Shown here: piece by piece, positions 1-64,000 of the stretch | Layout of the letters: each line of letters begins with the position of its first letter | How positions within the stretch are numbered: the stretch's first letter is position 1 | Assembly: GCF_044324785.1 (NCBI RefSeq) | Contig: NZ_CP172127.1 | Direction: 5' to 3' (one strand) | DNA from: Escherichia coli | GTDB taxonomy: Bacteria > Pseudomonadota > Gammaproteobacteria > Enterobacterales > Enterobacteriaceae | Length of the DNA: 64,000 bases | Program-made: the position numbers and the translations under genes | Notes under the pieces: model-generated | What the model saw: only the letters and a program-made list of their open reading frames with translations | The model's database searches: none | What the model was told of the DNA's origin: nothing

Positions 1-27898: not shown

Positions 27899-28612
27899 AT
27901 GAATGTTAATTACCTGAATGATTCAGATCTGGATTTCCTCCAGCATTGCAGTGAGGAACAGTTGGCAAATTTCGCCCGATTGCTCACCCATAATGAAAAA
28001 GGCAAAACTCGCCTCTCCAGCGTACTGATGCGCAACGAACTGTTTAAATCGATGGAAGGACATCCCGAGCAACATCGCCGCAACTGGCAGCTGATTGCCG
28101 GAGAATTACAACATTTTGGTGGCGATAGTATCGCCAACAAACTGCGTGGACACGGTAAATTGTATCGGGCGATTTTGCTCGATGTTTCAAAACGATTGAA
28201 GCTGAAAGCCGACAAAGAGATGTCTACGTTTGAAATTGAGCAACAGTTACTGGAACAATTTCTGCGTAATACCTGGAAGAAAATGGACGAGGAACATAAG
28301 CAGGAGTTTCTGCACGCGGTCGATGCCAGGGTGAATGAGCTGGAAGAGCTGCTGCCGCTGCTGATGAAAGACAAATTATTGGCAAAAGGCGTGTCGCATT
28401 TGCTTTCCAGCCAATTGACCCGCATTTTACGCACCCACGCAGCAATGAGCGTACTTGGGCATGGTTTGCTTCGCGGCGCGGGGCTGGGAGGCCCTGTAGG
28501 CGCGGCACTAAATGGGGTTAAAGCGGTCAGCGGCAGCGCCTATCGCGTGACGATTCCAGCCGTACTGCAAATCGCCTGCCTGCGCCGGATGGTTAGTGCC
28601 ACTCAGGTCTGA
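27899..28612 (+). CDS. yaaW: UPF0174-family protein YaaW
   Basis: 237-aa ORF MNVNYLNDSDLDFLQHCSEEQLANFARLL. Confidence 0.8.
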   Translation: MNVNYLNDSDLDFLQHCSEEQLANFARLLTHNEKGKTRLSSVLMRNELFKSMEGHPEQHRRNWQLIAGELQHFGGDSIANKLRGHGKLYRAILLDVSKRLKLKADKEMSTFEIEQQLLEQFLRNTWKKMDEEHKQEFLHAVDARVNELEELLPLLMKDKLLAKGVSHLLSSQLTRILRTHAAMSVLGHGLLRGAGLGGPVGAALNGVKAVSGSAYRVTIPAVLQIACLRRMVSATQV

Positions 28613-28760
28613 TACCGGAAACCGGGGAAAATTTTCATTTTCCCTTCAAAAGATCGTAGACACTGCCCCACTGGCTGATTATTATGCCGCGCCCTGAAAA
28701 CACTACAGTTATTCAGGGAAATTATTTCACCATTCATTCGATGATGATTTTTGAGGAATT

Positions 28761-29327
28761 ATGGGCAACACTAAGTTGGCTAATACGGCACCGCTGGGCC
28801 TGATGGGCTTCGGCATGACCACCATTCTGCTTAACCTGCACAACGTGGGTTATTTCGCTCTGGACGGTATTATTCTTGCCATGGGCATTTTCTACGGCGG
28901 CATCGCGCAAATTTTTGCTGGTCTGCTGGAGTACAAAAAAGGCAACACTTTCGGTTTAACCGCATTCACCTCTTACGGTTCTTTCTGGCTGACGCTGGTT
29001 GCGATTCTGCTGATGCCGAAACTGGGTCTGACCGATGCGCCAAATGCACAGTTCCTTGGTGTCTACCTGGGTCTGTGGGGCGTATTTACGCTGTTTATGT
29101 TCTTCGGCACGCTGAAAGGCGCACGCGTTCTGCAATTCGTTTTCTTTAGCCTGACCGTGCTGTTTGCCCTGCTGGCGATCGGTAACATTGTCGGTAATGC
29201 CGCGATCATCCACTTTGCCGGCTGGATTGGTCTGATCTGCGGTGCCAGCGCAATCTATCTGGCGATGGGTGAAGTACTGAACGAGCAGTTTGGTCGCACC
29301 GTTCTGCCGATTGGTGAATCCCACTAA
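28761..29327 (+). CDS. satP: Succinate-acetate/proton symporter
   Basis: 188-aa membrane ORF MGNTKLANTAPLGLMGFGMTTILLNLHN (GPR1/FUN34/YaaH family). Confidence 0.9.
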   Translation: MGNTKLANTAPLGLMGFGMTTILLNLHNVGYFALDGIILAMGIFYGGIAQIFAGLLEYKKGNTFGLTAFTSYGSFWLTLVAILLMPKLGLTDAPNAQFLGVYLGLWGVFTLFMFFGTLKGARVLQFVFFSLTVLFALLAIGNIVGNAAIIHFAGWIGLICGASAIYLAMGEVLNEQFGRTVLPIGESH

Positions 29328-29361
29328 TTGTTTTGAGATCCCCCCGCTCGGGGGGATTTTT

Positions 29362-29952
29362 TTATTCGCTAACGTCGCGTCTTGCACTCTTCGGTCTGAA
29401 TGCTGCAACCACTTCCGGTGCCGTTTCAATGTATGGCCCTTCCAGCAACTGAATGCAGTACGGTACGCTGGCAAAAATACCATGCACCACAACGTTACCC
29501 TCAGTGTCCTTTACACCTTCCAGCGTCTCTTTAATCGACTTCGGCTGACCGGGTAAGTTAAGGATCAGCGCCTGTTTGCGAATCACGCCCACCTGACGCG
29601 AAAGGATCGCAGTTGGTACAAAATGCAGGCTGATCTGGCGCATCTGTTCACCAAAGCCTGGCATCTCGCGGTCCGCTACTGCCAGCGTCGCATCGGGCGT
29701 TACGTCACGACGCGCCGGGCCAGTTCCGCCCGTGGTGAGCACCAGATGGCAACTCATTTCATCCACCAGCTCACACAACGTTTGCTCGATGATCGCCTGC
29801 TCGTCGGGGATTAAGCGGGTTTCCAGTTCAAACGGCGTGGTTAGCGCCGATGTCAGCCATTCTTCCAACGCAGGGATGCCTTTATCCTGATAAACGCCGC
29901 TGGATGCGCGATCAGAGATGGAAACTAAGCCAATACGTAAAGTATTCATCAA
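29362..29952 (-). CDS. mog: Molybdopterin adenylyltransferase
   Basis: 196-aa ORF MMNTLRIGLVSISDRASSGVYQDKGIPALEEWL. Confidence 0.92.
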   Translation of the reverse strand: MMNTLRIGLVSISDRASSGVYQDKGIPALEEWLTSALTTPFELETRLIPDEQAIIEQTLCELVDEMSCHLVLTTGGTGPARRDVTPDATLAVADREMPGFGEQMRQISLHFVPTAILSRQVGVIRKQALILNLPGQPKSIKETLEGVKDTEGNVVVHGIFASVPYCIQLLEGPYIETAPEVVAAFRPKSARRDVSE

Positions 29953-30063
29953 GATTTTTCCGTTTAAACAGTCTCGTTAAACAGAATGATACACTGCGAA
30001 GGGAGTGACAGACAGGCTTCAGAAGAGGTAGCGTGACCGACTTCCCGGTCACGCTAAGAATGA

Positions 30064-31017
30064 TTACAGCAGATCGCCGATCATTTTTTCCAGTTTTTCC
30101 TGGTCAATAGCAAACTTACGGATACCTTCCGCCAGTTTATCTACTGCCATTGGATCCTGGTTGTGCTGCCACAGGAACTCGGACTCAGTGATACGCGCCG
30201 GACGCGCTTTCACTTCGCCGGTGTAAGACAGTTTACGTTCGATAGCCCCTTCGCTCTCCGCCAGCTCTTTCAGCAGTGCCGGTGCGATGGTCAGACGGTC
30301 GCAGCCTGCCAGTTCCAGAATTTCGCCGATGTTACGGAAGCTTGCGCCCATAACCACGGTTTCATAACCGTGCTCTTTGTAGTACTGGTAGATTTCAGAT
30401 ACAGAAACCACGCCCGGATCTTCTGCCGGAGCGTACTCTTTCTTATCAGTATTCGCTTTGTACCAGTCAAGAATACGGCCAACAAATGGCGAGATCAGGA
30501 ACACGCCTGCTTCCGCACAAGCACGAGCCTGAGCGAAGGAGAACAGCAGGGTCAGGTTACAGTTGATACCTTCTTTTTCCAGCTGTTCTGCAGCACGGAT
30601 ACCCTGCCAGGTAGAAGCCAGTTTGATCAGAATACGATCGTTGCTAATCCCTGCATCGTTGTAGAGTTTGATCAGGCGTTTTGCTTTCGCAATTGACGCT
30701 TCGGTGTCATAGGAAAGACGCGCATCAACTTCAGTTGAGATACGGCCCGGAACCAGTTTCAGGATTTCCAGACCAATATTTACTGCCAGTTTGTCGGTCG
30801 CGTCCACGATCTGCTGCGCGCGATCGTTGCTCTGCTGTTTCGCCCAGGCGACAGCATCATCAATCAACTTACGGTATTCCGGAATCTGCGCTGCGTTAAG
30901 AATGAGAGAAGGGTTGGTTGTGGCATCCTGCGGTTGATACAGCTTCATTGCCGCGATGTCCCCAGTGTCGGCCACTACGGTGGTGTACTGACGAAGGGAG
31001 GTCAATTTGTCCGTCAT
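30064..31017 (-). CDS. talB: Transaldolase B
   Basis: ORF 30064..31080; TalB from [40 protein letters not shown] (317 aa). Confidence 0.97.
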
Positions 31018-31295
31018 GATAGTATTTCTCTTTAAACAGCTTGTTAGGGGGATGTAACCGGTCTGCCCTGATGATATCACGACGCAACGTCAGCGCAACC
31101 GCCGACAAGACGGTTATCGCCAGGCGAGACTGTTTCGGATTTCTGACACTGCGTTGATATCGCCCGCCATTTTTATACAAAACCTCATGTATGCTACGCA
31201 GAAGTTATCAAGTACCTCGTAGCGTATATACTTTTTAAACAATTGGTAACGTTTACACAGGAAAGTCATCGCGACCGGCAATAAGAGGGATATGC

Positions 31296-32726
31296 ATGCC
31301 AGATTTTTTCTCCTTTATTAACAGCGTCCTTTGGGGATCGGTAATGATTTACCTGCTCTTCGGCGCAGGTTGTTGGTTCACTTTTCGCACCGGATTTGTG
31401 CAGTTTCGCTACATCCGCCAGTTTGGCAAAAGTCTTAAAAATAGCATTCATCCACAGCCAGGCGGTTTAACCTCATTTCAGTCATTGTGTACCAGTCTTG
31501 CGGCGCGCGTGGGTAGCGGCAACCTGGCCGGCGTTGCGCTGGCAATTACCGCCGGTGGACCAGGTGCCGTCTTTTGGATGTGGGTTGCTGCGTTTATCGG
31601 CATGGCGACCTCGTTTGCCGAATGTTCTCTGGCACAACTTTATAAAGAACGTGACGTCAATGGGCAGTTTCGTGGCGGACCGGCATGGTATATGGCGCGC
31701 GGGCTGGGGATGCGCTGGATGGGCGTTCTGTTCGCCCTCTTTTTGCTCATCGCCTATGGCATAATTTTCAGCGGAGTTCAGGCGAACGCCGTTGCCCGCG
31801 CCCTGAGTTTTTCTTTTGATTTTCCCCCGCTGGTGACAGGCATTATTCTCGCTGTCTTTACTCTGCTGGCAATCACTCGCGGTCTTCATGGCGTCGCCCG
31901 GCTCATGCAGGGGTTTGTCCCGTTGATGGCGATAATCTGGGTACTGACCAGCCTGGTGATTTGCGTAATGAATATCGGGCAACTTCCCCACGTCATTTGG
32001 TCTATTTTTGAGAGTGCTTTTGGCTGGCAGGAAGCGGCAGGCGGCGCGGCGGGATATACCTTAAGCCAGGCGATTACTAACGGTTTTCAGCGCAGTATGT
32101 TTTCCAATGAGGCGGGAATGGGGTCGACGCCAAACGCGGCAGCGGCGGCTGCGTCCTGGCCTCCGCATCCCGCAGCGCAAGGAATTGTCCAGATGATTGG
32201 CATTTTTATCGACACCCTGGTCATTTGTACGGCAAGCGCCATGCTGATATTACTGGCGGGTAACGGCACAACCTACATGCCGCTGGAAGGTATTCAGCTT
32301 ATCCAAAAGGCGATGCGGGTGTTAATGGGTTCCTGGGGTGCGGAGTTTGTTACCCTCGTGGTTATTCTGTTTGCCTTCAGCTCCATCGTTGCCAACTACA
32401 TTTATGCCGAAAACAATCTCTTCTTCTTACGCCTGAACAACCCTAAAACGATCTGGTGTCTGCGAATCTGCACCTTCGCAACGGTCATCGGCGGCACCTT
32501 GCTAAGTCTTCCGCTGATGTGGCAACTGGCAGATATCATAATGGCCTGCATGGCTATTACCAATTTGACCGCCATTTTACTGCTCTCGCCTGTGGTTCAT
32601 ACCATTGCCAGTGATTATCTACGCCAGCGTAAACTCGGCGTGCGCCCGGTGTTTGATCCGTTGCGTTATCCGGATATCGGTCGCCAGCTTTCTCCGGACG
32701 CGTGGGATGATGTTTCGCAGGAGTAA
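31296..32726 (+). CDS. yaaJ: Sodium:alanine symporter family transporter
   Basis: 476-aa polytopic membrane ORF. Confidence 0.88.
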   Translation: MPDFFSFINSVLWGSVMIYLLFGAGCWFTFRTGFVQFRYIRQFGKSLKNSIHPQPGGLTSFQSLCTSLAARVGSGNLAGVALAITAGGPGAVFWMWVAAFIGMATSFAECSLAQLYKERDVNGQFRGGPAWYMARGLGMRWMGVLFALFLLIAYGIIFSGVQANAVARALSFSFDFPPLVTGIILAVFTLLAITRGLHGVARLMQGFVPLMAIIWVLTSLVICVMNIGQLPHVIWSIFESAFGWQEAAGGAAGYTLSQAITNGFQRSMFSNEAGMGSTPNAAAAAASWPPHPAAQGIVQMIGIFIDTLVICTASAMLILLAGNGTTYMPLEGIQLIQKAMRVLMGSWGAEFVTLVVILFAFSSIVANYIYAENNLFFLRLNNPKTIWCLRICTFATVIGGTLLSLPLMWQLADIIMACMAITNLTAILLLSPVVHTIASDYLRQRKLGVRPVFDPLRYPDIGRQLSPDAWDDVSQE

Positions 32727-32795
32727 TCACAACTATCGATCAACTCATTCTCGTTTTTTGCTAAAGTCGGCATAAATTTCCTGCAAGGACTGGAT

Positions 32796-33572
32796 ATGCT
32801 GATTCTTATTTCACCTGCAAAAACGCTCGATTACCAAAGCCCATTGCCCACCACGCGCTATACGCTGCCGGAGCTGTTAGACAATTCCCAGCAGTTGATC
32901 CATGAAGCGCGGAAACTGACGCCTCCGCAGATTAGCACGCTGATGCGCATCAGCGACAAACTGGCGGGTATCAACGCCGCTCGCTTTCATGACTGGCAGC
33001 CAGATTTCACGCCGGAGAATGCCCGCCAGGCGATTCTGGCATTTAAAGGTGATGTCTACACCGGCTTGCAGGCCGAAACCTTCAGCGAAGACGATTTCGA
33101 TTTTGCCCAACAGCATTTGCGAATGCTTTCCGGCTTGTATGGCGTACTCCGCCCGCTCGATTTAATGCAGCCTTATCGTCTGGAAATGGGGATCCGTCTT
33201 GAGAATGCCCGAGGGAAAGATCTGTATCAATTCTGGGGAGATATCATCACCAACAAGCTGAACGAGGCGCTCGCAGCACAAGGCGATAATGTGGTGATTA
33301 ATCTGGCGTCAGATGAGTATTTTAAATCGGTGAAGCCGAAGAAATTGAATGCCGAGATTATCAAGCCGGTGTTCCTCGATGAGAAGAACGGCAAATTTAA
33401 GATCATCAGCTTCTACGCTAAGAAAGCACGCGGTCTGATGAGTCGTTTCATTATTGAAAATCGGCTGACCAAACCAGAGCAACTGACTGGTTTTAATAGC
33501 GAAGGTTACTTCTTTGATGAAGCTTCCTCCAGCAATGGCGAACTGGTGTTTAAACGCTACGAGCAGCGTTAA
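32796..33572 (+). CDS. yaaA: Peroxide-stress protein YaaA (UPF0246)
   Basis: 258-aa [23 protein letters not shown]. Confidence 0.9.
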
Positions 33573-33584
33573 GTTTGTAGTCAA

Positions 33585-33608
33585 TGCCGGATGGCAATCC
33601 GGCATTGA
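33585..33608. terminator. Bidirectional hairpin between yaaA and yaaX
   Basis: CAATGCCGGATGGCAATCCGGCATTG inverted repeat. Confidence 0.5.
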
Positions 33609-33611
33609 TAT

Positions 33612-33908
33612 TTAGCGATGATGTTTGTCAGGCCCCGGACGATGATCGCCACGATGATCATTGTGCTTGTTATGGCGCGGCGATGGCGGCGGTCCATATG
33701 GGTGCCAGCGATTGCCTCGCCATTCATAATGTTGTTTCCACCAGCCGTGGTCGCGCCAGTGACCGCCATCCCAGTAATAGCCACGATTATCACGATCGCC
33801 TATCTGTAATTTTACTGAAGGGACTAACGTAATTTCCGCAGCCTGCGCTGCCATGGGAGCGACCAGAACCAGGGAAAGTGCGAGTACGATAGATTGCATC
33901 TTTTTCAC
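33612..33908 (-). CDS. yaaX: Secreted DUF2502-family protein YaaX
   Basis: 98-aa ORF with signal peptide [23 protein letters not shown] and His/Trp/Arg-rich tail. Confidence 0.8.
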
Positions 33909-34121
33909 AGGTTACTCCTTTTATCATTGCCCGTTATGGGTCGATATCCGGAGATTACGCGATGAGAACGGCGGTTGTTATTCTCCGCAATCCTAATCTC
34001 TAAGTTACCGCATTTATTGAGAATTTCTTCTTTTTCCCTGTCGTTTCTCTCCATATTTTCTTCACAAAAAAGCCGGGCTGCATAAAAGCAAACCCGGCCT
34101 GATTGAGATAATGAATAGATA

Positions 34122-35408
34122 TTACTGATGATTCATCATCAATTTACGCAACGCAGCAAAATCGGCGGGCAGATTATGCGAAAGCAAGGGTAAATCGGCA
34201 CGTTCTGCCAGCTCTTTTGGCAGATCCAACGTTTCACCGAGAATCGCTTCCACGCTCTCTTTAAATTTCGCCGGATGCGCGGTGCCGAGGAACAAGCCAT
34301 ATTCGCCTGGATTCAACTGGTCACGCAGCGCACGATAAGCTACGGCAGCGTGCGGCTCCGAGGTGTAGCCCAGTTCTTTTAACTCACGCATTGTCTGTTG
34401 CGTGGTTTCATCATCCACGGCTGCATAACCCAGCTCTTTCAGTTGCCAGATTTTGCGGCGGAACAACTCTTCCACACGCGGCCAGTTGTTCGGCTGACTC
34501 ACGTCCATCGCGTTGGATAACGTCGCCTGAGTCGCTTTGGGGGACCACTGACCGTCGTGCAGGAAACGTGGCACGGTATCGTTCACGTTGGTCGCAGCAA
34601 TAAAACGTTTCACCGGCAAACCGAGTGACTTCGCCAGCAGACCCGCCGTCAAATCGCCGAAGTTTCCGCTTGGCACCGAGACAACCAGCTGGTTGCGCGC
34701 TTCCTGCGGCAGCTGCGCAACAGCTTCAAAGTAGTAGCAAATCTGCGCCAGCAAACGGCTGATGTTAATCGAGTTAGCCGAGTTTAACCCCAGCGCCACT
34801 TTCAGCTCTTCATCATCAAACGCCTGCTTCACCAGCGCCTGACAGGCATCGAAATCGCCGTCGATGGCAACAGTTTCAATATTGCCGCCCAATGTACAGA
34901 ACAGTTTTTCTTGCAGTGGACTGATTTTGCCTCGTGGATAGAGGATAACCACTTTCACATTCGGCAAACCGTAGAAAGCATGAGCCACTGCCGCTCCGGT
35001 ATCACCGGAGGTCGCGGTCAGAATGGTCACTGGCTTATCGCCCGCAATATGGGTCAGCATTTGTGCCATAAAGCGACCGCCGAAATCTTTAAATGCCAGC
35101 GTTGGCCCGTGGAACAATTCCAGACAACCGACATCGCTTTCAACATTGGCGACCGGAGCCGGGAAGGCAAACGCCGCGCGTACGCGCTCTTCCAGGATTT
35201 CCTGCGGGATTTCATCACCAATAAACGCCGAGAGGATCTTCGCACTGCGGGTGACAAAATCCAGCTTCAGCATCTCATCAATTTCAGTCAGGCTGAATTC
35301 CGGCAGGTCGTGCGGAAAAAACAGCCCCTGATTTTTGCCCAACCCCTGGGTTACGGCTTGCGCAAAGCTGACCTGCTCATTGTGATCTTTCAGATTGTAG
35401 AGTTTCAT
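34122..35408 (-). CDS. thrC: Threonine synthase
   Basis: 428-aa ORF MKLYNLKDHNEQVSFAQAVTQGLGKNQGLFFP. Confidence 0.97.
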   Translation of the reverse strand: MKLYNLKDHNEQVSFAQAVTQGLGKNQGLFFPHDLPEFSLTEIDEMLKLDFVTRSAKILSAFIGDEIPQEILEERVRAAFAFPAPVANVESDVGCLELFHGPTLAFKDFGGRFMAQMLTHIAGDKPVTILTATSGDTGAAVAHAFYGLPNVKVVILYPRGKISPLQEKLFCTLGGNIETVAIDGDFDACQALVKQAFDDEELKVALGLNSANSINISRLLAQICYYFEAVAQLPQEARNQLVVSVPSGNFGDLTAGLLAKSLGLPVKRFIAATNVNDTVPRFLHDGQWSPKATQATLSNAMDVSQPNNWPRVEELFRRKIWQLKELGYAAVDDETTQQTMRELKELGYTSEPHAAVAYRALRDQLNPGEYGLFLGTAHPAKFKESVEAILGETLDLPKELAERADLPLLSHNLPADFAALRKLMMNHQ

Positions 35409-36341
35409 TTAGTTTTCCAGTACTCGTGCGCCCGCCGTATCCAGCCGGCAAATATGAACAAAACCTTCCTGATTTTGCAGGTAGTTATTACCCAACCAGT
35501 CGGCAACGCGCTGGGCGGTATCCGGCTTGTCACACAGAGCGAACAAGGTCGGGCCGGAGCCGGAGATACCGCTCGCTACCGCGCCGATTTCCGCGACCGC
35601 CTGCCGCGCCTGCCGGAAACCAGGCAGTAACCGTTCACGGTAGGGTTCAGCGATAACATCTTTCATCAGCTTCGCGGCAAGCTCAGGCTGACGGGAATAG
35701 CAGGCGTGAATGAAGCCTGCCAGATGTCGCCCGTGCGCAATGCAATCCTGGCGGCGATACTGCGCCGGTAAAATAGCCCTGGCTTCTGCCGTCGAGACTT
35801 TAATCCCCGGATACGCCAGCACCCACAGCCACTCATCAAACCCTGGCACTTGCTGGCTGATGATGTCGTTTTCTTCGATCATCAACTGCATACCACCAAG
35901 AAAACACGGTGCCACGTTGTCGTAATGAATGCTGCCGGAGATACGCCCTTCCAGCTCGCCCATCAAAGCCAGCAAACGGGTGTCATTAAGCGGCTTGCCG
36001 CAGTGTTCATTCATCGCCATCAGCGCCGCGACCACTGAGCAGGCGCTGGAGCCTAAGCCCGAGCCGATTGGCATATTCTTTTCCAGAGTCATCGCCACTG
36101 GAATTTGCTTACCCAGCTCCTGGCAAAAACGCTCCCAGCACTGATAAACGATATTTTCCCGAGGTTCTGACGGCAGCTTATCGGCAAAGCGTCCGAGGTT
36201 ATTGAGACTGAATGTCTCTGCCGCCTCAACCGTGACTACATCTCCGAGCAATGCACCATCAACGGGTGTCACCGCCGCCCCGAGCACATCAAACCCGACG
36301 CTCATATTGGCACTGGAAGCCGGGGCATAAACTTTAACCAT
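35409..36341 (-). CDS. thrB: Homoserine kinase
   Basis: 310-aa [27 protein letters not shown] (GHMP kinase). Confidence 0.97.
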
Positions 36342-36342
36342 G

Positions 36343-38805
36343 TCAGACTCCTAACTTCCATGAGAGGGTACGTAGCAGATCGGCAAAGACACCGGCAGCT
36401 GTAACGTCATTGCCCGCACCATATCCGCGCAGCACCAACGGCAGCGGCTGATAATAGTGGCTATAGAAGGCCAGGGCGTTTTCGCCGTTTTTCACTTTGA
36501 ACAGCGGATCATTACCATCCACTTCGGCAATCTTCACGCGACAGACGCCATCTTCATCAATATTGCCAACATAGCGCAAAACTTTTCCTTCATCACGGGC
36601 CTTCGCCACGCGAGCGGCAAAGCGATCGTCGAGCTGTGACAGATTCGCCATAAAAGCGGCAACATCACCCTCGGCGTTAAACTCTGCGGGCAGCACAGGT
36701 TCAATTTCAATATCCGCCAGCTCCAGTTCACGTCCCGTTTCACGAGCGAGAATCAATAGTTTACGCGCCACATCCATACCAGAAAGATCATCTCGCGGGT
36801 CCGGTTCGGTATAACCCATTTCCCGCGCCAGCGTGGTCGCCTCGGAGAAACTCATGCCTTCGTCTAACTTGCCGAAGATATAAGAAAGCGAACCAGAAAG
36901 AATGCCGGAGAACTTCATCAATTCATCACCTGCATTGAGCAGATTTTGCAGGTTCTCAATAACCGGTAATCCAGCCCCAACGTTGGTGTCATAGAGGAAT
37001 TTACGCCGCGATTTTTCCGCCGCATGACGCAACAGATGGTAGTAATCCATCGACGAGGTGTTAGCCTTTTTGTTCGGCGTAACAACGTGGAAACCCTCGC
37101 GCAGGAAGTCGGCATATTGATCCGCCACTGCCTGGCTGGAGGTGCAGTCAACAATGACCGGGTTCAGCAGATGATATTCTTTCACGAGGCGAATTAAGCG
37201 CCCGAGATTAAACGGCTCTTTGGCTTGCGCCAGTTCTTCCTGCCAGTTTTCCAGATTAAGGCCATGTACATTGGTGAGCAGAGCCTTCGAGTTGGCAACA
37301 CCGCAGACACGTAAGTCGATATGTTTATTCTTCAGCCAGCTTTGCTGACGCTTCAGTTGCTCCAGCAGCGCACCGCCAACGCCACCGACGCCAATCACAA
37401 ACACTTCGATAACCTGATCGGTATTGAACAGCATCTGATGAGTAACGCGCACGCCAGTGGTCGCATCATCGTTATTTACCACGACAGAGATTGAGCGTTC
37501 AGAAGATCCCTGAGCAATGGCGACAATGTTGATATTGGCGCGGGCCAGCGCGGCAAAGAATTTCGCCGAGATCCCACGCAAGGTGCGCATACCATCACCT
37601 ACCACCGAGATAATGGCCAGCCGTTCCGTCACCGCCAGCGGCTCCAGTAAGCCTTCTTTCAGTTCCAGGTAGAACTCTTCCTGCATTGCCCGTTCAGCTC
37701 GCACACAGTCGCTTTGTGGAACGCAGAAACTGATACTGTATTCGGAAGATGATTGCGTAATCAGCACCACGGAAATACGGGCGCGTGACATCGCTGCAAA
37801 GACGCGCGCCGCCATGCCGACCATTCCTTTCATCCCCGGACCAGAAACGCTGAACATTGCCATGTTATTCAGATTGGAAATGCCCTTGACCGGTAATTCG
37901 TCTTCATCACGGCTGGCACCAATGAGCGTACCTGGTGCTTGAGGATTTCCGGTATTTTTAATCAGGCAAGGGATCTGGAACTGGGCGATGGGGGTAATTG
38001 TGCGGGGGTGAAGAACTTTAGCGCCGAAGTAGGAAAGCTCCATCGCTTCCTGGTAGGACATCGACTTCAACAACCTCGCATCGGGCACCTGACGCGGGTC
38101 GCAGGTATAGACCCCGTCAACGTCCGTCCAAATCTCGCAACAATCGGCGCGTAAACAGGCAGCCAGCACCGCAGCAGAGTAGTCGGAACCGTTGCGTCCA
38201 AGCACCACCAGTTCGCCTTTTTCATTACCGGCGGTGAAACCTGCCATCAGCACCATGTGATCAGCCGGAATACGACTTGCCGCAATACGGCGGGTGGACT
38301 CAGCAATATCGACGGTAGATTCGAGGTAATGCCCCACTGCCAGCAGTTTTTCGACCGGATCGATAACGGTAACGTTGTGACCGCGCGCTTCTAATACGCC
38401 GGCCATAATGGCGATCGACATTTTCTCGCCACGGCAAATCAGCGCAGCGTTGATGCTATCCGGGCACTGCCCCAACAAACTAATGCCATGCAGGACATGT
38501 TTTATTTGGGCAAATTCCTGGTCGACGAAAGTTTTCAGTTGCGCCAGCGGGAATCCCGGCTGAGCGGCGGCGAGTCCCGTCAGAAGTTCGGCAAAAATAC
38601 GTTCGGCATCGCTGATATTGGGTAAAGCATCCTGGCCGCTAATGGTTTTTTCAATCATCGCCACCAGGTGGTTGGTGATTTTGGCGGGGGCAGAGAGGAC
38701 GGTGGCCACCTGCCCCTGCCTGGCATTGCTTTCCAGAATATCGGCAACCCGCAGAAAACGTTCTGCATTTGCCACTGATGTACCGCCGAACTTCAACACT
38801 CGCAT
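36343..38805 (-). CDS. thrA: Bifunctional aspartokinase I / homoserine dehydrogenase I
   Basis: ORF 36343..38847; ThrA from [32 protein letters not shown] (820 aa). Confidence 0.97.
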
Positions 38806-38831
38806 GGTTGTTACCTCGTTACCTTTGGTCG

Positions 38832-38868
38832 AAAAAAAAGCCCGCACTGTCAGGTGCGGGCTTTTTTC
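38832..38868 (-). terminator. thr operon attenuator (leader terminator)
   Basis: Minus-strand AAAAAGCCCGCACCTGACAGTGCGGGCTTTTTTTT between thrL and thrA. Confidence 0.85.
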
Positions 38869-38885
38869 TGTGTTTCCTGTACGCG

Positions 38886-38954
<69 letters not shown>

Positions 38955-39164
38955 TGTTGTGTACTCTGTAATTTTTATCTGTCTGTGCGCTATGCCTATA
39001 TTGGTTAAAGTATTTAGTGACCTAAGTCAATAAAATTTTAATTTACTCACGGCAGGTAACCAGTTCAGAAGCTGCTATCAGACACTCTTTTTTTAATCCA
39101 CACAGAGACATATTGCCCGTTGCAGTCAGAATGAAAAGCTGAAAAATACTTACTAAGGCGTTTT

Positions 39165-39851
39165 TTATTTGGTGATATTTTTTTCAATATCATGCAGCAA
39201 ACGGTGCAACATTGCCGTGTCTCGTTGCTCTAAAAGCCCCAGGCGTTGTTGTAACCAGTCGACCAGTTTTATGTCATCTGCCACTGCCAGAGTCGTCAGC
39301 AGTGCCATGGCTCGTTCGCGTAAAGCTTGCAGTTGATGTTTGTCTGCCGTTGTGTCACTTTTCGCCGGTTGTTGTATTAATGTTGCTAATTGATAGCAAT
39401 AGACCATCACCGCCTGCCCAAGATTGAGCGAAGGATAATCCGCCACCATCGGCACACCAGTAAGAACGTCAGCCAACGCTAACTCTTCGTTAGTCAGCCC
39501 GGAATCTTCGCGACCAAACACCAGCGCGGCATGGCTCATCCATGAAGATTTTTCCTCTAACAGCGGCACCAGTTCTACTGGCGTAGCGTAGTAATGATAT
39601 TTCGCCCGACTGCGCGCAGTGGTGGCGACAGTGAAATCGACATCGTGTAACGATTCAGCCAGTGTCGGGAAAACTTTAATATTATCAATAATATCACCAG
39701 ATCCATGTGCGACCCAGCGGGTGGCTGGCTCCAGGTGCGCCTGACTATCGACAATCCGCAGTTTGCTAAACCCCATCGTTTTCATTGCCCGCGCCGCTGC
39801 CCCAATATTTTCTGCTCTGGCGGGTGCGACCAGAATAATCGTTATACGCAT
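39165..39851 (-). CDS. yjtD: SpoU/TrmH-family RNA methyltransferase
   Basis: ORF 39165..39872; likely start MRITIILVAPARAENIGAAARAMKTMGF; located between thrL and arcA across the origin. Confidence 0.8.
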   Translation of the reverse strand: MRITIILVAPARAENIGAAARAMKTMGFSKLRIVDSQAHLEPATRWVAHGSGDIIDNIKVFPTLAESLHDVDFTVATTARSRAKYHYYATPVELVPLLEEKSSWMSHAALVFGREDSGLTNEELALADVLTGVPMVADYPSLNLGQAVMVYCYQLATLIQQPAKSDTTADKHQLQALRERAMALLTTLAVADDIKLVDWLQQRLGLLEQRDTAMLHRLLHDIEKNITK

Positions 39852-40250
39852 ATTGCCACTCTTCTTGATCAAATAACCGCGAACCGGGTGATCACTGTCA
39901 ACTTATTACGCGGTGCGAATTTACAAATTCTTAACGTAAGTCGCAGAAAAAGCCCTTTACTTAGCTTAAAAAAGGCTAAACTATTTCCTGACTGTACTAA
40001 CGGTTGAATTGTTAAAAAATGCTACATATCCTTCTGTTTACTTAGGATAATTTTATAAAAAATAAATCTCGACAATTGGATTCACCACGTTTATTAGTTG
40101 TATGATGCAACTAGTTGGATTATTAAAATAATGTGACGAAAGCTAGCATTTAGATACGATGATTTCATCAAACTGTTAACGTGCTACAATTGAACTTGAT
40201 ATATGTCAACGAAGCGTAGTTTTATTGGGTGTCCGGCCCCTCTTAGCCTG

Positions 40251-40391
40251 TTATGTTGCTGTTAAAATGGTTAGGATGACAGCCGTTTTTGACACTGTCG
40301 GGTCCTGAGGGAAAGTACCCACGACCAAGCTAATGATGTTGTTGACGTTGATGGAAAGTGCATCAAGAACGCAATTACGTACTTTAGTCAT
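40251..40391 (-). CDS. yjjY: Small protein YjjY
   Basis: 46-codon frame MTKVRNCVLDALSINVNNIISLVVGTFPQDPTVSKTAVILTILTAT read from the minus strand; recognised from memory. Confidence 0.65.
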   Translation of the reverse strand: MTKVRNCVLDALSINVNNIISLVVGTFPQDPTVSKTAVILTILTAT

Positions 40392-40486
40392 GTTACGCCG
40401 ATCATGTTAATTTGCAGCATGCATCAGGCAGGTCAGGGACTTTTGTACTTCCTGTTTCGATTTAGTTGGCAATTTAGGTAGCAAAC

Positions 40487-41203
40487 ATGCAGACCCCGCA
40501 CATTCTTATCGTTGAAGACGAGTTGGTAACACGCAACACGTTGAAAAGTATTTTCGAAGCGGAAGGCTATGATGTTTTCGAAGCGACAGATGGCGCGGAA
40601 ATGCATCAGATCCTCTCTGAATATGACATCAACCTGGTGATCATGGATATCAATCTGCCGGGTAAGAACGGTCTTCTGTTAGCGCGTGAACTGCGCGAGC
40701 AGGCGAATGTTGCGTTGATGTTCCTGACTGGCCGTGACAACGAAGTCGATAAAATTCTCGGCCTCGAAATCGGTGCAGATGACTACATCACCAAACCGTT
40801 CAACCCGCGTGAACTGACTATTCGTGCACGCAACCTGCTGTCCCGTACCATGAATCTGGGGACTGTCAGCGAAGAACGTCGTAGCGTTGAAAGCTACAAG
40901 TTCAATGGTTGGGAACTGGACATCAACAGCCGTTCGTTGATCGGCCCTGATGGCGAGCAGTACAAGCTGCCGCGCAGCGAGTTCCGCGCCATGCTTCACT
41001 TCTGTGAAAACCCAGGCAAAATTCAGTCCCGTGCTGAACTGCTGAAGAAAATGACCGGCCGTGAGCTGAAACCGCACGACCGTACTGTAGACGTGACGAT
41101 CCGCCGTATTCGTAAACATTTCGAATCTACGCCGGATACGCCGGAAATCATCGCCACCATTCACGGTGAAGGTTATCGCTTCTGCGGTGATCTGGAAGAT
41201 TAA
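40487..41203 (+). CDS. arcA: Aerobic respiration control response regulator ArcA
   Basis: 238-aa [42 protein letters not shown]. Confidence 0.97.
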
Positions 41204-41220
41204 TCGGCTTTACCACCGTC

Positions 41221-41257
41221 AAAAAAAACGGCGCTTTTTAGCGCCGTTTTTATTTTT
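41221..41257. terminator. Bidirectional terminator between arcA and creD
   Basis: AAAAAAAACGGCGCTTTTTAGCGCCGTTTTTATTTTT: hairpin flanked by A-run and T-run. Confidence 0.65.
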
Positions 41258-41262
41258 CAACC

Positions 41263-42615
41263 TTATTTCCAGATACGTAATTCATCGTCCGTTGTAACTT
41301 CTTTACTGGCTTTCATTTTCGGCAGTGAAAACGCATACCAGTCGATATTACGGGTCACAAACATCATGCCGGCCAGCGCCACCACCAGCACACTGGTTCC
41401 CAACAACAGCGCGCTATCGGCAGAGTTGAGCAGTCCCCACATCACACCATCCAGCAACAACAGCGCGAGGGTAAACAACATGCTATTGCGCCAGCCTTTC
41501 AATACCGCCTGCAAATAAATACCGTTCATTAACGCCCCAATCAGACTGGCGATTATCCATGCCACGGTAAAACCGATATGTTCAGAAAGCGCCAGCAAGA
41601 GCAAATAAAACATCACCAATGAAAGCCCCACCAGCAAATATTGCATTGGGTGTAAACGTTGCGCGGTGAGCGTTTCAAAAACAAAGAACGCCATAAAAGT
41701 CAGTGCAATCAGCAGAATGGCGTACTTAGTCGCCCGGTCAGTTAATTGGTATTGATCGGCTGGCGTCGTCACTGCGACGCTAAACGCCGGGAAGTTTTCC
41801 CAGCCGGTATCATTGCCTGAAGCAAAACGCTCACCGAGATTATTAGCAAACCAGCTGCTTTGCCAGTGCGCCTGAAAACCTGACTCGCTAACTTCCCGTT
41901 TGGCTGGTAGAAAATCACCTAAAAAACTGGGATGCGGCCAGTTGCTGGTTAAGGTCATTTCGCTATTACGCCCGCCAGGCACCACAGAAAGATCGCCGGT
42001 ACCGCTTAAATTCAGGGCCATATTCAGCTTCAGGTTCTGCTTCCGCCAGTCCCCTTCAGGTAAAGGGATATGCACGCCCTGCCCGCCTTGCTCTAACCCG
42101 GTGCCGGGTTCAATGGTCAGCGCCGTTCCGTTAACTTCAGGCGCTTTCACCACACCAATACCACGCGCATCCCCGACGCTAATCACAATAAATGGCTTGC
42201 CTAAGGTGATATTTGGCGCGTTGAGTTCGCTAAGACGCGAAACATCGAAATCGGCTTTTAGCGTTAAATCACTGTGCCAGACCTGACCGGTATAAATCCC
42301 TATCTTGCGTTCTTCCACGTTCTGATTGCCATCAACCATCAATGACTCAGGTAACCAAAAATGGATAAAACTTCGTTTCCGCTCCACGGTTTTATCCTCT
42401 TCCTGCACCGTATAAAGCTCGGTCACAGGAATAGCGATGAGCGGCCCAACGAGTTTTTGCGGCCCGCTGGTACTTTGGCGAATCGCATCTTCCACATCGC
42501 TACGGTAATCAGCACGTTCGACAATCACCTGCCGAATCAGCATTATCGGAATCAACAACAGCAATACTGCACCAAACAGGGTGGTCATTTTCCAGAGCAG
42601 GGGGGATTTCAACAT
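41263..42615 (-). CDS. creD: Inner-membrane protein CreD
   Basis: 450-aa membrane ORF directly downstream of creC. Confidence 0.9.
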   Translation of the reverse strand: MLKSPLLWKMTTLFGAVLLLLIPIMLIRQVIVERADYRSDVEDAIRQSTSGPQKLVGPLIAIPVTELYTVQEEDKTVERKRSFIHFWLPESLMVDGNQNVEERKIGIYTGQVWHSDLTLKADFDVSRLSELNAPNITLGKPFIVISVGDARGIGVVKAPEVNGTALTIEPGTGLEQGGQGVHIPLPEGDWRKQNLKLNMALNLSGTGDLSVVPGGRNSEMTLTSNWPHPSFLGDFLPAKREVSESGFQAHWQSSWFANNLGERFASGNDTGWENFPAFSVAVTTPADQYQLTDRATKYAILLIALTFMAFFVFETLTAQRLHPMQYLLVGLSLVMFYLLLLALSEHIGFTVAWIIASLIGALMNGIYLQAVLKGWRNSMLFTLALLLLDGVMWGLLNSADSALLLGTSVLVVALAGMMFVTRNIDWYAFSLPKMKASKEVTTDDELRIWK

Positions 42616-42672
42616 AGTCTTCTCCTTTGCAATGGCAGCAGGATACGAAGGCTATGTGGGAAGAATTTGAAG

Positions 42673-44097
42673 CTATGTGAAGTGACGGTGAAGTCGAAGC
42701 GAAGCCAGCACGCCACCTTCCTGCACGTTGCGCAGCGTGACTTCGCCGTTAAACAAACGGGCGACCTCACTGACGAACGCCAACCCCAGACCGCTGCTTT
42801 TTTGCCCATTTGCACGCGGCAAAGAGTAAAAGCGTTCAAAAATACGTGAAAGCGCGTAGTCAGGAATACCACTACCGGTATCCAGCACCTTAAGCGTGAC
42901 GTGTTCCTGATCCACTTCGGCGCTTAGCGTGATGCAACCGCTCTCGGGGGTAAAATCGATGGCGTTATCCAGTAAATTTCCCAGCGCCTGCTCCAGTAAC
43001 GCCGGTTCAGCAGCAACATTAACCTCGGTGGGCGTAACATGCAGAGTGATTTTTTTTTCTGCCAACTGCACGGTGCGCGCTTCGCTGACGCGGCGAAATA
43101 ATGCCGCCACATCAACAGCAGTCAGAACGACTTCCTGACGATTCTCCAGTCTTGCCTGGCGTAGTAACGTTTCTACTAATGCCTGCATACGCGCATTTTG
43201 CGTCAGAATGTTGTCAGTAAAACGAGCCACCACTTCCGGCGGCGGACCTTCGCGTAAAATTTCCGCCGCGCCACGAATCGCCGCCAGTGGGCTTTTTAGC
43301 TCATGGGTTAACGCATAAACATACTGCTCAATATAGTTTTTCCCTTCCAGCTTCACGCGCATACTTTCCAGCGCCTGCGCGAGTTTACGCAGCTCGCTAC
43401 TACCGAGATCGGGGAGAGGAACGGGCTTATTGTCAGTGACGGAATCAGCATAGCGAGTGAGCCGGGCAATGGAGCGGTTGATCCACCAAACCATGCCTGC
43501 GCCAATCACCAGTGCAATCCCCAACAAAATGGCGCTGGCCCATAAAATTCGCCGCTCGCTGCGCTTAATGACCGGAGCCATCGCCGCGTTCGGTTTGCCT
43601 ACGCTCAAAACGCCAATAAGCCGCGAGCCGTCCATAATCGGCGCGGCAACATACATCACCGAACTTTCGGGATCGGCAGGATTTTGCAACGTGCTGCGCG
43701 CACCATACTGACCACGCAACGTTAGCCAGACGTCATTCCAGCGCGAATAATCCTGTCCAACGGCTTTATTTGCCGAATCGAACAATACTTTGCCCTGCGC
43801 ATCGGTCATATAGACATGATATTCATTGCGCACTTTGTTAATGCCACCGATATTGGCGCGAAACGGGCGATGCTGTAGCTGATTAAACGCCTGCGCCAGT
43901 TGCCCATGCGTTGGGTCCCCAGAGAGCAAATCGGGACGCGCCAGCTCCGCCAGCAACGTTGCGGTGTCGATCAACGTCCCCTCCGTTGCTCTTCGCACGC
44001 CCGGTTTAACTTCTTTGACAAAAATAGCCAGTACGAACCAGGCCGCCACCGCCACCAGTAAAAAATAGCCCAGCAGCAACCGCATGCCGATACGCAT
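42673..44097 (-). CDS. creC: Sensor histidine kinase CreC
   Basis: 474-aa ORF with histidine-kinase H-box (LTHELKSPLAAIRGAAEIL) and ATPase motifs. Confidence 0.93.
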   Translation of the reverse strand: MRIGMRLLLGYFLLVAVAAWFVLAIFVKEVKPGVRRATEGTLIDTATLLAELARPDLLSGDPTHGQLAQAFNQLQHRPFRANIGGINKVRNEYHVYMTDAQGKVLFDSANKAVGQDYSRWNDVWLTLRGQYGARSTLQNPADPESSVMYVAAPIMDGSRLIGVLSVGKPNAAMAPVIKRSERRILWASAILLGIALVIGAGMVWWINRSIARLTRYADSVTDNKPVPLPDLGSSELRKLAQALESMRVKLEGKNYIEQYVYALTHELKSPLAAIRGAAEILREGPPPEVVARFTDNILTQNARMQALVETLLRQARLENRQEVVLTAVDVAALFRRVSEARTVQLAEKKITLHVTPTEVNVAAEPALLEQALGNLLDNAIDFTPESGCITLSAEVDQEHVTLKVLDTGSGIPDYALSRIFERFYSLPRANGQKSSGLGLAFVSEVARLFNGEVTLRNVQEGGVLASLRLHRHFT

Positions 44098-44786
44098 TAC
44101 AGGCCCCTCAGGCTATATCCCATGCCGCGATGAGTATTAATCGGTGAAAGATCGGGGTTGATGGCGCGCAACTTGGCACGCAGCGTTTTAATGTGGGTAT
44201 CGACGGTGCGATCGTAGGTGTCCTGCGCATCTTCCCACACGCTATCCATCAGTTGCTGGCGGGACCAGACGCGGCCTGGCGACTTGAGTAACGTCTTCAG
44301 CAATAAAAACTCATACCGCGTCAGCGCTAATGGCGTGTCAAACCAGCAGATCTGCGCCGCGGGTTCATTCAATTCAAAATGTCCAATACGGATGACGGGA
44401 GACGGCATCGAGAATTTCTTCACCCGACGCAGTAAGGTGCGCACCCTGGCGCACACTTCGCGAGGTGAAAACGGTTTAGCCACGTAGTCGTCAGCGCCAA
44501 TTTCCAGCCCAAGCAGGCGATCGACCTCTTCACTTCGGGCCGTCAGGAACAGTACAGGTAACGCCGGATGGAGCACCAGTAACTGGCGGCACAATTCAAA
44601 GCCGCTAATATCCGGCAGACCAACATCGAGAATCATGACGTCGGGTACCTGCTGGCGAGCTTTATCCAGCACCGGCAAGCCTCGCTCAAAGACCTCGACG
44701 GCAAAACCTTCCTGCTGCAACATGTAGACCAGCGTGTCGGCTATCCCTTGCTCATCTTCCACTAACCAGACCGTTTCCCGTTGCAT
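44097..44786 (-). CDS. creB: Response regulator CreB
   Basis: 229-aa OmpR-family ORF MQRETVWLVEDEQGIADTL. Confidence 0.93.
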   Translation of the reverse strand: MQRETVWLVEDEQGIADTLVYMLQQEGFAVEVFERGLPVLDKARQQVPDVMILDVGLPDISGFELCRQLLVLHPALPVLFLTARSEEVDRLLGLEIGADDYVAKPFSPREVCARVRTLLRRVKKFSMPSPVIRIGHFELNEPAAQICWFDTPLALTRYEFLLLKTLLKSPGRVWSRQQLMDSVWEDAQDTYDRTVDTHIKTLRAKLRAINPDLSPINTHRGMGYSLRGL

Positions 44787-44798
44787 AAATCGCCTCTG

Positions 44799-45272
44799 TT
44801 ATTGCCGCCACGGCATGACAGGAACCGCGCTAATCGCGTTTTTCGGCGAACCTTCTACAACTTTGTCGGAGTAAGCCAGATAAGCGAGCGCGTTGCGTTT
44901 GGCGTCATAAAAGCGCACGACCTGTAACGACTTAAAGACCAGGGACGTGCGTTTTTTGAATACTACCTCGCCCTGAGCTTTGCCGTTTTTAATACGATCC
45001 GACAGTTCAATCGGCCCGACTTGCTGACAAGAAATGGCCGCATCGGAGGTATCTTCCGCCAGACCCAATCCCCCTTTAATACCACCGGTTTTCGCCCGGC
45101 TCACATAACAGGTGACATTTTTCACATCGGGATCGTCAAAGGCTTCCACAACAATTTTGTGATCCGGGCCGATCATTTTAAATACGGTGTCGACCGAACC
45201 AATCTCTTCTGCATGAGCCAATGGCCCCAGCATTATCAGGCTTAAAGACAGGATCAAATGCTTGTATTTCAT
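44799..45272 (-). CDS. creA: Periplasmic protein CreA
   Basis: 157-aa secreted ORF upstream of creB. Confidence 0.85.
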
Positions 45273-45482
45273 ATTGTTACCATTTTTATCTATTACACGA
45301 GCAATTAGTTCGTCACGGTAAATAACATATTGATTAAGAACAAAATCTCAATACTTTTATTTCCGTCAAGCCCTAAAACATACTCTACTAAGAAAAAAAC
45401 ACTGAATGCTAAAACAGCAAAAAATGCTATTATCCAATTACCTGATGTCAGGTGCTCGTTGTTGAAAGGATGAGGATATTTT

Positions 45483-46352
45483 ATGGATCAGGCCGGCATT
45501 ATTCGCGACCTTTTAATCTGGCTGGAAGGTCATCTGGATCAGCCCCTGTCGCTCGACAATGTAGCGGCGAAAGCAGGTTATTCCAAGTGGCACTTACAGA
45601 GAATGTTTAAAGATGTCACTGGCCATGCTATTGGCGCGTATATTCGTGCTCGTCGTTTGTCGAAATCGGCGGTCGCACTACGCCTGACTGCGCGTCCGAT
45701 TCTGGACATCGCGCTGCAATACCGCTTCGACTCTCAACAGACATTTACCCGCGCATTCAAGAAGCAGTTTGCCCAGACTCCTGCACTTTACCGCCGTTCT
45801 CCTGAATGGAGCGCCTTTGGTATTCGCCCGCCGCTACGTCTGGGTGAATTCACTATGCCAGAGCACAAATTTGTCACCCTGGAAGATACGCCGCTGATTG
45901 GTGTTACCCAGAGCTACTCCTGTTCGCTGGAGCAAATCTCTGATTTCCGCCATGAAATGCGTTATCAGTTCTGGCACGATTTTCTCGGCAACGCGCCGAC
46001 CATTCCGCCGGTGCTCTACGGCCTGAATGAAACGCGTCCGAGTCAGGATAAAGACGACGAACAAGAAGTATTCTATACCACCGCGTTAGCCCAGGATCAG
46101 GCAGATGGCTATGTACTGACGGGGCATCCGGTGATGCTGCAGGGCGGCGAATATGTGATGTTTACCTATGAAGGTCTGGGAACCGGCGTGCAGGAGTTTA
46201 TCCTGACGGTATACGGAACGTGCATGCCAATGCTCAACCTGACGCGCCGTAAAGGTCAGGATATTGAGCGATACTACCCGGCAGAAGATGCCAAAGCGGG
46301 AGATCGCCCAATTAATCTGCGCTGTGAACTACTGATTCCGATCCGTCGTTAA
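45483..46352 (+). CDS. rob: AraC-family transcriptional regulator Rob
   Basis: 289-aa ORF MDQAGIIRDLLIWLEGHLDQPLSLDNVAAKAGYSKWHLQRMFKDVTGHAIGAYIRARRL. Confidence 0.95.
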   Translation: MDQAGIIRDLLIWLEGHLDQPLSLDNVAAKAGYSKWHLQRMFKDVTGHAIGAYIRARRLSKSAVALRLTARPILDIALQYRFDSQQTFTRAFKKQFAQTPALYRRSPEWSAFGIRPPLRLGEFTMPEHKFVTLEDTPLIGVTQSYSCSLEQISDFRHEMRYQFWHDFLGNAPTIPPVLYGLNETRPSQDKDDEQEVFYTTALAQDQADGYVLTGHPVMLQGGEYVMFTYEGLGTGVQEFILTVYGTCMPMLNLTRRKGQDIERYYPAEDAKAGDRPINLRCELLIPIRR

Positions 46353-46996
46353 CGCTGCAGCTCATCTAATGCAGGGGCGTCCAGATGCGAGATGTCCCCT
46401 GCGGTTTCAACGACCCAGCCAGACGCCAGCCACAGGCTTTCCTGATAATCCACGCGCGAAATAGAACAGTTACGCAAACGTAAGCGACGCTCTGCCCATG
46501 CTGGTAATCCGAGAATCGTACTCACCAGGCATCCCAGTGCAATACCGTGGCTCACCAGCAGCGGTCGGCTTCCCTGCGGTAAGTCCCGGCAAGATTCCAG
46601 TGCCGCATTGACGCGATCGCTGAGCTCCTGCATTGACTCGCCTTCAGGAATACGCCCGTCAACGGTGCCATTGACCAGCTGCCGACGCCAGTTCTCTTCT
46701 TCTTCGGTCAGAGAATCGATATGTCTTTTTTCCAGCACACCCATGTTTAATTCACGCAGGCGAGAATCAAAGATGATGTCACAGCCGCAGGCCTGGGCGA
46801 TGATTTCCGCCGTACGCCGGGTGCGTCCTAAATCGCTACTGATGATATGCGTAATGCCAAGCTCTTTGGCACGGGTTGCCACCTGCATCGCCTGTTGCTC
46901 ACCTTTGGCGGTCAGCGGGCTGTCAGACTGGCCCTGAATACGTCGCTCGGCGTTCCACTGCGTTTCACCGTGGCGGACTAGGTATACCTGTAACAT
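46349..46996 (-). CDS. gpmB: Probable phosphoglycerate mutase GpmB
   Basis: 215-aa ORF MLQVYLVRHGETQWNAERRIQGQSDSPLT (histidine phosphatase motif). Confidence 0.9.
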   Translation of the reverse strand: MLQVYLVRHGETQWNAERRIQGQSDSPLTAKGEQQAMQVATRAKELGITHIISSDLGRTRRTAEIIAQACGCDIIFDSRLRELNMGVLEKRHIDSLTEEEENWRRQLVNGTVDGRIPEGESMQELSDRVNAALESCRDLPQGSRPLLVSHGIALGCLVSTILGLPAWAERRLRLRNCSISRVDYQESLWLASGWVVETAGDISHLDAPALDELQR

Positions 46997-47035
46997 GCTT
47001 TTTTTCCGTATACTGCTGTAACGTTAATTTTCTGA

Positions 47036-47898
<863 letters not shown>

Positions 47899-47972
47899 TT
47901 AGCGGGGGAAGCAAAATGCCTCCCCCGGTTGTACTCGCTAAAGAGTACGATAGCATATCATAAACGTGCGGA

Positions 47973-49910
47973 TCAGTAACGACGTCCCCATTCCGTGGCG
48001 CTCATCAATGTCGGTTTATCCCCCATGAAATAGCGGTAGTAAGCGTCATAAGCCAGCACGTTCTTCACATAACCGCGCGTCTCGGAGAACGGAATACTCT
48101 CGACAAATGCCACTGCGTCGATACGCCCGGCGCTGTTGCCAAGCCAGGTTCGCACCCGCCCTGGTCCGGCGTTATAAGCTGCTGAGGAGAAAATACGGTT
48201 ATTACCAAACTGCTGATAAACATATTGCAGGTAACTGGTGCCAATGTTGATGTTCGTTTCCGGATCCAGCAATTGTCCTGGGCTGCTATAACCAGGAATA
48301 GAGAACATCTTCACCGTATGGGTCGCCGTGCCCGGCATAATCTGCATCAGGCCGCTGGCCCCTACCGGTGATTTCACTTTCGGATTCCAGGCACTCTCCT
48401 GACGGGCAATCGCCATCGCATAGCTTTGCGGGATCTCCTTCCCACTGGTGTAACGTTTGAAAAGATCGTTGTAGGCCAGCGGGAATCTCTCTTCCAGATG
48501 ATCCCAAAGCTTCCCGGCGATCGTTGCCTGAACGCTAAGATCCCACCATTGGTTATTGAAAGCATACCGAGCCAGTTGCGCCTGCTCTGTTTTTGACTTG
48601 CTCTTCACCAGATTGGCCCACTCGCTACGCGCGGTATTATCGAGATTCCAGTACATCAACTCGCGCACGCGCGCCATCTCCGGCCCCTGAGTCAGGGCGC
48701 TGTCAACATTCTGCGGCGCTTTATCAATCTTCAGCTCATACTCTTCACCGATGCGTTGTGCTGCAACCATCGGGTAGAAACCACGCTGTTGCATGAGTTG
48801 ATGCAAAATCTCTTTTGCTTCAGCTTCACGTCCGCGTTCCAGCAGTAAATCCGCCTGCCAGTAACGCCATTCATCTTTCTCTTTCGCCTCCATCGGCAAA
48901 CGCGCCAGCCAGGTATTCAGGCCGCGACGATCGCCGGTGCCAAGCGCCATTCGCACACGGCGTTCAATAAGCGAAGTAGATTGCGAACGCATAATGGCGT
49001 CATCACGCCATTTCGCCTGTTCGTCGGTGACATCGTTGCCCATCAAACGCCAGGCGACGATATCGCGCAGCTCCTGAATCTGATCTTCATTAAGCTGCTG
49101 CGCCTGGGCAAGCGACGGGATCATCAGCCGTGCATTTTCAGCATCCTGCCGCGCCACACTGGCAAACGCCACCGCCGCCATTTGACGGGTAAAATCGGTC
49201 GCTCCGGTTGTACGCGCGAAGGTCAGTACCGTATTAGGATTGTTCGCCAATGAAATAATTGCCGAGGCGATAGTCTGGTAATCGGCAGGCATCTGCCCTG
49301 CCAGCACTGTTACGAGGCCAGTGTTACCCGCTTTCATCGCCAGACGGATACGCTCTAAATACGCCAGCGGATCTTGTTTACCTGACGCACGCCAGACGCT
49401 AAATAACTTGTCACAGGCGTTAGGCTGGCTCTTGCCGGTTAGCCACAGCTCTTTCGCCCCTTGCCAGGCTTCTTCACTCTGCCCGGTGTTCCATTTTGCA
49501 TAGTAGTAATTACATTGCGCTTCGGTAGTTCCGGGCTTTTCCGGGCTAAAGGCTAACAAGCCACGCCAGTCTTCACGCCGCGCCAGTTCATTGACGAAAC
49601 GAGATTGCAGCGTGCGAGCGGGAGGAAGCGTGGGGTTAGCGCGAACAAAGTTAGTGACCGTCACCGCCGGTTGATTCATCAGATCATCGGTGATCTGGCG
49701 GTATTCCAGGTAGGGATAAAGCGGATAATCCTTCAGTCCAGGCATCATTTGTTCGACCACATCCATCTGTCGATTATCCCAGGCCTGCTTGATTTGCGCG
49801 TAACGGCTACGCTGCTCATCCAGTGAGTCGGCTCGCGCCACGCTGCTGACCGTCAGCAGACAGACACCGGCAGCCAACAGCCGCCAGGTAACTTGTTTGG
49901 CTTTTTCCAC
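47973..49910 (-). CDS. slt: Soluble lytic murein transglycosylase
   Basis: ORF 47973..49940; probable GTG start giving (M)EKAKQVTWRLLAAGVCLLTVSSVARA (645 aa). Confidence 0.95.
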   Translation of the reverse strand: MEKAKQVTWRLLAAGVCLLTVSSVARADSLDEQRSRYAQIKQAWDNRQMDVVEQMMPGLKDYPLYPYLEYRQITDDLMNQPAVTVTNFVRANPTLPPARTLQSRFVNELARREDWRGLLAFSPEKPGTTEAQCNYYYAKWNTGQSEEAWQGAKELWLTGKSQPNACDKLFSVWRASGKQDPLAYLERIRLAMKAGNTGLVTVLAGQMPADYQTIASAIISLANNPNTVLTFARTTGATDFTRQMAAVAFASVARQDAENARLMIPSLAQAQQLNEDQIQELRDIVAWRLMGNDVTDEQAKWRDDAIMRSQSTSLIERRVRMALGTGDRRGLNTWLARLPMEAKEKDEWRYWQADLLLERGREAEAKEILHQLMQQRGFYPMVAAQRIGEEYELKIDKAPQNVDSALTQGPEMARVRELMYWNLDNTARSEWANLVKSKSKTEQAQLARYAFNNQWWDLSVQATIAGKLWDHLEERFPLAYNDLFKRYTSGKEIPQSYAMAIARQESAWNPKVKSPVGASGLMQIMPGTATHTVKMFSIPGYSSPGQLLDPETNINIGTSYLQYVYQQFGNNRIFSSAAYNAGPGRVRTWLGNSAGRIDAVAFVESIPFSETRGYVKNVLAYDAYYRYFMGDKPTLMSATEWGRRY

Positions 49911-50120
49911 AAGCGCATCCTCTAAGTGTAAATACATCAATGCAGCGTCATGCCGCGTAATAGATTTATGCTAACCAGTCATTGCCGTTTACGCCACGTT
50001 ACGGACACTTTTTTACTTTTATCGGGAGGGTGATCGACCGGCTGGGATTAGATAAGGAAACAGGCTACACTTCGCCTTTGAAAACTCATCATCACGATAA
50101 ACATAGAGGCGAAGTCCAAC

Positions 50121-51788
50121 GTGGCTCAATTCGTTTATACCATGCATCGTGTCGGCAAAGTTGTTCCGCCGAAACGTCATATTTTGAAAAACATCTCTCT
50201 GAGTTTCTTCCCTGGGGCAAAAATTGGTGTCCTGGGTCTGAACGGCGCGGGTAAGTCCACCCTGCTGCGCATTATGGCGGGCATTGATAAAGACATCGAA
50301 GGCGAAGCGCGTCCGCAACCGGATATCAAGATTGGTTATCTGCCGCAGGAACCGCAGCTGAACCCGGAACACACCGTGCGTGAGTCCATTGAAGAAGCGG
50401 TTTCTGAAGTGGTTAACGCCCTGAAACGCCTGGATGAAGTGTATGCGCTGTACGCCGATCCGGATGCCGATTTTGACAAGCTGGCCGCTGAACAAGGCCG
50501 TCTGGAAGAGATCATTCAGGCTCACGACGGTCACAACCTGAACGTTCAGCTGGAGCGTGCGGCGGATGCGCTGCGTCTGCCGGACTGGGACGCGAAAATC
50601 GCTAACCTCTCCGGTGGTGAGCGTCGTCGCGTGGCGTTGTGCCGCCTGCTGCTGGAAAAACCAGACATGCTGCTGCTCGACGAACCGACCAACCACCTGG
50701 ATGCCGAATCCGTGGCCTGGTTGGAACGCTTCCTGCACGACTTCGAAGGCACCGTGGTGGCGATTACCCACGACCGTTACTTCCTTGATAACGTTGCAGG
50801 CTGGATCCTCGAACTGGACCGCGGTGAAGGTATTCCGTGGGAAGGCAACTACTCCTCCTGGCTGGAGCAGAAAGATCAACGTCTGGCGCAGGAAGCTTCA
50901 CAAGAAGCTGCGCGTCGTAAGTCGATTGAGAAAGAGCTGGAGTGGGTACGTCAGGGAACTAAAGGCCGTCAGTCGAAAGGTAAAGCACGTCTGGCGCGTT
51001 TTGAAGAGCTGAACAGCACCGAATATCAGAAACGTAACGAAACCAACGAACTGTTTATTCCACCAGGACCGCGTCTTGGCGATAAAGTGCTGGAAGTCAA
51101 CAACCTGCGTAAATCCTATGGCGATCGTCTGCTGATTGATGACCTGAGCTTCTCGATCCCGAAAGGAGCGATCGTCGGGATCATCGGTCCGAACGGTGCG
51201 GGTAAATCGACCCTGTTCCGTATGATCTCTGGTCAGGAACAGCCGGACAGCGGCACCATCACTTTGGGTGAAACGGTGAAACTGGCATCGGTTGATCAGT
51301 TCCGTGACTCAATGGATAACAGCAAAACCGTTTGGGAAGAAGTTTCCGGCGGGCTGGATATCATGAAGATCGGCAACACCGAGATGCCAAGCCGTGCCTA
51401 CGTTGGCCGCTTTAACTTTAAAGGGGTTGATCAGGGTAAACGCGTTGGCGAACTCTCCGGCGGTGAGCGCGGTCGTCTGCATCTGGCGAAGCTGCTGCAG
51501 GTTGGCGGCAACATGCTGCTGCTCGACGAACCAACCAACGACCTGGATATCGAAACCCTGCGCGCGCTGGAAAACGCCCTGCTGGAGTTCCCGGGCTGCG
51601 CGATGGTTATCTCGCACGACCGTTGGTTCCTCGACCGTATCGCCACGCACATTCTGGATTACCAGGATGAAGGTAAAGTTGAGTTCTTCGAAGGTAACTT
51701 TACCGAGTACGAAGAGTACAAGAAACGCACGCTGGGCGCAGACGCGCTGGAGCCGAAGCGTATCAAGTACAAGCGTATTGCGAAGTAA
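50121..51788 (+). CDS. ettA: Energy-dependent translational throttle protein EttA (ABC-F ATPase)
   Basis: 555-aa ORF MAQFVYTMHRVGKVVPPKRHILKNISLSFFPGAKIGVLGLNGAGKSTLLRIMAGIDKD; two ABC domains; intact. Confidence 0.97.
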   Translation: MAQFVYTMHRVGKVVPPKRHILKNISLSFFPGAKIGVLGLNGAGKSTLLRIMAGIDKDIEGEARPQPDIKIGYLPQEPQLNPEHTVRESIEEAVSEVVNALKRLDEVYALYADPDADFDKLAAEQGRLEEIIQAHDGHNLNVQLERAADALRLPDWDAKIANLSGGERRRVALCRLLLEKPDMLLLDEPTNHLDAESVAWLERFLHDFEGTVVAITHDRYFLDNVAGWILELDRGEGIPWEGNYSSWLEQKDQRLAQEASQEAARRKSIEKELEWVRQGTKGRQSKGKARLARFEELNSTEYQKRNETNELFIPPGPRLGDKVLEVNNLRKSYGDRLLIDDLSFSIPKGAIVGIIGPNGAGKSTLFRMISGQEQPDSGTITLGETVKLASVDQFRDSMDNSKTVWEEVSGGLDIMKIGNTEMPSRAYVGRFNFKGVDQGKRVGELSGGERGRLHLAKLLQVGGNMLLLDEPTNDLDIETLRALENALLEFPGCAMVISHDRWFLDRIATHILDYQDEGKVEFFEGNFTEYEEYKKRTLGADALEPKRIKYKRIAK

Positions 51789-51876
51789 TGCGTAAAATGC
51801 CGGATGCGGCGCGCCAGCATCGCATCCGGTATTAGTTAAATGATTAGTCCCCGGAAAAAGGCAGAATTTTCTTTAA
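51015..51876. repeat. Direct repeat copy A (ettA 3' end + REP + antitoxin-gene 3' remnant)
   Basis: About 860 bp that recur, with scattered substitutions and one 13-bp indel, at 55917..56776. Confidence 0.8.
51798..51830. repeat. REP element downstream of ettA
   Basis: GCCGGATGCGGCGCGCCAGCATCGCATCCGG palindrome; duplicated at about 56683..56715. Confidence 0.5.
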
Positions 51877-51943
51877 GCGTATTAGCTCAGATGCGGACTG
51901 ACACCTCAAATCAAGCGGGAACTCATGGTTCCCGCTTAACGTT

Positions 51944-52831
51944 TTATTCACCGCGCAGGATCTGGCGGAAATGGGAAACCAGCGGACGTTGGTTGGCTTT
52001 ATGCCAGGCTGCCCATAATTGCGTTGAATAATTCATCCACGGCAATTCACGTAATACCACCCCTTCCGGCGCATTATGACGCAGACTATGTTGAATTAAG
52101 GCCAGACCTAATCCCGCAGCGACCAGACCTAATGCCGTGAGGGGTTCACCCGCTTCCAGGCGAATATCAGGATTAAACCCGGCGTTAACACAGGCGGCGA
52201 CAAAATGATCGCGAGAATGCGCATCGTCGTTATGAATCACCGCAATCCACTGCTCATCGCCAAGTTGTGACGCGACAAGGTTTTCCTCCTGCGCCAGAGG
52301 ATGATTTTGCGGTAAGGCCAACAACATTCGATCATCCAGAACCTGAATATATTCCAGATCCTGCTCGCTGTCGGCGGGCGGCGTATCGACCAGAGAAAAA
52401 TCGAGACTGCGCTGGCGCAGGCCTTCAATCTGGGTAGCCGGTGGTTGGCTGTAAAGTGCGATATGCACATTCGGACGCGATACACGTAACGTACGTAGCG
52501 CCGTAGAAAGCACACCGGAATGCATGGCGTTTTCGATATAGCCAATACACAAGCCACCATCTTCCCCCCGTCCCAGGCGTTTGCCTAACGACTCCAGGCG
52601 GTTGGCGTGTGTCAGCAACGAACGTGTTTCGGCAAGGAATGTCTGTCCATCAGCGGTCAGGCGAATGCGCTGCTGATTACGCTCAAACAGCGTCAGCCCC
52701 AGCCGTTCTTCCAGTTGTGCAATCTGGCGGCTCAGCGGTGATTGCGAGATATGTAATCGCTCGGCTGCGCGTCCCACGTGCTCTTCTTCTGCGACCACCA
52801 CGAAGTACTTCAGTTGGCGTAAATCAATCAT
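51944..52831 (-). CDS. LysR-family transcriptional regulator
   Basis: ORF 51944..52924; canonical LysR N-terminus from internal Met MIDLRQLKYFVVVAEEEHVGRAAERLHISQSPLSRQIAQLEERLG (295 aa); divergent from the adjacent oxidoreductase genes. Confidence 0.85.
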   Translation of the reverse strand: MIDLRQLKYFVVVAEEEHVGRAAERLHISQSPLSRQIAQLEERLGLTLFERNQQRIRLTADGQTFLAETRSLLTHANRLESLGKRLGRGEDGGLCIGYIENAMHSGVLSTALRTLRVSRPNVHIALYSQPPATQIEGLRQRSLDFSLVDTPPADSEQDLEYIQVLDDRMLLALPQNHPLAQEENLVASQLGDEQWIAVIHNDDAHSRDHFVAACVNAGFNPDIRLEAGEPLTALGLVAAGLGLALIQHSLRHNAPEGVVLRELPWMNYSTQLWAAWHKANQRPLVSHFRQILRGE

Positions 52832-52896
52832 GTTAGACCTCAAAGGACTTAAGTCAGACGAATTATGTCCTATCAAGTCACAACCTCGCAAGGTAT

Positions 52897-52912
52897 TGTG
52901 ATCCACGTCACA
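52897..52912. promoter_or_regulatory. Perfect TGTGA-N6-TCACA palindrome in the LysR/AKR divergent promoter region
   Basis: TGTGATCCACGTCACA in the 133-bp intergenic region; fits the CRP half-site consensus and also a T-N11-A LysR-type box. Confidence 0.3.
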
Positions 52913-52964
52913 GGGCGATAGCAAAAAAACGCCCTAACCCAAACCGAATAATTGAGGACATCTT

Positions 52965-53975
52965 ATGAGCATCAAAAATTTACTTCCCGGCAAAATTGGC
53001 TTAGGTGGCGCACCACTCGGCAACATGTTCCGTGCCATTCCGGAAGACGAGGCCCACGCCACCGTGAGCGAAGCCTGGAACCTGGGCGTGCGTTACTTTG
53101 ATACCGCGCCGCTGTACGGCTCTGGCCTTTCTGAAATCCGCATGGGTGAAGCGCTGTCTCAGTATCCACGCGATGAATACGTTCTGAGCAGCAAAGTCGG
53201 TCGCATCATGCTGGACGAAATGGAAGATCCGGCAAAACGTGATTTCGGTGAAAAAGGTGGCCTGTTCGAACACGGCCTGAAAAACAAAATTCTGAATGAC
53301 TACTCTGCTGACGCCACGCTGCGCTCGATTGAAGACAGCCTGAAACGCCTGAAAACAGACCGTCTGGATATTGTCTGGATCCATGACCCGGCGCAGGACT
53401 TCTACGGTGACAGCTGGCTGGAACAGTTCAACATTGCCCGTACCGGTGCGTTTCGTGCGCTGACGCGTTTGCGTGACGAAGGTGTGATTAAAGCCTGGGG
53501 ACTGGGTGTGAATCGCGTCGAACCTTGCGAACTGACGCTGGCGCTGGACGAACCGAAGCCGGATGCGTTCCTGCTGGCGGGGCGTTATTCCCTGCTGGAT
53601 CACGAACGTGCGCTGCAACGCCTGATGCCAGAAGCACTGGAACAGAACGTGGATATTGTTGTGGGCGGTCCGTACAGCTCTGGCGTACTGGCAGGCGGCG
53701 AGCACTTTGAATATCAGAAAGCTTCTGCGGCCATCCAGCAGAAAGTGGCGCAAATTAACACCATTGCCACACGTTTCAATGTGAACGTTAAAGCAGCTGC
53801 GCTGCAGTTCGCACTGGCAAACCCGGCCGTTGCGGCGGTTATTCCTGGCTCCAGCCGTCCTGGCCGTATGGCAGAAGATCTGGCTGCACTGAATGCGCCT
53901 GTTCCGGCTGAATTCTGGGCAGAAATGCGCCGTCAAAATCTGGTTGCGGAAAACGCTCCGCTGCCGACCCGTTAA
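52965..53975 (+). CDS. Aldo/keto reductase family oxidoreductase
   Basis: 336 aa, MSIKNLLPGKIGLGGAPLGNMF...YFDTAPLYGSG; AKR fold motifs. Confidence 0.85.
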   Translation: MSIKNLLPGKIGLGGAPLGNMFRAIPEDEAHATVSEAWNLGVRYFDTAPLYGSGLSEIRMGEALSQYPRDEYVLSSKVGRIMLDEMEDPAKRDFGEKGGLFEHGLKNKILNDYSADATLRSIEDSLKRLKTDRLDIVWIHDPAQDFYGDSWLEQFNIARTGAFRALTRLRDEGVIKAWGLGVNRVEPCELTLALDEPKPDAFLLAGRYSLLDHERALQRLMPEALEQNVDIVVGGPYSSGVLAGGEHFEYQKASAAIQQKVAQINTIATRFNVNVKAAALQFALANPAVAAVIPGSSRPGRMAEDLAALNAPVPAEFWAEMRRQNLVAENAPLPTR

Positions 53976-53994
53976 TCAACCTGGTGAGAAAACG

Positions 53995-54792
53995 ATGAAA
54001 CTGGATCTGACAGGTAAAGTCGCGGTAGTCAGCGGCTCAACCTCCGGCATTGGGCAGGGTATCGCCGCCGGACTGGCAAAAGCAGGCGCAACGGTGGTTG
54101 TCGTCGGCCGTAAACAGCGCGGCGTTGATGACGCCATGGCTGCGATTGCGGCACAAACTCCCACGGCGTCACTGCGTGGCGTGGTGGCCGACCTCAGCAC
54201 CGAAGACGGCGTGGCTGCGCTGATCGCTGCAGTCCCAACGGCTGATGTGCTGGTCAATAATCTGGGCATTTTTAACGATAAAGATTTCTTTAGCGTTCCG
54301 GATGATGAGTGGATGCACTTCTATAACGTCAACGTCCTCTCCGGCGTTCGTCTGGCGCGTCACTATGCGCCAGGCATGACGGAACAGGGCTGGGGGCGGA
54401 TTATCTTTGTCTCGTCCGAATCCGGCGTGGCAATCCCTGGCGACATGATCAACTACGGCGTCACCAAAGCCGCGAATCTGGCGGTTTCTCATGGTCTGGC
54501 GAAACGACTGGCGGGGACCGGTGTGACCGTCAACGCCATTCTGCCAGGGCCAACCTTTACCGATGGCCTGAAAGAGATGCTGGCGGATGCCGCTGCACAA
54601 TCGGGACGCAGTGCGCGTGAACAGGCCGATGAGTTTGTTAAAACCTCGCGTCCGAGCTCCATCATCCAGCGTGCGGCGGATGTGGAAGAAGTGGCGAATC
54701 TGGCGGTTTATCTCGCGTCACCGCTTTCCTCGGCAACCACAGGGGCAGCCCTGCGCGTCGATGGTGGCGTCGTCGACACCCTGACTATGTAA
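53995..54792 (+). CDS. Short-chain dehydrogenase/reductase (SDR)
   Basis: ORF 53893..54792; start MKLDLTGKVAVVSGSTSGIGQGIA (TGxxxGxG Rossmann motif) preceded by GGTGAG; 265 aa. Confidence 0.85.
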   Translation: MKLDLTGKVAVVSGSTSGIGQGIAAGLAKAGATVVVVGRKQRGVDDAMAAIAAQTPTASLRGVVADLSTEDGVAALIAAVPTADVLVNNLGIFNDKDFFSVPDDEWMHFYNVNVLSGVRLARHYAPGMTEQGWGRIIFVSSESGVAIPGDMINYGVTKAANLAVSHGLAKRLAGTGVTVNAILPGPTFTDGLKEMLADAAAQSGRSAREQADEFVKTSRPSSIIQRAADVEEVANLAVYLASPLSSATTGAALRVDGGVVDTLTM

Positions 54793-54817
54793 CCCTATAA
54801 ATTAAGAGAAAATTATC

Positions 54818-55234
54818 ATGGCTAAAACAACTGTATCGATCGAAATTCCGGCTTCTGCCGACGCCGTATGGCAATTGATGGGCGGCTTTGATGCGCTGCC
54901 AGACTGGCTGCCGTTCATCCCGAAAAGCGTGGTGACAGAAGGCGGTCGCGTTCGTTCGCTGACAACCTCTGACGGCGGCACTGTGGTTGAACGTCTGGAA
55001 GCGTTTGATAACCGTCAACGCAGTTATACCTATTCCATTATTCAAGCACCGTTCCCAGTGGTGGATTACCTCTCCACCATTACCGTTCATGAAACCGCCG
55101 ACAGCCAGGTTTCCCGTGTGGAATGGTTCGGTGAATTCACCCCGGTGAATGTGACGAACGAAGAGGCCGAAGCGCTGTTTACCGGCATCTATCGGGATGG
55201 TCTCAAGGCGCTGAAGGACAACTTTGTTGCCTGA
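54818..55234 (+). CDS. SRPBCC-superfamily (polyketide cyclase / Bet v1-like) protein
   Basis: 138 aa; family assignment from overall sequence character, moderate certainty. Confidence 0.6.
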   Translation: MAKTTVSIEIPASADAVWQLMGGFDALPDWLPFIPKSVVTEGGRVRSLTTSDGGTVVERLEAFDNRQRSYTYSIIQAPFPVVDYLSTITVHETADSQVSRVEWFGEFTPVNVTNEEAEALFTGIYRDGLKALKDNFVA

Positions 55235-55391
55235 TGCAATCGACAGGCGTCGGAACGTCCGGCGTCTGATTATTAACAAAAGCAGAATAGTCTATTGTCA
55301 TTTGTATCATTTATGTTATCAGGCAGCAGGCGTATTCTCTTCCCATCGCGTTAATAAACGCCAAACAATTAAGACACTCTGGAATATAAAC

Positions 55392-55604
55392 ATGAAAACG
55401 ATCATCGCAATTTTTACGGCTTCTCTTTTCTCTGTCGCGGCGTTTAACGCATCGGCGCAAAGCGTGACAGCAACCGGTACAACACTGGATTCTGCGGAAG
55501 CAGTTATTGCGCAGAAAGCGAAAGAGATGAACGCCTCTGAATACAAAATCACCAGCGCTCGCATGGGCAATACCGTCACCATGAGTGCCGAACTGTACAA
55601 ATAA
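55392..55604 (+). CDS. DUF1471 (YdgH/BhsA/McbA-like) small secreted stress protein
   Basis: 70-aa frame MKTIIAIFTASLFSVAAFNASAQSV...ASEYKITSARMGNTVTMSAELYK; signal peptide and family-typical C-terminus. Confidence 0.7.
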   Translation: MKTIIAIFTASLFSVAAFNASAQSVTATGTTLDSAEAVIAQKAKEMNASEYKITSARMGNTVTMSAELYK

Positions 55605-55628
55605 CCGCGCAAGGGACCCATTACGTAA

Positions 55629-55838
55629 TTTGCTAAATATGCGCTGAATGCGTTGCCATTAAAAAACCGTATTGTAATGCCACCGATGACACGTTCCCGT
55701 GCGGGTGACGTTGCGACTGACATGATGGCGGACTATTACGCGCAGCGCGCTAGTGCAGGACTTATCATCAGCGAAGGTACGCAAATCAGCAGAAGCGCTG
55801 CGCATAATTTTCCACGGCCCGCTGATTTACTCCGGTAA
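55629..55838 (+). pseudogene. Remnant of an Old-Yellow-Enzyme (NemA-like) NADH:flavin oxidoreductase gene
   Basis: Frame encodes PLKNRIVMPPMTRSR...MMADYYAQRASAGLIISEGTQIS, resembling an OYE N-terminus, then loses similarity and stops; no in-frame ATG. Confidence 0.55.
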
Positions 55839-55916
55839 ATAGACCAAAGCGCGCGCAGAAGCGGACTGTCAGATTTGATTGCATTCTGGCTACGCAACTG
55901 GTCGGTTGGAGTATGA

Positions 55917-56677
55917 AGCACCGAATATCAGAAACGTAACGAAACCAACGAACTGTTTATTCCACCTGGACCGTGTCTGGGCGACAAAGTGCTGGAAGTC
56001 AGCAACCTGCGTAAATCCTATGGCGATCGTCTGCTGATTGACTCCCTGAGCTTCTCGATCCCGAAAGGAGCGATCGTCGGGATCATCGGTCCGAACGGTA
56101 CGGGCAAATCGACGTTGTTCCGTATGATCTCTGGTCAGGAACAGCCGGACAGCGGCACCATCACTCTGGGTGAAACGGTGAAACTGGCATCGGTTGATCA
56201 GTTCCGTGACTCAATGGATAACCGCAAAGCCGTTTGGGAAGAAGTTTCCGGCGGGCTGGATATCATGAAGATCGGCAACACCGAGATGCCAAGCCGCGCC
56301 TACGTTGGCCGCTTTAACTTTAAGGTAAACGCGTTGGTGAACTTTCCGGTGGTGAGCGCGGTCGTCTGCATCTGGCGAAGCTGCTGCAGGTTGGCGGCAA
56401 CATGCTGCTGCTCGACGAACCAACTAACGACCTGAATATCGAAACCCTGCGCGCGCTGGAAAACGCCCTACTGGAGTTCCCGGGCTGTGCGATGGTTATC
56501 TCGCACGACCGTTGGTTCCTCGACCGTATCGCCACGCACATCCTGGACTACCAGGATGAAGGTAAAGTTGAGTTCTTCGAAGGTAACTTTACCGAGTACG
56601 AAGAGTACAAAAAACGCACGCTGGGCGCAGACGCGCTGGAGCCGAAGCGTATCAAGTACAAGCGTATTGCGAAGTAA
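55917..56677 (+). pseudogene. Truncated, frameshifted second copy of the ettA 3' half
   Basis: Matches ettA from about 51015 onward with scattered substitutions and a 13-bp deletion near 56320 that breaks the frame; no 5' half. Confidence 0.85.
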
Positions 56678-56776
56678 TGCGTAAAATGCCGGGTGCGGCG
56701 CGCCAGCATCGCATCCGGTATTAGTTAAATGATTAATGGGAGGCAAGTTCCCGGAAAAAGGCAGGATTTTCTTTAA
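55917..56776. repeat. Direct repeat copy B (ettA' + REP + 3' end of intact antitoxin gene)
   Basis: Counterpart of 51015..51876. Confidence 0.8.
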
Positions 56777-57017
56777 TTGTGGCAAGTACTTTTGCAGCCA
56801 ATCCCGTAGGATTTCTTCGCTTCGATTCCCAGCTTTTAATGGTATCCACACTGGTTCCCAGAGCTTTTGCCATCTCACTTTGAGAAACGTTGAGTTGCTC
56901 ACGAATAGCTTTAACATCCGCAATTTCGTAGCGGGTCACCCGTGCAGGTTCTTTTAAACCTTGTTTAATCTCGACAGCCTCTTCCAGAGAGGTTTTCAAC
57001 TCATCAAAAAAACTCAT
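56733..57017 (-). CDS. HTH (XRE-like) antitoxin of a type II toxin-antitoxin pair
   Basis: 94 aa; C-terminal helix-turn-helix (LNVSQSEMAKALGTSVDTIKSWE); start 1 bp after the toxin stop. Confidence 0.7.
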   Translation of the reverse strand: MSFFDELKTSLEEAVEIKQGLKEPARVTRYEIADVKAIREQLNVSQSEMAKALGTSVDTIKSWESKRRNPTGLAAKVLATIKENPAFFRELASH

Positions 57018-57018
57018 T

Positions 57019-57351
57019 TTATACCTCGCCTTTGAGCAGTTTCGTCAACTTCTTTAGTTGAGCTTTTTCCGTATCTGTCAGACTATCTTTGGCATTTTTC
57101 GGATAGGCCATAATCAAATAAATAATCTCTTCCGTCGCCAGAAAGTAAATTATTCTGACACTGCCACTTTTTCCCTGTGAACCCGCAGCCATTCGGACTT
57201 TACGCAATCCACCAGTCTGCTGAATGAGATCACCTTTATCGGGAGTTCCGATGAGTTCTTTTTGTAATTCCTTTAATTCATCATCGGTTGCAATCTGCTT
57301 GATCTGACGCGTAAACATTGGCGTCTCTATAAATATTATCGCCTTGCCCAT
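57019..57351 (-). CDS. RelE/ParE-superfamily (HigB-like) toxin, putative
   Basis: ORF 57019..57429; likely start MGKAIIFIETPMF preceded by GGGAGG (about 110 aa); toxin-first gene order. Confidence 0.6.
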   Translation of the reverse strand: MGKAIIFIETPMFTRQIKQIATDDELKELQKELIGTPDKGDLIQQTGGLRKVRMAAGSQGKSGSVRIIYFLATEEIIYLIMAYPKNAKDSLTDTEKAQLKKLTKLLKGEV

Positions 57352-57366
57352 CCCCCCTCCCTGGCA

Positions 57367-57399
57367 GGTACATTGTACACCGAAATGGAGTACTAAGTA
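57367..57399. promoter_or_regulatory. Paired GTAC-containing palindromes upstream of the toxin gene (candidate operator)
   Basis: GTACATTGTAC and GTACTAAGTAC about 20 bp apart, 16-48 bp upstream of the proposed toxin start. Confidence 0.3.
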
Positions 57400-57442
57400 C
57401 ACTTTTGAATTAGTAATCCCACTCAACATCTTATAAAGATGA

Positions 57443-58675
57443 TTATCCCTGCTCCCCCATCATCTCCCGCACCAGCTCCACACAGCGCAGGAAACGGCTG
57501 TCGTAATCGTCCTCTTCAACCCGCACAAATTCGATATTGTTCTCTTCCAGCATCTCTACCAGCAAGTTCTGGAACTCTTTGCGATCCACCGAACTACCGA
57601 GGCTGCGTAAACCATCCGCCACCCACGGGGTGTTGTTCTCCAGCAAGATAACCAGATCAAAACGGTATTCATCGATCAGCGCCTGCACGAACGGATGCTC
57701 CCGCCCTTCGTACTTTTTGCAGAACGCCTGGGTAGTGACAAAATCAGTGTCGATAAACGCCACTTTATTGGCATATTTCACTGCAAAATCAATGTATTGA
57801 GCGTGTCCCAGCGCGATTTTATCGTAGTCGGAATACTGCAATGCGATCTCATCACCGCCAAGGTGTGAAAAGACATAATCGCGACCATATTCCCATGCAC
57901 TGGTAGTGTTGAAGATATTAGCAAGTTTGTTTACCAGGGTGGATTTACCGCTCGACTCGCCGCCAAGGATCGCCACGGTACGCACAAAGAACGGCTTCAC
58001 TTCGGTGGGAATATATTCCCAGTAGCGGAACGGGTTTTCGCGGATCTGCGCACCGCTGATACTCATAAAGGTACGCTTCGGATCGACCAGCACCGTCTCG
58101 ATCCCCAGATGTTCCATATACTGTGGCGCATCGGCTTCTTCCGAGGTGTAGATCAGGTCCGGCTGGATCCCCTTTTCAGCCATAAACTTTTTGATGCCGT
58201 TGCTCCACACATCCCAGCCGTGCGGATATGGCTCCATGCCCTCTTCGTTGAAAGCATGAATACGGATATTTTTCTGATATTTAAAGGTTTGCAATAACCA
58301 GCGCAGACGATCCGGCACGGTGGGCTGCTGCGACATGGCGCTGTCTTCAAACAACGCGCGGTCGCGGGTATCGTCAAAACCCATAATGATATGCAGCTCG
58401 TCAACCTGGCTACAGGCGCGCTGGATAAGGTAGATATGTCCGGTATGTAGCGGGTAGAACTTACCGAATACGACACCAATGGTTTTCTTCTGTCGGGGAA
58501 ATTCAAGCCCCAAAAAACGGTGCAACGCCTCCAGTTTTTGCGCGCTGGGGCTTTTAATTTTGGCATTCAGTAACTGGCTTAAATACCCTTTGGTCATACC
58601 GCTGGCATCAGCTACCTGCTGTAGCGTGCAGCCCTGTTGCTTGATGGCAGTTTTCAGGTAATCAAATGACGACAT
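57443..58675 (-). CDS. nadR: Trifunctional NAD biosynthesis/regulator protein NadR
   Basis: ORF 57443..58696; NadR from MSSFDYLKTAIKQQGCTLQQVADASGMTKGYLSQLL (410 aa). Confidence 0.95.
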   Translation of the reverse strand: MSSFDYLKTAIKQQGCTLQQVADASGMTKGYLSQLLNAKIKSPSAQKLEALHRFLGLEFPRQKKTIGVVFGKFYPLHTGHIYLIQRACSQVDELHIIMGFDDTRDRALFEDSAMSQQPTVPDRLRWLLQTFKYQKNIRIHAFNEEGMEPYPHGWDVWSNGIKKFMAEKGIQPDLIYTSEEADAPQYMEHLGIETVLVDPKRTFMSISGAQIRENPFRYWEYIPTEVKPFFVRTVAILGGESSGKSTLVNKLANIFNTTSAWEYGRDYVFSHLGGDEIALQYSDYDKIALGHAQYIDFAVKYANKVAFIDTDFVTTQAFCKKYEGREHPFVQALIDEYRFDLVILLENNTPWVADGLRSLGSSVDRKEFQNLLVEMLEENNIEFVRVEEDDYDSRFLRCVELVREMMGEQG

Positions 58676-58695
58676 ATCTCCCTCCGTATCTCTCA

Positions 58696-60078
58696 TTATA
58701 AGTCGTCGAACACGCTAAGCGCGTCGGAGAGTTTTTTAACGCCAAAAATCTGCATCCCTTCCGGCGCTTTTTTCGGCACGTTAGCCGCCGGAACAATCGC
58801 CCGGCGAAAACCGTGTTTCGCCGCTTCAGAGATTCGTTCCTGACCGCTGGGCACCGGGCGGATCTCCCCTGCCAGCCCGACTTCACCAAACACCACCAGA
58901 TCCTGTGGCAGCGGTCTGTCGCGCAGGCTGGAAACCATCGCCAGCAGTAACGCTAAGTCGGCGCTGGTTTCGGTTACCTTCACGCCGCCGACCACGTTCA
59001 CAAACACATCCTGATCGGCCATTTGCAGACCACCGTGACGGTGCAAGACAGCCAGCAGGATTGCCAGACGGTTTTGTTCCAGCCCCACTGCCACGCGGCG
59101 CGGATTCGCCATCATCGAGTGATCGACCAGCGCCTGAATCTCCACCAGCAACGGACGCGTTCCTTCCCACACCACCATCACTGAGCTACCGGAGGTCACT
59201 TCATCACCGCGGCTTAAAAAGATGGCGGAAGGGTTGCTGACTTCACGCAGCCCCTGTTCGGTCATCGCGAAGACGCCCAGCTCATTCACCGCGCCGAAGC
59301 GGTTTTTATGGCTGCGTAAGGTGCGAAAACGGGAGTCGGCATCGCCATCCAGAAGCACCGAACAGTCAATACAGTGTTCCAGCACTTTAGGGCCAGCCAG
59401 CGAACCATCTTTGGTTACGTGCCCAACCATGACAATCGCCACGCCGCGCGTTTTGGCGAAGCGCGTCAGATAAGCCGCCGTTTCACGCACCTGCGCCACG
59501 CTGCCAGGCGATGATTGTACATCCGCCATATGCATCACCTGAATGGAGTCAATTACCATCAGCTTCGGTTGCTCTTCTTCGGCAATCAGGCAGATTTGCT
59601 CGATGCTGGTTTCCGACAACATATTGAGATTGTCAGTCGGCAGGCCAAGGCGATGAGCGCGCATTGCCACCTGTTGCAGCGACTCTTCGCCGGTGACATA
59701 CAGCGTTTTCATCTGCTGCGCCAGTTTGCACAGCGTTTGCAGCAACAGCGTGGATTTCCCCGCACCTGGGTTACCGCCAATCAGAATGGCGCTTCCCGGC
59801 ACCACCCCGCCGCCTAATACGCGGTCGAACTCTTTAAATCCGGTGGAAAAACGCGGCAGCTCTTCAAGGCTGATGTCGGAAAGTTTCTGGACTTTTGCCA
59901 CCCCGGCGCTACCGGCATAGCCACTGAGACGCTCGTTACGCGCCACCGTTGGTGACGCGGCAAGACGCACCTCGGTGATGGTGTTCCAGGCATGACAGGC
60001 ACTGCACTGTCCCTGCCAGCGCGGATAATCGGCCCCGCATTCATTACAAACAAAGGCGCGTTTTGGAGCTTTTGCCAC
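58696..60078 (-). CDS. radA: DNA repair protein RadA (Sms)
   Basis: ORF 58696..60126; probable GTG start giving (M)AKAPKRAFVCNECGADYPRWQGQCSAC; Walker A GNPGAGKST. Confidence 0.95.
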   Translation of the reverse strand: MAKAPKRAFVCNECGADYPRWQGQCSACHAWNTITEVRLAASPTVARNERLSGYAGSAGVAKVQKLSDISLEELPRFSTGFKEFDRVLGGGVVPGSAILIGGNPGAGKSTLLLQTLCKLAQQMKTLYVTGEESLQQVAMRAHRLGLPTDNLNMLSETSIEQICLIAEEEQPKLMVIDSIQVMHMADVQSSPGSVAQVRETAAYLTRFAKTRGVAIVMVGHVTKDGSLAGPKVLEHCIDCSVLLDGDADSRFRTLRSHKNRFGAVNELGVFAMTEQGLREVSNPSAIFLSRGDEVTSGSSVMVVWEGTRPLLVEIQALVDHSMMANPRRVAVGLEQNRLAILLAVLHRHGGLQMADQDVFVNVVGGVKVTETSADLALLLAMVSSLRDRPLPQDLVVFGEVGLAGEIRPVPSGQERISEAAKHGFRRAIVPAANVPKKAPEGMQIFGVKKLSDALSVFDDL

Positions 60079-60126
60079 GGTGTACCTCGTTAATGCTGTG
60101 CCGCCCGCAGGATGACGGGCGAGCAA

Positions 60127-64000: not shown

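What the first reader, a model, noticed from the sequence alone, without database searches (positions are those of the whole stretch)
51015..56776. About 4 kb cargo segment bracketed by ~860 bp imperfect direct repeats of the ettA 3' end
The last ~770 bp of ettA, the REP element after it and ~45 bp matching the 3' end of the downstream antitoxin gene occur twice in direct orientation (51015..51876 and 55917..56776). Copy A completes an intact ettA; copy B is a 5'-less ettA fragment followed by the intact antitoxin. The copies differ by scattered substitutions and a 13-bp indel, so this is not a fresh tandem duplication. Copy A also carries a diverged antitoxin C-terminus (...LKENSAFFRGL versus ...IKENPAFFRELASH), suggesting the left repeat came from a different allele or lineage. 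No integrase, transposase or tRNA is present, so acquisition by homologous recombination with foreign DNA sharing the ettA flank is most consistent.
Basis: seen in the sequence. Interest (0 to 1): 0.7.

Follow-up and report, generated by a model that had tools for sequence, protein, structure and literature searches.

The report
Island-plus-toxin-antitoxin hybrid with ettA duplication
A rare E. coli lineage carries, between ettA and nadR, both alternative contents of this variable spot (a 4-kb redox-gene islet and a toxin-antitoxin pair), joined by one non-homologous junction that left a decaying second copy of the ettA 3' end; this is ordinary genome plasticity, not a new kind of element.

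Summary
Window 51015-51876 and 55917-56776 are direct repeats (29 substitutions plus a 13-bp and an 11-bp indel, 96.6% identity). Copy A completes an intact ettA. Copy B is a 5'-truncated, frameshifted ettA pseudogene next to an intact nadS/RelE-ParE toxin-antitoxin pair.

Of 5,426 complete E. coli genomes, about 414 carry the same islet without the duplication and without the toxin gene. 673 carry the toxin-antitoxin pair. Only one (06-00048) has the window's arrangement. Draft and metagenome assemblies also show it, two of them 100% identical to the window, so it is not an assembly artefact.

Copy B shares nine private substitutions and the 13-bp deletion in diverged strains, with relaxed constraint. 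This points to one old event.

The islet's right end is the same base (within 2 nt) whether it is joined to the nadS 5' remnant (common form) or to mid-ettA (window). That base is where the islet allele and the toxin-antitoxin allele stop being homologous.

Best reading: a hybrid of the two alleles made by recombination that was homologous on one side and illegitimate on the other (AG microhomology). Interest is modest.

The parts
50121..51788 (+). Intact ettA (ABC-F translational throttle, 555 aa). Its last 774 bp form the ettA part of repeat copy A.
   Evidence: ORF list; annotated as ettA in collinear genomes.
51015..51876 (+). Repeat copy A: ettA 3' 774 bp, REP hairpin (about 51799-51830), and a 33-bp remnant of the nadS 3' end.
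51844..51876 (-). nadS 3' remnant (...LKENSAFFRGL*). It has an 11-bp deletion and 2-3 substitutions relative to intact nadS. It is the left border of the islet in every islet-bearing genome examined.
51877..55918 (.). Islet (4,042 bp). It comprises 36 bp of unknown origin; the LysR regulator (51944-52831, minus strand); aldo/keto reductase (52965-53975); SDR oxidoreductase (53995-54792); SRPBCC protein (54818-55234); DUF1471/BhsA-like protein (55392-55604); an OYE/NemA-like remnant (about 55653-55864, with a 686-bp internal deletion and a premature stop); and a conserved right block (about 55861-55918).
   Evidence: Annotation of collinear genomes; NCBIfam; comparison with Escherichia strain E69 and E. 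whittamii, where the module sits at other loci; longer islet variants.
55917..55918 (.). The novel illegitimate joint: ...GGAGTATGA[AG]CACCGAATATC. AG is shared by the islet end and by ettA 51013-51014. A looser match is TGAA(CA)G.
   Evidence: This junction is present in only 1 of 5,426 complete genomes.
55917..56776 (+). Repeat copy B: a 5'-truncated ettA pseudogene (to 56677, with a 13-bp deletion causing a frameshift), the REP hairpin, and the 3' end of the intact nadS.
56733..57017 (-). Intact nadS (HTH antitoxin, 94 aa).
   Evidence: NCBIfam NF041265, 179 bits against a cut-off of 60; Pfam HTH_3.
57019..57351 (-). RelE/ParE-family toxin gene (110 aa), upstream of nadS in the same operon.
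   Evidence: Annotation; Pfam PF06296. Described as parE-3/yiaG-2 'TA30' in PMC7232551.
57443..58675 (-). nadR, the right-hand core flank.

Best explanation
The ettA-nadR spacer of E. coli is a variable spot with alternative contents.

- One allele holds the nadS/RelE-ParE toxin-antitoxin pair (TA allele).
- A second allele holds a roughly 4-kb redox/detoxification islet. It replaced the middle 116 bp of a nadS whose toxin gene had already been deleted (islet allele).

The window carries a hybrid of the two. The left part is the islet allele: ettA, REP, nadS tail, islet. The right part is the TA allele, starting inside ettA: ettA 3' end, REP, nadS, toxin, nadR.

The two parts meet at one non-homologous junction. 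Because the TA-allele part begins 860 bp upstream of where the islet begins, those 860 bp are present twice.

The junction on the islet side lies exactly where the islet allele and the TA allele stop being alignable (islet end | nadS 5' part). I therefore infer the following sequence:
1. The molecules were paired through the nadS-5'/nadR homology.
2. Strand exchange stopped at that border.
3. The non-homologous tail of the TA-allele DNA (ettA 3' end, REP, rest of nadS) was kept and ligated there through AG microhomology.

This is recombination that is homologous on one side and illegitimate on the other (HFIR-like).

The event happened once and long ago. The redundant ettA copy has since decayed. 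The hybrid segment has been passed among islet-bearing strains by ordinary homologous recombination.

Shown: the anatomy, the population frequencies, the single origin, the decay of copy B, and the islet being a derived (internally deleted) form. Inferred: the pairing and ligation mechanism, and which allele was donor and which recipient.
For: 1. Allele survey of 5,426 complete genomes. 415 hold at least 80% of the 8.8-kb region. The listed ones other than 06-00048 show 94% coverage, with the islet end joined to the nadS 5' remnant. 673 hold the toxin-antitoxin pair. Only 06-00048 holds the islet|ettA' junction.
2. The islet's right end is the same to within 2 nt in both junction types...GTATGA[AG]TTGCTCACG versus ...GTATGA[AG]CACCGAA. 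It is also the same in longer islet variants (L094, L097) and in 13 metagenome contigs.
3. The window's islet carries the derived internal deletion of the common form. The longer variants keep an extra 0.7-1.6 kb at 55860. The window's form therefore descends from the common islet form.
4. The nadS tail on the left has an 11-bp deletion and 2-3 substitutions in 33 bp. The nadS 5' remnant of the common form is only 88-91% identical to the window's nadS. Both belong to a nadS allele different from the intact nadS next to copy B.
5. Single old origin. Copy B of the window, L103 and 06-00048 share 9 private substitutions and the 13-bp deletion. They then differ by 2 and 5-6 further changes. Private changes are 8 non-synonymous: 8 synonymous, against about 3:50 among functional alleles (Fisher p = 1.7e-4).
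6. Later spread by homologous recombination. Window versus N3 (common form) shows 0/941, 3/2024 and 1/1254 mismatches in slt, the left half of the islet and nadR. The segment between islet and nadR is completely different.
Against: No intermediate was found. The direction (TA-allele DNA entering an islet strain, or the reverse) is not resolved.

SNP patterns in the two copies are mosaic and fit neither simple prediction. Copy B's 5' half resembles B2-type TA-allele ettA, and its 3' half resembles islet-strain ettA.

In published HFIR events (my recollection of de Vries and Wackernagel 2002 and Prudhomme et al. 2002, not checked here), the recipient-side joint is often displaced from the homology border. 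An exact border is therefore suggestive, not diagnostic.

The microhomology is only 2 nt, or 5 nt with a 2-nt bulge.
Confidence: 0.6

Rival explanations
1. Campbell-type integration. A circular molecule containing ettA 3' end, REP, nadS tail and islet was closed by an illegitimate joint between the islet end and ettA 51015. It then integrated by a single homologous crossover within the 860-bp ettA/REP homology of a TA-allele chromosome. This duplicates that homology around the islet and leaves nadS and the toxin gene untouched.
For: The product has exactly the topology of a single-crossover integrant. The direct repeats equal one contiguous chromosomal stretch, and there is only one novel joint. 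The model also explains why the toxin-antitoxin pair stays intact. No genome has the islet abutting nadS with the toxin gene present.
Against: The circle's closing joint would have to fall, for no stated reason, exactly on the islet|nadS border of the donor (roughly 1 chance in 1,000-4,000). The predicted mosaic (copy B donor-like at its 5' end, recipient-like at its 3' end) is the opposite of what is seen, although later recombination could have blurred it. No circular form is known.
Confidence: 0.2
2. The duplicated arrangement is the primary product of islet insertion into a TA-allele chromosome. The common, unduplicated islet form arose from it by deleting ettA', REP and the nadS 3' part, and by deleting the toxin gene.
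For: Going from the window's form to the common form needs only loss of DNA. Deletion between the two AG dinucleotides (55917-55918 and 56893-56894) would give the common junction.
Against: The longer, less-deleted islet variants all have the islet|nadS junction, not the ettA' junction. The window's islet carries the derived internal deletion. The common form's nadS remnant and its toxin-deletion scar are the K-12-type allele, shared with islet-free genomes. They are not a deletion derivative of the window's nadS/toxin. The left nadS tail is too diverged to come from the neighbouring intact nadS.
Confidence: 0.08
3. One reading: the cargo was acquired by homologous recombination with foreign DNA that shared the ettA flank, and the repeats are the footprint of that exchange.
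For: The module is indeed foreign to this locus. It occurs after pitA-yhiN in Escherichia strain E69, after glyQS in E. whittamii, and in Trabulsiella, Yokenella and Yersinia. Islet alleles do move between E. coli strains by homologous exchange.
Against: A double homologous crossover replaces sequence and does not duplicate it. About 414 genomes have the cargo with no duplication. The islet|ettA' joint is non-homologous.
Confidence: 0.07
4. Assembly artefact or recent tandem duplication.
For: None beyond the presence of a repeat.
Against: The copies differ by 3.4% plus two indels. The structure recurs in a complete genome, in drafts and in a metagenome contig, with up to 1.8% flanking divergence.
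Confidence: 0.01

Closest known systems
Homology-facilitated illegitimate recombination, also called 'homologous recombination at the border' (de Vries and Wackernagel 2002, Acinetobacter; Prudhomme, Libante and Claverys 2002, S. pneumoniae). Cited from my own knowledge, not retrieved here.
   Same: One side of the exchange is anchored in homology. The other end of the incoming DNA is joined at a short microhomology. Extra non-homologous DNA is trapped next to the anchor.
   Different: Those systems are naturally transformable species studied in the laboratory. Here the event is inferred from a natural E. coli haplotype. The trapped 'foreign' tail is itself a copy of nearby chromosomal DNA (hence a duplication). 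The microhomology is only 2-5 nt.
Campbell-type single-crossover integration of a circular DNA (duplication-insertion)
   Same: The insert is bracketed by direct repeats of one contiguous chromosomal segment, and there is one novel joint.
   Different: No circular replicon, integrase or att site is present. The repeats are 860 bp of a housekeeping gene. The position of the joint is unexplained under this model.
parE-3/yiaG-2 (TA30) genomic islet in the nadR-ettA spacer of AIEC NRG857c and UPEC CFT073 (PMC7232551)
   Same: Same toxin-antitoxin pair at the same locus. Present in 673 of 5,426 complete genomes.
   Different: That paper describes the plain TA allele. It does not describe the islet, the ettA' pseudogene or their coexistence.
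Chromosomal toxin-antitoxin modules that stabilise neighbouring DNA against loss (Szekeres et al. 2007; Wozniak and Waldor 2009). Cited from my own knowledge.
   Same: An intact toxin-antitoxin pair sits where an allelic replacement would have removed or disrupted it. Islet-disrupted nadS never coexists with an intact toxin gene.
   Different: Toxicity and addiction of this pair have not been tested. The pattern is equally explained by the islet having first inserted into a toxin-less background.

Membership tests
Integrase-mediated genomic island | Integrase/recombinase gene within or beside the island | tested here: not met
   No such ORF, annotation or Pfam hit in 51877-55918 or its flanks.
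Integrase-mediated genomic island | Insertion at a tRNA/tmRNA gene, with short att direct repeats | tested here: not met
   No tRNA in 46000-62000. The repeats are 860 bp of ettA/REP/nadS, not att sites.
Composite transposon / IS-bounded unit | IS copies or terminal inverted repeats at both ends | tested here: not met
   No inverted repeats of 30 bp or more in 48000-60000. No transposase in the window's interval. Some other strains have a secondary IS insertion between ettA and the LysR gene (L095, L098).
Single-crossover (Campbell) integration product | Direct repeats equal to one contiguous chromosomal segment flanking the insert, with one novel joint | tested here: met
   Copies A and B are collinear with the ettA-REP-nadS stretch of TA-allele genomes. 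The only joint not found in other alleles is 55917/55918.
Single-crossover (Campbell) integration product | Existence of the circular intermediate | not testable with these tools
   Needs outward-facing PCR or long reads from cultures.
Homology-facilitated illegitimate recombination | Illegitimate joint at a short microhomology, with a homologous anchor on the other side | tested here: inconclusive
   AG (2 nt), or TGAA(CA)G, at the joint. The joint lies within 0-2 nt of the border of the nadS-5'/nadR homology between the two alleles. The anchor's role is inferred, not observed.
Type II toxin-antitoxin system (RelE/ParE toxin with HTH antitoxin NadS) | Adjacent small toxin and antitoxin genes of the named families, both intact | tested here: met
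   NadS NF041265, 179 bits. Toxin PF06296. Proteins identical to WP_000007436.1 and WP_000513551.1.
Type II toxin-antitoxin system (RelE/ParE toxin with HTH antitoxin NadS) | Toxin is growth-inhibitory and is neutralised by the antitoxin | not testable with these tools
   No functional test was found in PMC7232551.
EttA (ABC-F) - does copy B qualify? | Two complete ABC domains in one open frame | tested here: not met
   Copy B lacks codons 1-298. It has a 13-bp frameshifting deletion and a Walker-A A-to-T change. Copy A meets the criterion (555 aa).

The most novel reading that the evidence does not exclude
The duplication is a footprint of toxin-antitoxin 'anti-replacement'. Suppose the islet allele enters a cell carrying nadS and the RelE/ParE toxin. 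Ordinary allelic replacement would either delete the pair (post-segregational toxicity) or leave the toxin without its antitoxin. Only rare duplicative integrants that keep the pair intact would then survive. The toxin-antitoxin pair would thus dictate the architecture of gene gain at its own locus.
Probability: 0.15. Interest if true: 0.55.

Novelty: new member of a known kind. Interest (0 to 1): 0.3.

Why it matters
This is a clean natural example of how two mutually exclusive alleles at a bacterial variable spot can be merged by a recombination event that is homologous on one side and illegitimate on the other.

The dated pseudogene copy shows that the product can persist for a long time despite 860-bp direct repeats that should promote loss of the islet.

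It also raises a testable question: does a chromosomal toxin-antitoxin pair constrain which recombinants survive at its locus?

It does not reveal a new type of mobile element or a new biochemical system.

Tried and rejected
1. Site-specific or transposon origin. No tRNA, integrase, transposase or terminal inverted repeats were found.

2. Copy B as a foreign, still-constrained ettA allele. Rejected. Its private changes are half non-synonymous, against about 6% in functional alleles. Its non-private sites match E. coli alleles.

3. A longer microhomology (CACCGAATA versus CACGAATA, 5 nt inside nadS) as the crossover site. Rejected, because the TTGCT between AG and CAC is absent from the window's joint.

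4. A Chi site as the determinant of the ettA breakpoint. By eye there is only a one-mismatch Chi-like octamer (CCACCAGG on the top strand) about 40 nt to the right of 51015, so I did not pursue this.

5. The 58-bp right block as a diverged nadS middle part or an HTH-coding remnant. Its translation shows no similarity. It is always contiguous with the nadS 5' remnant and is preceded, in longer variants, by a hairpin.

6. Crossover mapping from SNP mosaics in copies A and B. The population is too recombined to read donor and recipient.

7. Looking for other contexts of the islet's right end. A metagenome scan gave 13 contigs, all with the common junction.

8. Looking for pop-out products, meaning TA-allele ettA carrying copy-B private SNPs. 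No functional allele is more than 96.2% identical to copy B.

9. A literature search for HFIR with duplication returned nothing directly relevant.


Full report
**Context.** The window region is the E. coli slt-ettA-nadR-radA neighbourhood.

**Observation.** Positions 51015-51876 and 55917-56776 are direct repeats. A global alignment gives 29 substitutions, a 13-bp gap (missing from copy B) and an 11-bp gap (missing from copy A), with 96.6% identity outside gaps.
- Copy A is the last 774 bp of an intact 555-aa ettA, followed by a REP hairpin and a 33-bp remnant of the nadS 3' end.
- Copy B is an ettA fragment that starts at codon 299 and is frameshifted by the 13-bp deletion. It is followed by the same REP and by the intact antitoxin gene nadS (56733-57017) and a RelE/ParE-family toxin gene (57019-57351).
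- No tRNA, integrase or transposase lies in the interval.

**What lies between the repeats.** The 4,042 bp between the copies (51877-55918) encode:
- a LysR regulator (minus strand);
- an aldo/keto reductase;
- an SDR oxidoreductase;
- an SRPBCC protein;
- a DUF1471/BhsA-like periplasmic protein;
- the remnant of an OYE/NemA-like flavin reductase.

By family membership this is probably a regulator-controlled module for reducing reactive carbonyl or electrophilic compounds. That function is inferred, not tested.

The same module occurs at other chromosomal sites with an intact or differently deleted OYE gene:
- after pitA-yhiN in the divergent Escherichia strain E69;
- after glyQS in E. whittamii;
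- at 77-89% DNA identity in Trabulsiella, Yokenella, Yersinia, Raoultella and others.

In E69 and E. whittamii it always begins at the LysR terminator hairpin (window 51913).

**The locus in the population.** Searches of 5,426 complete E. coli genomes show several alternative contents of the ettA-nadR spacer.
- (a) K-12 type. REP/BIME sequence, then only the 5' 114-125 bp of nadS and a scar where the toxin gene was deleted (window 57047|57443).
- (b) Solo nadS with the same scar.
- (c) TA allele. nadS plus toxin, in 673 genomes. This has been published as the parE-3/yiaG-2 'TA30' islet (PMC7232551).
- (d) Islet allele. 415 genomes hold at least 80% of the region, and every listed one except 06-00048 looks like this. 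The order is ettA, REP, nadS tail, islet, nadS 5' remnant, scar, nadR. The islet replaces the middle 116 bp of a nadS whose toxin gene is already gone.
- (e) The window's form. Islet, then ettA', then intact toxin-antitoxin pair. Among complete genomes it occurs only in strain 06-00048.

Longer versions of the islet allele also exist. They carry an extra TauE-containing (1.6 kb) or GNAT-containing (0.7 kb) segment at window position 55860, and a fourth variant appears in a metagenome. All of them share the last roughly 60-80 bp of the islet and the junction to the nadS 5' remnant. The common islet form is therefore an internal-deletion derivative. The window carries that same derived deletion.

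**Not an artefact, and one origin.**
- The exact 91-aa ORF of copy B is found on 18 contigs. The three long enough to span the region (L103-L105) show the window's arrangement, and a 1.2-kb contig (L106) shows copy B next to the toxin-antitoxin pair.
- Two NCBI drafts are 100% identical to the window over 15.6 and 8.3 kb. A metagenome contig is 99.3% identical.
- The window and 06-00048 are collinear over 12.8 kb without a single indel, but differ at 233 positions.
- Copy B of the window, L103 and 06-00048 share nine private substitutions and the 13-bp deletion. They then differ by 2 and 5-6 further changes.
- Private changes in copy B are 8 non-synonymous to 8 synonymous. About 50 polymorphic sites in functional ettA alleles change only two amino-acid positions (Fisher p = 1.7e-4).

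The duplication therefore arose once and long ago, and copy B has since drifted as a pseudogene.

Segment-by-segment comparison shows the usual E. coli mosaic. For example, the window and the islet-allele strain N3 are nearly identical in slt (0/941), the left half of the islet (3/2024) and nadR (1/1254), yet hold different DNA between islet and nadR. The ettA'-toxin-antitoxin segment can thus be swapped between islet-bearing strains by ordinary homologous recombination.

**The key anatomical clue.** The islet ends at the same base, within a 2-nt ambiguity, in both junction types:
- ...GGAGTATGA[AG]TTGCTCACG (nadS 5' part) in the common form and in all longer variants;
- ...GGAGTATGA[AG]CACCGAATATC (ettA position 51015) in the window.

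A random illegitimate crossover would hit that base with a probability of roughly 1 in 1,000-4,000. That base is exactly where an islet-allele molecule and a TA-allele molecule, aligned through nadR and the nadS 5' part, cease to be homologous.

The simplest account is that the two alleles paired through that homology, exchange stopped at the border, and the non-homologous tail of the TA-allele DNA (975 nt: ettA 3' end, REP, the rest of nadS) was retained and ligated there via the AG (or TGAA..G) microhomology. This is the logic of homology-facilitated illegitimate recombination, which I cite from my own knowledge. The result keeps the islet, restores a complete nadS and toxin gene, and leaves 860 bp duplicated. 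This step is inference.

**Rivals.**
- A Campbell-type integration of a circular ettA3'-islet molecule gives the same product. It also explains why the toxin-antitoxin pair is untouched. It does not explain why the circle closed exactly at the border, and the SNP mosaic is the reverse of its simple prediction.
- The idea that the duplicated form came first and the common form is its deletion derivative is disfavoured. The longer, less-deleted islet variants have the nadS junction. The window has the derived internal deletion. The common form's nadS remnant and scar are the K-12-type allele.
- An assembly artefact is excluded.

**A selective twist that remains open.** No complete genome has the islet abutting the nadS 5' part with the toxin gene intact (0 of 5,426). 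The islet and the toxin-antitoxin pair coexist only in the duplicated form.
- One reading: toxin without antitoxin, or sudden loss of both, is not tolerated, so only duplicative recombinants survive in a toxin-antitoxin background.
- The other reading: the islet simply first inserted into a toxin-less background.

The toxicity of this pair has not been tested. I give the first, 'anti-replacement' reading about 15%.

**Verdict.** The structure is a rare, old, single-origin hybrid haplotype at a known variable locus, made by one illegitimate joint plus homology. It is a tidy example of known processes rather than a new kind of element, so interest is modest (0.3).

Noticed in passing
window 51913-55864; L008 8949-13761; L009 8947-13116: The LysR-AKR-SDR-SRPBCC-DUF1471-OYE module sits at three unrelated chromosomal sites in Escherichia: ettA-nadR in E. 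coli, after pitA-yhiN in strain E69, and after glyQS in E. whittamii. In E69 and E. whittamii its left end is the same to within a few bp, at the LysR terminator hairpin, and its native right end lies a few bp past the OYE stop. I saw no mobility genes or terminal repeats. How it moves is unexplained.
   Followed up: partly
L094 6470-8051; L097 6470-7196; L122; window 55858-55918: Inside the islet, at window position 55860, at least four alternative contents occur: nothing, TauE plus a 123-aa ORF, a GNAT acetyltransferase, and a fourth sequence. All lie to the left of a conserved block of about 80 bp that begins with the hairpin TCCGCTTC-TCGCTC-GAAGCGGA. This looks like a nested cassette-exchange point.
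   Followed up: partly
window 56893-56916 (nadS, minus strand): Independent truncations of nadS end within 23 bp of each other: islet forms at 56893, K-12/O157 at 56904, others at 56907 and 56916. The 5' 110-125 bp of nadS is always kept next to nadR. A 2025 study reports that the K-12 remnant is expressed (PMC12350097). This suggests either a retained function or a breakpoint hotspot.
   Followed up: no
window 57047|57443: The deletion that removed the toxin gene leaves the same scar (30 bp of the toxin 3' end, then 3 nt, then the nadR stop) in K-12, solo-nadS and islet alleles. This points to one ancient deletion later spread by recombination.
   Followed up: partly
L107 (ENA metagenome scaffold, 814 bp): In this contig a copy-B-type ettA end (with the 13-bp deletion) runs directly into the nadS tail and the left end of the islet, which is the copy-A position. 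It is either an assembly chimera across the near-identical REP region or a gene-conversion variant that would inactivate ettA.
   Followed up: no
L095 1025-2373; L098 1025-2373: Some islet-allele strains have an IS (rve-family transposase) inserted between the ettA/REP region and the LysR gene. This is a secondary insertion that is absent from the window.
   Followed up: no
window 50665-50788 vs 51511-51634 and 56400-56523: A third repeat family (70-73% identity) is simply the two ABC domains of ettA matching each other. It is not part of the rearrangement.
   Followed up: yes
window about 62900-64000 (L103 14489-15820): A HipA_C-domain gene (yjjJ-like, a solitary hipA paralogue) lies downstream of lplA, near the right end of the window.
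   Followed up: no

What the first reader, a model, noticed from the sequence alone, without database searches (positions are those of the whole stretch)
51944..55838. Cargo: LysR-regulated oxidoreductase cassette (AKR, SDR, SRPBCC, DUF1471, OYE remnant)
A LysR regulator is divergently transcribed from a tight co-directional set: aldo/keto reductase, short-chain dehydrogenase (20 bp gap), SRPBCC-fold protein, a DUF1471 small secreted stress protein and a decayed Old-Yellow-Enzyme gene. As far as I recall this cassette is absent between ettA and nadR in K-12. Three NAD(P)H-dependent reductase families under one LysR regulator suggest detoxification or catabolism of a reactive carbonyl, quinone or small aromatic compound, but the substrate cannot be inferred from sequence.
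Basis: partly seen in the sequence, partly recalled or inferred. Interest (0 to 1): 0.55.

Follow-up and report, generated by a model that had tools for sequence, protein, structure and literature searches.

The report
LysR-controlled reductase operon islet in E. coli
This is a real, intact accessory gene block found in about 9% of E. coli genomes: a LysR regulator facing an aldo-keto reductase, short-chain dehydrogenase and SRPBCC operon that occurs with its control DNA in many bacterial phyla, ordinary in kind, with an unknown substrate.

Summary
Between ettA and nadR lie a LysR gene (51944-52831, minus strand), an aldo-keto reductase (AKR), a short-chain dehydrogenase (SDR), an SRPBCC protein, a DUF1471 protein and a dead Old-Yellow-Enzyme (OYE) gene. 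K-12 lacks the block. 482 of 5426 complete E. coli genomes carry it, always once and always on the chromosome.

Across 80 genomes from several phyla, only LysR | AKR-(SDR)-SRPBCC stays together. About 70 nt of promoter/operator DNA aligns in fixed register from E. coli to Streptomyces. DUF1471 and OYE are facultative neighbours found only in Enterobacterales, and are probably a separate transcription unit. No transporter or downstream enzyme travels with the module.

The five intact genes are under strong purifying selection (dN/dS 0.02-0.16).

It is not cargo of a mobile element. No integrase or transposase is present. In 481 of 482 carriers the block simply interrupts the nadS antitoxin gene. 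This window has a rare derivative with an 860-bp ettA duplication.

A perfect CRP-type palindrome (TGTGA-N6-TCACA) sits in the promoter region in Enterobacteriaceae.

The most likely role is an inducible, self-contained NAD(P)(H)-dependent conversion of one small carbonyl or lactol compound. The substrate remains unknown. Interest is low to moderate.

The parts
51789..51876 (+). DNA downstream of ettA, ending in a 31-bp remnant of the 3' end of nadS (51846-51876). This is the left junction of the insertion.
   Evidence: 51846-51876 matches 56746-56776 (nadS 3' end) at 94%.
51877..51912 (.). 36-bp filler of unknown origin at the left edge of the inserted block.
   Evidence: matches only E. coli carrier loci. 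Homology to E69 and E. whittamii starts at 51911-51913.
51913..51937 (.). 11-bp-stem hairpin just beyond the LysR stop codon, terminator-like. It travels with the block.
   Evidence: stem of 11 pairs; included in the segment shared with L016 and L017.
51944..52831 (-). LysR-type transcriptional regulator, 295 aa.
   Evidence: Ortholog Pfam HTH_1 + LysR_substrate. dN/dS 0.02 against C. farmeri.
52832..52964 (.). Divergent promoter/operator region. It holds the conserved elements AGACC(Shine-Dalgarno of LysR)-N5-GGACTTAAGT ... ATTATGTC ... AAGTC ... TATTGT, and a perfect TGTGA-N6-TCACA palindrome at 52897-52912.
   Evidence: gap-free alignment across phyla; the palindrome is unique in the window (0.09 expected) and invariant in Enterobacteriaceae loci while its spacer varies.
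52965..53975 (+). Aldo-keto reductase, 336 aa, of the L-galactose / D-threo-aldose 1-dehydrogenase-like branch.
   Evidence: Catalytic D46, Y51, K77 and H140 are invariant.
53995..54792 (+). Classical short-chain dehydrogenase/reductase, 265 aa. Motifs: G14-x3-G18-x-G20, R39, N88-N-L-G, S141, Y154, K158.
54818..55234 (+). SRPBCC (Polyketide_cyc2) protein, 138 aa.
55392..55604 (+). DUF1471 / YdgH-BhsA-McbA-type small secreted protein, 70 aa, with a signal peptide ending ASA|Q. Probably its own transcription unit.
   Evidence: Follows a 157-bp gap. Absent from Enterobacter, Serratia and all non-Enterobacterales loci.
55620..55864 (+). Old-Yellow-Enzyme (NemA-like) pseudogene: about 170 bp of the 5' part joined to 74 bp of the 3' part.
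55865..55916 (.). 52-bp right-edge filler. Its start still resembles the OYE 3' region; the rest is of unknown origin. This is the right end of the inserted block.
55917..56776 (+). Second, decayed copy of the ettA 3' end plus downstream DNA. It is 5'-truncated, with a 13-bp deletion and frameshift. It forms a direct repeat with 51015-51876.
   Evidence: Shared only with strain 06-00048 among 5426 genomes.
56733..57017 (-). nadS (NadS-family HTH antitoxin), intact here. This is the target gene that the block interrupts in other carriers.
   Evidence: NadS, 1.2e-54.
57019..57351 (-). RelE/ParE-family toxin gene paired with nadS.
   Evidence: RefSeq annotation of the collinear loci.

Best explanation
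The core is a self-contained, inducible small-molecule redox module.

- A LysR-type regulator binds a conserved operator in the 133-bp divergent intergenic region. On sensing a small effector it probably activates the AKR-SDR-SRPBCC operon.
- The AKR has an intact D-Y-K-H tetrad. The SDR has an intact N-S-Y-K set and an Arg after beta-2, which is typical of NADP(H) users. Together they would carry out NAD(P)(H)-dependent oxidation or reduction of a carbonyl, alcohol or lactol group on one compound or one narrow class.
- The SRPBCC protein is the constant, tightly linked partner of the AKR. It most likely binds or presents the hydrophobic substrate, or catalyses an accessory isomerisation.
- Nothing else is needed or carried along: no transporter and no downstream pathway. 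The product is therefore probably just less toxic, or feeds into general metabolism.
- DUF1471 and, where intact, OYE form a neighbouring stress-type unit. They are not part of the conserved module.
- In E. coli the block is a non-mobile accessory islet. It arose when a roughly 4-kb Escherichia/Citrobacter-type segment was inserted by illegitimate recombination into nadS, next to nadR.

Shown: gene content, intactness, selection, synteny, operator conservation and the insertion anatomy. Inferred: regulation by LysR, operon structure, the role of SRPBCC and the substrate class.
For: Synteny:
- tblastn over 80 genome loci plus metagenome loci found an AKR directly upstream of the SRPBCC gene in about 74 of 84 loci, and a divergent LysR in about 60.
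- The SDR lies between AKR and SRPBCC in Enterobacterales, Pseudomonas and Acinetobacter.
- No other gene cluster is shared across genera.

Conservation:
- The AKR is 68-76% identical and LysR 62-75% identical between E. coli and Streptomyces, Bacillus or Burkholderia.
- About 70 nt of intergenic DNA aligns without gaps across phyla, with fixed motifs and a TAnnnT at a constant position.
- dN/dS is 0.02-0.16 for all five genes against C. farmeri, Klebsiella, E69 and E. whittamii, with no internal stops.
- All five genes are annotated intact in 40 of 40 sampled E. coli carriers.

Enzyme features:
- Catalytic residues are intact.

Operon structure:
- Gaps within the operon are short, 19 and 25 bp.

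Insertion anatomy:
- nadS 3' and 5' remnants flank the block in strain N3 and in 481 of 482 carriers.
- No mobility genes lie between ettA and nadR.
Against: - No experiment or paper on this module was found.
- Transcription units, the LysR effector and the enzyme activities are all untested.
- The promoter scan did not call an AKR promoter above background.
- A classical T-N11-A LTTR box could not be pinned down.
- The nearest solved AKR relatives are dehydrogenases acting on sugars, so the direction of the reaction and the 'detoxification' flavour are open.
- The CRP-type palindrome hints at carbon-source control rather than stress control.
- Some Pseudomonas loci have SDR-SRPBCC without AKR or LysR, and Bacillus loci lack LysR, so the module is not invariant.
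Confidence: 0.7

Rival explanations
1. The module is catabolic. The AKR is a sugar or lactol 1-dehydrogenase (D-threo-aldose / L-fucose / L-galactose / pyridoxal-type) that oxidises a hemiacetal to a lactone. The SDR and SRPBCC process the product. Expression is under catabolite (cAMP-CRP) control plus a substrate-sensing LysR.
For: - The best solved relatives of the AKR are L-galactose dehydrogenases (1.8e-29 to 9e-19).
- Automated source names for orthologs are 'D-threo-aldose 1-dehydrogenase'.
- A perfect TGTGA-N6-TCACA palindrome, the core of the CRP consensus, lies at 52897-52912. It is the only one in 64 kb (0.09 expected). Its arms are invariant and its spacer variable in all Enterobacteriaceae-type loci.
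Against: - No transporter, lactonase, dehydratase or aldolase is linked to the module in any genus.
- Similarity to L-galactose dehydrogenase is distant, and the names are automated.
- The palindrome is absent outside Enterobacteriaceae. It overlaps or abuts the conserved TAnnnT, which would suggest repression rather than activation.
- CRP binding is untested.
Confidence: 0.2
2. One reading: all the reductases (AKR, SDR, OYE) plus DUF1471 form one LysR-controlled electrophile/quinone detoxification regulon, carried as cargo of a mobile island.
For: - The genes are co-directional and adjacent.
- DUF1471 relatives (BhsA, RclB, YhcN) are stress proteins.
- OYE/NemA enzymes reduce electrophiles (family knowledge).
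- OYE is adjacent in C. farmeri, Yokenella and E69.
Against: - OYE and DUF1471 are missing from most loci that keep the LysR-AKR-(SDR)-SRPBCC unit.
- OYE is a heavily decayed pseudogene in all E. coli carriers examined, while the others stay under selection.
- A 157-bp gap and a weak hairpin separate DUF1471 from SRPBCC.
- There is no integrase or transposase. The only long repeat is a duplication of ettA present in 2 known genomes.
Confidence: 0.07
3. In E. coli the block is a functionless hitch-hiker that is slowly decaying, like its OYE gene.
For: OYE is dead, the block lies in a rearrangement-prone interval, and 91% of E. coli genomes do without it.
Against: dN/dS is 0.02-0.07 even between the window and the close E69 copy. 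All five genes are intact in the sampled carriers, at 98.4-99.5% identity.
Confidence: 0.03

Closest known systems
LysR-type regulator with a divergently transcribed target operon (e.g. BenM/CatM-ben/cat, CbnR, AlsR-alsSD)
   Same: A 295-aa LTTR with full-length matches to LTTR models and structures. It is divergent from its presumed target, with a short shared control region containing conserved repeated half-sites.
   Different: It reaches no curated equivalog cut-off (best is AlsR at 223 bits against a cut-off of 430). The effector and target chemistry are unknown. The operator stays in fixed register across phyla, which is unusually wide.
AKR sugar 1-dehydrogenases (plant L-galactose dehydrogenase; bacterial D-threo-aldose/L-fucose 1-dehydrogenase, EC 1.1.1.122)
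   Same: These are the closest solved relatives. They share the AKR tetrad and the N-terminal GxGxAPLGN / FDTAPxYG motifs. Orthologs are auto-named D-threo-aldose 1-dehydrogenase.
   Different: The relationship is distant (E about 1e-29). No fucose or galactose pathway genes are nearby. The AKR is always paired with an SRPBCC protein, which is not a feature of those enzymes.
Bacillus cereus-group 'XoxI' / Q6HG14 SRPBCC proteins (PDB 3cnw, 3f08) and B. anthracis SDR 3t4x; SDR 8g9m
   Same: Direct homologs with solved structures (4e-52, 1e-50, 1e-70 and 1.5e-137). Bacillus loci also have AKR-SRPBCC adjacent.
   Different: They carry only generic or uninformative molecule names and I found no paper on them, so they add a fold but no mechanism.
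Plant PR10/Bet v 1 proteins working with AKR and SDR enzymes in morphine biosynthesis (neopinone isomerase and thebaine synthase with codeinone reductase and salutaridine reductase; PMC11522673)
   Same: The same three folds (SRPBCC-superfamily protein, AKR, SDR) act on one hydrophobic carbonyl substrate series. The PR10 proteins there act as enzymes (neopinone isomerase, thebaine synthase) alongside the reductases.
   Different: This is an analogy of mechanism only. There is no close homology, and the kingdom and chemistry differ. It is offered as a model for what the SRPBCC partner might do.
NemR-nemA-gloA and RclR-rclABC type electrophile/oxidant response units of E. coli
   Same: They contain an OYE (NemA) or a DUF1471 protein (RclB) with a dedicated regulator. 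The remnant OYE here matches the NemA model.
   Different: The regulator family differs. OYE is dead here, and DUF1471 is not consistently linked to the module.

Membership tests
LysR-type transcriptional regulators (LTTR) | About 300 aa with an N-terminal winged HTH (PF00126) and a C-terminal LysR substrate-binding domain (PF03466) | tested here: met
   Full-length hits to many LTTR models (AlsR 5e-66, PRK09986 9e-61) and structures (7w06 4e-37, BenM, CatM, CbnR). The 97%-identical C. farmeri ortholog carries both Pfam domains.
LysR-type transcriptional regulators (LTTR) | Divergent arrangement with the regulated operon, and an operator with dyad/T-N11-A-type sites in the shared region | tested here: inconclusive
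   The divergent arrangement was seen in about 60 loci. Conserved repeated (T/C)A(A/T)GTC elements are present, but no clean T-N11-A dyad was defined and binding is untested.
Aldo-keto reductase superfamily | PF00248 (alpha/beta)8 barrel with a catalytic Asp-Tyr-Lys-His tetrad | tested here: met
   PF00248 is on orthologs. D46, Y51, K77 and H140 are invariant in alignment A4.
D-threo-aldose / L-galactose 1-dehydrogenase (EC 1.1.1.122 / 1.1.1.316) | Demonstrated NAD(P)+-dependent oxidation of L-fucose, L-galactose or D-arabinose at C1; usually linked to lactonase and dehydratase genes | tested here: not met
   Similarity to L-galactose dehydrogenase structures is only distant. No pathway genes are linked in any genus. 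Enzyme activity is not testable here.
Classical short-chain dehydrogenases/reductases | A glycine-rich TGxxxGxG-type motif, an NNAG motif and the N-S-Y-K catalytic residues | tested here: met
   G14STSG18IG20, N88NLG, N113, S141, Y154 and K158 were read from the translation. 230 SDR models hit. PDB 8g9m at 1.5e-137.
SRPBCC superfamily (Polyketide_cyc2) | A helix-grip fold domain of about 140 aa matching PF10604 | tested here: met
   Pfam 1.9e-30 over residues 1-136. PDB 3cnw and 3f08 at about 1e-51.
DUF1471 / YdgH-BhsA-McbA family | A small secreted protein with a C-terminal PF07338 domain | tested here: met
   Pfam 3.3e-11 over residues 24-70. Weak hits to BhsA, RclB, YhcN and YbiJ, all below cut-offs. 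The signal peptide was read by eye only.
Old Yellow Enzyme (functional ene-reductase) | A full-length PF00724 TIM barrel of about 365 aa with the FMN-binding and catalytic residues | tested here: not met
   Only about 47 N-terminal residues and a short C-terminal piece remain. There is a 686-bp internal deletion, a premature stop and a 3' truncation relative to L003 and L016.
Integrative mobile element / genomic island with cargo | An integrase or transposase, short att-type direct repeats, and often a tRNA or gene-3'-end target | tested here: not met
   No such ORF lies between ettA and nadR. The flanking repeat is an 860-bp duplication seen in only 2 genomes. The usual form has nadS remnants on both sides.
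cAMP-CRP-regulated promoter | A CRP site (core TGTGA-N6-TCACA) at a functional distance from a promoter, and binding by CRP | tested here: inconclusive
   A perfect core lies at 52897-52912, unique in the window (0.09 expected) and conserved in Enterobacteriaceae. Its position relative to either promoter is non-canonical or unknown, and binding is untested.

The most novel reading that the evidence does not exclude
AKR-SRPBCC may be an obligate two-protein catalytic pair, with the SRPBCC protein acting as an isomerase or substrate-presenting subunit for the reductase. Together with its dedicated LysR sensor and operator, the pair would have spread as one unit through at least four phyla because it deals with one specific, widespread and still unidentified small molecule. 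That would make it an uncharacterised, near-universal sense-and-convert pathway.
Probability: 0.2. Interest if true: 0.55.

Novelty: new member of a known kind. Interest (0 to 1): 0.3.

Why it matters
For E. coli biology this is a minor accessory trait. About 9% of genomes, and apparently most Klebsiella, carry an extra inducible oxidoreductase operon.

The wider value is as a clean target for function discovery:
- It is a compact sensor-plus-enzymes unit.
- Solved structures exist for relatives of two of the three operon proteins: the SDR (8g9m, 1.5e-137; 3t4x) and the SRPBCC protein (3cnw, 3f08).
- Its regulator and operator are conserved from Enterobacteria to Streptomyces.
- No substrate is known.

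A promoter-reporter screen could reveal the inducer directly. That would also assign a function to a widespread SRPBCC subfamily.

The locus also gives a tidy example of how an islet inserts into a toxin-antitoxin gene and is then remodelled by recombination.

Tried and rejected
- Literature searches for the module, the ettA-nadR interval, 'XoxI' and D-threo-aldose dehydrogenase with LysR found nothing relevant.
- NCBIfam gave no equivalog-level assignment for any of the four intact cytoplasmic proteins.
- I looked for further genes linked to the module by clustering all flanking ORFs from 84 loci. Only genus-level (Pseudomonas) synteny appeared, and nothing was shared across genera.
- I tested whether a hairpin in the putative 5' UTR (52912-52935) is supported by covariation. 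Only one pair showed double changes and the covariation term was +0.41, so it is not established.
- The consensus promoter/terminator scan was at background level. It found no AKR promoter and only a candidate LysR promoter.
- Rfam found no RNA family in the interval.
- I considered Citrobacter as the direct donor. This was rejected in favour of an Escherichia-lineage source: E69 and E. whittamii copies are 97.8% and 94.4% identical, against 88.5% for C. farmeri.
- The short fillers at both edges of the block match nothing else fetched.
- I did not run structure prediction. Close homologs of the SDR and SRPBCC proteins are already solved, and that has not revealed a function.

Full report
**What is there**

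The window is E. coli chromosome. In window orientation the order is:
- slt, 47973-49940 (-)
- ettA, 50121-51788 (+)
- a LysR-type regulator, 51944-52831 (-)
- an aldo-keto reductase (AKR), 52965-53975 (+)
- a short-chain dehydrogenase (SDR), 53995-54792 (+)
- an SRPBCC protein, 54818-55234 (+)
- a DUF1471 protein, 55392-55604 (+)
- an Old-Yellow-Enzyme (OYE) remnant, about 55620-55864
- a second, decayed copy of the ettA 3' end, 55917-56677
- nadS, 56733-57017 (-)
- a RelE/ParE toxin gene, 57019-57351 (-)
- nadR and radA

- LysR gives full-length hits to LTTR models and structures.
- The AKR orthologs carry PF00248, and the Asp46-Tyr51-Lys77-His140 tetrad is invariant.
- The SDR has its glycine-rich motif, NNLG and Ser141/Tyr154/Lys158. 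It is close to PDB 8g9m at 1.5e-137.
- SRPBCC hits Pfam Polyketide_cyc2 at 1.9e-30, and PDB 3cnw and 3f08 at about 1e-51.
- DUF1471 hits Pfam YdgH_BhsA-like at 3.3e-11.
- The OYE remnant hits the NemA model at 2.9e-15 over its first 47 residues.

Two small corrections apply. The true LysR start is the ATG at 52831, as in RefSeq annotations. The AKR-SDR gap is 19 bp.

**Distribution in E. coli**

The block (51900-55650) is present once, on the chromosome, in 482 of 5426 complete E. coli genomes. Identity to the window is 98.4-99.5%. All five intact genes are annotated in every one of 40 records sampled across the ranking. K-12, O157:H7 and most others lack it. RefSeq names the genes only generically.

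**What the conserved unit really is**

Orthologs of the SRPBCC protein are common in Citrobacter, Enterobacter and Klebsiella (thousands of contigs), and in Yokenella, Trabulsiella and Yersinia frederiksenii. Gene neighbourhoods show:
- LysR | AKR-SDR-SRPBCC in C. farmeri, with DUF1471 and an intact 365-aa OYE
- the same in Klebsiella, with DUF1471 but no OYE
- the same in Enterobacter, with neither

More distant SRPBCC relatives, about 55% identical, sit directly after an orthologous AKR that is 68-74% identical. One of these has a divergent LysR and no SDR.

A scan of one genome per species returned 80 loci. tblastn of the E. coli proteins against them showed three forms:
- The four-gene form in Enterobacterales, Pseudomonas and Acinetobacter.
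- The three-gene form, LysR | AKR-SRPBCC, in Streptomyces, Micromonospora, Saccharopolyspora, Burkholderia/Paraburkholderia, Stenotrophomonas and a Rhizobiales genome.
- AKR-SRPBCC without LysR in the Bacillus cereus group, Paenibacillus, Sporosarcina, Duganella and Mucilaginibacter.
- A few Pseudomonas loci have only SDR-SRPBCC.

The AKR is 68-76% identical and LysR 62-75% identical to the E. coli proteins across these phyla. Clustering all flanking ORFs found no other gene family linked across genera. No transporter, lactonase, dehydratase or other pathway enzyme travels with the module.

DUF1471 follows the module only in some Enterobacterales. An intact OYE is adjacent only in C. farmeri, Yokenella and a divergent Escherichia genome (E69). 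There it starts 18 bp after DUF1471, which suggests a separate DUF1471-OYE unit.

**Control region**

The LysR-AKR intergenic DNA is much more conserved than the surrounding third-codon positions within Enterobacterales. More strikingly, its first 70 nt or so align without gaps from E. coli to Pseudomonas, Burkholderia, Stenotrophomonas, Rhizobiales and actinomycetes. The pattern is AGACC (the LysR Shine-Dalgarno on the other strand)-N5-GGACTNAAGT-N4-C.AA.TA.GTC.T-N5-GTC, then a TAnnnT at a fixed distance.

This is what one expects of an LTTR operator plus the target promoter's -10 element. It is the best available evidence that LysR controls the AKR operon, and that regulator, operator and enzymes move and evolve as one unit. 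I could not define a clean T-N11-A dyad, and the generic promoter scan was at background, so regulation remains inferred.

In the Enterobacteriaceae-type loci only, a perfect TGTGA-N6-TCACA palindrome (52897-52912) abuts the TAnnnT. It is the only such site in the 64-kb window (0.09 expected). Its arms are invariant and its spacer variable in Escherichia, Citrobacter, Klebsiella, Enterobacter, Trabulsiella, Yokenella, Yersinia and Raoultella. This is the core of the CRP consensus (established knowledge). Binding and the direction of any effect are untested.

**Selection**

Nei-Gojobori dN/dS for LysR, AKR, SDR, SRPBCC and DUF1471 is 0.02-0.16 against C. farmeri, Klebsiella, E69 and E. whittamii, with no internal stops.

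The OYE gene, by contrast, is wrecked. Compared with intact copies in C. farmeri (L003) and E69 (L016) it lacks the start region and has a 686-bp internal deletion. It also has a TAC-to-TAG stop and a 13-bp deletion, and is cut off about 160 bp before the normal stop.

**How the block got here**

The block is 97.8% identical to a copy in 'E. coli' E69. There it lies after pitA-yhiN in DNA that is only about 93.5% identical to E. coli. It is 94.4% identical to a copy in E. whittamii in yet another context, and 88.5% identical to C. farmeri. The source is therefore an Escherichia-lineage copy.

In strain N3 the block sits between a 31-bp nadS 3' remnant and a 155-bp nadS 5' remnant. The partner toxin gene is deleted. 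It is a simple insertion into the nadS antitoxin gene, with short fillers of unknown origin at both edges. 481 of the 482 carriers share N3's right-hand (block-to-nadS) junction. Genomes without the block have either ettA-nadS-relE-nadR or no sequence matching the nadS end of the query (K-12-type hits). No integrase or transposase is present, so 'cargo' of a mobile element is not supported.

The window has a rare derivative. The same right end of the block (…GGAGTATGAAG) is joined to an internal point of a second ettA 3' copy, followed by intact nadS and relE. This creates an 860-bp direct repeat (51015-51876 and 55917-56776) with 29 mismatches, a 13-bp gap and an 11-bp gap. Only strain 06-00048 shares this junction among the complete genomes.

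The break lies exactly where homology between a block-bearing chromosome and an ettA-nadS-relE-nadR chromosome ends. I therefore infer one-sided homologous recombination (anchored in nadS/nadR) with incoming DNA whose non-homologous tail was joined at the heterology border. This is inference only.

**Function**

The evidence supports an inducible, self-contained NAD(P)(H)-dependent conversion of a small molecule by AKR and SDR, with SRPBCC as the AKR's constant partner.

The substrate cannot be named. The nearest solved AKR relatives are plant L-galactose dehydrogenases, and automated names call orthologs D-threo-aldose 1-dehydrogenase. Together with the CRP-type site, this keeps a lactol/sugar-oxidising, catabolite-controlled role alive as the main rival. 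The lack of any linked transporter or downstream enzyme argues against a pathway.

As a mechanistic model for the SRPBCC partner, plant PR10 (Bet v 1-fold) proteins act as enzymes (neopinone isomerase, thebaine synthase) alongside AKR and SDR enzymes in morphine biosynthesis (PMC11522673). This is an analogy, not homology. No paper on the bacterial module was found.

**Verdict**

The interpretation needs narrowing in three ways:
- The unit is LysR | AKR-SDR-SRPBCC.
- DUF1471 and OYE are bystanders.
- There is no mobile element.

In kind it is an ordinary LTTR-controlled oxidoreductase operon that is already annotated generically. The notable points are the cross-phylum conservation of the whole unit, including its operator, and the constant AKR-SRPBCC pairing. 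Both make it a good but not surprising target for function discovery.

Noticed in passing
window 51015-51876 and 55917-56776: An 860-bp direct duplication of the ettA 3' end plus downstream DNA brackets the block (29 mismatches, a 13-bp gap and an 11-bp gap). The right copy is a truncated, frameshifted ettA pseudogene. Only one complete E. coli genome (06-00048) shares this junction; 481 of 482 carriers lack it.
   Followed up: yes
window 56733-57351; L001 8381-8517; L002 3830-4448: The nadS / RelE-ParE toxin-antitoxin pair next to nadR is variable among E. coli. The common form of the islet interrupts nadS, and the toxin gene is then missing. In this window an intact pair has been restored.
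   Followed up: partly
window 52897-52912: A perfect CRP-core palindrome, TGTGATCCACGTCACA, lies in the LysR/AKR control region. It is the only one in the 64-kb window (0.09 expected). Its arms are invariant and its spacer variable in all Enterobacteriaceae-type loci, and it is absent in Serratia, Pseudomonas and actinomycetes.
   Followed up: partly
window 52832-52905 and the homologous intergenic DNA of L009-L092: About 70 nt of non-coding DNA between LysR and AKR aligns without gaps across Proteobacteria and Actinobacteria. That is unusually wide conservation for an operator/promoter.
   Followed up: yes
window 52912-52935: A hairpin, AGGGCG-N12-CGCCCT, lies in the putative 5' UTR of the AKR operon. 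Pseudomonas has a different hairpin at the same place. The covariation test was weak (one pair with double changes).
   Followed up: partly
L015 (JAIJJM010000574.1, 'Collinsella sp.' MAG): This 2.1-kb contig encodes the E. coli SDR, SRPBCC and DUF1471 at 99-100% identity and includes the E. coli-specific right-edge filler. It is almost certainly a mis-binned E. coli contig.
   Followed up: partly
L016 8670-12377 (CP089930.1, 'E. coli' E69): Downstream of the intact-OYE copy of the block lies a 1235-aa helicase-like ORF matching the anti-phage ProA model (1284 bits, below the 1500 cut-off). The flanking pitA-yhiN DNA is only about 93.5% identical to E. coli, so the strain is a divergent Escherichia lineage.
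   Followed up: no
L044 3921-7903 (Paenibacillus sp. BSR1-1): The AKR and AKR-SRPBCC genes are tandemly multiplied here, with three AKR copies and two SRPBCC copies in a row. Sporosarcina (L057) has SRPBCC-AKR-SRPBCC.
   Followed up: no
window 23553-23705, 38831-38950, 5290-5342, 25090-25167: Rfam hits elsewhere in the window: sok antitoxin RNA, thr operon leader, ES003 and tpke11 sRNAs. All are ordinary for this region of the E. coli chromosome.
   Followed up: no
window 14525-20948: A run of six co-directional ORFs (186, 234, 177, 227, 816 and 319 aa) lies on the + strand. I did not examine them.
   Followed up: no

What the first reader, a model, noticed from the sequence alone, without database searches (positions are those of the whole stretch)
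52897..52912. Perfect TGTGA-N6-TCACA site between the LysR gene and the oxidoreductase operon
TGTGATCCACGTCACA is a perfect match to both CRP half-sites and also has LysR-type T-N11-A dyad symmetry. It sits centrally in the 133-bp divergent promoter region, suggesting catabolite control and/or the LysR operator of the cassette.
Basis: seen in the sequence. Interest (0 to 1): 0.35.

Follow-up and report, generated by a model that had tools for sequence, protein, structure and literature searches.

The report
CRP-type operator over an operon promoter
The perfect TGTGA-N6-TCACA palindrome is real, scores like the best known CRP (cAMP receptor protein) sites and is kept by selection in enteric relatives. 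It is not the LysR regulator's operator, and it lies on the predicted start of the oxidoreductase operon, so CRP more likely blocks transcription there than activates it.

Summary
TGTGATCCACGTCACA is at 52897-52912, in the 133-bp gap between a LysR-type regulator gene (LTTR; ATG at 52831, minus strand) and an aldo/keto reductase (AKR)-SDR-SRPBCC operon (ATG 52965). The cassette lies between ettA and nadR in 482 of 5426 complete E. coli genomes.

A weight matrix built from 107 ChIP-seq CRP sites gives the site 19.4 of 21.9 bits, above 104 of those 107 sites. About 0.002 such hits are expected per 64 kb.

Of 78 orthologous LysR/AKR gene pairs, 11 keep both half-sites at exactly 65 nt from the lysR ATG: Escherichia, Trabulsiella, Yokenella, Klebsiella, Raoultella and Yersinia. 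In this clade the spacer varies and only 9% of four-fold sites are invariant. The other 67 pairs have no CRP-like site (below 10 bits), yet their LysR DNA-binding helix is identical. The LysR operator is therefore more likely the universally conserved block at 52835-52879.

The palindrome contains no T-N11-A dyad. Bases invariant in all lineages define two overlapping divergent promoters:
- the operon promoter, with -10 TATTGT at 52894-99 and a predicted start near 52906;
- the lysR promoter, with -10 CATAAT and -35 TTGCGA on the minus strand and a predicted start near 52855.

The CRP site is therefore centred near -1.5 of the operon promoter and -49.5 of the lysR promoter. Neither is an activating position. 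Repression by occlusion is the best inference, but it is untested. This is a new member of a known kind, of modest interest.

The parts
52897..52912 (.). CRP-type palindrome TGTGA-TCCACG-TCACA (the 22-bp CRP frame would be 52894-52915, TATTGTGATCCACGTCACAGGG)
   Evidence: sequence; unique in the window. (19.4 of 21.9 bits; next best hit in the window 13.0). (P = 3.3e-8 per position). (kept in 11 enteric-clade loci at a fixed 65 nt from the lysR ATG; spacer varies).
52894..52899 (+). Predicted -10 hexamer TATTGT of the AKR-SDR-SRPBCC operon promoter. It overlaps the left half-site by 3 nt and predicts a transcription start near 52906.
   Evidence: T52894 97%, A52895 100% and T52899 100% conserved across 72 distinct intergenic sequences, while the middle positions vary (TATTGT, TAATGT, TATATT, TATCTT, TAGGAT, TACGAT). 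This is the TAnnnT pattern expected of a sigma-70 -10 element. The start site is inferred, not mapped.
52870..52875 (+). Predicted weak -35 (CTATCA in E. coli, TTGGAC in Pseudomonas), 18 bp upstream of the -10
   Evidence: Pseudomonas loci read TTGGAC-N18-TAGGAT in the same register. Inference; a weak -35 is typical of activator-dependent promoters.
52862..52891 (-). lysR promoter: -35 TTGCGA (52891-52886), 18-bp spacer, -10 CATAAT (52867-52862); predicted start near 52855
   Evidence: the only promoter-like match in 52700-53100, 9 of 12 positions. (CAA at 52889-91 and ATTATG at 52862-67 conserved 96-100% in all lineages).
52835..52879 (.). Universally conserved block (AGACCT-N4-GGACTyAAGT-N7-ATTATGTCyT-N5-GTC) with GAC/GTC triplets in roughly 10-bp phase. 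Candidate LTTR operator (RBS+ABS, the recognition and activation binding sites), spanning about -71 to -27 of the predicted operon start and +20 to -24 of the lysR start.
   Evidence: information content near 2 bits at these columns over 72 sequences. (LysR wHTH invariant in all 78 loci, so its operator should be conserved in all). Assigning the block to the LTTR is inference from the usual LTTR footprint geometry (established knowledge).
52912..52935 (+). Hairpin AGGGCG-N12-CGCCCT directly downstream of the palindrome, probably at the 5' end of the operon mRNA
   Evidence: -9.2 kcal/mol, z = -3.5 for E. coli. A hairpin at the same offset but with different stem sequences is present in most lineages; mean z over 70 sequences is -1.2. 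Covariation was seen by eye only. RNAalifold on a MAFFT alignment did not recover it.
51944..52831 (-). LysR-type transcriptional regulator, 295 aa
   Evidence: HTH_1 plus LysR_substrate domains; RefSeq WP_000566334.1.
52965..55234 (+). Operon: aldo/keto reductase (52965-53975), SDR oxidoreductase (53995-54792), SRPBCC/polyketide-cyclase-like protein (54818-55234)
   Evidence: (the LysR/AKR/SDR/SRPBCC order is kept in at least 70 of 81 loci, from Pseudomonas to Escherichia). (closest solved AKR structures are L-galactose dehydrogenases).

Best explanation
The palindrome is a genuine, selectively maintained CRP-type (cAMP receptor protein) operator. It was added in one enteric allele lineage on top of an older LysR-controlled divergent promoter pair that is widespread in the gamma-proteobacteria. 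The LysR protein most likely binds the universally conserved block at 52835-52879, not the palindrome.

The palindrome covers the last 3 nt of the operon's predicted -10 hexamer and its predicted start, spanning about -9 to +7 with its centre near -1.5. cAMP-CRP bound there should therefore exclude RNA polymerase or prevent promoter opening. That would make CRP a repressor or gate of the AKR-SDR-SRPBCC operon, which would be expressed only when the LysR inducer is present and cAMP is low.

Shown: the sequence, the matrix score, the conservation pattern, the absence of the site in other lineages, and the invariance of the LysR DNA-binding domain. Inferred: the start-site positions (from conserved -10/-35 bases), CRP occupancy, and the direction of the effect.
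For: - Matrix built from 107 in-vivo ChIP-seq sites (Table 1 of PMC4287617): the site scores 19.4 of 21.9 bits, higher than 104 of the 107. About 0.17 such sites are expected per 5 Mb of random sequence.
- The GTGA/TCAC core is CRP-type, not FNR-type TTGA/TCAA (established knowledge).
- Eleven orthologous loci keep both half-sites at exactly 65 nt from the lysR ATG, while the distance to the AKR ATG varies from 52 to 69 nt.
- In that clade only 9% of four-fold sites are invariant, yet all 10 half-site columns are. Spacer columns 52902, 52904 and 52905 vary.
- The site is intact in the most divergent E. coli alleles.
- 67 of 78 loci have no CRP-like site (best below 10 bits), although the LysR wHTH is invariant.
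- TAnnnT at 52894-99 and the minus-strand TTG and CATAAT are invariant in all lineages. They fix two overlapping divergent promoters.
- With the operon start near 52906, the conserved block sits at about -71 to -27, the usual LTTR footprint.
- A hairpin recurs just downstream in most lineages, which suggests that transcription starts at or before about 52912.
- A published review states that CRP-family proteins repress when bound downstream of the usual activating positions (PMC10187061).
Against: - No transcription start site is mapped. Both starts are predicted from conserved hexamers, and the operon -35 is weak (3 of 6). The simple promoter scan did not report the plus-strand promoter.
- No binding data exist. 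The one E. coli strain whose CRP ChIP-seq table I read (H10407) lacks the cassette.
- CRP acts as an activator far more often than as a repressor, and LysR-type regulators are often co-activated by CRP.
- The 3' flank of the site is GGG rather than the preferred A/T-rich flank.
- Invariance of spacer positions C52903, C52906 and G52907, and of flanking bases, shows that constraints other than CRP also act on this stretch.
- Serratia, Ewingella, Providencia and Xenorhabdus also have CRP but lack the site.
Confidence: 0.45

Rival explanations
1. Classical catabolite activation. cAMP-CRP bound at the palindrome activates the oxidoreductase operon, the lysR gene or both, as a Class I or Class II activator, possibly together with the LysR protein.
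For: The site is of top quality, intergenic and roughly central in a divergent region. CRP is usually an activator, and CRP plus LysR-type co-activation is known at other E. coli operons (recalled: dsdXA, tdc). The AKR resembles sugar 1-dehydrogenases (L-galactose dehydrogenase), which would suit catabolite control.
Against: - For a Class II promoter the start would be near 52946, with a -10 near 52934-40. That stretch reads CTAACC/TAACCC, is GAACCC in other E. coli alleles, and varies across the clade.
- A Class I position (-61.5) would put the start on the ATG.
- Relative to the conserved lysR promoter the site is at about -49.5, abutting but not overlapping the -35. Spacing studies did not find this position to be activating (recalled knowledge).
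- The site keeps a fixed distance to the lysR-side elements, not to anything downstream.
Confidence: 0.2
2. The palindrome is bound by the cassette's own LysR-type regulator, as its operator or as a low-affinity activation site (ABS).
For: It lies in the LysR/operon intergenic region. Its right half, CACGTCACA, is a 9-nt near-repeat of CAAGTCACA (52874-82), which lies inside the conserved block 30 bp away. Its GTC is in 10-bp phase with the conserved GTC triplets at 52867 and 52877.
Against: - The site is absent from 67 of 78 orthologous loci, although LysR residues 12-45 are invariant in all.
- There is no T-N11-A dyad.
- It lies at about -9 to +7 of the predicted regulated promoter, outside the usual LTTR footprint of about -80 to -20.
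- The upstream copy of the repeat is itself not conserved where the palindrome is (TCCTA in Yersinia, TCATA in Klebsiella).
Confidence: 0.08
3. The sequence is conserved for reasons other than CRP: promoter discriminator or start-site context, the 5'-UTR structure, or another unidentified dimeric regulator. CRP binding would then be incidental or without regulatory effect.
For: Much of the intergenic region is conserved in the enteric clade, including spacer positions and flanks that CRP does not need. Many strong CRP sites in E. coli have no measurable effect on transcription (general knowledge). The right half-site abuts a conserved hairpin.
Against: - The variable columns fall at the central spacer positions that CRP does not read, while all 10 core positions are fixed.
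- In lineages without the site the same stretch is free to vary, so the promoter itself does not require these bases.
- A chance match at this score is expected 4e-6 times in 133 bp.
Confidence: 0.2

Closest known systems
Canonical CRP (CAP) sites of E. coli, consensus AAATGTGATCTAGATCACATTT (e.g. the ChIP-seq sites upstream of ycfQ/bhsA, yibI, maa and mtlA in PMC4287617, Table 1)
   Same: Perfect TGTGA-N6-TCACA core with a 6-bp spacer, T at position 6 and C at position 7. The score is within the range of the 8 perfect-core in-vivo sites (16.5-21.5 bits; this site 19.4). It is intergenic.
   Different: It is not at an activating distance from either predicted start. The 3' flank is GGG instead of T-rich. 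It lies in an accessory cassette absent from K-12 and H10407, so no binding data exist.
CRP-repressed promoters where the site overlaps or lies downstream of the core promoter (recalled: cyaA P2, spf/Spot 42; pck at high cAMP-CRP, cited in PMC10187061)
   Same: The CRP dimer is predicted to lie over the -10/+1 region, where it would compete with RNA polymerase.
   Different: Here the target is an activator-dependent (LysR-type) promoter, and both the start site and the repression are predictions.
LysR-type divergent promoter regions co-regulated by CRP (recalled: dsdC-dsdXA, tdcA/tdcABC, hcaR)
   Same: A divergent LysR gene and target operon with a CRP site in the shared control region.
   Different: In those systems CRP is an activator bound upstream of the core promoter. 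Here it is predicted to lie on the start site.
ilvY-ilvC type overlapping divergent promoters (recalled)
   Same: The LTTR gene and its target are transcribed from overlapping, back-to-back promoters with starts about 50 bp apart. The LTTR operators lie over the regulator's own promoter and the -35 region of the target.
   Different: There is no known homology between the operators. The architecture here is inferred from conservation only.

Membership tests
CRP (CAP) binding site | 16-bp core TGTGA-N6-TCACA with G:C at the discriminating positions (GTGA/TCAC, not FNR-type TTGA/TCAA) | tested here: met
   perfect core with a 6-bp spacer.
CRP (CAP) binding site | Weight-matrix score in the range of sites bound in vivo | tested here: met
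   19.4 bits against a median of 13.1 for 107 ChIP-seq sites; only 3 score higher. P = 3.3e-8 per position.
CRP (CAP) binding site | Conservation of the half-sites, with a free central spacer, in orthologous control regions | tested here: met
   11 loci from 6 genera. All 10 core columns are invariant, against 9% invariant four-fold sites. Three spacer columns vary.
CRP (CAP) binding site | cAMP-dependent binding of CRP in vitro or in vivo | not testable with these tools
   The strain used for ChIP-seq in the paper read here (H10407) lacks the cassette.
CRP-activated promoter (Class I/II) | Site centred near -41.5 (Class II) or -61.5/-71.5/-82.5/-92.5 (Class I) from a transcription start | tested here: not met
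   the conserved -10/-35 elements predict starts near 52906 (+) and 52855 (-), which places the site at about -1.5 and -49.5. No -10-like hexamer lies at the Class II distance. Both starts are predicted, not mapped.
LysR-type regulator operator (RBS) | T-N11-A (13-bp) interrupted dyad | tested here: not met
   the dyad has even length (T-N14-A, T-N10-A). No T in the 16-mer has an A twelve bases downstream.
LysR-type regulator operator (RBS) | Conserved wherever the cognate regulator's DNA-binding domain is conserved | tested here: not met
   the wHTH is invariant in 78 loci, and the palindrome is absent from 67 of them.
LysR-type regulator operator (RBS) | Located around -65 of the regulated promoter and overlapping the regulator's own promoter | tested here: not met
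   the palindrome is at about -1.5 of the predicted operon start and upstream of the lysR -35. The block at 52835-52879 fits this criterion instead. The start sites are predicted.

The most novel reading that the evidence does not exclude
An ancient LysR-controlled AKR-SDR-SRPBCC module, found across the gamma-proteobacteria, acquired a near-perfect CRP operator exactly over its transcription start. This happened in one allele lineage that then spread among Enterobacteriaceae and Yersinia. Its effect would be to turn cAMP-CRP into a repressor that gates an inducer-dependent oxidoreductase operon, giving inverse catabolite control: the operon is on only when carbon is plentiful. This would be a clean natural example of a global regulator being 'plugged in' to a horizontally mobile cassette by a few point changes in the -10/+1 region.
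Probability: 0.35. Interest if true: 0.4.

Novelty: new member of a known kind. Interest (0 to 1): 0.25.

Why it matters
If correct, the site adds an uncharacterised accessory operon, present in about 9% of complete E. coli genomes and in several other enteric genera, to the CRP regulon, probably as a negatively controlled target. It also gives a well-defined pair of natural alleles for studying how a global regulator site is overlaid on an existing local circuit. One allele carries the CRP site and the other does not, while the LysR operator and core promoter are the same in both. The result does not change what is known about CRP or LysR-type regulators, and the function of the operon remains unknown.

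Tried and rejected
- LysR operator and T-N11-A reading: rejected on dyad geometry, absence from 67 of 78 orthologous loci and an invariant wHTH.
- Class II or Class I activation of a downstream operon promoter: no conserved -10-like hexamer at the required distance. Class I would put the start on the ATG.
- Activation of lysR: the site is at about -49.5 from the conserved minus-strand promoter. Alternative minus-strand -10 candidates at the Class I/II distances were read by eye and are poor.
- Existing CRP ChIP-seq evidence: the H10407 table has no peak there because the strain lacks the cassette.
- Known RNA family for the palindrome or hairpin: Rfam finds nothing at E <= 1.
- RNAalifold on a MAFFT alignment of 17 leader regions: the alignment misplaces the hairpin across lineages, so the result is uninformative.
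- FNR, CRP-S (Sxy-dependent) and LacI-type operators: considered and rejected on half-site sequence and spacing (GTGA not TTGA; TGTGA not TGCGA; N6 not N4/N5). This rests on recalled consensus sequences.

Full report
OBSERVATION. The sequence TGTGATCCACGTCACA is at 52897-52912, exactly as reported. It is the only perfect TGTGA-N6-TCACA in the 64-kb window. Dinucleotide-preserving shuffles give a mean of 0.09 matches, and 9 of 100 shuffles contain one. With one mismatch allowed there are 3 matches against 1.8 expected.

The flanking genes are a LysR-type regulator (51944-52831, minus strand, 295 aa) and an aldo/keto reductase (52965-53975). These are followed by an SDR oxidoreductase (53995-54792), an SRPBCC/polyketide-cyclase-like protein (54818-55234) and a small DUF1471 protein. 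The intergenic region is 133 bp (52832-52964), and the site centre at 52904.5 is about 6 bp from its midpoint.

The palindrome has even length, so its symmetric pairs are T-N14-A, G-N12-C, T-N10-A, G-N8-C and A-N6-T. No T in it has an A twelve bases downstream. It therefore has no T-N11-A dyad.

CONTEXT. The window is E. coli. The cassette lies between ettA and nadR in 482 of 5426 complete E. coli genomes, and the site is intact in the most divergent E. coli alleles. ETEC H10407 lacks the cassette, and the CRP ChIP-seq peak table I read comes from that strain. No binding data therefore apply to this locus.

CRP MATRIX. I built a symmetrised 16-bp weight matrix from the 107 site sequences listed for 111 ChIP-seq CRP targets in Table 1 of Haycocks et al. 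2015 (PMC4287617). The site scores 19.4 bits of a possible 21.9. That is higher than 104 of the 107 in-vivo sites (median 13.1) and lies within the range of the eight perfect-core sites in the table (16.5-21.5). The next best hit in the window scores 13.0. Exact enumeration of the score distribution gives P = 3.3e-8 per position. The expected numbers of hits are 0.002 per 64 kb, 4e-6 in this intergenic region and 0.17 per 5 Mb.

COMPARATIVE EVIDENCE. A scan of one genome per species returned 80 loci encoding relatives of the AKR. In 78 loci (77 of these plus E. coli strain N3, L001) the LysR gene is divergent and adjacent. The LysR/AKR/SDR/SRPBCC order holds from Pseudomonas, Acinetobacter and Duganella to Escherichia.

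The loci split cleanly into two groups:
- Eleven loci carry TGTGA-N6-TCACA at exactly 65 nt from the lysR ATG, with matrix scores of 16.4-19.4. They are E. coli (3), E. whittamii, two Trabulsiella, Yokenella, a Klebsiella MAG, Raoultella and two Yersinia. AKR identity to the window is 90-100%. The distance from the site to the AKR ATG varies from 52 to 69 nt.
- The other 67 loci have no CRP-like sequence anywhere in the intergenic region; the best score is below 10 bits. They are Serratia, Ewingella, Providencia, Xenorhabdus, Acinetobacter, Pseudomonas and Duganella.

Within the ten distinct enteric-clade loci only 9% of four-fold degenerate sites are invariant (23 of 258). All ten half-site columns are nevertheless invariant, and spacer columns 52902, 52904 and 52905 vary. 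This is the pattern expected of a protein that reads two half-sites and ignores the centre. Other parts of the region are also conserved, so CRP is not the only constraint acting there.

NOT THE LysR OPERATOR. LysR residues 12-45, which include the helix-turn-helix, are invariant in all 78 loci, and 58-65 of the first 66 residues are identical. The regulator's operator should therefore be conserved in all lineages.

The sequence that is conserved in all lineages is a block next to the lysR start: AGACCT (52835-40), GGACTyAAGT (52845-54), ATTATGTCyT (52862-71) and GTC (52877-79). Information content is near 2 bits over 72 distinct sequences. GAC/GTC triplets recur in this block at roughly 10-bp phase. 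The palindrome is missing from 67 loci, lacks the T-N11-A geometry and lies outside the usual LysR-type footprint. One weak link to the LysR block exists: a 9-nt near-repeat (CAAGTCACA at 52874-82 and CACGTCACA at 52904-12). However, the upstream copy is itself not conserved in Yersinia or Klebsiella.

PROMOTER ARCHITECTURE (inferred). The same 72-sequence profile shows invariant bases at the positions that matter for sigma-70 promoters.
- Minus strand: TTG of a -35 element (CAA at 52889-91, 97-100% conserved) and CATAAT (52867-62, 96-100%). These make up the TTGCGA-N18-CATAAT promoter, the only match found by the consensus scan. They predict a lysR start near 52855.
- Plus strand: T52894 (97%), A52895 (100%) and T52899 (100%), with free middle positions (TATTGT, TAATGT, TATATT, TATCTT, TAGGAT, TACGAT). 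This is a TAnnnT -10 element. It is preceded at 18 bp by CTATCA in enterics and TTGGAC in Pseudomonas. It predicts an operon start near 52906.

These two promoters overlap back to back, with starts about 51 bp apart. The universally conserved block then spans about -71 to -27 of the operon promoter. That is the normal LysR-type footprint, and it also covers the lysR -10 and early transcribed region, as expected for autoregulation (established knowledge of the family).

Directly downstream of the palindrome there is a hairpin, AGGGCG-N12-CGCCCT (52912-35; -9.2 kcal/mol, z = -3.5). Most other lineages have a hairpin at the same offset with different stem sequences (mean z = -1.2). This suggests that the stretch is transcribed, which would place the start at or before about 52912. 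The support is soft. RNAalifold on a MAFFT alignment did not recover the hairpin, and Rfam has no match.

MECHANISM. With these starts the CRP site is centred at about -1.5 of the operon promoter, covering the last 3 nt of the -10 hexamer and the start. It is centred at about -49.5 of the lysR promoter, abutting the -35. Neither is a Class I or Class II activating position.

A Class II promoter downstream would need a -10 near 52934-40. That stretch reads CTAACC/TAACCC, reads GAACCC in other E. coli alleles and varies across the clade. A Class I position would put the start on the ATG.

The best-supported reading is therefore that cAMP-CRP occludes the LysR-dependent operon promoter. CRP-family proteins are known to repress when bound downstream of the usual activating positions (review PMC10187061). 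I put 0.45 on this complete statement. The weaker claim that the site is a functional CRP site I put at about 0.7. Classical activation gets 0.2, conservation for non-CRP reasons or binding without effect 0.2, and LysR binding 0.08.

COMPARISON AND NOVELTY. The site meets every sequence-level criterion of a canonical CRP site. It fails the positional criterion for CRP-activated promoters and all three tested criteria for a LysR operator. It is a new member of a known kind: a predicted CRP site in an uncharacterised accessory cassette. The modestly interesting aspect is evolutionary. A global-regulator site was overlaid on the start site of an old, widely distributed LysR-controlled module in a single allele lineage, which then spread among enteric genera. 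The function of the operon is unknown. The closest solved relatives of the AKR are L-galactose dehydrogenases, and I found no literature on the module.

LIMITS. No start site, binding or expression data exist for this locus. The direction of regulation rests entirely on promoter elements inferred from conservation.

Noticed in passing
window 51015-51788 and 55917-56677: The roughly 4.1-kb cassette (LysR, AKR, SDR, SRPBCC, DUF1471 and a short NemA/OYE-like gene fragment at 55653-55838) is bracketed by roughly 760-bp direct repeats of the 3' part of ettA. The second copy is 96-97% identical, carries a 13-nt deletion and is frameshifted. This looks like a scar of how the cassette was inserted or exchanged. 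Strain N3 shows no second ettA copy in its annotation.
   Followed up: partly
window 52912-52935 (and the same offset in L005-L081): A hairpin, AGGGCG-N12-CGCCCT, lies directly after the palindrome. Other lineages have a hairpin at the same distance from the conserved TAnnnT but with different stems: GGGCAGT/ATTGCCC in Klebsiella, GGGAT/ATCCC in Raoultella, GGCAG/CTGCC in Acinetobacter, CAGGA/TCCTG in Providencia and GGTCA/TGACC in Pseudomonas. It may be a conserved 5'-UTR stem-loop. There is no Rfam match, and the covariation was not formally tested.
   Followed up: partly
window 52835-52879: A block conserved in all 72 distinct intergenic sequences, from Pseudomonas to E. coli, with GAC/GTC triplets in roughly 10-bp phase (GAC at 52836, 52846, 52857; GTC at 52853, 52867, 52877). 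It includes an imperfect dyad, AGACCT-N3-AGGACT, centred at 52842, which is about -64 of the predicted operon start. It is the likely LysR operator, but individual sites were not resolved.
   Followed up: partly
L007-L011 (Yersinia, Klebsiella, Raoultella, Trabulsiella odontotermitis), about 20-35 nt upstream of the AKR ATG: These relatives carry an extra short hairpin (for example CTCCCGATACGGGAA or TTCCCAAAACGGGAA) between the first hairpin and the ribosome-binding site. It is missing from E. coli, T. guamensis and Yokenella, and it accounts for the 13-17 nt difference in intergenic length.
   Followed up: no
window 14459-14474, 62424-62439, 45111-45126: Weaker matches to the CRP matrix: TTTGATAGTCCTCACA (13.0 bits), CGTGACCAACCTCACC (11.7 bits) and GGTGACATTTTTCACA (11.3 bits). 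They are at or somewhat below the median of in-vivo sites. Their gene context was not examined.
   Followed up: no
L004 (contig labelled MAG: Collinsella sp.): A 1.4-kb contig binned as Collinsella (Actinobacteria) is 100% identical to the E. coli LysR/AKR region, including the site. This is almost certainly a binning contaminant rather than a real Collinsella sequence.
   Followed up: no

What the first reader, a model, noticed from the sequence alone, without database searches (positions are those of the whole stretch)
55629..55838. Decayed Old-Yellow-Enzyme gene marks the right edge of the cargo
Only about 50 codons resembling the N-terminus of a NemA-like flavin oxidoreductase remain, with no in-frame ATG and loss of similarity after ...GLIISEGTQIS, about 80 bp before the ettA' homology begins. 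This implies the cargo was once longer and was truncated at or after the recombination that produced the repeat junction.
Basis: partly seen in the sequence, partly recalled or inferred. Interest (0 to 1): 0.3.

Follow-up and report, generated by a model that had tools for sequence, protein, structure and literature searches.

The report
Dead Old-Yellow-Enzyme gene in island
This is the wreck of a flavin-dependent ene-reductase gene at the end of a small accessory gene block between ettA and nadR in E. coli; it is an ordinary pseudogene, and it was broken before the neighbouring ettA duplication formed, not by it.

Summary
Window 55623-55790 is the 5' end of an Old Yellow Enzyme (OYE) gene: Pfam Oxidored_FMN E 1.2e-9, and 162/168 nt identical to an intact 365-codon homologue in strain E69.

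- The start is destroyed (ATG TTA to ACG TAA).
- There is a 6-bp deletion.
- Similarity is lost after GTQIS because of a 686-bp internal deletion (gene nt 175-860, the catalytic core).
- Another 71 nt of OYE follow in a shifted frame (55791-55861, gene nt 861-931), carrying a TAC-to-TAG stop.
- A 1585-bp microhomology deletion then removed the rest of the remnant and an adjacent gene cassette.
- The last 57 bp before ettA' (55862-55918) are the island's conserved right-end sequence.

The cargo was indeed once longer. However, the start loss and the 686-bp deletion are in all seven E. coli carriers I read base by base, and blastn shows the same two-piece match in all 482 carriers. The 1585-bp deletion occurs in genomes that lack the ettA' repeat, such as N3. 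By parsimony the ettA' junction is younger than these lesions. That junction is found in the window and one other genome. It is probably a scar of single-crossover or one-ended recombination between E. coli lineages.

RefSeq already annotates the fragment as a partial alkene reductase. Low interest.

The parts
51847..55918 (.). Accessory island between ettA and nadR: LysR regulator (51944-52831, -), aldo/keto reductase (52965-53975), SDR (53995-54792), SRPBCC (54818-55234), DUF1471/YdgH-BhsA (55393-55604), the OYE pseudogene and the right-end motif.
   Evidence: The left junction AATGATTA|GTCCCCGG is identical in all carriers examined, and its TTA is the nadS stop codon in LF82. RefSeq annotation of syntenic loci. 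491 of 5,426 complete E. coli genomes match the OYE' region.
55623..55790 (+). OYE pseudogene, 5' piece (gene nt 1-174 less 6 bp; codons 1-58).
   Evidence: Pfam Oxidored_FMN E 1.2e-9. 162/168 nt identical to the intact E69 gene. 97.8% identity over window 51913-55790 vs L018 7096-10979.
55623..55628 (+). Destroyed start: ACG TAA where intact homologues have ATG TTA (Met-Leu).
   Evidence: Shared by all 7 E. coli carriers examined; intact in E69 and E. whittamii.
55698..55699 (+). Site of an in-frame 6-bp deletion (SRAGAGD to SRAGD).
   Evidence: Present in the window, 06-00048, N3, ST2747 and VCSW7; absent from the GNAT- and DUF2846-type islands (L105, L106).
55790..55791 (+). Junction of the 686-bp internal deletion (gene nt 175-860, codons 59-287). 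It removes the catalytic core, including the HGANGYLINQF motif, and shifts the frame.
   Evidence: Split blastn matches to E69 (10979 then 11666), to L005 and, with a gap of 685 nt because its gene carries a frameshift, to L016. L021 (Yokenella) gives an equivalent gap. Deleted residues listed.
55791..55861 (+). OYE pseudogene, 3' piece (gene nt 861-931, codons 288-310) in a shifted frame, with an in-frame TAG at 55840-55842 (TAC in E69 and ST2747).
   Evidence: 67/71 nt identical to E69 11666-11736; translation EALRIIFHGPLIYSGK*TKARAE.
55857..55861 (.). Junction of a 1585-bp deletion (microhomology CGAAG). It removed OYE nt 932 to about 1000, a gene cassette, and the first ~18 nt of the right-end motif.
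   Evidence: ST2747 (L004) carries CGAA at 6298 and again at 7883; the window, N3 and 06-00048 have one copy.
55862..55918 (.). Conserved right-end sequence of the island (...CGGACTGTCAGATTTGATTGCATTCTGGCTACGCAACTGGTCGGTTGGAGTATGAAG).
   Evidence: Present next to nadS' in ST2747, VCSW7, N3, L105 and L106. A 54-nt relative (91%) lies in an unrelated integrase island, L104. No Rfam family matches.
55917..56735 (+). ettA' (codons 299-555 of ettA, frameshifted by a 13-bp deletion near 56324) plus the 58-bp region downstream of ettA. This is the right copy of the direct repeat; the AG at 55917-55918 is shared with the island end.
   Evidence: Direct repeats 51015-51314 / 55917-56216 and 51435-51734 / 56324-56623; alignment. 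The junction is shared only with strain 06-00048.
50121..51846 (+). Intact ettA (555 codons, to 51788) plus its downstream region. Positions 51015-51846 form the left copy of the repeat.
56733..57351 (-). Complete nadS antitoxin (56733-57017) and RelE/ParE-family toxin (57019-57351). These are deleted or truncated in the other island carriers examined.

Best explanation
Window 55623-55861 is a non-functional remnant of a class-I Old Yellow Enzyme (an FMN-dependent ene-reductase, closest to Shewanella SYE1). It was originally the last gene of a six-gene block (LysR, AKR, SDR, SRPBCC, DUF1471, OYE) that occurs as a unit in several Enterobacterales.

In the E. coli lineage that carries the block between ettA and nadR, the gene decayed stepwise:
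1. Loss of the start (ATG TTA to ACG TAA) and a 686-bp internal deletion that removed codons 59-287. Both are in all seven carriers read directly, and the two-piece blastn match holds for all 482.
2. A 6-bp slip deletion, present in most carriers.
3. A TAC-to-TAG change and a 1585-bp CGAAG-microhomology deletion. This deletion removed the rest of the 3' remnant and an adjacent gene cassette, and left 57 bp of island-end sequence.

Only afterwards (inferred by parsimony) was the island end joined to ettA nt 895. The most likely route is that a re-circularised [ettA 3' half, downstream region, island] fragment integrated by a single crossover into a strain with the ettA-nadS-relE-nadR arrangement. 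A one-ended homologous plus illegitimate event is the alternative. Either route leaves the ettA' direct repeat. The window's own lineage then acquired this allele by ordinary homologous recombination.

Shown: the identity of the gene and all breakpoints. Inferred: the order of events and the recombination mechanism.
For: Family and homology: Pfam; 97.8% over 3.9 kb to E69, whose OYE is intact: Pfam 2-342/342, E 2.5e-85; SYE1 464 bits vs NemA 344.

Breakpoints.

Lesions are older than, or independent of, ettA': all 482 carriers give the same two-piece match to the E69 gene and none covers it fully. The seven carriers read directly all have ACG TAA and the deletion junction. The ettA' junction is in 1 of 5,426 genomes plus the window.

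Less-deleted forms: ST2747-type in 21 genomes, GNAT-type and DUF2846-type. All three have the island end joined to nadS codon 41 and relE deleted.

Repeat anatomy.

ettA' is old: a 13-bp deletion and about 9 derived substitutions (6 at first codon positions) are shared with 06-00048, followed by 9 differences between the two copies.

Mosaic import.

Mechanistic precedent: in E. coli conjugation, 56 of 60 aberrant recombinants were 109-950 bp duplications of the homologous anchor, produced by single crossover of a degraded, re-closed molecule; 4 of 60 were homology-facilitated illegitimate recombination (PMC3240628).
Against: - The order of events rests on parsimony. No genome was seen that combines an ettA' junction with a cassette, but only 2 ettA' carriers exist to look at.
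- Neither recombination route explains why the ettA' junction and the nadS' junction use exactly the same last base of the island (55918).
- The prevalence of the 1585-bp deletion beyond N3, 06-00048 and the window is inferred from blastn coverage, not from reading each genome.
- E69 carries the block at a different locus (next to yhiN/pitA), so it is a close homologue (97.8%) rather than a positional ortholog.
- Recombination has shuffled alleles, so donor and recipient can no longer be identified.
Confidence: 0.8

Rival explanations
1. One reading: the OYE gene was cut short by, or after, the recombination that created the ettA' repeat junction, so the fragment is the broken end of the cargo.
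For: The OYE remnant is the last recognisable gene before ettA'. The gene is truncated at its 3' end as well as internally.
Against: - 57 bp of island-end sequence, conserved in all carriers examined, separate the remnant from ettA'.
- The same OYE 3' breakpoint (CGAAG, 55857-61) is in N3, which has no ettA'. Full-length coverage across it in 482 genomes suggests it is common.
- The start loss and the 686-bp deletion are shared by every carrier type read.
Confidence: 0.05
2. Reverse polarity: the ettA'-flanked arrangement is the original insertion product. The common arrangement (island end joined to nadS codon 41, relE lost) would then derive from it by a deletion from the start of ettA' to nadS codon 42.
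For: - ettA' is an old pseudogene, with about 1.2% derived changes shared by two carriers that differ by 1.1-1.4%.
- Complete nadS-relE is the ancestral state of the locus (673 genomes).
- An AG microhomology exists at both candidate endpoints.
Against: - The 1585-bp deletion would have to arise twice, or cross between alleles through a crossover inside 57 bp, because all three cassette-bearing forms have the nadS' junction.
- The deletion's left end would have to fall exactly on the island/ettA' boundary.
- The left junction (ettA downstream region | island) must already exist for an ettA'-flanked product to form.
Confidence: 0.12
3. The island's right end is a site-specific recombination site left by a lost integrase. 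It has been joined independently to two targets (nadS codon 41 and ettA nt 895), and different gene cassettes are exchanged next to it.
For: - The same terminal base is used in both junction types.
- Three alternative cassettes lie between constant flanks.
- The TauE cassette is 93% identical to part of a Salmonella island where an integrase fragment sits at the corresponding position.
- A relative of the end motif lies in another integrase island.
Against: - No integrase or recombinase ORF lies between ettA and nadR in the window.
- The hairpin in the motif is not conserved: z -2.6 in ST2747 but -0.4, +0.4 and -1.4 elsewhere.
- No integron-type core sites are evident by eye.
- There is no Rfam hit.
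- The left junction is identical in both junction types, which independent insertions would not give.
Confidence: 0.08

Closest known systems
SYE1 of Shewanella oneidensis (PDB 2GOU/4AWS), a class-I bacterial Old Yellow Enzyme
   Same: The intact homologue in strain E69 aligns end to end with SYE1 (residues 2-364, 464 bits, E 2.8e-138). The window's surviving codons match the same N-terminal strand/helix region (MPPMTRSRA...AGLIISEGTQIS).
   Different: The window copy lacks a start codon, codons 59-287 (FMN and substrate-binding core) and everything after codon 310. It cannot fold as a TIM barrel.
NemA (N-ethylmaleimide reductase, NCBIfam NF007899) and PETN reductase
   Same: Same Pfam family. 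The E69 homologue matches the NemA model over its whole length (396.4 bits).
   Different: The score is below the curated cut-off (403). Solved NemA and PETN reductase score about 120 bits lower than SYE1.
Partial duplications from single-crossover integration of re-circularised DNA, and homology-facilitated illegitimate recombination, in E. coli (PMC3240628)
   Same: An insert flanked by a direct repeat of part of the homologous anchor (832 and 819 bp here; 109-950 bp in the experiments), an illegitimate joint with 0-2 nt of homology, and no loss of recipient sequence.
   Different: This is a natural, ancient event inferred from sequence only. The joint coincides with a pre-existing island boundary, which the experimental system does not predict.
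PGAP/RefSeq annotation of the same fragment
   Same: Syntenic loci are already annotated 'alkene reductase' or 'hypothetical protein', 'incomplete; partial in the middle of a contig; missing C-terminus'. In ST2747 a 42-aa 'oxidoreductase' is annotated for the 3' piece.
   Different: The annotation does not record the internal 686-bp deletion, the lost start, or the link between the two pieces.

Membership tests
Old Yellow Enzyme family (Pfam PF00724 Oxidored_FMN) | Significant match to the family profile | tested here: met
   E 1.2e-9, 38.3 bits against a cut-off of 27, profile positions 10-60/342. 96% nt identity to an intact family member.
Old Yellow Enzyme family (Pfam PF00724 Oxidored_FMN) | Complete (beta/alpha)8 barrel domain of about 340 residues | tested here: not met
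   Only codons 1-58 and 288-310 of 365 survive. The 3' piece alone gives no Pfam hit.
Old Yellow Enzyme family (Pfam PF00724 Oxidored_FMN) | Active-site His/Asn pair and Tyr proton donor (HGANGYL motif in the E69 homologue; role of the residues from general knowledge of the family) | tested here: not met
   The motif lies in deleted codons 59-287.
Old Yellow Enzyme family (Pfam PF00724 Oxidored_FMN) | Translatable gene (start codon, open frame) | tested here: not met
   ATG TTA changed to ACG TAA, a frameshift at 55790|55791, and a TAG at 55840.
NemA subfamily (NCBIfam NF007899) | Score at or above the curated cut-off (403 bits) for the intact homologue | tested here: not met
   396.4 bits. 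SYE1 is the closer solved relative.
Scar of single-crossover integration of a circularised fragment | Insert flanked by a direct repeat of part of the homologous anchor, with one copy truncated at an illegitimate joint | tested here: met
   Repeats 51015-51846 and 55917-56735. The right copy starts at ettA nt 895, directly after the island end, with AG overlap.
Scar of single-crossover integration of a circularised fragment | Direct observation of the circular intermediate, or of donor and recipient alleles | not testable with these tools
   Later recombination has made the region mosaic.
Integron-like or site-specific cassette platform | Adjacent integrase/recombinase gene | tested here: not met
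   There is no such ORF between ettA and nadR in the window or in the annotated syntenic loci.
Integron-like or site-specific cassette platform | Conserved structured recombination site at cassette borders | tested here: inconclusive
   An 8-bp hairpin is strong only in ST2747 (z -2.6) and is not conserved in L105 or L106. The constant flanks are real.

The most novel reading that the evidence does not exclude
The ~75-nt conserved end motif of the island is a relic recombination site next to which single-gene cassettes (wHTH+TauE, GNAT, DUF2846) are exchanged. Its terminal base has been joined to two different chromosomal targets. That would make it an integrase-less remnant of an undescribed small cassette-capturing element in Enterobacteriaceae.
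Probability: 0.07. Interest if true: 0.5.

Novelty: already known. Interest (0 to 1): 0.12.

Why it matters
It matters little beyond correct annotation.

- The two OYE pieces belong to one gene with an internal deletion. RefSeq files them as unrelated partial ORFs.
- The OYE lesions cannot be used to date or explain the ettA duplication.
- The locus is a tidy natural example of three things: stepwise pseudogene decay, with independent deletions in E. coli and E. whittamii; microhomology deletions; and a partial duplication of the kind seen experimentally when degraded, re-circularised DNA integrates by a single crossover in E. coli.
- The ettA-nadR intergenic region has at least seven structural alleles. 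That could make it useful as a typing or recombination marker.

Tried and rejected
1. I first read the 57-bp stretch (frame: SGLSDLIAFWLRNWSVGV) as the OYE 'ADLIGFGRP' motif. Rejected: ST2747 has the true motif further left (…SDLIGFGRPY), the stretch lies beyond a 1.5-kb cassette there, and Pfam gives no hit.

2. I asked whether the 57 bp is a diverged piece of nadS or of ettA upstream sequence. No similarity (and by eye).

3. Hairpin or attC-like structure in the end motif: not conserved. Rfam: nothing.

4. Promoter and terminator scans of 55200-56200: nothing above shuffles.

5. The search for homologous proteins with the short chimeric query returned only short, broken proteins. These led by chance to frameshifted or deleted copies (L005-L007, L011-L016), so they cannot be used to estimate how often this OYE is inactivated.

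6. Attempts to assign ettA' to a donor lineage from diagnostic sites were uninformative.

7. Microhomology 'CAC(C)GAATA' as the ettA'/nadS' deletion guide: rejected because the product would lack or retain TTGCT incorrectly.

Full report
**Setting**

The window is an E. coli chromosome segment running carB ... dnaK ... thrCBA ... arcA ... slt, ettA, nadR, radA. Between an intact ettA (50121-51788) and nadR (57443-58696, minus strand) lies a 4.07-kb accessory island (51847-55918). It encodes a LysR regulator, an aldo/keto reductase, an SDR, an SRPBCC protein and a DUF1471 protein. The sequence in question follows. After it come a 5'-truncated, frameshifted second copy of ettA (ettA'), and then a complete nadS / RelE-family toxin-antitoxin pair. 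The OYE' region is found in 491 of 5,426 complete E. coli genomes.

Yes.
- The 54-residue translation hits Pfam Oxidored_FMN (PF00724) at E 1.2e-9 and 38.3 bits against a curated cut-off of 27, matching profile positions 10-60 of 342.
- RefSeq annotates the same stretch in syntenic genomes as a partial 'alkene reductase' or 'hypothetical protein, missing C-terminus'.

**The intact relative**

A scan of one genome per species with the neighbouring SRPBCC protein found the same six-gene block elsewhere.
- In strain E69 (CP089930.1, deposited as E. coli), the OYE is uninterrupted at 365 codons (L018:10806-11903). It matches Pfam over 2-342/342 at E 2.5e-85.
- The window matches E69 at 97.8% from 51913 to 55790. 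It then jumps 686 bp and matches again at 55791-55864.
- Yokenella regensburgei also has an intact copy.
- E. whittamii has the block with a different, independent 638-bp OYE deletion.
- E69 and E. whittamii share only the block, not its flanks. In E69 it sits next to dtpB-uspA-uspB-pitA-yhiN. The block therefore moves as a unit, with OYE as its terminal gene.
- The E69 protein is closest to Shewanella SYE1 (464 bits), ahead of solved NemA (344) and PETN reductase (337). It falls just under NCBIfam's NemA cut-off (396.4 vs 403).

**Anatomy of the pseudogene**

1. 55623-55628 reads ACG TAA where E69 and E. whittamii read ATG TTA. Two point changes destroyed the start and created a stop at codon 2.
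2. A 6-bp deletion lies at about 55698/55699 (SRAGAGD to SRAGD).
3. At 55790|55791 a 686-bp deletion removes gene nt 175-860 (codons 59-287). This includes the HGANGYLINQF active-site segment, and it shifts the reading frame.
4. 55791-55861 is gene nt 861-931 (67/71 identical to E69). It reads EALRIIFHGPLIYSGK*TKARAE, with TAC changed to TAG at 55840-55842.
5. At 55857-55861 (CGAAG) the OYE sequence stops.

**What lies between the remnant and ettA'**

Other island carriers show what is missing.
- In ST2747-type genomes (21 genomes), the OYE 3' piece continues to about gene nt 989-1000 (…YTKARAEQALANG*SDLIGFGRPY). It is followed by a 1.5-kb wHTH + TauE cassette that is 93% identical to part of a Salmonella integrase island. 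A conserved ~75-nt end motif comes next.
- Two further variants carry a GNAT gene or a DUF2846 gene in the same slot, between the same flanks.
- The window, 06-00048 and N3 lack the slot contents because of a 1585-bp deletion between two CGAA(G) copies (L004 6298 and 7883). The 482 genomes that give full-length coverage across this junction suggest this form is the common one.
- Because the longer forms retain extra sequence homologous to OYE, the short form is the derived one.
- Window 55862-55918 is the surviving 57 bp of the end motif. The true right edge of the island is base 55918.

**Order of events**

- The start loss and the 686-bp deletion are in all seven carriers I read directly, covering every structural type.
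- All 482 carriers give the same two-piece match to the E69 gene, and none covers it fully.
- The 6-bp deletion is absent from the GNAT and DUF2846 types.
- TAG and the 1585-bp deletion are shared by N3, 06-00048 and the window.
- The junction 'island end | ettA nt 895' occurs only in the window and in 06-00048.
- All three cassette-bearing types, and N3, instead have 'island end | nadS codon 41' with relE deleted.
- The shortest history is: cassette types, then the 1585-bp deletion (N3-type), then the ettA' junction. The opposite order needs the 1585-bp deletion twice, or a crossover inside 57 bp.
- The OYE lesions therefore predate the repeat junction. This is an inference from parsimony.

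**The ettA' repeat**

- The left copy is 51015-51846 and the right copy is 55917-56735.
- Each copy ends at AATGATTA, whose TTA is the nadS stop codon in strains such as LF82. LF82 has the uninterrupted arrangement ettA-nadS-relE-nadR, as do 673 genomes.
- ettA' starts at ettA nt 895 (codon 299), overlapping the island end by AG.
- It carries a 13-bp deletion (ettA nt 1302-1314, window ~56324) and about nine derived substitutions, six at first codon positions. These are shared with 06-00048. The two ettA' copies differ at 9 of ~830 sites. The pseudogene is old.
- The window is N3-like left of about 53,850 and right of 57,443 (0-1 mismatch per 400 nt). It is 06-00048-like across nadS-relE. Its lineage therefore probably received the ettA' allele by ordinary homologous recombination.

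**Mechanism for the junction (inferred)**

The structure is the one reported for E. coli conjugation. There, 56 of 60 aberrant recombinants were 109-950-bp duplications of the homologous anchor. They were produced when a degraded linear molecule re-closed and integrated by a single crossover. Four of 60 were homology-facilitated illegitimate recombination, with 0-1 nt of homology at the joint (PMC3240628).

Applied here, a circle [ettA nt 895 to stop, downstream region, island] from an N3-type strain would integrate into ettA of an LF82-type strain. That gives exactly the window's arrangement.

One thing remains unexplained: the new joint uses the same terminal base of the island as the older nadS' joint. 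A heteroduplex-boundary effect, a relic recombination site, or chance are all possible. A hairpin in the motif is not conserved, and no recombinase gene is present.

**Function**

None for the remnant. The 61-codon TTG ORF (55653-55838) is the out-of-context N-terminus plus frameshifted tail, and no promoter- or terminator-like signals stand out. The block as a whole looks like a LysR-controlled set of carbonyl/ene reductases; this is inferred from the family names only.

**Verdict**

It is wrong on timing and on the physical edge. This is an ordinary, already-annotated pseudogene, and interest is low.

Noticed in passing
L004:6354-7947; L105:3215-3941; L106:3215-4222 (slot deleted at window 55857-55861): There is a variable slot between the OYE 3' remnant and a conserved ~75-nt end motif. 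It holds wHTH+TauE (21 genomes), a GNAT gene, a DUF2846 gene, or nothing. The flanks are constant. The TauE cassette is 93% identical to part of a Salmonella integrase island and 82% identical to IncFII-plasmid-borne copies.
   Followed up: partly
L019:10797-11263 (E. whittamii); L006:8001-8934; L005, L007, L016: The same OYE gene is independently broken elsewhere: a 638-bp deletion in E. whittamii, a ~167-nt deletion in L006, and frameshifts in L005, L007 and L016. Except for E. whittamii, these were found through a search biased towards short ORFs, so the frequency of loss is unknown.
   Followed up: partly
L018:7096-11908 vs L019, L021, L016: The LysR-AKR-SDR-SRPBCC-DUF1471-OYE block has sharp borders and sits at different loci in different genomes (next to yhiN/pitA in E69). 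The four-gene core without DUF1471-OYE is widespread (Trabulsiella, Yersinia, Serratia, Raoultella, Providencia).
   Followed up: partly
window 53850-57443: The window is a recombination mosaic. It is near-identical to strain N3 on both sides, but across the right part of the island, ettA' and nadS-relE it is closer to the lineage of 06-00048.
   Followed up: partly
window 56733-57351 (minus strand); L009:3275-3581: The nadS / RelE-family toxin-antitoxin pair is polymorphic. It is complete in 673 of 5,426 genomes and in the window. In K-12, where REP elements fill the gap, and in the other island carriers examined, it is reduced to about 40 nadS codons plus the last ~9 relE codons.
   Followed up: partly
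L104:2986-3039 (E. coli TUM10008): A 54-nt relative (91%) of the island's end motif lies inside an unrelated island that carries pPIWI-associated nuclease, DUF4365, VbhA antitoxin and integrase genes.
   Followed up: no
L104:5293-5404: RefSeq annotates a 112-nt 'tRNA-Ser' here. Neither ARAGORN nor Rfam at E<=1 detects any tRNA in the locus.
   Followed up: no
window 50665-50788, 51511-51634, 56400-56523: A 124-nt repeat at 70-73% identity reflects the two ABC cassettes inside ettA (and again in ettA'). It is an expected internal duplication, not a separate feature.
   Followed up: yes

What the first reader, a model, noticed from the sequence alone, without database searches (positions are those of the whole stretch)
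55917..56677. Diverged, frameshifted ettA' fragment retained beside an intact ettA
The second copy of the ettA 3' half has no 5' half, carries a 13-bp deletion (near 56320, inside the second ABC domain) and several substitutions, including non-synonymous ones (for example DDLSF to DSLSF, GAGKST to GTGKST). It looks like the displaced allele of a recombination event; it preserves a record of a second ettA lineage and is a potential substrate for further recombination.
Basis: seen in the sequence. Interest (0 to 1): 0.4.

Follow-up and report, generated by a model that had tools for sequence, protein, structure and literature searches.

The report
Dead ettA remnant beside island
The second ettA copy is real but is a dead, decaying gene remnant: the right-hand copy of an ~860-bp repeat bracketing a 4-kb acquired oxidoreductase island, which is an ordinary recombination scar in a rare arrangement.

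Summary
Window 55917..56677 repeats the 3' 774 nt of ettA (50121..51788), with a 13-bp deletion at 56323|56324, 27 substitutions and an in-frame TGA directly upstream. RefSeq annotates the same coordinates as a frameshifted, N-terminally truncated ABC pseudogene in the one other genome that carries it.

The repeat is longer than reported. It spans 51015..51876 and 55917..56776 and includes the ettA terminator and 44 bp of the nadS 3' end. It brackets a 4,040-bp island encoding LysR, an aldo/keto reductase, an SDR, an SRPBCC protein, a DUF1471 protein and a decayed OYE remnant.

About 479 of 5,426 complete E. coli genomes carry the island without ettA'. Only one, strain 06-00048, has the island|ettA' junction. 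It gave 0 hits in metagenome contigs.

The locus reads as the left part of the common island haplotype joined to mid-ettA of a CFT073-like ettA-nadS-relE haplotype. The joint lies exactly at the island's right end, with 2 bp (AG) shared.

Fragment-lineage substitutions are 8 non-synonymous to 8 synonymous, against 3:31 among intact alleles (p = 0.002). That indicates neutral decay.

DDLSF>DSLSF is an ordinary allelic polymorphism, not decay. The order of events is unresolved. Interest is low.

The parts
50121..51788 (+). Intact ettA (555 aa)
   Evidence: ORF. NCBIfam NF008775 scores 1016.5 bits against a cut-off of 599. PGAP annotation of the collinear loci agrees.
51015..51876 (+). Repeat copy B: ettA nt 895-1668, the terminator hairpin, and a decayed 44-bp remnant of the nadS 3' end
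   Evidence: blastn 51015-51876 against 55917-56776, the repeat finder D1/D2 and sequence. This copy has an 11-bp deletion relative to copy B' in the nadS remnant.
51877..55916 (.). 4,040-bp island: LysR (51944..52831, -), aldo/keto reductase (52965..53975, +), SDR (53995..54792, +), SRPBCC (54818..55234, +), DUF1471/YdgH-BhsA-like (55392..55604, +), OYE remnant
   Evidence: Pfam hits and PGAP annotation. The island is absent from K-12, O157, CFT073 and THO-003. A homologous cluster sits at another locus in strain E69, E. whittamii, Trabulsiella and Yokenella.
55653..55916 (+). Decayed Old-Yellow-Enzyme (NADH:flavin oxidoreductase) remnant: the N-terminal ~46 codons, a 686-bp internal deletion at 55790|55791, then a scrambled tail from about 55865
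   Evidence: Pfam PF00724. Alignment to the intact 365-aa gene in L007/L008.
55914..55918 (+). Island|ettA' junction: an in-frame TGA (55914-16) followed by AG shared with both possible partners. The same island end is joined to nadS in the common island type.
   Evidence: Sequences...GGAGTATGA|AG|CACCG here, against ...GGAGTATGA|AG|TTGCTC in L002. All 11 metagenome hits have the latter form.
55917..56677 (+). ettA' pseudogene (codons 299-555 of ettA) with a 13-bp deletion at 56323|56324
   Evidence: PGAP pseudogene at the same coordinates in L001. The two residual ORFs (55989..56435 and 56402..56677) score 185 and 161 bits against the 599 cut-off.
55917..56776 (+). Repeat copy B' (ettA', terminator hairpin, and the first 44 bp of the intact nadS 3' end)
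56733..57017 (-). nadS (HigA/MqsA-like antitoxin-type HTH protein), intact, CFT073-like allele
   Evidence: NCBIfam NF041265 scores 182.6 bits against a cut-off of 60. 0-1 differences from the b-type strains.
57019..57351 (-). RelE/ParE-family toxin gene, intact. It is deleted in the K-12 type and in the common island type.
   Evidence: PGAP annotation of L001/L003 and alignment. No NCBIfam hit at 1e-5.
57443..58675 (-). nadR, the right-hand core flank
   Evidence: PGAP annotation. One mismatch to strain N3 over 57443-59000.

Best explanation
ettA' is a non-functional relic. It is the right-hand copy of an ~860-bp direct repeat (mid-ettA to 44 bp inside nadS) that brackets a 4.0-kb horizontally acquired oxidoreductase island.

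The most likely history has three steps:
1. The island, whose homologues sit at a different locus in a cryptic Escherichia lineage, E. whittamii, Trabulsiella and Yokenella, inserted once into nadS downstream of ettA and replaced 117 bp. The background carried the K-12-like nadS allele. This gave the common 'island, no ettA'' type.
2. Later, a single illegitimate joint connected the right end of that island to the middle of ettA of a CFT073-like chromosome (ettA-nadS-relE-nadR). The island end is the point where homology between the two haplotypes stops. The other side of the exchange was ordinary homologous recombination. The joint could have formed by one-ended homologous recombination plus end joining, or by single crossover of a circularised fragment. 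The product carries a complete ettA, the island, and a leftover 3' part of the other ettA allele that has no start codon and no promoter.
3. The leftover then decayed neutrally: a 13-bp frameshift, A360T in Walker A, D476N in the D-loop, R318C and S401R.

Shown here: the anatomy, the junction sequences, the haplotype affinities, the rarity, and the relaxed selection. Inferred: the order of events and the molecular route of the joint.
For: Anatomy and pseudogene state:
- There is an in-frame TGA upstream and no promoter-like site.
- The residual ORFs fall below the EttA cut-off.
- PGAP calls the same feature a pseudogene in 06-00048.

Evidence for neutral decay:
- Fragment-lineage substitutions are N:S 8:8, against 3:31 among eight intact alleles (Fisher p = 0.002). 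This is compatible with the neutral expectation for transitions.
- The 13-bp deletion and 9 substitutions are shared by both carrier strains. 2 and 5 further substitutions are private to each, and all are transitions.
- The two carriers differ at 9/761 sites in ettA' but at 0/674 in the adjacent intergenic region plus nadS-relE (p = 0.004).

Island origin:
- The island is 97.8% identical to a cluster next to yhiN in strain E69, which has an intact OYE gene. The E69 flanks are only 94% identical to E. coli.

Evidence for the order of events:
- The island-only type is common (about 479 of 5,426 genomes; 11 of 11 metagenome hits). The ettA'-bearing junction is in 1 of 5,426 genomes and 0 metagenome contigs.
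- Both types use the identical island end.
- The nadS remnant of the island-only type carries K-12-like allele states starting 17 bp from the junction, and it has the same relE deletion as K-12. nadS-relE beside ettA' is the CFT073-like allele, with 1-3 differences per gene.

Precedent:
- In E. coli, single crossover of circles carrying truncated homology yields 109-950-bp partial duplications and was more frequent than classical homology-facilitated illegitimate recombination (HFIR) (PMC3240628).
Against: - The order of events is not proven. Either order needs one illegitimate event that lands exactly on the island's right end, and only 2 bp (AG) of clean microhomology is visible.
- ettA' is old. 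It has 9 shared and 2-5 private substitutions, and the two carrier strains differ by 1.6% over 11 kb. Rarity today therefore does not prove that the arrangement is derived.
- Homologous recombination has shuffled the locus. The window is 99.4% identical to the island-only strain N3 but 98.4% identical to the other ettA' carrier. Haplotype affinities could therefore have been rewritten after the event.
- Only eight intact alleles were compared and no outgroup was used. Some 'fragment-specific' synonymous changes may be unsampled polymorphisms.
Confidence: 0.6

Rival explanations
1. The ettA'-bearing arrangement is the primary insertion product. The island entered a chromosome either with an ~860-bp target duplication or by Campbell-type single crossover of a circle carrying the island plus a truncated ettA-nadS segment. 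The common island-only type arose later by a 975-bp deletion (55917..56891, give or take the shared AG) and then spread.
For: - A direct repeat of a truncated homologous segment flanking foreign DNA is the signature of single-crossover integration. It was the predominant outcome in E. coli experiments.
- ettA' is old: 9 shared substitutions plus an indel precede the split of the two carriers.
- The two carriers are less alike (98.4%) than the window and the island-only strain N3 (99.4%), so the rare type is not a recent clone.
Against: - It needs a deletion whose left end falls exactly on the island|ettA' joint.
- The nadS remnant next to the island in the island-only type carries the K-12-like allele from 17 bp after the junction, and the K-12 relE deletion. 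nadS beside ettA' is CFT073-like. So an additional allelic replacement is required.
- Deleting the antitoxin's 3' part while relE is intact may be counter-selected (inference).
- It needs three events against two.
Confidence: 0.27
2. The fragment is a functional truncated ABC-F gene, or encodes small proteins (a 148-aa Walker-A half or a 91-aa C-terminal piece) with a regulatory or dominant-negative role.
For: - Two ORFs remain open and keep strong similarity to EttA.
- The fragment lies in the same orientation as the upstream island genes, so read-through transcription is conceivable.
Against: - There is an in-frame TGA directly upstream, no 5' half, and no promoter-like site.
- The frameshift removes the LSGGE signature region (profile positions 437-465 are not covered).
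- Substitutions hit Walker A and the D-loop.
- N:S is 8:8 and differs from intact alleles.
- PGAP calls it a pseudogene.
- It is absent from about 479 of about 480 island carriers.
Confidence: 0.02
3. The duplicate is an assembly artefact, such as a collapsed or mis-joined repeat.
For: Repeats of ~860 bp can be mis-assembled from short reads.
Against: - An independent complete genome (06-00048, NZ_CP015229.1) has the same junction, the same 13-bp deletion and 9 shared substitutions, and differs at 181 sites over 11 kb.
- The two copies differ at 27 sites, so they would not collapse.
Confidence: 0.01

Closest known systems
Partial-gene direct repeats left by single-crossover (Campbell-type) integration or homology-facilitated illegitimate recombination in E. 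coli (PMC3240628)
   Same: A truncated copy of a chromosomal gene flanks inserted foreign DNA as a direct repeat. The repeat size (862 bp) falls within the reported 109-950 bp range. One side of the event is homologous and the other is an illegitimate joint.
   Different: This is a natural, ancient event with no plasmid backbone. The joint coincides with a pre-existing island boundary. Only 2 bp of microhomology is visible, against the 3-10 bp typical of HFIR. The route was not observed, only inferred.
Displaced 3' gene ends at the borders of integrative genomic islands (for example tRNA or tmRNA attachment sites)
   Same: An intact gene lies at one border and a partial 3' copy at the other, as direct repeats that can mediate island loss.
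   Different: No integrase or recombinase gene lies in or beside the island. The repeat is ~860 bp of protein-coding DNA at 96% identity, not a short exact att core. About 479 of about 480 island carriers have no repeat at all.
EttA / ABC-F translation factors (E. coli EttA, NCBIfam NF008775)
   Same: The fragment is homologous to residues 299-555 of EttA, which cover the end of the interdomain linker and ABC domain 2.
   Different: It lacks ABC1, the arm and most of the linker. It is frameshifted before the signature motif and has no start codon. It is not a member as a gene product.

Membership tests
EttA (ABC-F, NCBIfam NF008775 equivalog) | Full-length match above the curated cut-off (599 bits) | tested here: not met
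   The fragment ORFs score 185.2 and 161.3 bits and cover profile positions 325-436 and 466-555. The intact gene scores 1016.5.
EttA (ABC-F, NCBIfam NF008775 equivalog) | Two tandem ABC domains joined by a linker, in one reading frame with a start codon | tested here: not met
   Homology starts at codon 299. A TGA lies directly upstream. A 13-bp deletion shifts the frame at 56323|56324.
EttA (ABC-F, NCBIfam NF008775 equivalog) | Intact ATPase motifs of ABC2 (Walker A, signature LSGGE, Walker B E470, D-loop) | tested here: not met
   A360T lies in GPNGAGKST. The signature region is out of frame. D476N lies in NDLD. Motif assignment rests on general ABC knowledge and on E470 being the known catalytic Glu.
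Pseudogene (decaying gene remnant) | Relaxed selection relative to functional alleles | tested here: met
   N:S is 8:8 on the fragment lineage against 3:31 among eight intact alleles, Fisher p = 0.002. It is compatible with neutrality for transitions, p = 0.29.
Pseudogene (decaying gene remnant) | Disabling lesion shared by descent in independent genomes | tested here: met
   The same truncation point and 13-bp deletion occur in the window and in 06-00048. PGAP flags the feature as frameshifted and incomplete.
Integrase-type integrative island with att repeats | A tyrosine or serine recombinase gene within or next to the island | tested here: not met
   The ORFs of 51877..55916 are LysR, AKR, SDR, SRPBCC, DUF1471 and an OYE remnant. 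PGAP annotation lists no integrase.
Integrase-type integrative island with att repeats | The same flanking repeats in all carriers | tested here: not met
   About 479 island carriers lack the ettA' repeat. Only 1 of 5,426 genomes has it.
Campbell-type or HFIR recombination product | One homologous flank plus one illegitimate joint, giving a truncated direct repeat of the homologous segment | tested here: met
   The structure is A-B-island-B'-C with joint GGAGTATGA|AG|CACCG.
Campbell-type or HFIR recombination product | Direct observation of the intermediate (a circle or a linear donor) and of the host functions it depends on | not testable with these tools
   This needs experiments.

The most novel reading that the evidence does not exclude
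The identical island end (…GGAGTATGA+AG) is joined to two unrelated targets: mid-ettA here and mid-nadS in about 479 genomes. This could mean the 4-kb oxidoreductase segment has, or once had, a defined, reusable end. Examples would be a cleavage or recombination hotspot, or an unrecognised one-ended mobilisation mechanism. On that reading the two junctions are independent insertions rather than one derived from the other.
Probability: 0.05. Interest if true: 0.5.

Novelty: new member of a known kind. Interest (0 to 1): 0.15.

Why it matters
The practical value is for annotation and comparative genomics.
- The feature should be labelled an ettA pseudogene, not a generic ABC protein.
- The ~860-bp repeats predict RecA-dependent loss of the island.
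- Most such crossovers would leave a damaged ettA. Crossovers left of 56324 inherit the frameshift, and those left of 56435 inherit D476N. This may help stabilise the island in this rare haplotype (inference).
- The locus is a clean natural example of a chimeric junction between two circulating haplotypes (island type and toxin-antitoxin type) at the ettA-nadR hotspot.
- It gives a small neutral 'clock' segment of 761 bp, with 9 shared and 2-5 private substitutions.

It does not bear on EttA function or on any open question.

Tried and rejected
- **Gene conversion between the two copies.** At sites where the window's ettA differs from that of its close relative N3, the window state is the common one and N3 is the odd one. 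27 differences persist between the copies. I found no signal.
- **A divergent or exotic ettA lineage.** After removing the 11 lineage-specific changes, the allele is 11-21 differences from sampled alleles, within the normal range.
- **Deletion between short repeats converting one junction type into the other.** CACCGAATA/CACGAATA and GTTGGAG/GTTGAG similarities exist near the joints. The products they predict do not match the observed sequences (by eye).
- **More carriers in metagenomes.** The junction 24-mer gave 0 hits. The shared island-end 19-mer gave 11 hits, all of the island-only type, and no third junction type.
- **Literature.** I found no paper on an ettA/yjjK-nadR island or an ettA pseudogene.
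- **Origin of the 36 bp at the island's left edge (51877-51912) and of the scrambled 52-bp tail (55865-55916).** There was no convincing match in any fetched locus.

Full report
**1. Observation**

The window carries an intact ettA at 50121..51788. It encodes 555 aa and matches the NCBIfam EttA equivalog NF008775 at 1016.5 bits against a cut-off of 599. A second copy of its 3' part begins at A55917, which is ettA nt 895 (codon 299), and runs to the same stop codon at 56677.

The second copy differs from the window's own gene in two ways. It has a 13-bp deletion (AGGGGTTGATCAG missing between 56323 and 56324) and 27 substitutions. Directly upstream, in the ettA frame, is a TGA (55914-55916). 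No sigma-70-like promoter is predicted on the + strand upstream of the fragment.

Two ORFs remain, 55989..56435 and 56402..56677. They match EttA profile positions 325-436 and 466-555 at 185 and 161 bits, far below the cut-off. The signature-motif region between them is out of frame.

I make three corrections:
- The duplicated segment does not stop at the ettA stop codon. It spans 51015..51876 and 55917..56776 and includes the ettA terminator hairpin and 44 bp of the 3' end of nadS.
- DDLSF>DSLSF is an ordinary allelic polymorphism. Ser is found in the intact ettA of CFT073, 06-00048 and THO-003.
- GAGKST>GTGKST (A360T) is specific to the fragment.

**2. What lies around it**

The two repeat copies bracket 4,040 bp (51877..55916) that K-12, O157:H7, CFT073 and THO-003 lack. 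This island encodes:
- a LysR regulator (minus strand);
- an aldo/keto reductase;
- an SDR oxidoreductase;
- an SRPBCC protein;
- a DUF1471/YdgH-BhsA-like protein;
- the remnant of an Old-Yellow-Enzyme gene.

To the right of ettA' lie an intact nadS (NF041265, 182.6 bits), a RelE/ParE toxin gene and nadR.

A closely related cluster occurs at other chromosomal sites. It is 97.8% identical and has an intact 365-aa OYE gene.
- It sits next to yhiN in strain E69. The E69 flanks are only about 94% identical to E. coli, so that strain is a cryptic-clade Escherichia.
- It also occurs in E. whittamii.
- With falling identity it occurs in Trabulsiella, Yokenella, Yersinia, Raoultella and others.

The window copy of the OYE gene has a 686-bp internal deletion and a scrambled tail from about 55865. 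The island is therefore horizontally acquired DNA, cut off inside the OYE gene.

**3. Population picture**

The ettA-nadR interval in 5,426 complete E. coli genomes comes in at least five forms:
- (a) K-12/O157 type: ettA, REP elements, truncated nadS, nadR.
- (b) CFT073 type: ettA, nadS, relE, nadR.
- (c) The window's type: ettA, island, ettA', nadS, relE, nadR.
- (d) ettA, island, nadS 5' remnant, nadR, with no ettA' and no relE.
- (e) ettA, REP, nadR.

About 479 genomes carry the island. Only one of them, strain 06-00048, has the island|ettA' junction. In that genome PGAP already annotates the same coordinates as 'ATP-binding cassette domain-containing protein; frameshifted; incomplete; missing N-terminus'.

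The junction 24-mer has no hit in the metagenome contig collection. All 11 metagenome contigs containing the island-end 19-mer are type (d). The window's own genome is not in the complete-genome set. Its closest relative there, strain N3, is type (d). N3 is:
- 99.2% identical to the window over 24 kb of neighbouring sequence;
- 99.4% identical from slt (47840) to the island's right end;
- different at only one site in the first 1.5 kb of nadR.

**4. Junctions**

Types (c) and (d) share the left junction (nadS 3' remnant|island) and use exactly the same island right end. Type (c) reads ...GGAGTATGA|AG|CACCGAAT (ettA). Type (d) reads ...GGAGTATGA|AG|TTGCTCACG (nadS). The AG could come from either side.

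Type (d) is thus a simple insertion that replaced 117 bp of nadS. Type (c) equals the left part of (d) up to the island end, followed by a type (b) chromosome from mid-ettA onward.

Haplotype affinities agree with this reading:
- The nadS remnant of type (d) carries K-12-like allele states from 17 bp after the joint, and it has the identical relE deletion seen in K-12.
- nadS and relE next to ettA' are the CFT073-like allele, with 1/285 and 2-3/334 differences.

**5. Is ettA' decaying or constrained?**

I compared both carrier fragments with eight intact alleles. The fragment lineage has 16 substitutions seen in no intact allele:
- 9 are shared by both carriers: R318C, A360T, S401R, D476N and five synonymous changes.
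- 2 are private to the window: T403A and one synonymous change.
- 5 are private to 06-00048: R506H, I511V, D541N and two synonymous changes.

That is 8 non-synonymous to 8 synonymous, against 3:31 for polymorphisms among intact alleles (Fisher p = 0.002). It is compatible with the neutral expectation for transitions, which is 65% non-synonymous (p = 0.29).

Between the two carriers, ettA' differs at 9 of 761 sites. The adjacent 674 bp (intergenic region, nadS, relE) differ at none (p = 0.004).

A360T lies in Walker A. D476N changes the D-loop aspartate six residues after the catalytic E470. The motif assignments come from general knowledge of ABC ATPases and the published EttA E470Q mutant.

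The fragment is therefore a genuine pseudogene, and not a young one. The frameshift and nine substitutions predate the split of the two carriers, which differ by 1.6% over 11 kb. Without its lineage-specific changes the allele is 11-21 differences from the sampled intact alleles. Those alleles differ from each other by 0-30, most pairs 11-30, so the fragment records an ordinary second E. coli allele, not an exotic lineage. I found no sign of gene conversion between the two copies.

**6. Mechanism**

The structure is A-B-island-B'-C, with B' truncated at its 5' end and one illegitimate joint. This is the known signature of two processes: single-crossover integration of a circle carrying a truncated homologous segment, and one-ended homologous recombination plus an illegitimate joint (HFIR). 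In E. coli conjugation experiments, single-crossover events were the predominant outcome and produced partial duplications of 109-950 bp (PMC3240628).

I favour the order 'island-only type first, ettA' type second' at about 0.6, for four reasons:
- Type (d) is a simple one-step insertion.
- Its nadS remnant has a different allele from the nadS beside ettA', from 17 bp after the joint. That is too close to have been introduced later by homologous exchange.
- In a (d) x (b) encounter, the island end is exactly where homology between the two molecules stops. That gives a reason for a break or joint at that spot.
- This order needs two events rather than three.

The rival order is that the ettA'-bearing form is the primary Campbell-type or duplicative insertion and the island-only form arose by a junction-precise 975-bp deletion. 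It remains possible at about 0.27. ettA' is old, and recombination has visibly shuffled haplotypes at this locus. For example, there are clusters of mismatches between the window and N3 at 50500-51722 and 53813-55060 in an otherwise near-identical background. A functional truncated gene and an assembly artefact are both very unlikely.

**7. Consequences (inference)**

The ~860-bp, 96-97% identical direct repeats are a substrate for RecA-dependent deletion of the island. Crossovers left of 56324 would give ettA the frameshift. Crossovers between 56324 and 56435 would give it D476N. Only those in the last ~340 bp of the repeat (of which ~240 bp lie within ettA) would restore a wild-type-like gene.

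**8. Novelty and score**

The feature is real, but it is an ordinary by-product of recombination at an island border. It is already flagged as a pseudogene in RefSeq for the one other carrier. What is new is modest:
- the full extent of the repeat;
- the island's origin at another locus;
- the rarity of the arrangement (1 of 5,426 genomes);
- its chimeric (d)+(b) haplotype;
- the reuse of one island end in two junctions.

Interest is 0.15.

Noticed in passing
window 51877..55916; L007 8949..13756; L008: The 4-kb LysR/AKR/SDR/SRPBCC/DUF1471/OYE cluster sits between ettA and nadR in about 9% of complete E. coli genomes. It also occurs, 97.8% identical and with an intact OYE gene, next to yhiN in 'E. 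coli' strain E69, whose flanks are only ~94% identical to E. coli. That suggests E69 is a mislabelled cryptic-clade Escherichia and that the cluster was transferred between lineages.
   Followed up: partly
window 55653..55916: The OYE-family remnant has a 686-bp internal deletion at 55790|55791. Identity to the intact gene drops abruptly from ~93-98% to barely alignable after ~55865. The origin of this 52-bp tail, and of the 36 bp at the island's left edge (51877..51912), is unexplained.
   Followed up: partly
window 56733..57351; L004 3381..3548; L002 7402..7545: The nadS-relE/parE toxin-antitoxin pair is intact here and in CFT073-type strains. K-12/O157-type and island-only strains share an identical relE deletion (57048..57442 equivalent) and a distinct nadS allele, so two old haplotypes circulate at this spot.
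   Followed up: partly
window 50500..51722 and 53813..55060 vs L087 (strain N3): Against the otherwise near-identical strain N3 (0-1 mismatches per 1.5-2 kb), mismatches cluster in the 3' two-thirds of ettA (26) and in the SDR/SRPBCC part of the island (16). These look like short homologous-recombination imports.
   Followed up: partly
window 50665..50788 vs 51511..51634 (and 56400..56523): A 124-nt internal repeat at 70-73% identity is the ancient ABC1/ABC2 paralogy within ettA (Walker B region). It is not a recent repeat.
   Followed up: no
L009 (JAIJJM010000794.1, 'Collinsella sp.' MAG, 1,397 bp): A contig binned as Collinsella encodes an aldo/keto reductase identical to the E. coli one over the 332 residues the contig covers. 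This is most likely a mis-binned E. coli contig.
   Followed up: no
L094 positions 1..31: A metagenome contig starts with GTCGGCAGCGTCAGATGTGTATAAGAGACAG, the Nextera transposase adapter (recalled from memory), fused directly to island sequence. This is untrimmed adapter in a public assembly.
   Followed up: no
one search hits H2 (E2386) and H4 (E28): Some island-carrying genomes have IS1 or IS1397 insertions within the ettA-nadR interval, so the locus is a recurrent target for rearrangement.
   Followed up: no

Follow-up and report, generated by a model that had tools for sequence, protein, structure and literature searches.

A pair of small genes lies between a partial copy of ettA and nadR in the 64,000-nt stretch of Escherichia coli DNA analyzed here (the window), at one edge of a 4-kb island of cargo genes. 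The locus raises two questions: whether the two genes constitute a toxin-antitoxin (TA) module and of what type, and how an intact pair came to sit beside the cargo. The original prediction, made from the sequence alone, described a RelE/ParE-like open reading frame followed 1 nt later by a helix-turn-helix (HTH) antitoxin, with the toxin first. Comparisons with hidden Markov models, solved structures, and folds all agree with this description, and the pair is very probably a chromosomal, functional-looking type II TA operon of the Vibrio cholerae HigBA2 type, in which a PF06296 'RelE' toxin is paired with a NadS/YiaG-like antitoxin. Its elements, in order of transcription, are as follows.

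57390–57402, minus strand: distal candidate operator GTGTAC-TTA-GTAC, overlapping a weak −35-like TGTACT
57368–57380, minus strand: proximal candidate operator GTGTAC-AAT-GTAC, holding a −10-like TACAAT (57372–57377)
57356–57360, minus strand: Shine-Dalgarno sequence GGAGG, 4 nt 5′ of the toxin ATG, as read from the sequence
57019–57351, minus strand: toxin gene, a HigB-2/PF06296-type RelE-superfamily mRNA endonuclease by homology (110 aa; RefSeq WP_000513551.1)
56733–57017, minus strand: antitoxin gene nadS, encoding an HTH protein of 94 aa

The toxin gene comes first and the two genes share a strand, with a single nucleotide (57018) between the toxin stop codon and the nadS ATG. The toxin start is placed at the ATG at 57351, where the RefSeq annotation and the homologues agree on a 110-aa protein, and this protein is 100% identical to that of the annotated gene of strain 06-00048. 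The longest mechanical open reading frame extends to an ATG at 57429 and would encode 136 aa. Because the additional 26 in-frame codons (57352–57429) overlie the Shine-Dalgarno sequence and both candidate operator sites, which carry a conserved motif, the extension is most likely untranslated.

Searches of both proteins against TA families confirm the assignment in each case. The toxin matches PF06296 at E = 5.9e-10 over residues 13–106, with a weak additional match to Gp49 (PF05973), and aligns with V. cholerae HigB-2 chains of the PDB at E = 7.5e-17 over residues 6–102. In the PDB alignment toxin residues R53, R66, Y83, and K85 correspond to VcHigB2 R51, R64, Y82, and K84, which are required in that enzyme, the alanine versions being 170- to 3000-fold less active (Hadzi et al., PMC5416850); the four E. 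coli residues are invariant in a six-sequence alignment of homologues from different genera. The AF2 model of the toxin has the strand and helix order of VcHigB2, a RelE-like (BECR) fold, and a Foldseek comparison against the PDB places VcHigB2 on top (TM 0.79–0.85, rmsd 1.9–3.6 Å; entries 5JAA, 5JA8, 5JA9, and 8A0X). Judged by sequence and modeled fold, the toxin is a HigB-2/PF06296 member of the RelE superfamily. The earlier comparison to HigB/HigA is thus correct as to the toxin-first order and is more precisely one to HigB-2/HigA-2: the canonical HigB families PF05015 and PF09907 are absent from the Pfam scan of the toxin, in which matches were listed to E = 10. The ParE gyrase-poison family PF05016 is likewise absent from that scan, and the RNase residues are present.

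The antitoxin matches the NCBIfam NadS model NF041265 over residues 1–94 of 94 at 182.6 bits (E = 1.2e-54), where the curated cut-off is 60 bits. Its Pfam HTH_3 domain spans residues 35–79, it aligns with VcHigA-2 of the PDB at E = 2.2e-6 over residues 33–91, and Foldseek superposes it on the C-terminal domain of VcHigA2 (5J9I) with TM 0.77–0.84 and rmsd 1.0–1.5 Å. Sequence and predicted structure both indicate that the antitoxin is a full-length NadS-family protein related to V. cholerae HigA-2. The toxin and NadS were also modeled together in AF2, joined by a flexible linker, with a paired alignment of only 6 homologues. The best of the five resulting models has a pLDDT of 82.4 and a pTM of 0.73, the other four scoring lower. 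In the fused pair a helix (residues 3–18) and a strand (residues 26–32) of NadS fall in blocks of mean pLDDT >90, from a six-sequence alignment that is shallow, and the strand is followed by the five helices of the HTH domain. The N-terminus of VcHigA2 takes a helix-then-strand form when bound to its toxin (PMC5416850). No sequence similarity was detected between the N-terminal segments of NadS and VcHigA2, the alignment of the two proteins beginning at residue 33. Given the shallow paired alignment, the interface by which NadS would neutralize the toxin is one that we infer.

By analogy with the V. cholerae system, the toxin would enter the ribosomal A site and cleave translating mRNA by means of R53, R66, Y83, and K85, and the N-terminal segment of NadS, ∼32 residues long, would fold onto the toxin as helix and strand and neutralize it. 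The C-terminal HTH domains of a NadS dimer would repress the operon by binding the two TGTAC-N3-GTAC sites, which overlap the promoter, and loss of a labile antitoxin would set the toxin free. Toxicity, neutralization, DNA binding, and the physiological role of the pair are properties that we infer from the same analogy. A search of the literature found no functional study of NadS or of the E. coli pair, and the original prediction was right to be cautious in assigning it no specific role.

The closest characterized system is V. cholerae HigB-2/HigA-2 (VCA0468/0469; PDB 5JAA, 5JA8, 8A0X), which shares with the E. coli pair the toxin-first order, the RelE-like fold, and the four active-site residues, its toxin being ∼35–40% identical to the E. 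coli toxin. HigA-2 resembles NadS in its C-terminal XRE HTH dimer domain and may also do so in its N-terminal neutralizing segment, which for NadS is a prediction; the TGTAC half-site of the HigA-2 operator recurs in the candidate operator of NadS. The V. cholerae module resides in the superintegron, whereas the E. coli pair is chromosomal and lies between core genes. Bicistronic relE-yiaG modules have been described as a class (Gerdes 2025, PMC11980606), and they resemble the E. coli pair in having a PF06296 toxin encoded ahead of a YiaG/HigA-2-type antitoxin. NadS scores 47.7 bits against NCBIfam PRK10072, below the cut-off; PRK10072 is presumably YiaG, judging from the size and name of the protein. 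The toxins of relE-yiaG modules are described as having extended disordered N-termini (PMC11980606), whereas the possible 26-aa extension of the E. coli toxin is most likely untranslated; some of the reported extensions of PF06296 toxins may be start-codon miscalls. In the portion of the supplementary tables of Gerdes 2025 (PMC11980606) that was searched, the exact protein sequence of the toxin of this pair was not found.

The HigB/HigA pairs of Proteus vulgaris Rts1 and of E. coli K-12 (YgjN/YgjM) also have the toxin gene first, a RelE-superfamily mRNase, and an HTH antitoxin, but Rts1 HigB belongs to PF05015 and K-12 HigB to PF09907 (PMC11980606), and the PF06296 toxin matches neither; toxins of the VcHigB2 type are structurally nearer to RelE than to Rts1 HigB (PMC5416850). 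MqsR/MqsA is a further toxin-first system, and the C-terminal domain of NadS resembles the MqsA C-terminal HTH (PF15731, E = 6e-4; TIGR03830, 38 bits; Foldseek match 3FMY), although these matches fall below the family cut-offs, the zinc-binding CxxC N-terminal domain of MqsA is absent from NadS, and the toxin lies outside the MqsR family. Equating the ∼51%-identical toxins of Acinetobacter plasmids with the characterized A. baumannii HigBA (PMC5906591) was considered and dropped on account of differing gene lengths: the A. baumannii genes are 357 and 303 bp and of Gp49 type (PMC5906591), and the matching genes on plasmid CP014652, cited in the same paper, and on pTCM-2 are 321 and 273 bp.

The pair is a routine HigB-2/HigA-2 (PF06296 plus NadS) member, and hundreds of E. 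coli genomes already have it in their annotation. Both proteins are named in RefSeq, and the structures and mechanism of the family are known from V. cholerae, so that the pair alone matters little. What is added here is small, and consists of a conserved candidate operator and a history of loss, splitting, and regain at the ettA-nadR locus.

The gap between nadR and the toxin gene is 91 nt and contains both TGTAC-N3-GTAC sites, 22 nt apart, at about −23 to −52 relative to the toxin start codon. The 64-kb window contains two matches to the motif TGTACNNNGTAC, where 0.24 would be expected by chance, and both lie upstream of the toxin gene. One or two copies of TGTAC-N3-GTAC(A/C) are found 30–56 nt 5′ of homologous toxin starts in six other contexts, namely in Hafnia, Leclercia, Kosakonia, and Sodalis, on a Shewanella IncP plasmid, and on an E. 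coli Col plasmid, where the flanks are otherwise unrelated. The recurrence of the motif upstream of homologues in these six other genera and plasmids suggests that the two sites are probably the operator of NadS. The footprinted operator of VcHigA2, TGTACGC-N5-GCGTACA, overlaps a −10 element (PMC11006873). It is a single site, as against the two short sites of the E. coli pair, and its GTAC cores are separated by N9 rather than N3, the TGTAC half-site being common to both. In addition, of the four VcHigA2 residues that contact bases, three are replaced in NadS (R68→D58, E71→K61, and N72→S62). Owing to these differences in spacing and in base-contacting residues, details of the V. cholerae operator cannot be transferred to NadS. 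The conserved TGTAC-N3-GTAC motif nevertheless offers a directly testable operator candidate for the NadS family. A consensus scan called no sigma-70 promoter on the toxin strand upstream of the toxin gene, and a terminator scan called none in the gap after nadR; given the weak −35 element, read-through from nadR may be a partial source of transcription of the pair. An Rfam scan of 56500–57600 gave no match.

To place the pair within the species, the locus was surveyed in 5426 complete E. coli genomes, the pair being counted as present where 80% or more of the segment spanning both genes was found. By this measure 672 genomes carry the pair, some nadS sequence is found in 4986, and the 4-kb cargo in 482. 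The original prediction had asked whether the pair occupies ettA-nadR in strains that lack the cargo. It does: strain NU14 has the order ettA-nadS-toxin-nadR, with a NadS identical to that of the window and a toxin that differs only at V110I. What is left in K-12 is the final 29 nt of the toxin gene along with nadS codons 1–38, fused to a REP sequence; the remainder of the toxin gene and the promoter are deleted. The K-12 'nadS' pseudogene, which lies 34 nt after nadR, thus encodes NadS residues 1–37 and a REP-derived tail; these residues correspond to the part that neutralizes the toxin in VcHigA2, and the remnant is reported to be expressed (PIRT-seq, PMC12350097). In strains PRO_A-1551 and N3 the start codon of the nadS remnant is lost or the remnant is frame-shifted. 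These comparisons indicate that ettA-nadR is an old home of the pair in E. coli and that most lineages keep only a remnant of it, so that the ettA-nadR intergenic region, K-12 'nadS' included, can be explained as a decay series of a TA pair.

Upstream of the pair, the window contains the cargo and its junctions.

51846–51876, minus strand: nadS 3′-end remnant, 31 nt, at the left edge of the cargo, 29 of 31 positions identical to 56746–56776
51877–55916, no single strand assigned: cargo within nadS, comprising genes for a LysR regulator, an aldo/keto reductase, an SDR, an SRPBCC protein, a DUF1471 protein, and a truncated alkene reductase
55917–56677, plus strand: ettA′ pseudogene, 761 nt from the 3′ end of ettA that bear a 13-nt deletion and together with 56678–56776 make up the right repeat copy

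The left and right copies of the direct repeat (51015–51876 and 55917–56776) are identical at 820 of 873 aligned positions, with indels of 13 and 11 nt. Alignment of the two copies bears out two details of the original prediction, namely that the 3′ end of nadS is part of the repeat, its last 44 nt being contained in the right copy, and that a decayed nadS C-terminus lies at the other junction, this being the 31-nt remnant. An 11-nt deletion in the remnant took the nadS stop codon and the last codons before it. Genomes that bear the cargo typically have the same remnant, in the order ettA, 31-nt nadS 3′ remnant, cargo, nadS 5′ fragment, and nadR. As read from these alignments, the cargo is inserted into nadS, where it replaced 116 nt of the gene. 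The alkene reductase gene that closes the cargo on the right (OYE family; 55677–55916) is cut to ∼39 N-terminal codons, which implies that the island is a fragment of a larger region.

The cargo abuts a broken nadS, with the toxin gene absent, in at least 439 of the 482 cargo-bearing genomes, so the island persists without an intact pair. The proposal that the TA module is tied to the rearrangement holds, nadS being itself the site of cargo insertion, with the refinement that the island does not depend on the module. The arrangement of the window is, by comparison, very rare: apart from the window itself, the junction of cargo and ettA′ is found in 1 of the 5426 complete genomes, that of strain 06-00048, which has the same junction and 100% identical TA genes in flanks that are ∼1.4% different. 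The backbone of the window is almost identical to that of strain N3, with no mismatches over 48500–50500 and 57750–59000. The N3 locus nevertheless has the cargo in a broken nadS, as most cargo-bearing genomes do, and 15 of 107 positions in the N3 nadS fragment are different from nadS of the window. Most likely, given these patterns of identity, a ∼1.5-kb ettA′-nadS-toxin segment, donated by a lineage whose pair was intact, recombined into a locus of the cargo type. The comparison of the window with N3 reveals two further patches of divergence, 25 mismatches in 50750–51750 and 16 in 53750–55250, with none in the neighboring kilobases; the former spans the left repeat copy, where several bases are unique to the functional ettA of the window. 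This pattern suggests further recombination or gene-conversion tracts.

Alternatively, cargo, ettA′, and intact pair could together be the ancestral product of the insertion, from which the broken form was derived by deletions. The window and the broken forms do share the same left junction and, within 2 nt, the same right cargo end, and the 862-nt duplication could have been born in the insertion event itself. This ancestry is nevertheless unlikely, and was judged less likely than re-import, because the breakpoints of the toxin deletion are identical in cargo-free K-12 and in typical cargo genomes, because the N3 flanks match the window over long stretches and yet its nadS fragment differs as noted above, and because the junction of cargo and ettA′ is so rare beside the broken form. 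The microhomology shared at the right cargo end is only 2 nt, and every scenario needs a breakpoint exactly there.

The recombination favored above should be distinguished from the further claim that the module and the ettA piece were re-imported into a decayed, cargo-split locus in a manner that implies positive selection for regain, which is distinctly improbable. If such a re-import did occur, a possible benefit would be phage defense or anti-addiction against the homologous pair of small Col-type plasmids, the toxin of which shows 79% identity, and the K-12-type remnant with NadS residues 1–37 might likewise act as an anti-addiction peptide. The locus provides a clean natural example of the loss of a TA cassette, its splitting by an insertion, and its apparent regain.

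A different role has also been considered for the pair: it might protect against phage by abortive infection, or be a regulatory pair derived from a prophage, with an infecting phage depleting or sequestering NadS and so freeing the RNase. Both proteins match phage families of unknown function in PHROGs (phrog_5869, E = 7.7e-29; phrog_2104, E = 7.2e-22), the toxin has its weak Gp49 match, and RelE/ParE toxins have been treated as defense toxins (PMC11980606). The neighborhood, however, is made up of ettA, metabolic cargo, and nadR, without phage genes, and the defense-system models of PADLOC-DB 2.0 yielded only generic HTH matches and weak CARF matches to the toxin (E > 1e-3) that amount to noise. 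This role is very doubtful; the anti-phage reading fits the same molecular mechanism and is thus a rival to the HigBA2-type assignment on role only. That the pair is instead an inert relic, with intact reading frames and an attenuated toxin or silent operon on the way to K-12-like decay, is scarcely credible despite the predominance of remnants in the population counts, the orphan nadS genes of Leclercia and Pectobacterium, and the failure to detect a consensus promoter upstream of the toxin, since neither reading frame is truncated, the catalytic residues and Shine-Dalgarno sequence are intact, the proteins are within 0–1 residue of those of NU14, the candidate operator motif is intact in two copies, and dN/dS is ≤0.1 across genera.

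In these comparisons between genera dN is 0.07–0.28 and dS is saturated, the ratio given above applying to both genes wherever it could be computed; the pair is under strong purifying selection. NadS homologues are 85–91% identical across Enterobacterales. The pair is intact at differing chromosomal sites in Hafnia and Leclercia and frame-shifted or truncated at further sites in Kosakonia and Sodalis. The 1-nt gap between the toxin gene and nadS recurs in Hafnia, in Leclercia, and on the Col plasmid, and the two genes overlap on the Shewanella plasmid, on the Acinetobacter plasmid, and in Kosakonia. Homologues of the toxin are found on 889 plasmids, and in 3 of 3 plasmids sampled an annotated nadS follows the toxin gene. 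Hafnia, Leclercia, Kosakonia, Sodalis, and Pectobacterium use other sites, with no adjacency to nadR, which makes the association with this gene a feature of Escherichia alone. A source for the name NadS was not found in the literature, and given this specificity the name seems to be positional.

Orphan antitoxin genes occur in two of these genera. In Leclercia, one chromosomal site (3900–4285 of the locus) carries toxin and nadS in one strain and nadS alone in another, and the latter retains a single TGTAC-N3-GTAC site directly upstream. As read from the sequences, the strain with nadS alone is a case of toxin loss that left a self-regulated orphan antitoxin. In Pectobacterium brasiliense an orphan nadS, 87% identical (4001–4285 of the locus), lies between cas3 and cse1 of a type I-E CRISPR-Cas system; no toxin gene is present upstream in the region examined (3945–4846), where cas3 ends 55 nt before nadS, and the same arrangement is found in one further locus.

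Within E. coli, the site downstream of lplA is another variable TA-like locus nearby. Strain N3 has a full-length yjjJ, encoding a HipA-family toxin, 3′ of lplA (13448–14779 of its locus), and strains 06-00048 (15322–15585) and PRO_A-1551 (12627–12890) have only a small HTH gene at the position of N3 yjjJ.

Follow-up and report, generated by a model that had tools for sequence, protein, structure and literature searches.

Two GTAC palindromes ahead of an Escherichia coli toxin–nadS operon as predicted operators of the antitoxin NadS

The toxin–nadS operon and its upstream gap

The stretch of DNA analysed here (the window, 64,000 nt) comes from the E. coli chromosome and carries serB, radA and nadR on the minus strand, convergent with ettA. 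On the same strand as nadR lies a gene at 57019–57351 (minus strand) encoding a protein of 110 amino acids, which is a predicted HigB2-like mRNA interferase of the RelE/ParE fold as judged by Pfam, by homology to PDB structures and by WP_000513551.1. It matched PF06296 with 40.2 bits (cut-off 27, E 4.6e-10) and the V. cholerae HigB-2 PDB structures with 7.6e-17 over residues 6–102. Its start agrees with the RefSeq annotation of identical loci and is preceded by a Shine-Dalgarno sequence, GGAGG, at 57356–57360 (minus strand). The antitoxin gene nadS (56733–57017, minus strand; 94 amino acids, XRE helix-turn-helix, HTH) begins 1 nt beyond the toxin stop on the same strand, so that the order is toxin first. 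Its product matched NCBIfam NF041265, 'NadS family protein', with 182.6 bits against a cut-off of 60 and over positions 1–94 of 94, and has its toxin-binding helix at the N-terminus, joined by a linker to the XRE HTH at the C-terminus.

The single NadS sequence aligned with V. cholerae HigA-2 over the HTH only (2.2e-6), whereas a family profile of 28 members aligned NadS residues 3–93 with HigA2 residues 6–103 (PDB 5j9i, 8e-9), a stretch that includes the N-terminal toxin-binding segment. An AF2 model of NadS (pLDDT 73) showed a helix at residues 3–18, a linker and a five-helix HTH, and HigA2 entries ranked first, weakly (E 5e-3), in a fold search with this model; given the medium confidence of the model and the weak E-values, these results served as corroboration only. 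Judged by toxin homology, antitoxin homology and the toxin-first order, the gene pair is a HigB2/HigA2-type type II module. Membership of the MqsA family was considered and rejected, since NadS scored 38 bits against TIGR03830 (cut-off 61.8) and 20.5 against PF15731 (cut-off 30), and both models aligned only its C-terminal HTH (1.2e-9 and 5.6e-4, respectively).

RefSeq names the same pair 'RelE/ParE family toxin' and 'nadS' and has it in 673 of 5426 complete E. coli genomes. The pair has also been catalogued bioinformatically as parE-3/yiaG-2 (TA30) in the nadR-ettA gap of the adherent-invasive strain (AIEC) NRG857c and of CFT073 (PMC7232551). A literature search for the NadS antitoxin or a toxin-antitoxin system at nadR returned only this catalogue entry and a mention of the PGAP name in K-12 (PMC12350097). 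The 11-mers described below, searched for in their exact form, led only to unrelated primer and viral-sequence papers.

nadR (57443–58675, minus strand) is co-directional with the toxin–nadS operon and forms its upstream boundary. A consensus scan of 56600–57800 found no terminator-like site between nadR and the operon, and read-through from nadR could therefore add transcripts that the operators would not control at initiation. On the other side of the operon, ettA is truncated and frameshifted (55989–56677, plus strand), with approximately its last 235 codons left as two ORFs (55989–56435 and 56402–56677). Its 5' part is replaced by a block (53893–55838) encoding SDR, SRPBCC and DUF1471 proteins together with a nemA-like fragment. 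The same arrangement occurs in strain 06-00048, whose annotation treats it as a pseudogene; in most E. coli the ettA at this position is intact.

The gap between the nadR stop (57443–57445, minus strand) and the toxin ATG (57349–57351, minus strand) is 91 bp long. It had been predicted to hold two short GTAC palindromes, and both are present exactly, although the coordinates given for them were one base low: on the plus strand, GTACATTGTAC lies at 57368–57378 and GTACTAAGTAC at 57390–57400, 16 and 38 nt 5' of the toxin ATG. Their placement between toxin start and nadR stop was thus correct. Each is a perfect 5+1+5 palindrome, and the two were also recovered by a repeat search as a 13-nt direct repeat, GTACNNNGTACAC, 22 nt apart from start to start. 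The pattern that they share (GTACNNNGTAC, GTAC-N3-GTAC) has these two matches and no others in the 64 kb window. The mean over 100 dinucleotide-preserving shuffles of the window was 0.29 matches, and one shuffle in the 100 reached two. Read on the minus strand and extended to 17 bp (see below), the proximal predicted operator site is GGTGTAC-AAT-GTACCTG at 57365–57381 (core GTACAATGTAC, 57368–57378), and the distal one is AGTGTAC-TTA-GTACTCC at 57387–57403 (core GTACTTAGTAC, 57390–57400), with 22 bp from centre to centre.

Two further repeats were seen in the gap. A third perfect palindrome, CATCTT-tat-AAGATG (6-3-6), at 57427–57441, 1 nt past the nadR stop, is kept in all toxin-antitoxin-positive E. 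coli alleles examined, has no T-run after it and falls outside the family motif; it may represent the junction of the module with the chromosome. In addition, a 10-nt inverted repeat with 90% complementarity (GGAGTACTAA / TTAGTAATCC, 57410–57419 and 57387–57396) pairs the downstream half of the distal site with sequence 13 nt upstream of that site, and may be either a degenerate third half-site or a chance match.

In E. coli, the gap fell into seven allele classes that differ at 8–9 positions. The proximal core is invariant in all seven. The distal core is mutated to GTACTTAGCAC in one allele (strain 2017.09.02CC, at the equivalent of 57392), in which the proximal core is intact. The base between the two sites varies among C, T and A. 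In strain Z1323HEC0355, an insertion element encoding an integrase core domain protein (463–1563 of locus L088) separates nadR from the module. It stops 5 nt before the distal site, and neither the two operator sites nor the operon are disrupted.

Recurrence of the motif and its linkage to nadS

The comparative set was obtained by scanning one genome per species, which gave 80 NadS loci with 69–98% protein identity (81 with the window) from Enterobacterales, Alteromonadales, Halomonadaceae, Marinomonas, Methylococcales and others. Of the 81 loci (window counted), 72 had GTAC-N3-GTAC no more than 520 bp upstream of nadS. The upstream zones (42 kb) contained 86 sites and the other 358 kb of the same loci 5, placing the motif roughly 150-fold above the background of these loci; the loci share descent and horizontal transfer, and such counts are therefore not fully independent. 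The 100 nt upstream of the sites fell into 37 clusters lacking detectable mutual similarity, the E. coli context being unique. Alignment on the motif gave the consensus a-g-G-T-GTAC-t-a-t-GTAC-n-C-c, a 17-bp palindrome (rGTGTAC-N3-GTACnCy) with 7-bp half-sites whose centres lie 10 bp apart, and the information content is about zero outside this 17-mer. Both E. coli sites match the extended consensus. Two short palindromes do occur in the window as predicted, but the predicted functional unit is the 17-bp sequence and not just the 11-bp core.

In intact operons the last site ends 16–42 nt ahead of the start codon. Most loci contain a single exact site, and the position of the E. coli proximal site, which fits the family consensus, is that of the single site in most homologous loci. 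A pair of exact sites, spaced 19, 21 or 22 bp, is present in thirteen loci (counting the window), and in several further loci the second site is degenerate. The paired layout, described in the original prediction as usual for HTH antitoxins, is hence real but represents a subset, because most family members carry one site.

These data bear on the question of whether the two palindromes arose by chance in an AT-rich intergenic region. At 11 bp they are short, and, as mentioned, one of the 100 window shuffles did give two matches. However, both lie within 33 bp in the one gap that precedes an HTH-antitoxin operon, and it is mainly the motif's presence at an equivalent position in 72 of the 81 homologous loci that refutes a chance origin, which we regard as practically excluded.

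The position of the motif was also informative where the module has been rearranged. In eight loci from Enterobacter, Lelliottia, Trabulsiella and related bacteria, the GTAC site is found 25–26 nt before the nadS ATG and downstream of the toxin, within 65 inserted nucleotides that follow the toxin gene body, and a different sequence precedes the toxin. Five loci with internal toxin deletions (L004, L012, L078, L065 and L056) keep the site together with nadS. Of the nine loci that have no site, five (L003, L007, L009, L019 and L062) carry a deletion of the 5' part of the module, as in K-12, and the other four (L005 and L079–L081) have no toxin sequence left. By its position in these loci, the motif belongs to nadS and not to the toxin.

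In one of the rearranged loci (L047; 2000–2015 and 2464–2474), a LexA-box-like sequence of the form CTGT-N8-ACAG, e.g. CTGTATATAAATACAG, was seen about 95 nt upstream of the toxin and the GTAC site between the toxin body and nadS, and the same layout was present in L044, L045, L051, L057, L060 and L063. It suggests a variant, of the Enterobacter/Lelliottia/Trabulsiella type, in which the toxin would be SOS-controlled and the antitoxin separately autoregulated.

In K-12 MG1655, the 307-bp nadR-ettA gap (L002 2049–2355, corresponding to NC_000913.3 4628548–4628854) is a decayed copy of the module. Approximately the last 8 toxin codons (KLLKGEV*) and the first 37 nadS codons or so remain, the latter fused to REP-like sequence in a 55-aa ORF that PGAP calls nadS; the promoter, the two palindromes and the HTH have been lost by deletion. 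This ORF has been reported as expressed by PIRT-seq (PMC12350097), presumably owing to read-through from nadR.

NadS relatives are common outside the chromosome as well: 713 plasmid records hold one, and proteins of 81–84% identity occur on 5–12 kb plasmids of E. coli, Klebsiella and Pectobacterium (H42–H46). The protein is 85–91% conserved in Hafnia, Leclercia and Kosakonia, and this high conservation across genera is probably due to recent horizontal spread.

The adjacency of nadR, which ends 42 bp upstream in E. coli, and the family name NadS could be taken to mean that the sites bind a host factor, e.g. NadR or another chromosomal regulator, instead of NadS. The motif, however, moves with nadS into nadR-free contexts in several bacterial orders, among them small plasmids, large virulence plasmids and phage-like contigs, which makes a factor of the NadR type unlikely. 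Moreover, the operator of NadR is TGTTTA-N8-TAAACA, which is unlike GTAC-N3-GTAC. Recognition by a host factor is thus highly improbable.

Promoter hexamers and recognition helices

The predicted operators were expected to overlap the promoter of the operon. A putative −10 hexamer, TACAAT (57372–57377, minus strand; 5/6 to TATAAT), falls inside the proximal site. It is one of only two TAnnnT hexamers on the minus strand of the gap and the only one in its proximal two-thirds; the other, TAAGAT, adjoins the nadR stop and has no −35. Upstream of TACAAT, at a spacing of 18 bp, a −35-like hexamer, TGTACT (57396–57401, minus strand; 3/6 to TTGACA), lies inside the distal site. A strict sigma-70 consensus scan of 56600–57800 gave no match in the gap at threshold, and the promoter assignment therefore relies on a weaker, hand-checked match. 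We infer that TGTACT / 18 bp / TACAAT is the only plausible promoter in the gap, and the start of transcription follows from it as part of the same model.

This assignment is also relevant to whether the palindromes might act as RNA hairpins, in the leader or in nadR read-through transcripts, and thereby affect stability or translation. The gap would indeed be transcribed if nadR reads through. Yet the 103-nt gap folds at −22 kcal/mol compared with a shuffle mean of −23.1 kcal/mol (z = 0.37), the GUAC-N3-GUAC stem has only 4–5 pairs with a loop of 1–3 nt, and transcription from a −10 at TACAAT would begin downstream of the distal site and of most of the proximal one. A role as RNA structures thus appears extremely improbable.

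The embedding of promoter hexamers in the sites extends to the family. In 43 of the 72 loci with a site, the best promoter-like −10 is a TACnnT inside a site, and in other two-site loci (L004, L008, L025 and L028) the best pair is TGTACA-N17-TACnAT, with both hexamers contributed by the sites. The centre triplet is asymmetric between strands (TAT in 38 sites against ATA in 6), and its third base is T in 66 of the 86 sites; such asymmetry is needed in a −10 hexamer but not in a protein site that is purely symmetric. In L077, L094, L098 and L103, by contrast, the promoter is a separate, near-consensus −35/−10 pair with the site in its spacer. In every promoter layout seen in the family, a bound dimer would block RNA polymerase.

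The invariant DNA core is matched by the recognition helix, whose region G54-T-S-x-D-T-I-K-S-W-E-x-x-R-R-N-P-T-G-L-A-A-K-V-L shows little or no variation across the 81 loci. Distant relatives provided a covariation sample of about a dozen points. Relatives at 36–45% identity with the helix xSWE..RR keep GTAC-N3-GTAC, usually as two sites about 29–30 bp apart, as seen for L092 (GTACggaGTAC and GTACtgcGTAC), a K. pneumoniae virulence plasmid (L099; TTAGTACcacGTACTAA and TAGTACgtgGTACTA), Y. ruckeri pYR4 (L100; TTCGTACtcaGTACGAA twice) and Pantoea (L102). The relative with R67L (L098) has a CTAC-N3-GTAG site, TCCTACactGTAGGA, in the spacer of TTGATA-N17-TATAAT, and that with alanine before the tryptophan (xAWE, L103) a TTAC-N3-GTAA site, TCTTACacaGTAAGA, in the spacer of TTGCAT-N17-TATAAT. 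Where asparagine precedes the tryptophan (xNWE, as in RTLENWEQGR of V. cholerae HigA2), the sites are N5-spaced and resemble GTACGC-N5-GCGTAC, with TATACGCcattgACGTACT and AGTACGCcattgACGTATA in Acinetobacter (L096, L097 and L105) and TATACGTcattgACATATA in an alphaproteobacterial locus (L106). A scan of viral contigs with the NadS profile yielded seven loci, which serve as examples and are too few for statistics. A phage XRE regulator (L094) combines a NadS-type helix, IPLDVVKSWESGRR, with the lack of both a toxin-binding N-terminus and a toxin, and has AGTGTACagtGTACACT (AGTGTAC-AGT-GTACACT) in the spacer of TTGACA-N17-TATAAT before its own gene. Across this small sample the direction is consistent with the site following the HTH. 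The sequence of the sites, their non-random occurrence, their conservation, their linkage to nadS and their covariation with the recognition helix are what the analysis shows.

With both promoters and helices in view, one may ask whether the GTAC sequences are promoter hexamers only (TGTACA as −35-like, TACnAT as −10-like), kept because a mobile module has to bring a promoter with it, and not bound by any repressor. The frequent location of the best −10 inside a site and the strand asymmetry of the centre triplet, unneeded by a pure palindromic operator, are what would be expected in that case. However, what is conserved is a palindrome, made up of the two GTACs with their symmetric G...C flanks and extending to bases that belong to no hexamer, and in L094, L098, L103 and L077 the palindrome lies between hexamers that are separate from it. 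Furthermore, the palindrome changes with the recognition helix of the HTH, and the homologue HigA2 binds such a site (PMC11006873). We therefore consider a promoter-only role very unlikely and retain NadS as the predicted ligand.

A broader reading would combine an operator code for NadS and HigA2, palindromes that are themselves the promoter, and the SOS-inducible-toxin variant as a derived form; taken jointly, we hold these three only tentatively, somewhat below an even chance. In such a code, core base and spacing would depend on Arg67 and on the residue (S, N or A) in front of the invariant tryptophan: S would specify GTAC-N3-GTAC, N GTACGC-N5-GCGTAC and A TTAC-N3-GTAA, while R67L would give CTAC-N3-GTAG. 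The palindromes would supply TGTACA as −35 and TACnAT as −10, spaced 21–22 bp, and in the derived variant, with the two genes apparently uncoupled, a LexA box would precede the toxin and a separate GTAC site would precede nadS, resulting in SOS-inducible expression of the toxin. If true, the 0.7-kb module would carry a self-repressing promoter into any context.

Predicted autorepression by NadS and related systems

Judging from these sequence comparisons, the two palindromes are very probably the cores of two 17-bp operators that are bound by NadS and through which the toxin–nadS operon is autorepressed. The autoregulatory operator proposed in the original prediction is thus supported by the identity of the genes, the conservation over 37 contexts, the linkage to nadS, the covariation with the helix and the precedent of HigA2. 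We infer physical binding, stoichiometry and repression as further parts of this model, as follows. One NadS dimer would bind each site, with each recognition helix (G54-TSVDTIKSWESKRR-N69) reading one rGTGTAC half-site and the half-site centres 10 bp apart; GGTGTACTATGTACACC is a candidate operator DNA for the dimer. With TGTACT of the distal site as −35 and TACAAT of the proximal site as −10 across the 18-bp spacer, occlusion of both promoter hexamers by NadS dimers would be the most likely mechanism. Since the two sites face the same side of the DNA at a distance of two helical turns, their occupancy would exclude RNA polymerase and autorepress toxin–nadS. By analogy with HigBA2, free NadS and the toxin-NadS complex would both bind. 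The distal site may be auxiliary or dispensable, given that a single site is usual in the family and that the distal core is mutated in one E. coli allele.

The closest known system is HigBA2 of V. cholerae, which is likewise a toxin-first operon with a homologous toxin and an antitoxin homologous over its full length. Its structures include the HigB2-HigA2 tetramer on operator DNA (PDB 8a0x) and the entries 5j9i, 5jaa and 8a0w. The footprint of HigA2 is a single 24-bp region containing TGTACGC-N5-GCGTACA, located just after the −35 and over the −10; base contacts are made by R68, E71, N72 and R77, and the KD is 25 nM (PMC11006873). HigA2 represses in vivo, for which its disordered N-terminus is needed (PMC11006873). 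In both systems the operator is a GTAC-armed inverted repeat of about 17–19 bp that, for NadS by prediction, lies over the −10 and binds one antitoxin dimer. In contrast to the single 7-5-7 operator (N5) of HigA2, the NadS sites are 7-3-7 (N3), and E. coli has two of them. HigA2 R68, E71 and N72 correspond to D58, K61 and S62 of NadS, the fourth aligned residue being R67; three of the four base-contacting residues thus differ, which fits a different site in NadS. The linker segment responsible for fuzzy DNA contacts in HigA2 is also shorter by seven residues in NadS. Given the single N5 operator and these residue differences, the HigA2 mechanism is transferred to NadS by family resemblance and not by identity.

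Two further systems share parts of the layout. E. coli MqsR/MqsA is also toxin-first, with a weakly related HTH and two short palindromes that have a 3-bp centre: MqsA binds 5'-AACCT-N3-AGGTT, present in two copies in its own promoter (PMC4894380). However, the MqsA palindromes have another half-site and are about 32 bp apart (22 bp for the NadS pair), the N-terminal zinc-binding, toxin-binding domain of MqsA has no counterpart in NadS, and MqsA also regulates other promoters, a role that is not on record for NadS. In P. vulgaris HigB-HigA, HigA binds two operators, O1 and O2, which overlap the −35 and −10 (PMC12266136). This arrangement, i.e. two inverted-repeat operators over −35 and −10 with one HTH dimer each, is the one proposed here for E. 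coli. P. vulgaris HigA nevertheless comes from another HTH antitoxin lineage and binds its toxin in another mode (fold rank 33 or lower, E >1), and its operator sequences are unrelated to the NadS sites. The experimentally autorepressed HigBA2Ab of A. baumannii (PMC5906591) was considered as a possible counterpart of the Acinetobacter loci annotated as NadS, but the genes measure 357 and 303 bp compared with 321 and 273 bp, and on account of this size difference HigBA2Ab was left out as evidence.

Type II toxin-antitoxin operons are as a rule controlled through autorepression by their antitoxin, and the proposed mechanism is in this respect unsurprising. What is new, as derived from the sequence comparison, is the operator consensus of the NadS family, its embedding in promoter hexamers and the covariation of helix and site. 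NadS-type modules are very widespread, being found in E. coli genomes, on plasmids and in many genera at 70–90% protein identity. The 17-bp consensus is a ready design for EMSA and reporter work, and it offers a prediction of cross-talk between chromosomal and plasmid copies with the same helix and site. Finally, the natural variants of helix and site could show how an HTH dimer shifts its half-site spacing from N3 to N5.
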